From NCBI GenBank assembly GCA_016206675.1, contig JACQRD010000047.1, positions 1 to 37,040 on the forward strand: 37,040 nucleotides of DNA, read 5' to 3'. Positions 1 to 37,040 of this stretch are shown here, one piece after another (the first letter of the stretch is position 1; the number at the start of each line of letters is the position of its first letter). The notes under the pieces are model-generated. The model was not told where the DNA came from, searched no databases, and saw nothing but the letters and a program-made list of their open reading frames with translations. This DNA is from Candidatus Omnitrophota bacterium. GTDB lineage: Bacteria; Omnitrophota; Gorgyraeia; Aquiviventales; Aquiviventaceae. Position numbers and translations under genes: made by a program.

Positions 1-25
1 CCCTTGCCCCATGCCCCTTGCCCCT
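1..25. repeat. Heptamer tandem repeat (CCCWTGC)
   Basis: cccttgc cccatgc cccttgc ccct; truncated by window edge. Confidence 0.55.
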
Positions 26-2284
26 CCTGCGGCTGTTATGTACGTGATATGGTCGCTGGCCGTCGGCGGCGCCGAGCGCGTGGTGGCTCTGCTGGCAGAG
101 CATCTTGACCGCGTCCGCTACCGGCCGCTTGTCGTTTGTCTCAACGAAGAGGGCGCGCTGGCCGCACCCCTGCGGCAGGCCGGGGTGGAGATCATGGCGC
201 TGCGCAAGCGGGGGCCGGCCGATCTGCAAACACTCTGGCGGCTTGTCTCGTTGATGCGGCAGCAACGGGTGCAATTGGTGCACACCCATCTCTGGGGCGC
301 GAATCTCTGGGGCCGGCTGGCGGCATGGATCGCCGGCATTCCTGTCATCGCCACCGAGCACAACACCGATACGTGGAAGCCGTGGTGGTATTTGCTGCTT
401 GACCGCTGGCTGGCGCCGCGCACCAGCGCGCTGATCGCGGTGTCACAAGCCGTGAAGGATTTCTACGTGGCGCATGGCATCGGTCCTGATCGGCTGGCGG
501 TCATCCCCAACGGGATTGAGACGGAGCGCTTCGCTTCGGTGCCGCCCTCTGGCTTCTACCGCGAATTGGGATGGCCGGAGCAGGCGCCGAGGTTTCTGGC
601 GATCGGGCGGCTGGTGCCGGCGAAGCGGCACGACCGCTTTATTGACGCCATGGCGCAGGTGATCGCCGCGCGGCCCGGTGCGCGCGGGCTGATCATCGGC
701 GAGGGGCCGCTGCAGCAGACGCTGGCCCAGCGCATTGCCGCGCGCGGCCTGCAAGGCCAAGTGGTGTTGGCCGGCGTGCGCCACGACGTGCCGTCGCTGC
801 TTGGCGGCGCGCGGGCGGTGGTGTTTACCTCAGAGCGCGAAGGGCTGCCCATGGTGACACTGGAAGCGATGGCTGCGGGGGTGCCGGTCGTCTCCACGCC
901 GGTGGGCGGCGTGCCGGAGGTCATCGAGGATGGGCGCACCGGCTGGCTGGTGCCGCCGGACGATGAGGCTTCGCTCGTCGAACGGCTGACGCGCCTGGTC
1001 GATGAGCCGGCGCTGGCCCAACGCGCGGGGGCTGCGGCCCAGACGGCGGTGCGAGGCCGCTGGAGCTTGCCGGCGATGGTGCGCGCCCATGACGCGCTCT
1101 ATCAGCGCGCCTTGCGCCCGCTCGTGCCGGTCACTTTTATCATCGACCATTTGGGCGCCGGCGGAGCGCAGCGCCAGCTCTTTGAGCTCGTCAGCCGGCT
1201 GCCGAAGGAGCGTTTCGCGGCCCGCGTCATCTCGCTTTCGGATCAGCCGCAGGCAGATCTGGAGCGATTCCGCGCCGCCGGCATCGAGGTGGCCTGCATC
1301 GCCCAATCGGGCGCCTGGAACTGGAGATGTTTCTGGCGCCTCCTGCGAGCGCTGCGGCGTCAGCGGCCGCGCATCGTCCACACCTGGCTCTTTACGGCCG
1401 ACTTGTACGGCCGGCTGGCGGCGCGTCTTGCGGGGGTGCCGGTCGTCGTCAGCGCGGTGCGCAGCGTCGACGCCGGTAAGCCGGGGCATTACATCGCCGC
1501 CGACCGGTGGCTGGGCCGCATGACGAATGCTCTGACGGTCAACGCGGAAGCGATCCGGCGGGTGCTGCGCGACCGCGAGGGGCTGCCCGCCTCAAAACTC
1601 CACACGATTTATAACGGCGTGGACCTGCACGTGTTCAATCCGGCCACCCGCAACGGGACACTGCGTCAGCAGTGGCGCGTCGGCCCGGCTGACCAGGTGG
1701 TGGGCATCGTCGGGCGGCTCGCCCCTGAGAAAGACCACGCGACCTTTCTGCGGGCGGCGGCGGCCGTCGCGCAGCAGCAGCCCAACGCCCGCTTTCTCAT
1801 CGTCGGCCAGGGGCCGCTGCGCGGCCAGCTGGAGCAACTGAGCCGCCAGCTCGGGCTGCAGCCGCAGGTGCGGTTCGTCGATTCGCCGCAGGAGATCGCC
1901 GACGTCTTCGCGGCGATCGATCTGCTTGTGCTGTCATCGATCTACGAAGGCTGCTCCAACGTCATCCTCGAGGCGATGGCGATGGGCAAGCCGGTGATCG
2001 CCACCGACGTGGGCGGCAATCCCGAGCTGGTCGAGCCGCAGCGCACCGGGTTGCTGGTACCGGTGGGCAACCCGGAAGCGCTTGCGGAAGCGATGGTGCA
2101 GCTGCTGCGCGATCCGCCGCGCGCCACGCAGCTAGGTGAGGCCGGGCGGCAGCGCGTTGAGGAGTATTTCAGCGCCGAGCGGATGGTCGCGCAGACTATC
2201 AGTCTCTATGAGTCGCTCCTTCAAAAAGGTGTCAGACACCTTTTGGCTTCCAAAGTGTCTGACACCATTTCTGGAGAGGGTTAA
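11..2284 (+). CDS. Tandem double GT4 (GT-B) glycosyltransferase; start uncertain (frame open to window edge)
   Basis: Two complete GT4 units: GGAER...EGLPMVTLEAMAAGVPVVST and GGAQR...EGCSNVILEAMAMGKPVIAT. Confidence 0.93.
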   Translation: MPLAPPAAVMYVIWSLAVGGAERVVALLAEHLDRVRYRPLVVCLNEEGALAAPLRQAGVEIMALRKRGPADLQTLWRLVSLMRQQRVQLVHTHLWGANLWGRLAAWIAGIPVIATEHNTDTWKPWWYLLLDRWLAPRTSALIAVSQAVKDFYVAHGIGPDRLAVIPNGIETERFASVPPSGFYRELGWPEQAPRFLAIGRLVPAKRHDRFIDAMAQVIAARPGARGLIIGEGPLQQTLAQRIAARGLQGQVVLAGVRHDVPSLLGGARAVVFTSEREGLPMVTLEAMAAGVPVVSTPVGGVPEVIEDGRTGWLVPPDDEASLVERLTRLVDEPALAQRAGAAAQTAVRGRWSLPAMVRAHDALYQRALRPLVPVTFIIDHLGAGGAQRQLFELVSRLPKERFAARVISLSDQPQADLERFRAAGIEVACIAQSGAWNWRCFWRLLRALRRQRPRIVHTWLFTADLYGRLAARLAGVPVVVSAVRSVDAGKPGHYIAADRWLGRMTNALTVNAEAIRRVLRDREGLPASKLHTIYNGVDLHVFNPATRNGTLRQQWRVGPADQVVGIVGRLAPEKDHATFLRAAAAVAQQQPNARFLIVGQGPLRGQLEQLSRQLGLQPQVRFVDSPQEIADVFAAIDLLVLSSIYEGCSNVILEAMAMGKPVIATDVGGNPELVEPQRTGLLVPVGNPEALAEAMVQLLRDPPRATQLGEAGRQRVEEYFSAERMVAQTISLYESLLQKGVRHLLASKVSDTISGEG
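2224..2270. repeat. REP-like palindrome doublet in 3' end of GT gene
   Basis: aaaaggtgtc-a-gacacctttt (2224-2244) followed by gtgtc-t-gacac (2255-2265). Confidence 0.8.
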
Positions 2285-5200
2285 TGCGTTCGTGGAAAAC
2301 GGTGGTCATCATCGTAGTGGGTATCGCGGTGGGTGCGGCCATCGCCATGCACCGGCGCGCACCGCCATCCTCTGCCGCGGCGCAGCGAGCGGCGGCGGCC
2401 TCGCATGCGGCCAAGGAACTATGGCTGAGCGATTTTGAATCCGACGCAGAGCTGACCGAGCGCTGGAAGCTGCGCGATGCGACCGCCATTCGCAGCGCGG
2501 AGCAGGCCACCCACGGGGCGGGGGGCGCGCAGATTCTTTTCCGCAAGAGCGACGCGCCGGCCGCGATGATCGAAGACTACTTCAGCAACCACGCGGAGCT
2601 GCGCGATTGGAGCCGCTACGCCTCCCTGCGCTTCGACGTGCACAATCCCCAGGCGTCGGTGGAGCGCCTCATCGTCCAGATCAAGGACGGCGCCGGCCGC
2701 CGCTACAAGCGGGAGCTCCACCTCAGCAGCCAGACCACCCACCACATCACCATTCCGATCGCCCAGCTGCGCGAGCAGCTCAACGTGCGGCACATCGCGC
2801 AGATCAGCCTCTTCCAATGGAAACCGAAGGCGCCGGCCCGCTTCTTCCTGGATGCGGTGCGCCTGCAGACCGCGCAGGCCGCAGGCGATGACGTGGAGCC
2901 GATTGGCGCGCAGATGCCGTTGGAGGATGCGGCGGTGACGCCGAATCAATTGAGCGCCTGGAACTTCCGTCAGCAGATCGCGCGCTGGCAAGGCACGGAT
3001 GCAGCCACCGGGCAGCCGGTGGTGCGCGTGCCGCTAAGCCTCGTGACCGAGGCACCGCTCTCCGTGGGGTTTCCAGTCACCGGCGGCGTGCCGCTGCCGA
3101 TGGGGCAGTTGCAACCTCACGATGCGGTGCGGCTGGTGGATCCGCAGGGCCTGGCCTGGCCGCTCCAGACTCGTCCATTGGCCCGATGGGAGGACGGTAG
3201 CCTGAAATGGCTGCAAGTGACCACGACGATCCCGCCAGGGGCTGCTGGCCGCGATCTCTGGCTGGAGTACGGCGCGCCGGTAGCACCCCCGGCCGAACCG
3301 GCTGCGCGTGTGCAGGTGGAGGAAACGCCTGAGGCGGTGCGGGTGACGACCGGGCCGCTGCAGTTTTCCGTCAGCAAACAGCACTTCACCCTGTTTGAGT
3401 CGGCGCTGGTGGATCGCAACCGTGACGGCGCCTTCAGTGAAGAAGAACGGCTTGCCGGGGCGGGCGATCTGGTGATCATGCATCAGGGGCGCGCGTTCCG
3501 CAGCTTGGCAGACCGCAAGAGCTATACGCTGACGGTGGAAGAGCGCGGCCCGCTGCGCGCCACGCTGAAGGCCAGCGGATGGTTCCGCGACGAAGGCGGC
3601 AAGGGTTTTTGCCAGTTTACCGTGCGCCTGCAGGCTTTCGCCGGCTTGCCGCAGGTGCGCCTCTACCACACCGTCATCTATACCGGCTATCCGGCGAACA
3701 CGTACCACCATGAGTACAAGGACATCAAATTGCCCGAGAACGAGACCATTGAGGAGATCCGCCTGGAGCTGCCCGTGACGACGGCCGCCGGCGGCCAACT
3801 GCTGACGGCGGATGAGCAGGGGCCGTGGGCAGCACCGCTGAGCGCGCCAACCGTTATCCACCAGCACGCCCACGACGCCTTCCGCATCACCCAGGCAGAG
3901 GCGGTAGTGCGCAAGGGCGGGCGCAACGAGGGATGGGTGCTGGCACAGAACGAGACGGCAGGCGTCATGGCGCTGGTGCGCGAGGCCTGGCAGCAATATC
4001 CGAAAGAACTCATCGCCGATCCCCAGGCGAATCGGCTCATCATCAAGCTGTGGCCCGCCTCCGCCGGCGAGCTGGATTTACGGACCACCAAGGAGGCCTT
4101 CGGCCCGGATGACGTCGCCCGCGGCAGCGCCTTCGGGCTGGGCAAGACGCACGAGATGGTCTTCGGCTTTCTCGGCGTGCCGGTGGAGGCCCCCACCGCC
4201 CGGTCCATTGCGGGACTCTGGCAGCAGCCGTGGCTGCTGGCCGCCCATCCGGTGTGGCTGCAGGCCACCAACGTCTGGGGCGAGATGGCGCCGGCTTTCT
4301 GGGAGCAGTTCGGCGAGACCGAAGCGTTGATGGACGGCCTCTTCAACTGGGCTGACCGGCAGATCCGCAACTTCAATTGGTACGGGATGCTCGATTGGGG
4401 CGATACCCGGCTGTGGTGGCGCAAAGAAGCGTACGACAAATCGTACGACGAGTGGGGCTGGCATCCGGAAGGGCGCTGGGGGTGGCATAACTGCGAGGCG
4501 GTCGGCACGCACGCCGCCGCGCTGGTGAGCTTCATGCGGTCGCTCGATCTGCGCTACTTCCGATTCGGCGAGACGAAGGCGCGCCACGTGATGGACGTGG
4601 ACACGGTGCACTACAACACCGTCGCCAACGATCCGCGGTTGAGCAAGAAGATCCCCGACACCTTCGCCAAGGTTGGTTCGATCCACCGGCACAGCGCCAA
4701 CCACTGGAGCGGGCGCAACGAGGAGGCCACCCACACGCATGTGCTGGGGCTGCTGATGTACTACTACCTCACCGGCTACGACCGGGCGATGGACGTCGCC
4801 AACGAGGTCGGCGGTTTCCTCCTGCAGAATCCCGTGACGTACACCAAGCATCCGGACATCGCGCCGCTGCGGGGGGTGTCCAACGTGCTCTGGGGCGACG
4901 TGCTGATGTACCAGGCCACGGGCGATCGCCGCTATCGCGCGCAGGCGGATGACTGGATCCGCGTGCTGCTGCTGGGCCAGCGGGAAGACGGGGCGTGGGT
5001 TGAAACCTACAACCCGCGCGACCGGATGTGGGACGGCAAGGTCAAAACCAACTACATCACGCTGCATACCCTCCCGGCGCTAATCGCCTACCACCGGATG
5101 ACCGGCAACGAGCGGGTGGGCAAGGCGATCGTGCGCGCCACGGAGTCGATGTTCCGGCGGGAGAAGTATCTCGAAGCCTTCGACGCCGCCGGCTACAGCT

Positions 5201-7119
5201 ACCTGCTGACGGGCAAGAGCCAGTATCTGGATGAAGGCCGCCGGCTGCTGCGCAACGTCGTCAAGTCGCAGGATCACTCCGGCAAGCCGCTCTTCGACGG
5301 CATCACCTTCAAGAAGACCATCTATGACCGCGTCACCCCCATCCTCTATACCGTGCCGCTGCTGCACGGCGCGATGACCACGCCGGACTTCAACGCCCTG
5401 CGGCAGGGCATGGCGGCCGCCACGCCGCAGGTGGAGCCCCAGGAGCTTTCGGAGGGGGCGGAATCCCGAGCGAGTCCCGCCAACGGCGGGACGAGTCGAG
5501 GGACATCGCAAGCACCCAACCCGCTGATTCCATATGACGTGCTGGTCGCGCCGTCCCTGGAGAAAGTGCTGCCGGAGCGCGGGGAGATTCCCGGCGCACA
5601 CCTGAATCCGGCGCAGATCAGCCTGGCCCGCAACGAGTACGAGGCCATCCAACTCGTCCTGCACAGCGAGCTCGGCGAGCTGCGGCAGGTGCGCATCGAG
5701 CCCGGTCCGCTGACCCATGTGGGCGGACAGGGAACGATTCCACCAGACGCCATCAGTTGGTCGCCGGTTGGTTTCGTCAAAACGCGCCAGCCGGGTTACA
5801 TGGTCAGCCATGTCGGCTGGTGGCCGGATCCGCTGCCGGCTGCCACGCCGTTTGATGTGAAGCGCGGCTGGACCCAGCCTGTCTGGGTCACCATCTACAC
5901 GCCGCCGGGTACGCCCGCAGGGGAGTACCGCGGCGTGATCACCATCCGCGCCGACAATGCAGCACCCACGACAATCGAGCTGGCGGTGCACGTGTGGGAC
6001 TTCGACCTGCCGCAGATCCCAACGCTCAAAACGGCGTTTGACGTGTATCTCAATCGCCTGCAGAGCGGCTACAGCCAGTTTTTCCCGCAGTGGTGGCAGC
6101 GATGGGAGCCGCGCCAGGAGGAGCTGGCCGAGCGATTTTACGACGACCTATTGCGTCACCGCCTCTCGCCGATTCTCAACGCCGACCTGTCCGATCCTGC
6201 GCAGTTGGCCCTGGTCAAGCGGCTGCGGCAGCGCGGGCTCTCCGCCTTCGCCGTCGGCCGCCACGGCGGCAGCTTCAACAACGAATGGCCGAAGGATGAC
6301 GCCGCCCTGGCAGAGCTGGAGCCGGTCTACCGGCGCTATGCCCACGAGTTGGAGCAGGCCGGGCTGCTGGAGGCGCATTACGTCTATACCTACGATGAGC
6401 CTGAGTTGGGCCTGGCGCGCGCCGAGGAGGCCGGCCGGATGATCCGCGCGGCCTCGCCGAAGCTGAAGAATCTGCTCGTGCTCTACGACGCGCCCCACGT
6501 CGGCACGCTGCAGCAGTGGCTTGAGCCGTTCGACATCGTCGTGCTGCGCAACGTCACCTTCGAGCCGATCCGGGCGGATTCCCTGAAGCGGCTGGGCAAG
6601 GAGGTCTGGCTGTACGTCTCCGGCCCCAAGCCGCCGTTTCCAACGCTGGTGATCGACTACCCGGCGATGGCCTACCGCATCCTGCCGTGGATGTGCTGGA
6701 AGTACGGCTTGAGCGGCCTGCTGTATTGGAGCGTCAACTACTGGACCACCGATCCGTATAAGGACCCGATGAACACCCAATGGGAGCAGAACGGCAACGG
6801 CTCGCTCTACTACCCCGGGCCCGACGGGCCGGTGCCGTCGCTGCGGCTTGAGGTGCTGCGCGACGGCCTGGAAGACTACGAGTATCTAGCACGGCTGCGG
6901 CAGCTGGTGGAGCGGGTGGAGCGCCTCTCCGCCGCGCAGAACGACCGCCAGCTGCAAACGTATTTGGCGCAGGCGAAGCGTCTGCTGGCGGTGGATGATC
7001 TGCTCGTGAAGTCCATGCAGCTCTATGCGAGGAATCCCGAGGCGCTGGAGCTGCAGCGCGCGCAACTGGCGGAGGCTATTGAAATGCTGCAGCGGGTCGA
7101 ACAGGTTGCTCACCGCTGA
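2284..7119 (+). CDS. Secreted/membrane-anchored multidomain glycan-active protein: N-terminal CBM-like domain, exo-rhamnogalacturonan lyase (PcRGLX/YetA)-like region, C-terminal DUF4091/GH123-like domain
   Basis: N-terminal hydrophobic helix; PVTGGVPLP..QTRPLARWEDGSLKW and YGMLDWGD motifs; ARNEYEAIQL, WPDPL, YDEP, GLLYW, GNGSLYYPG, SLRLEVLRDGLEDYEYL motifs. Confidence 0.72.
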   Translation: MRSWKTVVIIVVGIAVGAAIAMHRRAPPSSAAAQRAAAASHAAKELWLSDFESDAELTERWKLRDATAIRSAEQATHGAGGAQILFRKSDAPAAMIEDYFSNHAELRDWSRYASLRFDVHNPQASVERLIVQIKDGAGRRYKRELHLSSQTTHHITIPIAQLREQLNVRHIAQISLFQWKPKAPARFFLDAVRLQTAQAAGDDVEPIGAQMPLEDAAVTPNQLSAWNFRQQIARWQGTDAATGQPVVRVPLSLVTEAPLSVGFPVTGGVPLPMGQLQPHDAVRLVDPQGLAWPLQTRPLARWEDGSLKWLQVTTTIPPGAAGRDLWLEYGAPVAPPAEPAARVQVEETPEAVRVTTGPLQFSVSKQHFTLFESALVDRNRDGAFSEEERLAGAGDLVIMHQGRAFRSLADRKSYTLTVEERGPLRATLKASGWFRDEGGKGFCQFTVRLQAFAGLPQVRLYHTVIYTGYPANTYHHEYKDIKLPENETIEEIRLELPVTTAAGGQLLTADEQGPWAAPLSAPTVIHQHAHDAFRITQAEAVVRKGGRNEGWVLAQNETAGVMALVREAWQQYPKELIADPQANRLIIKLWPASAGELDLRTTKEAFGPDDVARGSAFGLGKTHEMVFGFLGVPVEAPTARSIAGLWQQPWLLAAHPVWLQATNVWGEMAPAFWEQFGETEALMDGLFNWADRQIRNFNWYGMLDWGDTRLWWRKEAYDKSYDEWGWHPEGRWGWHNCEAVGTHAAALVSFMRSLDLRYFRFGETKARHVMDVDTVHYNTVANDPRLSKKIPDTFAKVGSIHRHSANHWSGRNEEATHTHVLGLLMYYYLTGYDRAMDVANEVGGFLLQNPVTYTKHPDIAPLRGVSNVLWGDVLMYQATGDRRYRAQADDWIRVLLLGQREDGAWVETYNPRDRMWDGKVKTNYITLHTLPALIAYHRMTGNERVGKAIVRATESMFRREKYLEAFDAAGYSYLLTGKSQYLDEGRRLLRNVVKSQDHSGKPLFDGITFKKTIYDRVTPILYTVPLLHGAMTTPDFNALRQGMAAATPQVEPQELSEGAESRASPANGGTSRGTSQAPNPLIPYDVLVAPSLEKVLPERGEIPGAHLNPAQISLARNEYEAIQLVLHSELGELRQVRIEPGPLTHVGGQGTIPPDAISWSPVGFVKTRQPGYMVSHVGWWPDPLPAATPFDVKRGWTQPVWVTIYTPPGTPAGEYRGVITIRADNAAPTTIELAVHVWDFDLPQIPTLKTAFDVYLNRLQSGYSQFFPQWWQRWEPRQEELAERFYDDLLRHRLSPILNADLSDPAQLALVKRLRQRGLSAFAVGRHGGSFNNEWPKDDAALAELEPVYRRYAHELEQAGLLEAHYVYTYDEPELGLARAEEAGRMIRAASPKLKNLLVLYDAPHVGTLQQWLEPFDIVVLRNVTFEPIRADSLKRLGKEVWLYVSGPKPPFPTLVIDYPAMAYRILPWMCWKYGLSGLLYWSVNYWTTDPYKDPMNTQWEQNGNGSLYYPGPDGPVPSLRLEVLRDGLEDYEYLARLRQLVERVERLSAAQNDRQLQTYLAQAKRLLAVDDLLVKSMQLYARNPEALELQRAQLAEAIEMLQRVEQVAHR
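5464..5503. repeat. Small palindromic element within interdomain linker
   Basis: tccc-gagcga-gtcccgcc-aac-ggcgggac-gagtcga-ggga. Confidence 0.65.
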
Positions 7120-7901
7120 TGCGCGTCGTCGCCCTCACCTTCCATGACTTCAGCGCGAACGGTCATGAGGGCCCCGGGGATGCGGTCTACACGATCACCG
7201 CGGCGGAGATGGAGTCGCTGCTGGCGCACGTGCACAAGCTGGGCTACCGCACCGTCAGCTCCAAGGCCTTCCGGGCGTGGCAGCAGGGCAACGGCAGCTT
7301 GCCGGAGCGCACCGTCGTCTTCACCTTCGATGACGGCTATACCAGCCATCTCGAGATCGCGGCCTCGCTGCTGAACCGCTACCGCTTCACGGGCACCTTT
7401 TTCGTCACACTGAACCACATCGGCCAGCCGGGGTTTCTCACGTGGGAGCAGCTGCGCAAGCTTATCTTCCTCGGCATGGAGATCGGCTCGCACGGGGTCA
7501 CCCACCGGCCGCTGACCTCGCTGTCGCGCCAGGAGATGGAAGAGGAGCTGGTGCAATCCAAGCGCGTGCTCGAGCAGCAGCTCGGCACGCCGGTTCATTC
7601 CATCGCCGCGCCCGGCGGCTTCTGGAACGGGGCGGTGGCCGAAGCGGCCCGGCGTACTGGCTACGACGCCGTGTGGGTCTCCAACATCGGCACCAACGGC
7701 AAGGAGACCAACCCCTTTGCGCTGCGGCGCGTCGTGGTGCGCAAGCCGTTTTCGCTCGAGCGCGTGGTGGCCATGGTCGAGGGCTGGCAGCCCGCCTTCT
7801 GGTGGGCGGCAAACCAGCAGTTGTTGATCCGCGTGCTGAAGCGCACCCTCGGCGTCTACTGGTACGAACGCCTGAAGCGCCGCCTTGTGCCCAATGCGTA
7901 A
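7119..7901 (+). CDS. Polysaccharide deacetylase (CE4/NodB domain)
   Basis: TFDDGY, EIGSHGVTH, APGG motifs. Confidence 0.92.
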   Translation: MRVVALTFHDFSANGHEGPGDAVYTITAAEMESLLAHVHKLGYRTVSSKAFRAWQQGNGSLPERTVVFTFDDGYTSHLEIAASLLNRYRFTGTFFVTLNHIGQPGFLTWEQLRKLIFLGMEIGSHGVTHRPLTSLSRQEMEEELVQSKRVLEQQLGTPVHSIAAPGGFWNGAVAEAARRTGYDAVWVSNIGTNGKETNPFALRRVVVRKPFSLERVVAMVEGWQPAFWWAANQQLLIRVLKRTLGVYWYERLKRRLVPNA

Positions 7902-7910
7902 GCCGGTGGC

Positions 7911-9476
7911 ATGATCATCGACAGCCGGACGGTGCCCGCAGGCACGACCATCAAGACGGACCTGTGCATTATCGGCGCCGGGGCCGCCGGCATTACGCTA
8001 GCCCGGGAGTTCGCGGGGCGCTCGACACGGGTCTGTCTTTTGGAAAGCGGAGGATTGACCCAGGATCCTCGAACGCAGGCCCTGAACGCGGGTGAAAACG
8101 CCGGGCTACCTTATTTCCCGCTCGTCGCGGCGCGGTTGCGTTATTTTGGCGGCACGACCAATCACTGGGCCGGGGAGTGCCGTCCGCTGGATGAAATCGA
8201 TTTTGAGGTTCGTGACTGGATCCCGCACAGTGGCTGGCCGTTTCGACGGGCGGAGCTGATGCCCTACTACGAACGGGCCCACGCGCTCTGCCAGCTGGGT
8301 CCGTGGACGTACGAACCGGCGGATTGGGAATTCAAAAGGGCGCGACACATTCCATTCCCCCCCGAGCGCATGAAGACACTGGTGTTTCAGCTCAGTCCAC
8401 CGACACGTTTCGGCAGTGTCTACCGCGAGGAGCTGGCCCAAGCGGCGAACGTCTCCACCTACTTGCAAGCCACGATCCTGGAATTGGAGACCAACGCCGA
8501 TGCCGAGAAGGTGACGAGGGCCAGAGTGGCGGTAGAGAACCGGCAGGAGTTCTGGGTGGAAGCGAAGAGGTTTATCCTGGCGGGAGGAGCCATCGAGAAT
8601 GCCCGGCTCTTGCTGGCATCGAACCGCACCCAAACCGCCGGCCTAGGCAACCAGCATAATCTCGTAGGGCGGTTCTTCATGGAGCATTTGGGAATGGAAA
8701 GCGGGATCTTTCTGAGCCAGGAGCCGAAGCTTCGCCTCGATTTCTACCCGCATCATTGGGTGGAGCGCCATGGCGTTCGCATCCGTTCCATGGCCACGCT
8801 TGGGTTTTCTCCTGAAGTGATGCGCCGTGAGCAGATCGGCAATTTTAATTGCGAGTTGGATCCCATTAAACCGCGCGAACTGGAGGGGGTGAAATCCCTT
8901 GAAACAATCGCTGGATCTGCACGGCGCGGCAAGATCGCCCCTGGGTTCGCCGCCCATGTTCGGAATATCATCGTCCACATAGATGAGGTCCTCATGTCCG
9001 CTCGCAGCAAGGTGCTCAAGCGGCCGCTAGGCCTCGCCCGTGTCATCAACCGTTCGGAGCAGGTGCCGAACCCGTCCAGTCGAGTGATGTTATCCGACAA
9101 GCGAGATCGGTTTAACCAGCCCCAAGCGCGGCTGGAATGGCGGCTCGATGTACTGGACCGGAAGACCGTAAAGAGAGGGCATGAGCTCGTGGGGCTCGAA
9201 ATGGGTCGAACGAATCTCGGCCGCCTCAAGCTCCTGCTCGGCCCCGATGAAGCCGCGTGGCCCATTCAAGGATCATGGCATCATATGGGGACGACACGAA
9301 TGCACACCGATCCCAAGCAGGGTGTCGTGAACGCCGACTGCCGCATCCACGGGATCAGCAACTTGTATGCCGCGGGCAGCTCGGTGTTTCCGACCTCCGG
9401 CAGCGCGCCTCCGACGCTGACCAGTGTGGCGCTGGCCCTTCGCCTGGCGGATCATCTGAAGGAGGTCCTGGCGTAA
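7911..9476 (+). CDS. GMC-family FAD oxidoreductase
   Basis: IIGAGAAG, GGTTNHW, GRFFMEH, HHMGTTRM, AGSSVFPT motifs. Confidence 0.93.
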   Translation: MIIDSRTVPAGTTIKTDLCIIGAGAAGITLAREFAGRSTRVCLLESGGLTQDPRTQALNAGENAGLPYFPLVAARLRYFGGTTNHWAGECRPLDEIDFEVRDWIPHSGWPFRRAELMPYYERAHALCQLGPWTYEPADWEFKRARHIPFPPERMKTLVFQLSPPTRFGSVYREELAQAANVSTYLQATILELETNADAEKVTRARVAVENRQEFWVEAKRFILAGGAIENARLLLASNRTQTAGLGNQHNLVGRFFMEHLGMESGIFLSQEPKLRLDFYPHHWVERHGVRIRSMATLGFSPEVMRREQIGNFNCELDPIKPRELEGVKSLETIAGSARRGKIAPGFAAHVRNIIVHIDEVLMSARSKVLKRPLGLARVINRSEQVPNPSSRVMLSDKRDRFNQPQARLEWRLDVLDRKTVKRGHELVGLEMGRTNLGRLKLLLGPDEAAWPIQGSWHHMGTTRMHTDPKQGVVNADCRIHGISNLYAAGSSVFPTSGSAPPTLTSVALALRLADHLKEVLA

Positions 9477-9901
9477 TGTGGCGGTCGGCGGTGACACGGC
9501 GGCGGTTTCTGCACGTGCTTCTCGGCGCCATCGGCGTCGCGGCGCTTCGCCCGTTTCGGGCCTTGGCGCCCTTGATGCCGCGGATGCCATCTGAACCGCT
9601 TAGCGAGCGGTTGGGACGCCTGCTGCCTGATCCAACCAGCGCCGCCGTGGTCGGCCACGCGTATCTCGATTGCGTGCCTGCAGAAGCGGATAGGCATCGG
9701 CTCGTGGAGCTGATGAGTCCGCGGCGGCAGCGCAGGGCGCTTGCGGCAGCTCCCACCGCCCGCTTGCAGGAATGGTTTCATCAGCGAAGGCGACGGGATT
9801 TTGAAATGGAGCACACCGTGCTGGTGCAGGGATGGATGCTCTCTGTGACCGAAGCGCGGCTGTGCGCGTTAGTGGCTCTCCGGGCGGGACGCTCGGCATG
9901 A
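9476..9901 (+). CDS. Small protein with twin-arginine signal; probable partner of the GMC enzyme
   Basis: ATG overlaps GMC stop (taatg); MWRSAVTRRRFLHVLLGAIGVAA; C-terminal DF..TVLVQGWMLSVTEARLCAL. Confidence 0.72.
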   Translation: MWRSAVTRRRFLHVLLGAIGVAALRPFRALAPLMPRMPSEPLSERLGRLLPDPTSAAVVGHAYLDCVPAEADRHRLVELMSPRRQRRALAAAPTARLQEWFHQRRRRDFEMEHTVLVQGWMLSVTEARLCALVALRAGRSA

Positions 9902-9914
9902 GGAGGTAAGAGAC

Positions 9915-10115
9915 ATGGAAGACGCCCTGCAAGCACTCGGGTTGTTCCAACAGCTTGGCATTGCGGAACTGGTCATCATCCTGTTGATCGCGCTGCTCAT
10001 CTTCGGTCCGAAGCGGCTGCCTGAGCTGGCCAAGTCGCTTGGCCGGGCCGTGCAGGAGTTTCGGCGGCAGGTCACCGGAGCCTTCCGCGGCCCCAAACAT
10101 CGGCCGAAGCCATGA
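9915..10115 (+). CDS. tatA: Twin-arginine translocase TatA/TatE subunit
   Basis: GIAELVIILLIALLIFGPKRLPELAKSLGRAVQEFR; RBS aggagg. Confidence 0.93.
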   Translation: MEDALQALGLFQQLGIAELVIILLIALLIFGPKRLPELAKSLGRAVQEFRRQVTGAFRGPKHRPKP

Positions 10116-10158
10116 TCACCTGCTCCTTTCTGGTGTTGAAGGGTAGCCGCTACTGACG

Positions 10159-11289
10159 ATGTCCGGCCTGTTTTGGCTCTCCTTCAGTGCGCTCATCTAC
10201 ATCTACGCTGGCTATCCGCTGCTGGTATGGGTGCTGGCGCGGGTGTTCGGGCGCGAGCCGGTGCGGCGTGATGGGGCTCCCATCGTCTCGCTGCTGATTC
10301 CTGCGTATAACGAGGAGGCGTACATTGAGGCGCGGCTGCGCAACAGCCTGGCCCTGGACTATCCGAAGGATCGCCTGGAGATCGTCGTCGCCAGCGACGG
10401 CTCCACCGACGGCACCAACGCCATCGTGGAGCACTTTGTACCCCGGGGCGTGCGGCTGATCGCGATGGAGCGCAATCTCGGCAAGGCGGCGATGCTCAAC
10501 CGGGTCGTACCGCAGTTGCGCGGCGAGATCGTCGTGCTCTCCGGCGCCTCTACTGAATTGGAACCGGATGCGCTGCGGCGGCTGGTGCGGTCCTTTGCCG
10601 ATGCATCGGTCGGCTGCGTCTGTGGGTTGTACCGGTTGAAAGGCTCCTCGCAGGATCTGCGCGGAGAAGGGGAAGGGTTGTACTGGCGCTATGAAACCGC
10701 GATCAAGCAGCAAGAGAGCCGGCTGCATTCCATCCTCGGCGCGCACGGGGCGTTCTATGCCATCAGAAAATCGCTGTTTCGCCCACTGGCCGCGGCATCG
10801 ATCAATGACGATTACGTCATCGCCATGCGCGTCGTCGAGCAAGGATTTCGAGCGGTCTATGAGCCCTCAGCGGTGGGATGGGAGCGGGAGGTAGCCTCAG
10901 TGGAAAGCGAGTTTGCGCGCCGCCGGCGCATTGCAGTCGGCAATTGCCAGCAGATCGTCGCGCTGCGGCATCTGCTGAATCCGCTGCGCGGATGGGTCGC
11001 GTTCGCCTTCTTTTCGCACAAGGCGCTGCGCACGTTGGCTCCCGTCTTTCTACTGATGTTGTTGGTCTCGACGTTCTGGCTGCCGGCAGGGTGGCGCGCG
11101 GTCGCGCTCACCGCCCAGGCACTGCTCTATGGCAGCGCGCTCGCCGGCTATTGTTGCCAGCAGCGGGGCAAAACCGTCAAATGGCTCTCGCCTCCGCTGT
11201 ATTTTTGCTTCGGCAACTTGGCCATGCTCGCCGGCCTCTGGACCTTCTGCACCAGCCAACACCGCCTCCCCTGGTCTCACCGCAAATAA
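10159..11289 (+). CDS. GT2 glycosyltransferase with TM helices (IcaA/PgaC-like family)
   Basis: IPAYNEE, SDGSTDGT, GKAA, GAFYAIR, INDD, RRRRI motifs. Confidence 0.9.
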   Translation: MSGLFWLSFSALIYIYAGYPLLVWVLARVFGREPVRRDGAPIVSLLIPAYNEEAYIEARLRNSLALDYPKDRLEIVVASDGSTDGTNAIVEHFVPRGVRLIAMERNLGKAAMLNRVVPQLRGEIVVLSGASTELEPDALRRLVRSFADASVGCVCGLYRLKGSSQDLRGEGEGLYWRYETAIKQQESRLHSILGAHGAFYAIRKSLFRPLAAASINDDYVIAMRVVEQGFRAVYEPSAVGWEREVASVESEFARRRRIAVGNCQQIVALRHLLNPLRGWVAFAFFSHKALRTLAPVFLLMLLVSTFWLPAGWRAVALTAQALLYGSALAGYCCQQRGKTVKWLSPPLYFCFGNLAMLAGLWTFCTSQHRLPWSHRK

Positions 11290-11308
11290 ATCGTGCCTGG
11301 CACGATTT
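11288..11308. repeat. REP-like palindrome, left flank of TA pair
   Basis: aaatcgtgcc-t-ggcacgattt, perfect 10-bp arms. Confidence 0.85.
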
Positions 11309-11320
11309 TTTAGATGGGTT

Positions 11321-11620
11321 CTAGGGGTGGGGAGTCACGGCGAGAATCGTGAGTTGGTGTTTCTCTGGGCCGTAACACCAGAAGATCCGGTACGCTGAGG
11401 GGGTGCGGTTTTGCGCATAGGCTTCAAACACCTTCTCCTTCGGATTGAACGGATGCGAGATGGAGGAGTAGGGATGGGTGTGGCGGGAAGGGTGTTTGGG
11501 GTTGTGCTGCAGGTACGCCAGCGATTTCTTGATCTGTCTCACGAGGCCTTCATGACGCGGCGTGCGTTCCAGCGCTTCGAGATCTTTCTGCGCGCTCGCC
11601 GTGAAGATCAGCGCAAACAT
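11321..11620 (-). CDS. RelE/ParE-superfamily-like toxin
   Basis: 99 aa, basic; IFTASAQKDL..L..NPKHPS..H, YRIFW, TILAVTPHP; coupled to upstream small gene. Confidence 0.72.
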   Translation of the reverse strand: MFALIFTASAQKDLEALERTPRHEGLVRQIKKSLAYLQHNPKHPSRHTHPYSSISHPFNPKEKVFEAYAQNRTPSAYRIFWCYGPEKHQLTILAVTPHP

Positions 11621-11925
11621 TACGCCTCGTCGTTCAGGTACTTCGTATAGTCTTCCTTGGCTTTGACCGTGCGGCCTTTCCTGGCGTCCTCCAGCCCCTC
11701 CTTGACGCGCTTCATCGCTTCGGGATTCTTGAACAGCCAGGCCTCGTAGGCGGGAACGGTGACGAGAGGGTCCAGGATGATCTGGCCCACCCGATTGCGG
11801 TACACTCGGTAACTTGAGACGCGCATCCCCGGCAGGCGCCCCAGCGCCACGCGATGTTTCGCGTCCACCCGCGCTTCGGTCACTGCTTCAAATTCGGCGT
11901 CCTTCAAAATGTCCTGCCGGATCAT
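11620..11925 (-). CDS. Putative antitoxin with AbrB/MraZ-like N-terminus
   Basis: RVDAKHRVALG...GQIILDP, EAWLFKNPEAMKRVKEGLEDARKGR; RBS on minus strand; 1-nt overlap with toxin. Confidence 0.68.
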   Translation of the reverse strand: MIRQDILKDAEFEAVTEARVDAKHRVALGRLPGMRVSSYRVYRNRVGQIILDPLVTVPAYEAWLFKNPEAMKRVKEGLEDARKGRTVKAKEDYTKYLNDEA

Positions 11926-11961
11926 CGCGCACCTCCCTCGTCACCGACAACGATACCATAA

Positions 11962-12002
11962 AGTGGGATTTAATACAAGTGGGATATACTAACTATCCCA
12001 CT
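11962..12002 (-). promoter_or_regulatory. Probable TA promoter/operator
   Basis: agtgggat at 11962 and 11978, inverted tatcccact at 11994-12002, enclosing a minus-strand TAGTAT -10-like hexamer. Confidence 0.6.
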
Positions 12003-12005
12003 CTA

Positions 12006-12026
12006 AAATCGTGCCAGGCACCATTT
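12006..12026. repeat. REP-like palindrome, right flank of TA pair
   Basis: aaatcgtgcc-a-ggcaccattt (one mismatch). Confidence 0.85.
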
Positions 12027-12163
12027 TTTGGCGTTGCCTGCGCACGACAATTCGTGCTTGATTCCCCCTCCAGCAGCAACATCCTCTCGCTTTCCGAGGA
12101 ATAAGGTACTTAGTAACTACTTGTAAAATAAGCAGTTACAAAAATATTGATACCTGAACACTT

Positions 12164-12179
12164 CGGCATGGCATGTGCT
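12164..12179 (+). promoter_or_regulatory. Sigma54-type -24/-12 promoter
   Basis: cGGcatggcatgtGCt (GG-N10-GC) in AT-rich intergenic DNA. Confidence 0.6.
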
Positions 12180-12226
12180 TACTTATGTCTATATCTGCGT
12201 AACAATGAGGAGGTTTGCATAACGTC

Positions 12227-12436
12227 ATGACCACCGGAACGGCCAGCCAGCTGCTGACATTAGAGGAAGTCGCCGGTTACCTCAGAGTCTCCAAGGCGAC
12301 GGTCAGACGTTGGACCAACAGCGGAAAGCTGCCCTGCTACCGCCTCGGCGGCAAGGCCGGCCGCCGGCTGTTTTCGCTGGAGCAGATCCAGCAGTTTCTG
12401 ACCGCCAACGAACAGAAGCCGGTAGTGACCACCTAA
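12227..12436 (+). CDS. Small MerR-like/excisionase-type (HTH_17) DNA-binding protein
   Basis: LLTLEEVAGYLRVSKATVRRWTNSGKLPCYRLGG..RLF; upstream gaggagg. Confidence 0.88.
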   Translation: MTTGTASQLLTLEEVAGYLRVSKATVRRWTNSGKLPCYRLGGKAGRRLFSLEQIQQFLTANEQKPVVTT

Positions 12437-13566
12437 TGCCTAAGCCCCTGCGCGTGCTCATGCTCAACTATGATTGCCCGCCGCTCGGGGCGGGCGCCGG
12501 GCAGATGGCCTTCGGGCTGTCGAAGGCGCTGGTGCGCGCAGGCCATCAGGTGGACTTCGTGACCATGGGCTTCAAGGGCCTGCCGGCAAGGGAAGAGATC
12601 GAGGGCGTGCGCATTCACCGCGTGCCGTGCCTGCGCCGCCGCGCGCACATGTGCACGATGGCGGAGGCCGCCACGTACGTCGTCTCGGCGCTGGTCGCCG
12701 TGCGACGGCTGGTGCGGCAGCATCGCTACGACCTGATCCACGCGCACTTCATCTTTCCGGGTGGGCCCATCGGGTGGTGTGCCTCGCGATGGACCAAGGT
12801 GCCCTATCTGATCACCGCGCATGGCTCCGACGTGCCCGGCTACAACCCGTACCGGCTGCAGCTGGTCCACTGGATGATGGCGCCGCTGTGGCGGGCTATC
12901 GTGCGCCGCGCGAGGCACGTGGTCTGTCCCAGCCGCCGGCTGCGCAGCCTGCTGGCGGCGTGCGGAGCCAGCGCGCCGGTGACGATCATCCCCAACGGGA
13001 TGGACGCGCCGCCGGCGACCGCGCCGCAGCCCCGGCTGCGCCGCATCCTCATCGTGGGTCGCATGGTGCAGCTCAAAGGCGTGCAGCATGCCCTGGCCGC
13101 CCTCAACGGCTTCTCTAAAGACTACGAACTGCATATTGTCGGCGATGGGCCGTACCTGCCGACGCTGCGGCAGATGGCCGAGGCGCAGGGGGCGCGCGTG
13201 ACGTTTTGGGGATGGGTGGACAGCCACTCGCCGAAATTCCGCGAGCTGTTCGAAACATCAAGCCTCTTCATACTGCCCTCGGAGTCGGAGAATTTTCCAG
13301 TCGTGCTGCTCGAAGCGATGGCCGCCGGCCTGCCCATCATCACGACCTCCGGCACCGGCTGCGATGAGGTGGTCGGCGACGCCGCCCTCCTCGTGCCCCC
13401 CGGCGATGTGCAAGCGCTGCGCTACGCGGTGAAACGCCTCATCGAAGATGAGCCGTTGCGCCGCACGTTGGGCCAGGCGGCCCGCCGGCGCCTGGAAGAA
13501 CAGTTCAGCTGGAGCGCCGTCGCCGCGCGGTACGCCGCGCTCTACCAGCGCGCGGAGGGGGCATGA
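12436..13566 (+). CDS. GT4 glycosyltransferase
   Basis: TAHGSD, IIPNG, ENFPVVLLEAMAAGLP; ATG overlaps previous stop. Confidence 0.93.
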   Translation: MPKPLRVLMLNYDCPPLGAGAGQMAFGLSKALVRAGHQVDFVTMGFKGLPAREEIEGVRIHRVPCLRRRAHMCTMAEAATYVVSALVAVRRLVRQHRYDLIHAHFIFPGGPIGWCASRWTKVPYLITAHGSDVPGYNPYRLQLVHWMMAPLWRAIVRRARHVVCPSRRLRSLLAACGASAPVTIIPNGMDAPPATAPQPRLRRILIVGRMVQLKGVQHALAALNGFSKDYELHIVGDGPYLPTLRQMAEAQGARVTFWGWVDSHSPKFRELFETSSLFILPSESENFPVVLLEAMAAGLPIITTSGTGCDEVVGDAALLVPPGDVQALRYAVKRLIEDEPLRRTLGQAARRRLEEQFSWSAVAARYAALYQRAEGA

Positions 13567-14564
13567 GTCGCCGTCCCCGGCAGGGTCCGGATTTCCTCTG
13601 CATCGGCGCGCCGCGCTGTGGCACGACGTGGCTCTACCAGATGCTGAAGACGCATCCGCAGATCTGGCTGCCCCCGGTGAAGGAGTTGAAATATTTTCAC
13701 AGCGATCCGGCCGCGGGCACGCTGCTGGGGCAGCGGCTCTTCGGCCGCGCGCCAGAGCATCAGGTCTGGCGCAAGCATCTGCGATCACGTCTCGAGGAGA
13801 CCGTGCTGGCCCCGGCGCTCTTCGGCAGCGGGGGGATGGTCACGTGGTGGAGGAAGGGGGCCATGCGGCTGGGCGACGGCTACTGGGGCGGACGACTAAA
13901 CACCCTGCGCCGCAGCCCGGGGCGTTTCTTCTCGGATCTGGCGTGGGATGTCCGGTATTTTGGCGGCGGGGGGACCGATGCGTGGTACTGCGCATTGTTC
14001 GACGCCGCCCGGGAGCGGGTCACCGGCGACATCACGCCGAGCTACCTGATGCTGGACGCAGCCCAGGTGGCCCGCGCGCACCGGCTGCTGCCGCAGGCCA
14101 AAATCGTCTTGTTCCTGCGTGATCCCATCGAGCGCTTCTGGGCGGCGGCGCGCATGCAGTGGGGGTTAGGGAAGCTCTCGTTTGACTTGACGGACGCGGA
14201 GGCGATCGCCCGGCTGGCGCGTCATCCCAACCAGGTGCTGCGCGCCGATTACCAGCGGGCACTCACGATCTGGGAGGCGCGCTATCCCCCCGCGCAATGG
14301 TTCATCGCCTTCTATGAAGAGCTGGCAGAAGCACCCGAGGCGCTGCTGATGCGCCTCTATCGCTTCCTTGGCGTGGAGGCCTCGGCCCGGCGCATCCCGG
14401 CGCAGGTACGACAGCGGGTGCTGGCGGCTCCCCCCCATGAGATGCCGCCGGCGGTGGGGCGCGAGCTGGCTCGACAGTACCTGCCGCAGCTGGAGTATGT
14501 GCAGGCCCGCTTCGGCGGCTATACGACGCGCTGGCTGCATGACGCGCAGGCACGGCTCGCATGA
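13563..14564 (+). CDS. PAPS-dependent sulfotransferase
   Basis: IGAPRCGTTWL 5'-PSB loop, KELKYF, GDITPSY, LRDPIERFW. Confidence 0.9.
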   Translation: MSRRPRQGPDFLCIGAPRCGTTWLYQMLKTHPQIWLPPVKELKYFHSDPAAGTLLGQRLFGRAPEHQVWRKHLRSRLEETVLAPALFGSGGMVTWWRKGAMRLGDGYWGGRLNTLRRSPGRFFSDLAWDVRYFGGGGTDAWYCALFDAARERVTGDITPSYLMLDAAQVARAHRLLPQAKIVLFLRDPIERFWAAARMQWGLGKLSFDLTDAEAIARLARHPNQVLRADYQRALTIWEARYPPAQWFIAFYEELAEAPEALLMRLYRFLGVEASARRIPAQVRQRVLAAPPHEMPPAVGRELARQYLPQLEYVQARFGGYTTRWLHDAQARLA

Positions 14565-15541
14565 CGCGGGCAAGTTGGCTGGGCGGCTGGTGGCTCAGAG
14601 CCGGCGTCGCCGGCGGCCTGCTGTATCTCATTATCCGCACCATTCCGCTGGCCGACGTGGCGCGGTCGCTGCGATCGGCCCGGCTGCCCGAGGTGGCGGC
14701 GGCCATCGCCCTGTTGGGTGCGGCGCGCGCGCTGAGCGGCTACCGCATGAAGCGGCTCACCGATGAGCAGGGCATGGGCTTATCCACGCTGCAGATCATG
14801 GAGATCGGCATGGCCAGTTCGTTCTACGGGTTCGTGCTGCCGGGATCGTTGTCGGGGGGGCTCATCCGCTGGTACCGGCTCGGCCGGCAGGGCAAGAAGC
14901 CGGCCGGTGCCGTGGCCGCCATCGCGTTTGATCGGTGGACGGATACGATGGTACTCGCAGCCGTCGGGCTGGCCTGCTGGGCGCTCAGCCCGATCGCGCA
15001 CACGCGCGCCCTGATCGGGCTCATCCTGCTGGCGGCCATCGCCGCCCTCCTCGGGCTCTATGGCATGACCTTTCAGCAGCACGGCGCGCGGGTGCTTGAG
15101 CCCTTCAGGCGGCTCCTGCGGTCGCTAGCCCCCGGCCTTATGCGGGAAAAGATCAACCGGGTGCGCAAGGCGCTGGCCCAGTATCACGCGTTGCCGCCCA
15201 CGGCGCTGGGTGCGCTGTTGGGGCTTTCCGTCGCCGTGCAACTGGCGGGCGCGGCGTCTCTGTTGCTGCTGGCGCGTTCGCTGAACGTCTCACTGCCGTT
15301 TGTGGACGTCTGCTGGATCCGCTCGTGCATGCTGCTGCTGGCCATGCTCCCCATCACGGTGGCCGGCTTAGGCATCCGGGAAGGCAGCTTGCTGGTCTTC
15401 CTGGCCCCCTACGGGGTCAGCGGCGCGGAGGCGATCGCCCTGTCCGTGCTCAAGCTGGCGGCGGGGCTGGTCCTGATCGTCGTCGGGGGATTGCTCGAGC
15501 TGCGGCGCCTGCTGCAGCCGCAGAGGGCGCAGGCCTCATGA
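14561..15541 (+). CDS. LPG-synthase TM domain/flippase-like membrane protein (UPF0104)
   Basis: Multi-TM; LPGSLSGGLIR, FDR, LPITVAGLGIRE motifs. Confidence 0.85.
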   Translation: MTRASWLGGWWLRAGVAGGLLYLIIRTIPLADVARSLRSARLPEVAAAIALLGAARALSGYRMKRLTDEQGMGLSTLQIMEIGMASSFYGFVLPGSLSGGLIRWYRLGRQGKKPAGAVAAIAFDRWTDTMVLAAVGLACWALSPIAHTRALIGLILLAAIAALLGLYGMTFQQHGARVLEPFRRLLRSLAPGLMREKINRVRKALAQYHALPPTALGALLGLSVAVQLAGAASLLLLARSLNVSLPFVDVCWIRSCMLLLAMLPITVAGLGIREGSLLVFLAPYGVSGAEAIALSVLKLAAGLVLIVVGGLLELRRLLQPQRAQAS

Positions 15542-17547
15542 GCGACGGGCACGTGGTCTCGGTCATCATTCCCACCATCGACCGGCCGACCCTGCAGCAG
15601 TCTCAAGAGGCTCTGCGGGCCCAAACCCGGCCGGCGGATGAAGTCATCGTGATCCACGATACCGGGCGGCGAGGGGTGAGTTGGGCGCGCAACGAAGGCA
15701 TCCGCCGCTCGCGCGGGGATCTGATCGTGTTCGCCGATGATGACTGCGTGCCCCCGAGGGATTGGCTGGAGCAGCTCGTGCGCGCAGTTGATCGCGACGC
15801 GGCTGGCATCGTCGTGGGCGGCTGCCGGGAGACGGACCCGCTGCTCGATGCCAAACGGCGCCGGCGCGGCGCGGCGAATCGTGTCCAACCGTCGTCGGCG
15901 TACGGGGGCAACGTCCTCTATCGGCGCAGCTGCCTGGAGGCCTGCGCTGCGCAGGACGGGAGCATCTTTCAGGAAGCCTTCGGCATCGGGGGCATCGGGG
16001 GAGAAGATGTGGAGCTGGCCGGACGCCTGCGGGCCCGCGGGGTGCCGATTGTGTTCGTCCCGGTGGACGTGACGCATCTGAAGCGCGTCACCCCGCGCGG
16101 CTACTGGGCGCAGCAGTTTGGCCGCGGGCAGGGGATCGCCGCGCTCTTCAGGGCCGCGCGATCCGGACGCGTGGCCCTCGCCCAGCAGAGCCTGCTCTGG
16201 GATCATGAGGCGCAGCCGAAGGCTCGGCGCGGCCCCAGGTGGTTGCTTGCCGTGTGGCGCAAGCTCGTGGGGCCGTTTGACGTGAAGAGTTTTCCATCCC
16301 TGCGCCACTTTCTGGTGTTCTGGGCCGGCGAAAAGTGCGAGGCCGCCGGTTTCGCCTGGGGCCTGCTGTGCCGCCGGCACGGTCGTCCGCAGGCCGCGCC
16401 GCGCGTCTGTCTCTGGGGAACCTCGCTCCACAAAGTGGCCGATGAGGCCCAGATGATAGCGGCGTGTGACGCCATTCGCCTGCGGATGCCTCAGGCGCGC
16501 ATCACCTTATTTGCCCGGCCCAACGGCGTCTTTGAGCGCGAGGCCGCCGGAATCGAGGTCATCCCCACGGCGCGAATCATCCAGGTCCTGCGCCGCCTGG
16601 CGCGCAGCGATCTCTTTGTCATCGTTGGCGGGCCCTTTCTTGAGAACCGCGCGCAGGTGTTCAGCTGCGCGCTGCTCATCGGCGCCGCCAGGCTGTGGCG
16701 CCGTCCGGTTGTCACCTTCGGCAGCACGATTCTCGATTACAAGACGCGCTGGGGCCGGTGGTGGTACCGGCGGCTCTTCGAGCGCATTGACGCCATCGCC
16801 GTGCGGGAGGAGGTCGGGCTGCGGCAGCTTCACGCGCTGGGGGTTCGAAGCGCGGCCGCGCTGGTCGGGGATCCGCGCATCCTGCTTACGCCGGCGCCTG
16901 CCGAGGAGATCCGCGGCCTCTTGCGGCGCGAAGGGTTCGACGGCACGCGTCCGCTCATCGGGCTGACCACCCGTCATCTCAGCGACGACGTGCCGGTATG
17001 GGTCAAGCGCACCGCCGGCTACACGCCGGAGCATGTCGCGCAGGCCAACGTCATCCTTGGACGCACCATCAGCGCGCTCAGTCAGCGGGCGGACGTCGTC
17101 CTGCTGCCGATGCACCCGACGTATGATGAGGATCTGAAGACGGCCGAAGCCATCAGGGACACGATGGCTGATCCGTCGCAGTTGAACATTCTGAGCCGGG
17201 CGTACCGGGCGCGCGAGCTCATCGGGTTGATCGCCGCGTGCGAGCTGCTCATCGCGGGACGGCTCGGCTCCGCGATCTTCGCTACGGCGGCGGGAACTCC
17301 GGTGCTCGGCGTCGCCTACGAAAGCCGGCTGCCGGGCTACTTGGAGCAGATCGGCTGCGGCCGGTACGTGCGCGACTGGCGGGCGCTCGACGACACGTTT
17401 GTGCGGTTGGCGGAGGAGCTGTGGAGTGATCGCGCTACGGTCCAGCGGCAGATGCAGGGGCATCTGGCACACCTGAAATCGCAGGCGGCGGCCAACGGGG
17501 AGCTGATCGCTCGGTGGGCTCGCCGGGATCAGGTCAAAGCGGCATGA
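15538..17547 (+). CDS. GT2 glycosyltransferase fused to polysaccharide pyruvyl transferase domain
   Basis: N-half VSVIIPT, ARNEG, FADDDC, GEDVEL; C-half DEAQ, IVGGP, IAVRE, GDP, IAGRLGS. Confidence 0.8.
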   Translation: MSDGHVVSVIIPTIDRPTLQQSQEALRAQTRPADEVIVIHDTGRRGVSWARNEGIRRSRGDLIVFADDDCVPPRDWLEQLVRAVDRDAAGIVVGGCRETDPLLDAKRRRRGAANRVQPSSAYGGNVLYRRSCLEACAAQDGSIFQEAFGIGGIGGEDVELAGRLRARGVPIVFVPVDVTHLKRVTPRGYWAQQFGRGQGIAALFRAARSGRVALAQQSLLWDHEAQPKARRGPRWLLAVWRKLVGPFDVKSFPSLRHFLVFWAGEKCEAAGFAWGLLCRRHGRPQAAPRVCLWGTSLHKVADEAQMIAACDAIRLRMPQARITLFARPNGVFEREAAGIEVIPTARIIQVLRRLARSDLFVIVGGPFLENRAQVFSCALLIGAARLWRRPVVTFGSTILDYKTRWGRWWYRRLFERIDAIAVREEVGLRQLHALGVRSAAALVGDPRILLTPAPAEEIRGLLRREGFDGTRPLIGLTTRHLSDDVPVWVKRTAGYTPEHVAQANVILGRTISALSQRADVVLLPMHPTYDEDLKTAEAIRDTMADPSQLNILSRAYRARELIGLIAACELLIAGRLGSAIFATAAGTPVLGVAYESRLPGYLEQIGCGRYVRDWRALDDTFVRLAEELWSDRATVQRQMQGHLAHLKSQAAANGELIARWARRDQVKAA

Positions 17548-19562
17548 AGATCTGTCTGATTGCAGTGGAGATCTTTGCATGGGGCAAGCATGGCGGCTTC
17601 GGCAAGGCCACGCGCCTGATCGGCCGTGAGCTCATCCGCCGGGGCCACCAGGTCTTCGCGGTCGTCCCTCAACGGAAGGGGCAGCGTCCCGTGGAGCAGC
17701 TCGACGGAATCACCGTGCTGGGTTTTTCGCCATCTCGACCCTGGATGGCGGCGGCGCTGTTGCGCTCGTGCGATGCCCAGATCTACCACTCCTGCGAGCC
17801 GTCGCTGGCCACGGCGCTGGCCCTGCGCGTCATGCCCCACAAGCGCCACATGGTGACCTTCCGCGATCCGCGCGACCTGCGGGATTGGTGGTTGGAATTC
17901 GAGCGCCCTTCGCTCCATTACGGGCAGGTGCTGCACAACTTTCTCTATGAGGACAACTGGTGGGTCCAGCGCGCGGTGCGGCGCATGGATGCGGTTTACA
18001 CGACCGCGCACGAGCTGATCCCCAAGGTGCGTCGCATGTATCGGCTGGCAACCGACCCGGCCTTTCTGCCGACGCCGGTGGCGGTCCCGGCCCGTGTCAC
18101 CAAAGCCCAGACCCCGACGGTCTGCTACCTCGCGCGTTTGGATCGGCGCAAGCAGCCGGAGCTCTTCTTCGAGATGGCGCGCCAGTTTCCCGCCGTGCGC
18201 TTCATCGCGATGGGCAAGTCGAGAGACCCGCGCTGGGAGGCCGAGCTGCGCCGGCGCTACACCGGGCTGCCCAATGTGACGTTTGCCGGGTTCCAGGACC
18301 CGTTCGTCGACGGCCGGCACGCGAGCCTGCTTGAGCAGAGCTGGGTGATGGTCAACACGGCCACGCGCGAAGCGCTGCCCAACGCGTTTCTCGAAGCGGC
18401 CGCGCACGGCTGCGCCGTCCTGAGCGAGATCAATACGGATGGGTTTGCTGCACGCTTCGGCTTCCACGTCCGTGACGGGGACTTCGCCTCCGGGCTGCAG
18501 TGGCTGCTGGAGGATGGGCGATGGCGCACGCAGGGCGAGGCCGGACGCCGCTTCGTCACAGAGCACTTCGAGCTGGACCGGGCGATGGAGGCGCATGTGA
18601 CCGCCTACAAGCGTCTCCTGGCCTCGGTAGCCGCGGTTGCGCCGTCCGCGCGTCCTCCACGCGCAGCCGTCGTCGTGCTGAACCGCGACAAGAAGGCCGA
18701 GGCGCTGGCCTGCGTCGAGAGCGTGCAGCGGCTGACACGGCAACCCTTGGAGGTCGTCGTCGTCGACAACGCCTCGATGGACGGTTCACCCGACGCGATC
18801 ACCCGGGCCTTCCCGCAGGTGCGCTTGATCCGCAACCCCGCCAATCTCGGCGCCTCCGGGGGCCGCAATGTGGGGTGGCGCGCGGCCGCGGCGCGCACGC
18901 GTCCGGAGTTCATCCTGTTTCTCGATGATGACGCGGCGCCTGAGCCGCCGTCGCTCGGCCGGCTTATCGACGCGTTACAGGCCGATCCACAGGCCGGCAT
19001 CGCGTGCGGCAAAGCGTACACGCGCTCCCCATCGCGCACCATCATGTCGGCGGGCATCATCGTCAACCGGTGGACCGGCGCGGTGCATGACCGCGGCGCA
19101 GGCCGCCTCGACGACGGCCGCTACGACCGTGGAGGCTACGTGGATGCCTGCGGCGGTTTTGCCTGGCTGGCGCGTCGTGAAGTGTTGGAGGCGCTCAACG
19201 GATTGGACGAGCGCTTTAACCCGTACGGATGGGAAGACGTCGACTTCTGCCTGCGGGCGGCAGCACGCGGTTGGCGCGTGCGCTACGTGCCTGAGGCGAT
19301 CGTGTATCACGGCGGCGGCAAGGTCGGCCGCAAGCCGGTGGCCGCCTACGAGCGGCGCAAAGTCTGCAATTATTTGCTGCTGCTGCGGCGGCATACGAAT
19401 CTTCTGCAGCGATTCAGTTGCGCGCTCTGCGTGCCTTGGCGCGCGCTGCTCGTGATGGGCCGGCTGATCCGGCAGGGCCATGCGGCCATCATCGCGGAGC
19501 ACTGGCGCGGCCTGTGGGACGGCCTGCGCCTCTTACCTGACAACCACGGAGGTCCATCATGA
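17544..19562 (+). CDS. GT4-GT2 fusion glycosyltransferase
   Basis: N-half REALPNAFLEAAAHG; C-half VVDNASMDGS, FLDDD, EDVDFCLR. Confidence 0.88.
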   Translation: MKICLIAVEIFAWGKHGGFGKATRLIGRELIRRGHQVFAVVPQRKGQRPVEQLDGITVLGFSPSRPWMAAALLRSCDAQIYHSCEPSLATALALRVMPHKRHMVTFRDPRDLRDWWLEFERPSLHYGQVLHNFLYEDNWWVQRAVRRMDAVYTTAHELIPKVRRMYRLATDPAFLPTPVAVPARVTKAQTPTVCYLARLDRRKQPELFFEMARQFPAVRFIAMGKSRDPRWEAELRRRYTGLPNVTFAGFQDPFVDGRHASLLEQSWVMVNTATREALPNAFLEAAAHGCAVLSEINTDGFAARFGFHVRDGDFASGLQWLLEDGRWRTQGEAGRRFVTEHFELDRAMEAHVTAYKRLLASVAAVAPSARPPRAAVVVLNRDKKAEALACVESVQRLTRQPLEVVVVDNASMDGSPDAITRAFPQVRLIRNPANLGASGGRNVGWRAAAARTRPEFILFLDDDAAPEPPSLGRLIDALQADPQAGIACGKAYTRSPSRTIMSAGIIVNRWTGAVHDRGAGRLDDGRYDRGGYVDACGGFAWLARREVLEALNGLDERFNPYGWEDVDFCLRAAARGWRVRYVPEAIVYHGGGKVGRKPVAAYERRKVCNYLLLLRRHTNLLQRFSCALCVPWRALLVMGRLIRQGHAAIIAEHWRGLWDGLRLLPDNHGGPS

Positions 19563-21151
19563 CGTATTCGCGACGAGGAAGCGGCCAGGTCATCGCGATC
19601 GGGCTTGAAGCCACCGATCCGGGTTTGGTTGAACGCTGGTGCCGCGAGGGCCATCTGCCGACGTTCACCTCGCTGATGCAGCGCGGCGCCTGGCGGCGGC
19701 TGCGCTCGAATACCGAAATCTCCAGCGGCTCGACGTGGGCCTCGGTCAACACCGGCGCCGGTGCTGGCAAGCACGGCATGGCCTTCTATCACCGGCAGTT
19801 GAAGTCCGGCACCTACCGGCTGCGCAAGAAGTATGCGGAAGAGATCGCGCGCGAGCCGTTTTGGCTGCCCTTAAGCCGCGCGGGCAAGCGGGTGGCCGTC
19901 TTGGACGTGCCGGAATCGTACGCCACCCCGGGCTTCAACGGCATGCAGCTCATCGGCTGGGGCGCAGAGGGCTTAAACGCGCCGCGTTCCTCTTGGCCCT
20001 CGCCGCTGTATCGGCGCATCACCGCGCGCTACGGCTGCCATCCTCTCGCCGGATGGTTCCAGCACCGGCCGGCCTCGCTCGACGAGTGGGCAGTGCTCTC
20101 AAAGAACATGCTCGATGGCACCACGACGCGGGCGGCCATCTTCCGCGAGCTGTACGCGCAAGAGCGGTGGGATCTGTTCCTGGCGGCATTCGCCGAGCCG
20201 CACTGGTCCGGCCACTACTTCTGGCACATCATGGACGAGCGCCACCCCGACTACGATCCGCAGGTGGCCGCCGTCTGTGGCGACACGATCCGTCGGGTGT
20301 ACCAAGTCATCGACCGATCCATCGCCGAGTTGTTGGAGGCCGCGCCGCAGGCCACGGTGCTGATCTTTTCCAACACCGGCATGGGGCCCAACTACAGCGG
20401 CCAGCATCTGCTGCCGGAACTTCTCAGCCGCCTGGGTTTGGCTGGCCGCATGGGGCAGTCGATGGCGCCGAAGGGGCTGTCGAAATTGCTGCCTGGACGG
20501 TACGTAGGCTCCTCCGCCATCCGCCGGATCGCCGACGCGGTCTCGCCTCAGAACATCGAGCGGATCAAGCAGCTGATGCCGGAGCGTCTCTGGGATGCGT
20601 GGACCCGCTGGGCGCTCGCGTTGGGCAGCACGTGGAAGGACAGCCGGGCGTTTGCGCTCCCCACCGATTTTACCGGCGCCATCCGCATTAACCTGCAGGG
20701 GCGCGAACCGGAGGGCAAAGTGGCCCCCGGCGCGGAGTACGATGCCACCTGCGAGGAGCTCGCGCATGCGCTGAAGGAGCTGATCAATCCCGCCACGGGC
20801 AAGCCGGCGGTGGCCGAGGTGATCAAGATCGCCGACTGGCATCCCGGCGAGCAAGTCGACGAGCTGCCTGATCTGATCGTCAAATGGACCGCGGATGCGC
20901 CCATCAATGCGCTCACCTCGCCGCGCATCGGCACCGTCAGCGGCGTGCTGCCGGATCTGCGCTCCGGAGCGCACACGACGTACGGCTTTCTGCTGGGGGT
21001 CGGGGAGGGCATCGCTGCGCGCGGCACGCTGCCCAACGCGCACATCATGGACGTGGCCCCCACCATCATGCGGCTGATGGGTCAGCCGGCCCCCGACGAT
21101 GTGGAGGGGCGGCCGCTGGAGGATCTGCTGGGTGCGGCGGTGAACGCATGA
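19559..21151 (+). CDS. Alkaline phosphatase superfamily (type I phosphodiesterase/nucleotide pyrophosphatase-like) protein
   Basis: IGLEAT, STWASVNTG..GKHG, IRINLQGREPEG, PDLIV, SGAH, DVAPTI. Confidence 0.82.
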   Translation: MTYSRRGSGQVIAIGLEATDPGLVERWCREGHLPTFTSLMQRGAWRRLRSNTEISSGSTWASVNTGAGAGKHGMAFYHRQLKSGTYRLRKKYAEEIAREPFWLPLSRAGKRVAVLDVPESYATPGFNGMQLIGWGAEGLNAPRSSWPSPLYRRITARYGCHPLAGWFQHRPASLDEWAVLSKNMLDGTTTRAAIFRELYAQERWDLFLAAFAEPHWSGHYFWHIMDERHPDYDPQVAAVCGDTIRRVYQVIDRSIAELLEAAPQATVLIFSNTGMGPNYSGQHLLPELLSRLGLAGRMGQSMAPKGLSKLLPGRYVGSSAIRRIADAVSPQNIERIKQLMPERLWDAWTRWALALGSTWKDSRAFALPTDFTGAIRINLQGREPEGKVAPGAEYDATCEELAHALKELINPATGKPAVAEVIKIADWHPGEQVDELPDLIVKWTADAPINALTSPRIGTVSGVLPDLRSGAHTTYGFLLGVGEGIAARGTLPNAHIMDVAPTIMRLMGQPAPDDVEGRPLEDLLGAAVNA

Positions 21152-22137
21152 CGATCCCAACGCGCCCGCTGGGAGCCACGGGGCCGCGCGTCTCGGCGCT
21201 GGGCCTTGGCTGCTCGTCGCTGGGCGGCGGGGTCTTCTCCCGCGACGACGCCGAATCGCTTCGCCTCTTGCATCACGCGTTGGAGCGCGGGGTGACCTTC
21301 TATGACACCGCGGATATGTACGGCTATGGCCACAGTGAGCGGCTCATCGGGCGGGCGTTCAAAGGCCGCCGGCGCGAAGTGATCATCGCCAGCAAGGCCG
21401 GCTTCTTGCCGTCGTCGCTGGCGCGCTGGGGGCAAGTCGCCCTGCCGGTTGCCGGGCTGGTGCGTCCGCTGCTGCAACCGCTGCGGAAACCGCTGCATCA
21501 GGCCTCGAAAACACGGCAGGATTTTTCCCGGGGCCACATCACGCGCGCCATCGACGGGACGTTGCAGCGGCTGCAGACGGACTACGTCGATGTCTATCTG
21601 CTGCACAGCCCGCCGACAGCGGTGCTGCAGCAGGGCGAGGTGTTCGAGCTCTTGCGAGCGATGAAGCGGCAGGGCAAGATCCGCCATGGCGGTGTGTCGG
21701 CGCACACGATCGATGACGCGCTGCTCGCATTGCGCGATCCGGATGTCGAGGTCCTCGAAGTGGCGTTCAATCTGTTGGATCAAGAGGCCGCGGTGCGCCT
21801 GTTTCCCGTCGTCGCCCAGCGGCCGGTGGGCATCATCGCCCGCGTCCCGTTGGCCCGCGGCCTGCTGATCGAGCGCGCGACGATGCAGCCCGGCAGGACG
21901 CGGTCGATCGCTCACGCAGCACTGCAGTTTGTGCTCCAGTATCCCGAAGTCTCCACGGTGATTCCCGGCACCAAGTCGGTGGCGCATCTGGAGGATAATC
22001 TCCGAGCGCTGGAAGTCGAACCTTTGACCCTCGAAGAAATACAACAAGTCACAGACCAATCGTGGCTCAGGGCTCGGGGCTCGGGGCAAACGACCCAGAG
22101 CCCCCAGCCCACAACCCAGAGCCACGCGGGTTCTTGA
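21148..22137 (+). CDS. Aldo/keto reductase
   Basis: LGLGC, YDTADMYG, SKAG, LQTDYVDVYLLH, VIPG..HLEDN. Confidence 0.92.
   Translation: MTIPTRPLGATGPRVSALGLGCSSLGGGVFSRDDAESLRLLHHALERGVTFYDTADMYGYGHSERLIGRAFKGRRREVIIASKAGFLPSSLARWGQVALPVAGLVRPLLQPLRKPLHQASKTRQDFSRGHITRAIDGTLQRLQTDYVDVYLLHSPPTAVLQQGEVFELLRAMKRQGKIRHGGVSAHTIDDALLALRDPDVEVLEVAFNLLDQEAAVRLFPVVAQRPVGIIARVPLARGLLIERATMQPGRTRSIAHAALQFVLQYPEVSTVIPGTKSVAHLEDNLRALEVEPLTLEEIQQVTDQSWLRARGSGQTTQSPQPTTQSHAGS
22061..22126. repeat. Inverted heptamer tandem repeat in AKR 3' end
   Basis: cgtggc tcagggc tcggggc tcggggc aaacg acccaga gccccca gcccaca acccaga gccacg. Confidence 0.75.
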
Positions 22138-22138
22138 G

Positions 22139-22588
22139 ATGCTCGCAAAACTGGCGCAGCTGATTGCCACGGGTGGCGGAGTCGGATACGCTCCAGTGGC
22201 CTCCGGGACCGTGGCAAGCGCCGTTGTCGCAGCCCTCTGGTGGGTGCTGCCGTTGTCTGTGCCGGTCCAATGGGTGGTTTGTGCCGCGATGACACTGGGC
22301 GGCGTCTGGGCTTCCGGCGTGGTGGCCAGGCGCCTGGGTGATCAAGATCCTTCCGTTGTGGTGATTGATGAGTTCGCGGGCATGTGGCTGGCTGTCGCCG
22401 GCCTGCCGAAGGCCTGGCCGGTGATCGGCGCAGCCTTCCTGTTGTTCAGAATCTTGGATATCGGTAAGTTTCCTCCTATGAAGCAGTTAGAGCATCTTCC
22501 CGGCGGATGGGGCATCATGCTCGACGACGTGGCCGCCGGAGCGATCACCCGTCTCTGCCTCCTGGGGCTGGTCGCCTACATGTTCTGA
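22139..22588 (+). CDS. pgpA: Phosphatidylglycerophosphatase A
   Basis: APVASGTVAS, DPSVVVIDEFAG, FRILDIGK, GIMLDDVAAG. Confidence 0.95.
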   Translation: MLAKLAQLIATGGGVGYAPVASGTVASAVVAALWWVLPLSVPVQWVVCAAMTLGGVWASGVVARRLGDQDPSVVVIDEFAGMWLAVAGLPKAWPVIGAAFLLFRILDIGKFPPMKQLEHLPGGWGIMLDDVAAGAITRLCLLGLVAYMF

Positions 22589-22813
22589 CATAGTCCACGT
22601 CGGCTAAATACAACATAAAGACGCTTATTGTTGCTTAATTCTTCATATTGACCTGCTGTTGCATTCGACAGACGCTCTGTCGTGTCGAACAGACTCAAAA
22701 GGATTCGCTGGTCCACACACCATCTGATCAGTCCTCGAGGGCGCCTCGTAAAGCATAACTATAGTATTTCCAATAGGTTAGACAGAATAAAATTCACCAT
22801 TTTGTTAGGAGAT

Positions 22814-22829
22814 TGGCATGATCCCTGCT
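22814..22829 (+). promoter_or_regulatory. Sigma54-type -24/-12 promoter
   Basis: tGGcatgatccctGCt, 65 nt upstream of sugar transferase ATG. Confidence 0.75.
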
Positions 22830-22893
22830 TTCATAAGGATATGCTCTCTTACAAAGTTCAACCAACCATAAGGCATAAGGCAGGTCATAAGGA

Positions 22894-23595
22894 ATGAGTG
22901 CGTTAGTCGCGAGGCTGTTGTCGTTTCATCAGGAATTGGCGGTTGAGCTTCAACGATTTTTACTGCTTGTTCGATACCAGCACCATGTGCCGCCGTTTAC
23001 GCTGTGGTGGCGGCTGGTGCTCAAGCGGATTGTGGATGTGCTCGGCGCGCTCATCGGCCTGATCATCACGGCGCCGGTGATGGCCGTCGTCGCCGCGCTG
23101 ATCAAACTCGATTCCAGGGGGCCGATCTTCTACAAGCAGCAGCGCGTGGGCCGGTTCGGAGAGCTATTTAACATTTGCAAGCTCCGTTCCATGAAGATGG
23201 ACGCCGAAGTCGCCGGGCCGCAATGGGCCGCCGGAGCAGAGGACCCCCGATTGACCCGCGTTGGCCGCCTGCTGCGGCGCCTGCATCTCGATGAGCTGCC
23301 GCAGCTCTGGAACGTGTTGGTCGGCCACATGAGCCTGGTCGGTCCGCGGCCTGAACGGCCATGCTTTTTTGACGATCTGAATCACTCCATCGACCGCTAC
23401 GATGAGCGCCTGCTGATCAAGCCCGGCATGACGGGCTTGGCCCAGGTGCACTACCGCTACGATGCGTCGCTTGCGGATGTGCGCAGAAAATTGCGGTTCG
23501 ATCTGCTCTACATTAAGCGAATGTGCGTGGCACTTGATGCGCGGATTCTTGCGTGGACCGTCCTGGTCGTGCTGACCGGGCGCGGCATCCGCTAA
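22894..23595 (+). CDS. Priming polyprenyl-phosphate sugar transferase (Bac_transf)
   Basis: KRIVD, KLRSM, DPRLT, LDELPQLWNVL.G.MSLVGPRPE, KPGMTGLAQV. Confidence 0.95.
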   Translation: MSALVARLLSFHQELAVELQRFLLLVRYQHHVPPFTLWWRLVLKRIVDVLGALIGLIITAPVMAVVAALIKLDSRGPIFYKQQRVGRFGELFNICKLRSMKMDAEVAGPQWAAGAEDPRLTRVGRLLRRLHLDELPQLWNVLVGHMSLVGPRPERPCFFDDLNHSIDRYDERLLIKPGMTGLAQVHYRYDASLADVRRKLRFDLLYIKRMCVALDARILAWTVLVVLTGRGIR

Positions 23596-23623
23596 TACGG
23601 TGTAACCGAAGGAGGACGGCACG

Positions 23624-23935
23624 ATGCAGCACACATCGCGGACGTGGGTGACGGTCGCAGGACTGTCGCTCGCGCTGCTGGCCGCAGGGTGTAAGAGCGG
23701 CGGCGGGGGATTGAGCAGTTTGTTCGGGATTTTCGGCGGCGGTGGTGGTTTAGATGGAGGGGGCACTCAGCTGGCGGAGCTTTTTGACAACACCCCCAAT
23801 CCGGATACAACTCCAACGCCACCGGATACCGATCCACTGGCGGCAACCGTTCGCAATCCGGAACCGGGCAGCCTGGCGCTGTTCGGGACAGGCTTGCTGG
23901 GCGTGGCCTGTCTGCGCCGGCGGCGCAAAGCCTGA
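23624..23935 (+). CDS. Small PEP-CTERM protein with lipoprotein signal
   Basis: RBS aaggagg; LAAG-C lipobox; C-terminal NPEPGSLALFGTGLLGVACLRRRRKA. Confidence 0.9.
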   Translation: MQHTSRTWVTVAGLSLALLAAGCKSGGGGLSSLFGIFGGGGGLDGGGTQLAELFDNTPNPDTTPTPPDTDPLAATVRNPEPGSLALFGTGLLGVACLRRRRKA

Positions 23936-24026
23936 CCGCACGCAACACAAAGGACGAATTGATCAGCGTCGATTGCCTTCTTCGGTGAGTTTGGACGCTA
24001 CCCCCACCTCCTAAAGCGGGTAGCCC

Positions 24027-24061
24027 ACCGCCTCCGTCGTGCTGCACGGAGGCGGTTTTTT
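24027..24061 (+). terminator. Rho-independent terminator
   Basis: accgcctccgt/acggaggcggt 11-bp stem followed by T-run. Confidence 0.85.
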
Positions 24062-24113
24062 ATTCCAGCCGCGCACTTAATTTTCATTAAAGATGCCTAA
24101 CAGAGGTGAAACC

Positions 24114-24129
24114 TGGTACGGATCATGCT
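24114..24129 (+). promoter_or_regulatory. Sigma54-type -24/-12 promoter
   Basis: tGGtacggatcatGCt directly after terminator and an AT-rich tract. Confidence 0.65.
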
Positions 24130-24154
24130 TTTTCAAGGATCAGGCGACACATCG

Positions 24155-24979
24155 ATGAACGTAGTGCAACAAGCGCTGGGGGAGACGCTCAAGCACTTGC
24201 GCGCCCATCGGCTGCTGTGGCTGCCGTTTCTTCTCACCATGCTGGCTCAAGCCGTCCTGTTGAGCCTGGTGTGGGCAGCGCCGCATCCGCCCTTTTCCGG
24301 CCTCTTGGCTCCCCCGATCCGCTACGCGTACGGCGATGCCATGCTGCATTATCCCTGGCATCTGTGGCTGCTCTATCACGTGATGAAGCATACGCAACTA
24401 GCCGCCACACTGCTGGTGGGCGCGTACATGAGCGGCCTGGCCAGCGCCATGGTGCGCCAGCTGCACGAAGGACAGACGCTGTCCATACGGCAGGCGCTGC
24501 TCGGCGGCCGGGTGCGCTACGGGCGCCTGCTGCTGGTGTGGGCCGCCAGTTGGGCCGTCGCCACCGGGGTTCTGGAAGCCGCCGCGCGGCTGCCCTTCAG
24601 CGCCGCGGCGATGATGTGGCTGCAAGCGGCGCTGCTGATCGGCCTGCAGGCGGTGGTGGTGTATCCCATTGCCGCCGCCGTCTTCGAAGATCTCTCTTGG
24701 TGGAGGGCGCTGGTGCGCGGCGTGCAAGAGACGCTGCGCTATCCCGTCAGCACCGTGGCCATCGTGGCCATCCCCAGCGCCCTCATGGTGGCCTTTGCGC
24801 TGCTGGCTCACGAGCAGCGGGTCCAGGCGTGGATGACGCAGCTCGCGCCTGAAATTGCGGTGGCGTGCGTGCTGGCACGGCTGCTCGTCGTGACGGTCGC
24901 CGATGCGCTGCTGACCGTGGGTGCGGCGAATCTATGGCTGATCCATCGAAAACACCGACTCTTCTCATCGCATTCCTGA
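24155..24979 (+). CDS. Uncharacterised multi-pass membrane protein
   Basis: About six hydrophobic segments; start moved to ATG 24155 because ATG 24125 lies inside the sigma54 motif. Confidence 0.75.
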   Translation: MNVVQQALGETLKHLRAHRLLWLPFLLTMLAQAVLLSLVWAAPHPPFSGLLAPPIRYAYGDAMLHYPWHLWLLYHVMKHTQLAATLLVGAYMSGLASAMVRQLHEGQTLSIRQALLGGRVRYGRLLLVWAASWAVATGVLEAAARLPFSAAAMMWLQAALLIGLQAVVVYPIAAAVFEDLSWWRALVRGVQETLRYPVSTVAIVAIPSALMVAFALLAHEQRVQAWMTQLAPEIAVACVLARLLVVTVADALLTVGAANLWLIHRKHRLFSSHS

Positions 24980-25854
24980 TTCCACTACACGGCTGCAGCG
25001 CCGAGTACCGGGCCGAGCGGCTCTTGTGGCACGCGCAACAGCGCGCGCAGGCGGTGATGGACGATCCCGCCGGCGCGGCAGAGGAACAGGCGGTTGCGGC
25101 CATGGCGGCATTGGAACAGGTCATCAGCAAGGCCCGTGGCAGCCGCGCGGCGGCGCAGGCGCAGCTCGCTCTCGGGTCGATCGCCGCGCGCCGCAACCAG
25201 TTGGCGCAGGCGCGCGAAGCGTACGAAACGGCCGTCCGCAATCACAGCCAGTTCCCCGACCTGGCATATGCGGCGCGCGCGGCGCTACTGACGATCTATG
25301 CAGCCCAGCACGATCAGGCCGCGTTGATCGCCATGTACCGTGAGCTGATGGTTTCGCAGCCATGGAGCGGCGCGGGGCTGGATGCGCCGCTGGCCATCGC
25401 CCGTGCCGTCGCGCAGCGCCACTCCGCTGAGGAAGCCTCCGCGGCGTATCAGGCCGCGGTCAAGCACTACGAGAAGTTGATCAACGAGGCGCCCTCGATG
25501 GCCCAGGTGCTGCTCGCGAAGGGGCAGATGGTTGCGGCCTACGAAGGGCTGGGACAGTGGGAGCGCGCCATGGCGCTCTTGAAGGAGCTGGCAGCGGCGG
25601 AGCGTGGCGTGAACCGCCCTGTGGTCTTGCTGAAGATGGCGCAACTGCACGAAACACGGTTCGGTGAGATGGAGCAGGCGAAAGCCCTCTACCGGCAAGT
25701 GATCGACGGTTATGCGGGGCAGCCGGCCGCGTGGGCGGCGGCGCAGGCGCTGGCACGCCTTGTCCCGCCGCCGGCATCCCACACGGCGGCGTTGCCGGAG
25801 CTGTTGCTGTTCGCGCCGCCGCAGCGTCGAGGGACAAGCGCGCATGTCGAGTAG
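24934..25854 (+). CDS. TPR-repeat putative lipoprotein
   Basis: LLIAFLIPLHG-C lipobox-like start; helical Ala-rich TPR-like repeats (AQAQLALG..., AREAYE, AKALYRQVI). Confidence 0.75.
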   Translation: MADPSKTPTLLIAFLIPLHGCSAEYRAERLLWHAQQRAQAVMDDPAGAAEEQAVAAMAALEQVISKARGSRAAAQAQLALGSIAARRNQLAQAREAYETAVRNHSQFPDLAYAARAALLTIYAAQHDQAALIAMYRELMVSQPWSGAGLDAPLAIARAVAQRHSAEEASAAYQAAVKHYEKLINEAPSMAQVLLAKGQMVAAYEGLGQWERAMALLKELAAAERGVNRPVVLLKMAQLHETRFGEMEQAKALYRQVIDGYAGQPAAWAAAQALARLVPPPASHTAALPELLLFAPPQRRGTSAHVE

Positions 25855-26695
25855 CGCCGTGCGCGGAGGGCCGCACCGTCTGGCATGGACGCTGCCATGG
25901 ATCGCCGCCGGCGTGGCCTTGTGCTGGCCCACCATGCGCTGGATGGCGGAGCGGTTTGAGGCCCCCGACTCCTTTTATTCGCACGGCTGGCTGATCCTTG
26001 TGGCCAGCGGATGGCTGCTCTGGAAGCGGCGCGCGCGGCTGGCCGCGCTGCCGGCCTCGCCGACGTATGACGGCCTGTGGGTGTTGGTGCCGTCGCTCGC
26101 CGTCTACGTGATGGCGACATGGTGGCGCATTCACGTCGTCGCGGGCTTGAGCCTGTTGGGGATCCTCTGGGGGCTGGTCTGGACGCTCTGGGGTCGCGCG
26201 GTCGCCAAGGTAGCGCGGTTTCCGTTGGCCTTTCTCGTGTTTATGGTCCCGCTGCCTGGCATTCTCTTAATTGCCATCAGCTTTCAAATGAAGCTGCTGG
26301 CCGCCGCCATCGCCACGTGGCTGCTGAACCTCATCGGCATGCCGGCGACGCAGGCCGGCTCAACGATTCAGGTGCCCGGCGTGTCCGTCATTGTGGACGA
26401 CACCTGCAGTGGGCTGCGGTCGCTCATCAGTTTGCTGGCTCTGTCGATTTTCTGGACGGCGCTACTGCCGCCGGTCGCCGCGCGGTGGCAGAAGCTCAGC
26501 CTGGTCGCGGCGTCAGTGCCGATTGCCCTGCTGGGGAACATGGTCCGGATCCTCGTGCTGGTGTTGGTGGCCGTGATTTACGGAGCGAAGGCCGCCGAAG
26601 GATTCATTCACTATGGTTCCGGCATGGTGGTCTTCGGCGTCGCCATCGTCGTGCTGGTGTGGCTGAGCAACCTCTTGATGAAGCGCTCCCGATGA
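25844..26695 (+). CDS. Exosortase (EpsH family)
   Basis: YSHGWLI, FMVPLP, VDDTCSGLRSL (Cys), NMVRI (Arg), FIHYG (His). Confidence 0.94.
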   Translation: MSSSAVRGGPHRLAWTLPWIAAGVALCWPTMRWMAERFEAPDSFYSHGWLILVASGWLLWKRRARLAALPASPTYDGLWVLVPSLAVYVMATWWRIHVVAGLSLLGILWGLVWTLWGRAVAKVARFPLAFLVFMVPLPGILLIAISFQMKLLAAAIATWLLNLIGMPATQAGSTIQVPGVSVIVDDTCSGLRSLISLLALSIFWTALLPPVAARWQKLSLVAASVPIALLGNMVRILVLVLVAVIYGAKAAEGFIHYGSGMVVFGVAIVVLVWLSNLLMKRSR

Positions 26696-27327
26696 AACAC
26701 GCAGGCAAGCAGAGGGCTGCGCGCCCGGTTGCGCTGCTGCTGCTGGCCGCCGCCGCGGCCCTGGTGTGGCACGGACCCCCGGCGGCCCAAGCCGTCTCCG
26801 GCGCGTCTTCCCCATCGATCGGTGCGACGGTTCCCGCGCAGGTCGGTTCCTGGGCGGGCCGGGCCCTGTCGGTTGAAGACCGGGCGAAAGCGCTCCTTGA
26901 GACGGACGACGTCGTCCTTATGGAGTATCGCCATGGCGATCAGCCGCCGGTGTGGCTGGCGTTCGTGGCCGGCTTCGGCAATCGCGCCGCCTTCCACCCG
27001 CCCGAGCTCTGCTATGTGGGCAGTCACTTTGAGGTCATGCAGCGTGCGCCGGTGATATTGGCCGTCAACGGGGCGGCCCATCGGCTGATGCGCCTGGTCG
27101 TCCGGCAGAATCGCCAGCACTACGAAGCCTGGTACTGGTTCACCGCCAACAAGCGGGTGACCTCCAACTACTACCAGCAGCAGGCATGGCTGATGTGGGA
27201 CACCATCCGGGGCCGCCCCGCCTCAGGCACCCTGGTGCGGATTTCCACGCCGCTGGACGACCCTCGCGCCACCCATGCCCGCCTGCTGGATTTCGTCACC
27301 GCCTGGGAGGAGCGCGCCGGCTCATGA
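26692..27327 (+). CDS. EpsI-family exosortase-associated protein
   Basis: VGSWAG, HPPELCY, WYWF, LVRIS motifs; coupled to exosortase. Confidence 0.88.
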   Translation: MKHAGKQRAARPVALLLLAAAAALVWHGPPAAQAVSGASSPSIGATVPAQVGSWAGRALSVEDRAKALLETDDVVLMEYRHGDQPPVWLAFVAGFGNRAAFHPPELCYVGSHFEVMQRAPVILAVNGAAHRLMRLVVRQNRQHYEAWYWFTANKRVTSNYYQQQAWLMWDTIRGRPASGTLVRISTPLDDPRATHARLLDFVTAWEERAGS

Positions 27328-28499
27328 GCACTCCCGGTGCGATTGACCCCTCCGAGCGGGTGTGGTACGCTACAGCCCTTCATCCCCGGCATCGCACGGC
27401 AACCGTAAGGCGGATCATGGCGTCTCCCAATCTCCAATCTGATGAATGGGAGCAACTCTGCCGCATCGCTCCCTGCGGCATGATGTTGCTGGACAGCCAC
27501 GCGATGATTCGTTTTCTCAACGGGGCCGCCTCGAAGCTGCTCGGCATTGACCTCCACCTGTCGATCGGCCAGTCGTTGGCGGATGCGCTGCCCGCGTGGA
27601 AGGAGACGCCGCTCTACGCCAGCCTGCCCTCGCTGATGGGAGCCCAATCCACGTTCGAAGCCATCGATTTCGACGTGCCCGGCCGCGACAAGAAACGGCT
27701 GCGGGTTTCTGCCGCGCACATCCCTGGCGCGGCGCAGCAGGCCCGCGGGGTGTTGCTGACCATCGTGGAGGATTCAGAGGTCGCCAGCCTGGAGCAGCGG
27801 CTCCATCGGGCGGAGTACCAGGCCTCCATCGGCAAGCTGGCCCGCGGCATCGCGCATGAGCTCAACAGCCCGCTGGACGGCGTGCTGCGCTACACGCACT
27901 TAGCACTTGAGCAGCTGGTGAGCGACTCCACCGTTCGCGAGTACCTCATCCACGTCAAGGAAGGCTTAGACCGGATGGTGCGCGCGGTGCGGGCCTTCCT
28001 GGAGTTCTCCCGCCAGGTCACCACCCCCGTCACCCGCGTGGCGGATCTGAACAAGCTGGTTGACGACGCGCTGCTGCTCGTGCAGCACCGGGCCAAGTTC
28101 CAGCAGGTGCAGGTGCTCAAGCGCTACGACCCGCATTTGCCGGAGGTGCTCGACGGGGGGCTGCAACACGCCATCGTCAACCTGATCAAGAACGCCTTCG
28201 ATGCGATGCCGCGCGGGGGGACGCTCACGATCACCACGCGCAAAAACGAGGATCACGTAGACGTCGACGTGGAGGATACCGGGGCCGGCATTCCGGAAGA
28301 GTTGCATTCCCGCATGTTCGAGCCGTTCTTCTCCACCAAGCCGATCCACCAGGGCAGCGGACTGGGCCTGATCATCGCCAAGGAAGTGGTGGAGCGCTCC
28401 GGGGGCACCATCGAATTCACCAGCCAGCCGGGGGCGGGGACGACGTTCCGCATCCACGTGCCGGCCGCGCCGGCCGACAGCCAAACGAATGGAACGTAA
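27324..28499 (+). CDS. PAS-domain sensor histidine kinase (alternative start 27417)
   Basis: PAS-like LLD...FLNGAASKLLG; H-box AHELNSPL; NLIKNAFDAM, DTGAGI, FEPFFSTK, GSGLGL. Confidence 0.93.
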   Translation: MSTPGAIDPSERVWYATALHPRHRTATVRRIMASPNLQSDEWEQLCRIAPCGMMLLDSHAMIRFLNGAASKLLGIDLHLSIGQSLADALPAWKETPLYASLPSLMGAQSTFEAIDFDVPGRDKKRLRVSAAHIPGAAQQARGVLLTIVEDSEVASLEQRLHRAEYQASIGKLARGIAHELNSPLDGVLRYTHLALEQLVSDSTVREYLIHVKEGLDRMVRAVRAFLEFSRQVTTPVTRVADLNKLVDDALLLVQHRAKFQQVQVLKRYDPHLPEVLDGGLQHAIVNLIKNAFDAMPRGGTLTITTRKNEDHVDVDVEDTGAGIPEELHSRMFEPFFSTKPIHQGSGLGLIIAKEVVERSGGTIEFTSQPGAGTTFRIHVPAAPADSQTNGT

Positions 28500-29895
28500 C
28501 CGCATCCTGGTCGTCGACGACGACCCCCTCATCCGCGGCTCCCTCTACGAGATGCTCCGCGGGCGGCACTACGACGTCGAAATGGCGTCCAACGGTGCTG
28601 AAGCGATGGAGCACCTGAAGCGCCGCAAGTTCCAGCTCGTGCTCACGGATTGGAAGATGCCGCAGATCGACGGCATGAGCCTCTTGGCCCACATCAAGCG
28701 CGCGCAGCCGGAGGTCAACGTCGTCCTCATCACGGGCTTTGGCAACATCAGCTCGGCGGTGGAGGCGATGCGGGAGGGCGCCTTCGACTACCTCACCAAG
28801 CCGATCCAGCCGGAAGAGCTGGAGGCGACGATTCAGCGAGCCCTGAGCGAGTACATCGTGCCCGGCAGCCCGGAGGGCGACGGGTTCAACGATCCGTTCG
28901 CCGGCATCGTCTCGCAGGACCCGGCGATGAAGAAACTCTTCGGCATGATTGAATCCATCGCCGCCACACCGGCTACGGTGCTGCTGGAAGGGGAGAGCGG
29001 CACCGGCAAGCGCGTCATCGCCCATGCCATCCACCGGGCGGATCCCAAGCGCTGCCACCATCCGTTCGTTGAGATCAGCTGCGGGGCTTTGCCGGAGACG
29101 CTGCTGGAGAGCGAGCTCTTCGGGCACGTGAGGGGCTCCTTCACCGGCGCGATCCGTGATAAGCAGGGGCGCTTCGAGCTGGCCGACGGCGGCAGCGTGC
29201 TGCTGGATGAGATCGACGCCTTCACGCCGGCGCTGCAGGTGAAGCTGCTGCGGGTGATTCAGGACCGGCTCTACGAGCGGGTGGGCGATACGCGCACGGT
29301 GCGTGTGGATGTGCGCATCATCGCCGCCACCAACCGCAGGCTCTCCGAGCTGGTCAAGCAGGGCAAGTTCCGCGAAGACCTCTACTACCGGCTGAACGTC
29401 ATCTGCCTGCGGCTGCCGCCGCTGCGCGAGCGCAAGGTGGATCTGCCGCTGCTGATCGACCATTTCATCGCCCGCAGCAGCCAGGCGATCGGCAAGAGCA
29501 TCAGCGGAGTGACGGATGAGGCGATGCAGTTGCTGACCGCCCACCCCTGGCCCGGCAACGTACGCGAGCTGGAAAACGTCATCGAACGGGCCGTGATTCT
29601 GGCTAGGCATGCGAAGATCGGCGCGGAGGATTTGTCCGAGGAGTTGGGAGGCGAGGGCAGTGCTACAGCGCCCGATGAGGCTGTGCCATCCGCTGCGCCC
29701 TCCGCCGGTCACGCCTCCGACAGCGCCGGCTGGGCGCTGAAGGACGCGCTGCGCATGCCAGAGCGCGATCTGATTTTGAAAGTGCTGGCTGAGGTGCGAT
29801 GGAACCGCTCGGAAGCCGCCAAGCGGCTAGGGATCCATCGCTCCACCCTGTATCACAAAATCAAACAGTTGGGGATCGATACCTCGTCGAAATAG
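28489..29895 (+). CDS. Sigma54-dependent response regulator (NtrC/AtoC type)
   Basis: REC (VVDDD, TDWKMP), GESGTGK, ESELFGHVRGSFTGA, WPGNVRELEN, Fis HTH. Confidence 0.96.
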   Translation: MERNRILVVDDDPLIRGSLYEMLRGRHYDVEMASNGAEAMEHLKRRKFQLVLTDWKMPQIDGMSLLAHIKRAQPEVNVVLITGFGNISSAVEAMREGAFDYLTKPIQPEELEATIQRALSEYIVPGSPEGDGFNDPFAGIVSQDPAMKKLFGMIESIAATPATVLLEGESGTGKRVIAHAIHRADPKRCHHPFVEISCGALPETLLESELFGHVRGSFTGAIRDKQGRFELADGGSVLLDEIDAFTPALQVKLLRVIQDRLYERVGDTRTVRVDVRIIAATNRRLSELVKQGKFREDLYYRLNVICLRLPPLRERKVDLPLLIDHFIARSSQAIGKSISGVTDEAMQLLTAHPWPGNVRELENVIERAVILARHAKIGAEDLSEELGGEGSATAPDEAVPSAAPSAGHASDSAGWALKDALRMPERDLILKVLAEVRWNRSEAAKRLGIHRSTLYHKIKQLGIDTSSK

Positions 29896-29922
29896 CGCCG
29901 TCCCCCGCCTCGGCCACACCTC

Positions 29923-30501
29923 ATGCCCTCTATCTCCGCGTCCCCGTCTGCGCCTACGCTGCTTGAAGGCGTGGAGCCCGCCCGGTGGCAGCGCCTCCAG
30001 GATCGCTTGGCCCATGTCCTCGGCGTGCCGATTCGGACCGTGGGGCTCTCCCGCGAGCTGCTCGTCCCGCCCAGCTGGCCCTCCAGCCTGGTCAACGACC
30101 AGACCATCGCCTTGTTGCGCGCCGGGGAGGAGCTGGAGCAGCTGATTCCGTCTGGGCAGCTGCTGCGCGAGGTCGCCAGCGTCACCACGACCCTTGGGGC
30201 CACCTACGCCGCAGTGCCGATGCGCGCCGCGCCGGAGTTGATCCTTGCCTACGTGGTGATCGGCCCGATCGTGGTGGGAGTGCGCGAGGAGGAGCTGCAA
30301 TTCCGCCAGCGAGTGCACGCGATGGGGCTTGATGCCTCCGCCCTGTGGCCGCTGATGCTCTCCCTGCGGCTGTATTCTTTCAGCGGGCTGCGAGCGCTGC
30401 TGGATCTGATCGAAGATCTCACCGGCCTGCTGGCTGAAATGGCCTATCGAAAGACCGGGGACGGTTCTCATTTTCCCGTCGGATCAATGCCGGGAAAATA
30501 A
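29923..30501 (+). CDS. Stand-alone PocR-like ligand-binding domain protein
   Basis: WQRLQDRLAHVLGVPIRTV...AAVPM...YVVIGP pattern resembles PocR sensor domains. Confidence 0.55.
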   Translation: MPSISASPSAPTLLEGVEPARWQRLQDRLAHVLGVPIRTVGLSRELLVPPSWPSSLVNDQTIALLRAGEELEQLIPSGQLLREVASVTTTLGATYAAVPMRAAPELILAYVVIGPIVVGVREEELQFRQRVHAMGLDASALWPLMLSLRLYSFSGLRALLDLIEDLTGLLAEMAYRKTGDGSHFPVGSMPGK

Positions 30502-30510
30502 GAACCGTCC
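30459..30510. repeat. 20-bp-arm inverted repeat overlapping stop codon
   Basis: ggacggttctcattttcccg / cgggaaaataagaaccgtcc (19/20 complementary). Confidence 0.8.
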
Positions 30511-30592
30511 TGCTCTGTCGAAAACCGCCCCGCCAGCGCCGTTGCGCCGCCGGACGCCTGGCTTCAGTGGACCGGCGCGGGGGGCCTGCAGG

Positions 30593-30976
30593 GCCAGCGG
30601 CGGCGGGGCCGGCCGCTCGCTCCGGTGCGGGCTCCGGGCGCCCGGAGGGCGTCGACCCGGCCGGCCAACTCCTCGCCGGTTAGGCTCGTCGGACAGGCCG
30701 GCCGTGTCTCAAAATCAGGTCGCCGCCTCCGGGCTGAGCCCGCACAGTCGCTCGCGGTCCGGCCCACGCCGCCGCTGGCTGTGTTTCGTGGGCTAGTAGT
30801 GCCGCAGGCACCCCCGGCGAGCGACTATGCGGTTCAGCCTGGCGCAGGCGGACTGCTGTTAGAGCCCCCGGCCGTGCTGTTTGAGGCGCCGGTTAAGCGG
30901 CGCCGAGTTCACGGCCGGGTCCGCCGAGCCGGGCGTCTCGGAACCGCATCGGAGCGAGCCGGGGTGCCGGCGGCAC
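30593..30976. other. Unassigned structured element: two ~180-nt imperfect hairpins that are inverted copies of each other
   Basis: Multiple nested 7-13 bp stems in each half with compensatory differences between halves (see findings). Confidence 0.8.
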
Positions 30977-31003
30977 AGAGGAGCGGCCGCGGTGGCGCCA
31001 GTC

Positions 31004-31032
31004 TTGCGAGTGTGAAAGTTTTCACATATAAT
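31004..31032 (+). promoter_or_regulatory. Sigma70 promoter with palindromic operator in spacer
   Basis: TTGCGA-17 nt-TATAAT; spacer holds TGTGAA-agtt-TTCACA (31011-31026). Confidence 0.88.
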
Positions 31033-31067
31033 GAAGTCTCTTCGTTCCATCGCGTAATTTCCCATCC

Positions 31068-31595
31068 GTGAAAGGGTTGGCGTTGCACGGGTCAGTCATC
31101 GAAGGATTCCTGGAGCAGGTCGCGCGCCGGGGATCATGGTTCGGGGGAGGCAGCGTGGCGGCGCTTGGCGCCGCGATGGCTGCGGCTCTGCTGGAAAAGC
31201 TGATCACCGACGCCGCCACCGCGCGGCGATTAAAGCGCATCCGGCGGCGGTGCGTGGCCCTCATTGATCACGACGCTGCCACCTTCTCGCGCGCCATCGC
31301 CGCCACCCGCACCGGACGACGCCGCGACTTCACGCGGGCCCTGAAGCGCGCGACGGAGGTGCCGTATCAGGTCTTCGCCGACGCGCACGCCATCCGCGCG
31401 ATCGGGCGCGCCACGCGGCAGGCGATCAAGCCGCGGTTTCAATCCGATGTGCGTTGTGCCGTGGCGCTGGCCGAGGCGGCCGCCCGCTCATCGGAGACGT
31501 TGATCCGCACCAACTTGACGTGGCTGAAGGACCGGGCGTATACGGCGCATATGAGCCGCCGATTGCGCAAGGCCTGCCGGCCTCATGTTGGTTGA
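31068..31595 (+). CDS. Cyclodeaminase/cyclohydrolase (FTCD_C, FchA-like)
   Basis: FLEQVA...GGGSVAALGAAMAAAL, LIDHDAATF, ATEVP, SDV...NL; adjacent to folD. Confidence 0.8.
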   Translation: MKGLALHGSVIEGFLEQVARRGSWFGGGSVAALGAAMAAALLEKLITDAATARRLKRIRRRCVALIDHDAATFSRAIAATRTGRRRDFTRALKRATEVPYQVFADAHAIRAIGRATRQAIKPRFQSDVRCAVALAEAAARSSETLIRTNLTWLKDRAYTAHMSRRLRKACRPHVG

Positions 31596-32463
31596 GACTC
31601 CGACCACACTCCCGATGTCGACGCTCCTCGATGGCAAAGCACTCGCCGAGCAGATCAAGCAGCAGCTGCAGCGCGAACTGCACACCCTGCCGAAGCAGCC
31701 CACCCTGGGAATCGTCTCGTTCGACGCGCCGGCCTCTTCGGTCTATTGCCGCGCCCAATGTCTGCAAGCGAATGCACTGGGTATTCGCACGCGGGTGGAA
31801 CAGCTGCCGCTGAACGTCACCCCGCAGCGGGTGGAGCAGCTCATCCAGGCCTGGAACGCCGATGCGGCGGTGCACGGGATCTTCGTCCATCAGCCGATGC
31901 CGCCGCAGATCGACGCCCAGCGGGTGTCCTCAATCATCAATCCGGATAAGGACGTCGAAGGCATCCATCCGCAGCACTCCGCCCGCCGCTTCTTTGCGCG
32001 CGCGCGCATCGGCTCCTGCACCGCGCTGGCGGTCATGGCGTTGATCGAATCGACCGGGGAGCCGCTCGAAGGCAAGGAGGCGGTGGTGGTGGGCCACAGC
32101 GACATCGTCGGCCGCCCGGTGGGGATGCTGCTGCTGGATGCGCTGGCGACGACCACCATCTGCCACGTCGGCACCGACCGCGCCAAGAGGCTGGAAGAGC
32201 ACGTGCGCCGCGCCGACGTGCTGGTCGTGGCCGTGGGCAAACCCCAGTTCGTCAAAGGGGAGTGGATCAAGCAGGGCGCGATCGTCATCGACGTGGGGAT
32301 CAACGTCGTCGGCGGCCATGTGAAGGGCGACGTTGAATTTGAAGCGGCCACAGCGCGGGCGAAATACATCACCCCTGTTCCTGGCGGTGTTGGGCCGGTC
32401 ACCGTGATGATGGTGATGAAGAATACGATCGAAGCGTTCAAGCTCCAGCAACGGTCGGCATGA
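31585..32463 (+). CDS. folD: Methylenetetrahydrofolate dehydrogenase (FolD family); alternative start 31615
   Basis: LLDGKALA, KDVEGIHP, ADVLVVAVG, IDVGIN, ITPVPGGVGPVT. Confidence 0.94.
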   Translation: MLVETPTTLPMSTLLDGKALAEQIKQQLQRELHTLPKQPTLGIVSFDAPASSVYCRAQCLQANALGIRTRVEQLPLNVTPQRVEQLIQAWNADAAVHGIFVHQPMPPQIDAQRVSSIINPDKDVEGIHPQHSARRFFARARIGSCTALAVMALIESTGEPLEGKEAVVVGHSDIVGRPVGMLLLDALATTTICHVGTDRAKRLEEHVRRADVLVVAVGKPQFVKGEWIKQGAIVIDVGINVVGGHVKGDVEFEAATARAKYITPVPGGVGPVTVMMVMKNTIEAFKLQQRSA

Positions 32464-32482
32464 ATCTCAAGTGGCGGGTGAC

Positions 32483-32566
32483 GCGGAGACGTTCCCGAGA
32501 GGGAGGCCCGGACACGCCCTCGTCTCGTGGCGGGGAGAGGGAGGGTTCCCCGAGGGAACGTTCCGC
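32483..32566. repeat. Intergenic imperfect hairpin between folD and metF
   Basis: gcgga-g-acgttccc / gggaacgt-tccgc outer stem with inner GC-rich stems. Confidence 0.6.
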
Positions 32567-32596
32567 GGCAGGACCCGCCACTATCGCGATACAACG

Positions 32597-33496
32597 ATGA
32601 ATTTTCCTGACGCGAATCGATTCGAGCAGAAGCTCGGCAAGAAGTTCCTGGTCACCCTGGAAGTCAACCCGCCCAAGGGCACCGACCTCACCGAGATCCT
32701 GGCCGCGGTCAGGCAGGTCGGCGGCCTGGTCGATGCCCTCAACGTCACGGACGGCTCCGGCGCGATCATGCGGGCCTGCTCGCTGGCCGTCGCCAAGCTG
32801 GTGCTCGATGCGGGTGTGGATCCGATCCTGCAGATGACCTGTCGCGACCGCAACCGGCTGGCCCTGCAGGCGGACCTGCTGGGTGCGGCGATGCTGGGCA
32901 TCCGCAATGTGCTGGTGCTCACCGGTGATGATCCCAAATCCGGCGATCATCCGGAGGCGAAGCCGGTCTTCGACATCAACTCCGCCACGCTAATGCAGGT
33001 AGCACGGGGGCTTATCCAGGGCAAGGACATGGCTGGCAAGGCGCTTACCGGCAGCCCGCGCTACTGTATCGGCGCAGCCGCCGATTGCGGCGCGAAGGAT
33101 CTTGAGGTCGAGCTGCAGAAGTTCAAGGCGAAGGTCGACGGCGGGGCGCAATTCTTCCAGACGCAGGCCGTCTTCGATACGCAGCCATTGCGCGCCTTCA
33201 TGCAGCGTGCCACACCATTCAACACGCCGGTGTTGGCGGGCATCTTGCTGGTGAAGTCGGCGAAGATGGCGCGGTACATGAACGAGCACGTCTGGGGCAT
33301 CCATGTCCCGGACGCACTGATGGCTCGCTTTGAGCAGGCGAAGGATGCCAAAGCGGAGTGCGTGGCCGTCACCGTGGAGCTCATCAAGGCGGTGCGCGGC
33401 ATCGCGGACGGCATCCATCTCTACGCGCTCGGTTGGGAATCCCTGGTTCCCACCATCTTGAAGGAAGCAGGAGTAGAGCGTTCATTCGTTCATTAG
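32597..33496 (+). CDS. metF: 5,10-methylenetetrahydrofolate reductase
   Basis: TLEVNPPKG, NVTD, QMTCRDRNRLALQADL, LTGD, FFQTQAVFD. Confidence 0.93.
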   Translation: MNFPDANRFEQKLGKKFLVTLEVNPPKGTDLTEILAAVRQVGGLVDALNVTDGSGAIMRACSLAVAKLVLDAGVDPILQMTCRDRNRLALQADLLGAAMLGIRNVLVLTGDDPKSGDHPEAKPVFDINSATLMQVARGLIQGKDMAGKALTGSPRYCIGAAADCGAKDLEVELQKFKAKVDGGAQFFQTQAVFDTQPLRAFMQRATPFNTPVLAGILLVKSAKMARYMNEHVWGIHVPDALMARFEQAKDAKAECVAVTVELIKAVRGIADGIHLYALGWESLVPTILKEAGVERSFVH

Positions 33497-33563
33497 TTCA
33501 ATTGTTCAATGGTTCCGCAGAGAGCGGAACCGTTGAGCCAATGAACTATTGAGCCATTGAACG
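33479..33563. repeat. Inverted octamer tandem repeat at metF/gcvT junction
   Basis: cgttcatt cgttcatt agttcaat tgttcaat ggttccgc agaga gcggaacc gttgagcc aatgaact attgagcc attgaacg. Confidence 0.8.
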
Positions 33564-33572
33564 CAGTTGACG

Positions 33573-34721
33573 ATGCAAAAGACTGCGCTTTACGAGCGGC
33601 ATCGGCAGCTCGGTGCGAAGATGACCGACTTCCACGGCTGGGAGATGCCGCTGTATTACACCAGCATCCTGGAGGAGCACAAGGCGGTGCGCGAGGCGCT
33701 CGGCCTCTTCGACATCTCCCACATGGGGCAGGTGCTTGTGACCGGGCCCGATGCGGTGACCACACTCAACCACCTGGTGGTCAGCGACATGACCCAGGTG
33801 GGCAAGGAGCGCGCCTGCTACACGCTGATGCTCAACGAGCGCGGCGGCATCGTGGATGATCTGATCCTCTACCGCCTGGGGGAGGCGGAGTGGCTGGTGA
33901 TTGTCAACTGTGCGACCCATGCCGCCGATGTGGAGTGGCTGACTGGGCATGCGCAGGGGGGCACGACGGTGGCGGACATCAGCGAGGGCCGCGCGATTCT
34001 GGCGGTACAGGGGCCGCGGGCTAGCCGCGTGCTCGAAGAGATTCTCGATGCGAAGGTAGCGGGGCTGGGCCGCTTTGCGATTGCGCCGATCCGCACGATG
34101 GGACCGGACGCCTGTATTGCGCGCACCGGCTACACCGGCGGCGCCGGCTTCGAGCTGTTCGTGCCGAATGCCCACGCCAAGCGGGTCTGGGACGCCGTCT
34201 TGACGATGGCCAAGCCGCTGGGGGCCCTGCCGATTGGGCTGGGCGCGCGGGATACGCTGCGCGTTGAGGCGGGTTTGCGGCTCTACGGCACTGACATGGA
34301 TGCGCAGACCAGCCCAATTGAAGCCGGCCTTGACTGGACGGTCGCCTGGAACAAGACGGCGTTTCTCGGCCGCGAGGCGCTGTTGCGGCAGCAGCGGGAG
34401 GGCGTCGCACGGAAGTTCGTCGGTTTTGAGATGAGCCAGGGGCCGGTGCCGCGCGCCGGCCTTGAGCTGGCTGCCGTATCGGGCAAGGCCGCCGGGTTGA
34501 AGGTCGGGGCGGTGACCAGTGGCACCTACAGCCCGATTCTGAACAAGCCGCTGGGCATGGGCTACGTGGAGCCGGCGTATGCGGCGGTGGGCACGCCGCT
34601 GGCGATGACGGTGCGCAACCAGCGCCACACCGGCACCGTGGTGAAGCTGCCCTTTTGGAAAGGCGAGCGGACGCAACCGGCGCTCACAAGCGGAGCGCCA
34701 ACCGTGGAGCGATTGACGTAG
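33573..34721 (+). CDS. gcvT: Glycine cleavage T protein (aminomethyltransferase)
   Basis: GWEMPLYY, GLFDISHMG, ARTGYTG, GLGARDTLRVEAG. Confidence 0.96.
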   Translation: MQKTALYERHRQLGAKMTDFHGWEMPLYYTSILEEHKAVREALGLFDISHMGQVLVTGPDAVTTLNHLVVSDMTQVGKERACYTLMLNERGGIVDDLILYRLGEAEWLVIVNCATHAADVEWLTGHAQGGTTVADISEGRAILAVQGPRASRVLEEILDAKVAGLGRFAIAPIRTMGPDACIARTGYTGGAGFELFVPNAHAKRVWDAVLTMAKPLGALPIGLGARDTLRVEAGLRLYGTDMDAQTSPIEAGLDWTVAWNKTAFLGREALLRQQREGVARKFVGFEMSQGPVPRAGLELAAVSGKAAGLKVGAVTSGTYSPILNKPLGMGYVEPAYAAVGTPLAMTVRNQRHTGTVVKLPFWKGERTQPALTSGAPTVERLT

Positions 34722-34723
34722 TC

Positions 34724-35116
34724 ATGGCTTACCCCTCGGAGTTGCTGTACACCAAGACACATGAGTGGGCGCGGCGCGACGGCGAGGAGGCGGTCGTCGG
34801 CATCACTACCCACGCGCAGGAAGAGCTGCGGGATATCGTCTTCGTCGAGCTGCCCAAGGCGGGCCGCGCGGTCAAGCAGGGCGAGGCGGCGGCGGTGATC
34901 GAGTCGGTGAAGGCCGCCTTCGACATCTACGCGCCGGTTTCCGGCACCATCGCGCGGGTCAATGAGGCCGTCTCGAAATCGCCCCAGGTGATCAACCAAG
35001 ATTGCTACGGGGTGGGGTGGCTCTTTGCGATTCGGCCCTCCAGCCAGCAGGAGTTCACGACGCTGCTGAGTTCCGGCGCGTATGAGAAGCAACTCCAAGC
35101 AGGGACGCATCAGTAG
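34724..35116 (+). CDS. gcvH: Glycine cleavage H protein
   Basis: YTKTHEW, DIVFVELP, ESVKAA (lipoyl Lys), YGVGWL. Confidence 0.96.
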   Translation: MAYPSELLYTKTHEWARRDGEEAVVGITTHAQEELRDIVFVELPKAGRAVKQGEAAAVIESVKAAFDIYAPVSGTIARVNEAVSKSPQVINQDCYGVGWLFAIRPSSQQEFTTLLSSGAYEKQLQAGTHQ

Positions 35117-35149
35117 CAGTCAGCACACAGCAGACAGCACACAGTAGGA
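35115..35149. repeat. Heptamer tandem repeat at gcvH/gcvPA junction
   Basis: agcagtc agcacac agcagac agcacac agtagga. Confidence 0.7.
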
Positions 35150-35154
35150 AGACG

Positions 35155-36504
35155 ATGGATTACGTGCCGAATACCGACGCGCAGTTGAAAGAGATGCTGC
35201 GCACCATCGGGGTCGGCTCCTTCGAGGAGCTGATCGCGGTGGTCCCGCCGGCGCTGCACCAGCGCAGCGTGGAAGTGCCGCCGGGTCTTGTGGAATCGGA
35301 GGTTCTCGCGCTCACCGGCGAGCTGGCCGCCCGCAACCGGTCGCTGGAGGCCGTCAGCTCCTTTCTCGGCGCCGGCGCCTACCACCACGTGATTCCCACA
35401 GTGGTGGATGCGCTGGCGGCGCGCGGGGAGTGGCTGACCCCGTACACTCCGTATCAGGCGGAAGCCAGCCAGGGCACGCTGCAGGCCATCTATGAGTTTC
35501 AGACGATGGTCTGCGAATTGCTGCAGATGGACGTGGCCAACGCCTCGCTCTATGACGGGGCTTCCAGCGCGGCGGAGGCGGTGGTGCTGGCCCTGCGCGC
35601 CACGGAACGCCCGCGGGTCCTCATCTCGGAGGCGGTGCATCCTCACGCGCGGCAGGTCATCGCCACCTATGTCAGCGGCATGCCCGCGGTGCTTCAGGAG
35701 ATTCCGACAGTGAACGGCGTGACAGATCTTGAAGCGCTCGGCAAGGCCGCGCGGGATGATGTGGCCTGCGTGCTGCTGCAGCAGCCCAACGTCTTCGGGG
35801 TGCTGGAGCCGATGGCGCAGGCCGGCGAGTTGGCGCACCGCGTGGGGGCCTTGTTTGCGGCCTCTGTCTACCCGGTCAGCCTGGGGTTGCTGCAGCCGCC
35901 CGGCGCGTACGGGGCGGATATCGCCGTGGCGGAAGGCCGCTGCCTGGGCAGCCCGCCGGCGTACGGCGGGCCGGGATTGGGAGTGTTTACGACGACGCAG
36001 GCGCTGCTGCGTCGCATCCCCGGCCGGCTGGCCGGCTGCACCGTGGATCAGAGCGGCGCACGCGGCTTTACGCTCACCCTGCAAACACGGGAGCAGCACA
36101 TCCGCAGGGAGCGGGCGACCTCAAACATCTGCACGAACGAAGGGTGGTTGGCGCTGCGGGCGACGATCTTCCTCAGCTTGATGGGGCCGCACGGCATGCA
36201 GGAGCTGGCCCAGCTGAATCTTGAGAAGGCGCACTATGCGTACGAACGGTTGCGGGAAATCCCTTGGATCCATCCGGCATTCGACCAACCGTTCTTCAAC
36301 GAGTTCACCGTGCAGTACGAGCCGCCGATGACCGCCGAAGCGGTTAACAAACGTCTGGCGAGGGCGGGCATCATCGGCGGGCTGCCGCTCACTGACTGGT
36401 TCCCGGGGATGCCCCAGGCATCGCTGTGGTGCGTGACCGAGCTGGCCAGCCGCGAGGCAATCGACCGGACGGTTGAAGTATTGAAGAGTTTTACTCCAGT
36501 ATGA
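35155..36504 (+). CDS. gcvPA: Glycine dehydrogenase subunit 1
   Basis: YTPYQAEASQGTLQAIYEFQ, NASLYDG, LQTREQHIRRERATSNICTN. Confidence 0.96.
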   Translation: MDYVPNTDAQLKEMLRTIGVGSFEELIAVVPPALHQRSVEVPPGLVESEVLALTGELAARNRSLEAVSSFLGAGAYHHVIPTVVDALAARGEWLTPYTPYQAEASQGTLQAIYEFQTMVCELLQMDVANASLYDGASSAAEAVVLALRATERPRVLISEAVHPHARQVIATYVSGMPAVLQEIPTVNGVTDLEALGKAARDDVACVLLQQPNVFGVLEPMAQAGELAHRVGALFAASVYPVSLGLLQPPGAYGADIAVAEGRCLGSPPAYGGPGLGVFTTTQALLRRIPGRLAGCTVDQSGARGFTLTLQTREQHIRRERATSNICTNEGWLALRATIFLSLMGPHGMQELAQLNLEKAHYAYERLREIPWIHPAFDQPFFNEFTVQYEPPMTAEAVNKRLARAGIIGGLPLTDWFPGMPQASLWCVTELASREAIDRTVEVLKSFTPV

Positions 36505-36857
36505 CGGTGTGCCCCCTTTGTCAGAAACAGATTTGTAGGCTTCGCGTAAAGCACCGGTGGCCATGGCAGCGAGCAAGGACATGGGGAACTCTGATCGTGG
36601 AGTGTCGGGAATGCGGAGGAGAATTGCTGGCGCCACGTCTGAGCGCGTGGTTGTGGGGTTTTACCATGCTGTTTTCGTTTGTGTTCGTAGCTGTCCAACG
36701 ATGGCTTGAGGGAGAGTTCCGCTTATCTTCAATGCTGGTTGCCTTCGGCATCTGGCTCGTGCTTATGGGAAGTCTATTACGAGTGATCGCTGTGAAAGAT
36801 GGATGGGGTAATTGCCCTACGTTGATGCCGTTTAAAGGACAGAGGTCATCAACGTGA
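36501..36857 (+). CDS. Hypothetical membrane protein with two CxxC motifs
   Basis: CPLC and CREC, two hydrophobic helices; overlaps both neighbours by 4 nt; visibly more AT-rich. Confidence 0.6.
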   Translation: MTVCPLCQKQICRLRVKHRWPWQRARTWGTLIVECRECGGELLAPRLSAWLWGFTMLFSFVFVAVQRWLEGEFRLSSMLVAFGIWLVLMGSLLRVIAVKDGWGNCPTLMPFKGQRSST

Positions 36858-37040
36858 GCAGGTCACTAATTTTTGAGCAGTCGGTGCCAGGTCGCCGCGG
36901 GTATCGTTTGCCGCCCGGCGATGTGCCCTCGCGTTCGCCCTCGGAGCTCTTGCCGGCTGAGCAGGTGCGCGCTGGCACGCCGCCGCTTCCGGAGGTGGCA
37001 GAGTTTGACGTCATCCGCCATTACACGCGGCTCTCCCAGC
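36854..37040 (+). CDS. gcvPB: Glycine dehydrogenase subunit 2, 5' part (runs off window)
   Basis: GTG start; translates as SRSLIFEQSVPGRRGY...LPEVAEFDVIRHYTRLSQ. Confidence 0.93.
   Translation, partial: MSRSLIFEQSVPGRRGYRLPPGDVPSRSPSELLPAEQVRAGTPPLPEVAEFDVIRHYTRLSQ

Follow-up and report, generated by a model that had tools for sequence, protein, structure and literature searches.

A long hairpin-forming interspersed repeat of Omnitrophota genomes, probably a non-autonomous selfish DNA

REPs are extragenic palindromes of 20-40 bp that are often arranged as inverted, head-to-head heterodimers with short spacers; REP singletons can be remnants of dimers, some REPs lie inside genes, and they are presumed to act in folded, single-stranded form (PMC3733652). 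Rickettsia palindromic elements (RPEs) are hairpin repeats of ~150 bp in small genomes, located between genes or in frame in unrelated housekeeping genes and translated there as an extra peptide; they have no known transposase (PMC10969869). A third group, the NTS/SRM hairpin repeats, is associated with Ssn (GIY-YIG), a nuclease of single-stranded DNA (ssDNA) whose genes are usually flanked by their own repeats (PMC11893778). The literature that we searched yielded no publication on repeats of Omnitrophota (Omnitrophica). We analysed a stretch of 37,040 nucleotides, hereafter the window, which is contig C29 of an Omnitrophota genome (G000; 1.10 Mb in 97 contigs, 78 % complete, 65 % G+C). It contains two adjacent hairpins, A and B, which we consider likely to be head-to-head copies of two subfamilies of a ~175-nt hairpin-forming interspersed repeat, a non-autonomous selfish DNA of Omnitrophota.

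The pair lies between a PocR-like gene ending at 30501 and a sigma-70-like promoter at 31004-31032, which precedes the FTCD_C, folD and MTHFR genes and whose -10 region is conserved in a relative, G041. The B-type copy occupies 30799-30976 with the plus strand as its folding strand and scores 156.5 bits with the covariance model. The A-type copy occupies 30593-30779 and was placed on the minus strand by nhmmer as well as by the covariance model. It represents the same element in reverse orientation, its folding strand ('B-sense', defined as the plus strand of B) being the minus strand of the window. Between the two heads lies a spacer of 19 nt (30780-30798) whose last bases are TAGTA, so that GTAG is read across its junction with the G that opens B; the spacer sequence is found again at contig C48 and partly at C44. 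Paired arms in A comprise 30593-30608/30764-30779 (16 nt, 94 %), 30605-30634/30736-30765 and 30654-30666/30696-30708, and those in B comprise 30799-30814/30961-30976, 30812-30835/30941-30964 and 30867-30876/30910-30919. In copy B a 5′ GAGCGA (30819-30824, plus strand) faces a 3′ GAGCGA (30952-30957, plus strand), and in copy A the same motifs are read on the minus strand (TCGCTC on plus) at 30748-30753 in the 5′ arm and 30617-30622 in the 3′ arm, both in B-sense. Comparison of the genome with itself gives a repeated interval around the pair of 30511 to 30999. Its left part (30511-30592, plus strand) is a separate repeat module that abuts the left end of A and belongs to the mosaic outside the hairpin; modules of this type (~50-85 nt) are found at seven other places and adjoin an A copy at C41, C42 and C56. 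Its right end is a conserved 3′ extension of ~23 nt after B (30977-30999, plus strand), with a consensus of about ARAGRAGCGGCCGYGGTGGCGC in the flank alignment of 13 B copies and similarity to the first bases of an A copy. Alignment of B with the reverse complement of A gives 115 identical columns out of 193, against 77 of 191 for the same-strand alignment. A first-pass annotation of the window had described B as a diverged reverse complement of A, with one copy per strand, 19 nt of separation and the principal stems and GAGCGA/TCGCTC positions, and all of this holds on checking the sequence and its arms.

Folded as RNA, the plus strand of A reached -139.5 kcal/mol, against -102.6 ± 4.24 for dinucleotide-shuffled controls (z -8.70), and the plus strand of B reached -125.1 kcal/mol, against -90.3 ± 4.32 (z -8.06); none of 200 shuffles was as good in either case. 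With DNA parameters the plus strand of B gave -69.8 kcal/mol against -47.3 ± 3.15 (z -7.14) and the minus strand of A -83.2 kcal/mol against -55.3 ± 3.46 (z -8.06), again with none of 200 dinucleotide shuffles folding as well; the comparison with shuffled controls proposed in the first-pass annotation favours both copies under either set of parameters. Taken as a whole, 30580-30990 is predicted to fold into two independent hairpins (z -8.09), and one giant hairpin of A with B was rejected on this ground. The region has 72-77 % G+C, a composition in which long stems arise easily, and on that ground one might consider a palindrome formed by chance or a local inverted duplication that is neutral and GC-rich; the shuffles, the dozens of copies elsewhere, the compensatory changes and the AU-rich homologues with the same loops described below refute this explanation, whose probability is next to nil.

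A profile built from the copies gave 31 nhmmer matches in G000, of which 14 are B-type and five A-type at or near full length and 12 are partial. Twelve of the 31 lie at contig ends, so the true copy number is higher. All copies in this genome are intergenic. A and B constitute two subfamilies: identity within a type is 87-96 % (median 90.5 %) for the 12 full B-type copies that were compared and 84-92 % (median 87.7 %) for the five full A-type copies, and reverse-complemented A copies are 63-72 % identical to B copies (median 67.9 %). Members of the two subfamilies stand mostly head to head, with seven of the eight adjacent pairs in G000 running reverse then forward (C29, C13, C15, C44, C67, C75 and a remnant at C94, the exception being C48), as do all three adjacent pairs in relatives (two in G021, one in G005), where most copies are solo. 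The unit is 173-193 nt long in the same GTDB family and up to about 215 nt elsewhere. Short repeats in general occupy 440 intervals of G000 in ~80 families, amounting to 78 kb or 7 % of the genome, and are clustered in mosaics. One candidate of the first-pass annotation, an undescribed ncRNA pair at a unique locus, gives way to a dispersed repeat, which has no fewer than 31 matches in G000 and, in relatives, copies inside protein-coding genes; the homologues for which it had asked were found in G000 and relatives by BLASTN, nhmmer and covariance model.

Selection on the fold, as had been proposed from A and B, is supported, and the evidence extends well beyond the comparison of these two copies. 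In a structure-blind MAFFT alignment of 31 copies from six genomes (A3, with a consensus of 38 pairs), 96.8 % of cells were paired, two-sided changes were present at 16 of the 38 pairs and the covariation score was 0.295. When partners were slid by 1-3 columns these values became 33-37 %, 2-6 pairs and 0.02-0.06 respectively, and none of 500 shuffles reached any of the three observed values. The terminal arms diverge strongly in sequence among copies, even in one genome, and complementarity is kept within each copy. Unpaired positions are invariant: the 5′ arm has GCGAGCGA and the 3′ arm GAGCGAG, beside which there are TGTCYGA, GAGTT and a GCG, and both GAGCGA motifs are invariant or nearly so in A3 and in a second alignment spanning two classes (A7, 24 sequences).

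Set antiparallel, the two GAGCGA motifs could give G.A, A.G, G-C, C-G, G.A and A.G in succession, and YGAG facing CGAG beside the apical stem would make another tandem G.A. Tandem G.A motifs can form sheared pairs, and by analogy we infer that both GAGCGA/GAGCGA and YGAG/CGAG may do so. On the non-folding strand the same places would be pyrimidine-pyrimidine mismatches. Among the non-Watson-Crick cells of 90 copies aligned to the model in B-sense, G.T/T.G occurred 100 times, at 23 pairs, and A.C/C.A 10 times, at nine pairs; the strand chosen by the covariance model leans somewhat towards such an excess, but orientation is fixed by asymmetric bulges. Because G.T so exceeds A.C, orientation is fixed in this way and the usual leading-strand C-to-T bias would act against the excess, we conclude that one strand, B-sense, is the strand selected to fold.

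Within the same GTDB family BLASTN matched 15 of 24 other genomes, and none of 16 from other families. A covariance model (R1) run on the 34 other family genomes recognised the element in 13 and gave no match in 21, with 29 copies in G015, 15 in G021, 13 in G005, eight in G013, four each in G003, G016 and G048, two in G004 and single copies in G020, G041, G024, G019 and G012; all genomes are incomplete MAGs, and these copy numbers and absences are correspondingly soft. Among 150 further genomes of the class sampled, only two outside the family gave hits, both weak; the aligned matches, at 48-56 % G+C, have AU-rich stems and intact loop motifs. Low-GC copies in other families keep GCGAGCGA, TAGC, TGTCYGA, GAGTT, GGCG and GAGCGAG, which bears out the proposal of selection on the fold. 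A three-motif pattern matched 16 of 401 genomes of the phylum, against two for the reversed control. In ten of the 15 matched genomes other than G000 the matched stretch is predicted to fold into the same long hairpin, of 200-215 nt and 40-57 % G+C, in families f8, f10, f39 and f55 and in a second class (f74), and the matches in the remaining five look unrelated. When 24 copies across these groups were aligned with MAFFT, 19 columns were invariant and 13 nearly so, all of them in motifs, and the cross-class alignment showed two-sided change at 12 of 15 basal pairs. A second covariance model (R2) found the f15 and f39 forms well and the f8 and second-class forms weakly. A GC-rich pattern scan of one genome per species gave 11 covariance-model hits among the 80 of 113 loci listed, every one from a record whose title gives Candidatus Omnitrophota or 'uncultured Planctomycetales'; the other listed loci, from unrelated GC-rich taxa and with no covariance-model hit, were dismissed as chance matches.

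Among 63 copies in relatives, seven are placed within plausible ORFs, four of these being clearly internal, and a copy in miaB of G013 is additional. In these in-gene copies the frames stay open and Pfam domains are split, and relatives have empty sites. An in-frame copy in mnmA of G016 splits the tRNA_Me_trans domain; mnmA of G000 is 60 % identical and lacks exactly those 62 residues, representing the empty site. In G024 a class-V aminotransferase gene contains a short form of the element, and in miaB of G019 and G020 the element is located between '...LLRMID..' and 'RIRFTTSHP', splitting the radical-SAM domain. Comparison of the miaB site in 24 genomes of the family revealed a hot spot for different hairpin elements: six genomes have a 12-nt linker, which we take as the empty site, and 15 of the other 18 sites contain palindromes of various unrelated types, the inserts ranging in length from 39 to over 200 nt. 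Family copies at this site share one orientation in G019 and G020 and have the opposite orientation in G013. Between G019 and G020 the insert is 93 % identical, or 96.6 % over the element core, and the flanks of 300 nt are 71-73 % identical; a windowed comparison gives 55-83 % for the flanks and 97-98 % for the insert. Identity of the G016 mnmA copy to those in miaB is 87-89 %. A rough FastTree of MiaB, made without support values, does not join G019 and G020, which represent different genera, as sisters. That this placement is unsupported and that the genomes are incomplete weakens the mobile-DNA reading.

The solo copy C42:3777 of G000 is 97.8 % identical to its ortholog in G041, ~130 nt of adjoining non-repeat DNA being equally conserved, and its coding flanks are 64-83 % identical between the two genomes; a truncated A still stands beside the ortholog. 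From these sequence comparisons we read the near-identical copies, those in miaB of G019 and G020 and those at C42 in G000 and G041, as suggesting recent acquisition at re-used sites, whether by lateral transfer or by targeted insertion, although very strong constraint could also produce them.

At the FTCD_C-folD-MTHFR locus we regard the pair as a probable passenger. Of 29 relatives, 28 are without a family copy upstream of the FTCD_C gene and only G015 has one, 72.5 % identical to B, while G041 has other, unrelated hairpin repeats at the corresponding place. The PocR-like gene is located upstream of FTCD_C in G000 only. Synteny upstream of FTCD_C is not conserved and no orthologous empty site was found for the window's own pair; the search for empty sites that the first-pass annotation had suggested succeeded instead at mnmA of G000 and at the 12-nt linkers of miaB. 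Among contigs from four DNA runs of one study, no listed piece spans the pair (pieces end at 30540 and begin at 30948) and no joint removes it cleanly. The sequencing runs containing the locus are labelled groundwater metagenomes, and no RNA run is among those listed for it.

A multicopy structured ncRNA with a cellular function, transcribed in B-sense, with loops that bind a protein or ligand and copies that arose by gene amplification, would explain covarying stems and invariant loops over two classes and 40-78 % GC, as well as a strand-specific excess of G.U over A.C and the several genomes with only 1-3 copies. No Rfam family claims the element: Rfam 15 gave no match at the gathering score in the whole window and only noise at E up to 10 in 30400-31150, so the check advised earlier leaves its novelty intact. 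Phylum-wide motifs combined with 1-3 copies in many genomes fit functional RNA as well, and to that extent speak against mobile DNA. However, in-frame copies are present in miaB, mnmA and the aminotransferase gene and lie either way round with respect to the mRNA, genomes of 1.1-1.3 Mb contain as many as about 30 copies, which break assemblies, and genomic positions are not conserved between genera, as the relatives without a copy upstream of FTCD_C exemplify. A scan of the window for promoter-like sites gave none inside A or B, the only one being downstream at 31004-31032, and inspection by eye of low-GC copies showed no consistent U-tract after the 3′ end. We regard such an RNA as rather unlikely. 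The 6S RNA of the lineage is likewise an elongated hairpin, some 185 nt long, and identity with it would account for the similar length and overall shape and for G000 being without an RF00013 match. RF00013, however, has no match to the region even at E up to 10, and 50 of 60 other class genomes have a canonical single-copy 6S RNA at loci distinct from the element (for example G020 and G072). These two results refute the identity, whose probability is negligible.

The genes flanking the copies are unrelated housekeeping genes; in other families, intergenic gaps at genes such as pgi and metK, ftsA, or cysS and cysE are occupied by the element, and gaps between co-directional genes are filled almost exactly by copies. 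Solo copies are mostly antisense, in B-sense, to their flanking genes: four of four in G000 with two co-directional flanks, four of four in G000 with one assessable flank, 19 of 30 in relatives of the same family (hand count from a table) and 12 of 16 in other families. The total is about 38 of 53 with seven G000 copies counted (naive binomial p 0.002), for copies that are non-independent and gene calls from a crude caller. The B-sense strand is C-rich in 10 of 11 G000 contigs, and the folding strand presumably lies on the lagging-strand sequence. IS200/IS605 ssDNA transposons have a strand bias opposite to that of the folding strand here, and in this respect the mostly antisense orientation does not favour mobile DNA. 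A cis-acting element kept by the host, as proposed for REP/BIME (protection or processing of mRNA ends, a block to read-through, binding of nucleoid or replication proteins), with spread as a secondary matter, would suit the exactly filled gaps, the orientation bias and the conservation of the C42 copy relative to its coding flanks. Yet one and the same intergenic site is occupied in a related genus by repeat families unrelated to this one, the miaB site likewise accommodates many palindromes of unrelated kinds, copies within coding regions have no obvious cis role, and presence is patchy, with no match in 21 of 34 family genomes; we judge this explanation distinctly improbable.

Our search for a partner enzyme took in Y1_Tnp, TnpB, DDE_Tnp_1, rve and GIY-YIG. 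The first-pass annotation had suggested a giant REPIN-like mobile unit, and of its three candidates this comes closest. The copies form inverted dimers; neither the unit size nor the expected RAYT/HUH transposase agrees with it. Paired ssi-like ssDNA signals, its remaining candidate, are putative: ssi/sso single-strand origins are defined by strand-specific priming activity on ssDNA, and what the present data show is a strand-specific fold. Y1_Tnp (PF01797, RAYT-like) was not found in the 78 % complete G000; of 24 relatives in the same family 17 have it, but not the high-copy G015 and G021, nor G004. None of 26 Y1_Tnp loci had a family copy within about 1.5-2.5 kb on either side, and a RAYT link was rejected, with no gene in G000 and none beside the repeats. 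TnpB was found in none of five copy-rich, incomplete genomes (G000, G015, G021, G005 and G013), and DDE_Tnp_1 and rve in none of G000, G021 and G013. Mobile genes are often missing from MAG bins. Every one of the 35 family genomes has small single-domain GIY-YIG genes, and only one of 30 GIY-YIG loci holds a family copy. Two distinct GIY-YIG genes lie within about 1.5 kb of an element in 185 element loci, against ~0.7 expected by a rough estimate. An Ssn-type partner was set aside, the genes being ubiquitous yet not adjacent and the two adjacent cases (G276 and G020) within chance.

Target-site duplications were found neither in the flanks of 13 B copies nor in those of 49 copies across genomes nor at the mnmA junction, and no insertion polymorphism was seen. 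The empty enzyme search and the missing duplications and polymorphism weigh against mobile DNA. REPs have a conserved unpaired GTAG or CGTC tag at one end. Here, the position 21-24 nt upstream of the 5′ GCGAGCG is occupied by GTAG in 10 of 49 copies and by CGTC in two. The GTAG carriers are B-type copies of G000, one A-type copy at C13 and copies of G041 and G021; the tag is absent from copies of G015, G013, G003, G005, G048 and G016.

Setting the pair down as non-autonomous selfish DNA, our preferred reading, joins many copies with covarying stems, unpaired motifs conserved across two classes and a folding preference for one strand, and in our view places the repeat with REP/RPE-like mobile hairpin DNA, as a new variant of unusual size and elaborate conservation. 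Such an element would settle in intergenic gaps and, in frame, in permissive protein loops. It would be handled as a folded single strand of B-sense, more likely ssDNA than RNA, and the purine-rich internal loops (GAGCGA/GAGCGA and YGAG/CGAG, with tandem sheared G.A) may serve as a recognition surface for a trans-acting factor that might be host-encoded or lie in unassembled DNA. A bolder proposal, which we regard as possible but doubtful, is that a phylum-wide element defined by its structure, a one-strand hairpin with tandem G.A platforms, is recognised by an enzyme conserved in Omnitrophota, invades fixed hot spots and moves between genera, and so forms a new class of hairpin-targeted single-strand mobile DNA; a new self-propagating RNA in its place seems less likely.

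If the selfish-DNA reading is correct, the ultra-small genomes of Omnitrophota carry a large, structurally elaborate hairpin parasite whose recognition motifs have outlasted complete turnover of the stems and a shift from 40 % to 78 % G+C, and the same permissive sites have been re-occupied, including sites inside essential tRNA-modification genes. The defined RNA/DNA motif would then provide a bait for the enzyme that moves or processes hairpin repeats in the phylum, and Omnitrophota would offer a second independent system beside Rickettsia for selfish palindromes turned into protein segments. For annotation, the elements break assemblies and yield false N-terminal extensions and long spurious ORFs.

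Of the described systems, the NTS/SRM repeats resemble the hairpin repeat in being genome-wide and in that it, too, would be read as ssDNA in genomes which all, in the 35 of this family, have GIY-YIG genes. They differ in that the hairpin repeat does not cluster around these genes (a copy at one of 30 loci; the SRM partner is of cd10448 type), and assignment to the Ssn-associated repeats was rejected for want of adjacency to a nuclease gene. With MITEs it shares a short, non-coding, multicopy form with terminal inverted repeats, but its terminal arms covary between copies and are complementary within each copy. A DDE-type MITE was rejected, as no target-site duplication, conserved terminal repeats or parent IS were found, nor a DDE transposase in G000. 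Derivation from IS200/IS605 (PATE-like) was likewise rejected, with neither TnpA (Y1) nor TnpB in G000 and no TnpB in G015, G021, G005 and G013, all of these genomes being incomplete.

REPs are matched in the inverted dimers, which account for seven of eight adjacent pairs in G000 and all three in relatives, and in the solo G000 copy whose G041 ortholog retains a truncated A, a dimer remnant. The hairpin-repeat unit, in contrast, is about 175-215 nt long with several internal loops, compared with 20-40 bp, and no RAYT gene is flanked by the repeat (0 of 26 loci; none in G000, G015 and G021). A GTAG tag is seen in a subset of the copies, 10 of 49. Membership of REP/REPIN fails on unit size and RAYT. 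RPEs are resembled in a different way, since the hairpin repeat too is found both between genes and in frame (mnmA in G016; miaB in G019, G020 and G013; the aminotransferase gene in G024). Omnitrophota are another phylum, and the likeness to RPEs is one of description, sequence homology not being expected from phylum and base composition. Unlike RPEs, the hairpin repeat has unpaired motifs conserved across two classes while its stems covary, a favoured folding strand, head-to-head pairs and mostly intergenic copies. By these analogies its behaviour appears closest to that of Rickettsia palindromic elements and its arrangement closest to that of REP dimers.

A single loop of MiaB is a hot spot for insertions, as was evident on comparing the miaB site across 24 genomes of the window's own GTDB family (loci L401-L426). 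A linker of four residues is present in 6 of these, while the remaining 18 carry inserts of 39 to >200 nt which are mostly palindromic and of many unrelated kinds, with the reading frame kept in every readable case.

Hairpin-forming sequences of other types were also identified around the window's pair of A/B repeats. One, at 30459-30510, overlies the end of the PocR-like gene and includes its stop codon; its 20-nt arms are 95 % complementary and enclose a 12-nt loop, and no second occurrence was found in the window's genome, G000. A sigma-70-like promoter (TTGCGA - 17 nt - TATAAT, 10/12) lies at 31004-31032 upstream of the FTCD_C-folD-MTHFR genes, and its core, TTTCACATATAATGA, is seen again upstream of the ortholog in the related genome G041. 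The whole folD-MTHFR junction is occupied by a hairpin repeat of ~113 nt (32466-32583) belonging to a family distinct from A/B, here family C, which has at least 18 more matches in G000, several of them adjoining A/B copies. As the GTG start listed mechanically at 32471 falls inside this repeat, the real gene start is probably near 32597. Two other short repeats lie at 33477-33564, where the sequence is a member of a 10-copy family, and at 22064-22123. The long "repeats" of G000 are explained by GspE/PilB-type secretion ATPase genes, of which 11 paralogous fragments are present, together with a galT-like gene that is duplicated in tandem (contigs C8, C47, C49, C72, C94; C27).

Between G000 and G041, which represent two genera, an intergenic block (contig C42:3644-4108 in G000; locus L029 versus L151) is 97-100 % identical, non-repeat DNA included, while the genes flanking it are 64-83 % identical. 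The block could owe its high identity to lateral exchange between the genera, to strong constraint, or to a chimeric assembly. In another related genome (G015, loci L096-L107) we identified a subfamily of the A/B family whose 3′ arm carries, within its asymmetric internal loop, another small hairpin repeat. The match of these copies to the model is limited to positions 37-141. The three-motif search also matched a conserved non-hairpin sequence common to three genomes of family f6 (G029, G302 and G340; loci L374-L376).

With regard to Ssn, the GIY-YIG ssDNA nucleases of the NTS/SRM hairpin repeats, which were compared as a possible partner, small GIY-YIG genes lie 30 nt from an A/B-family copy in G276 (L366:1126-1446) and ~1 kb from one in G020 (L161:2631-2924), a proximity that overall falls within the range of chance.
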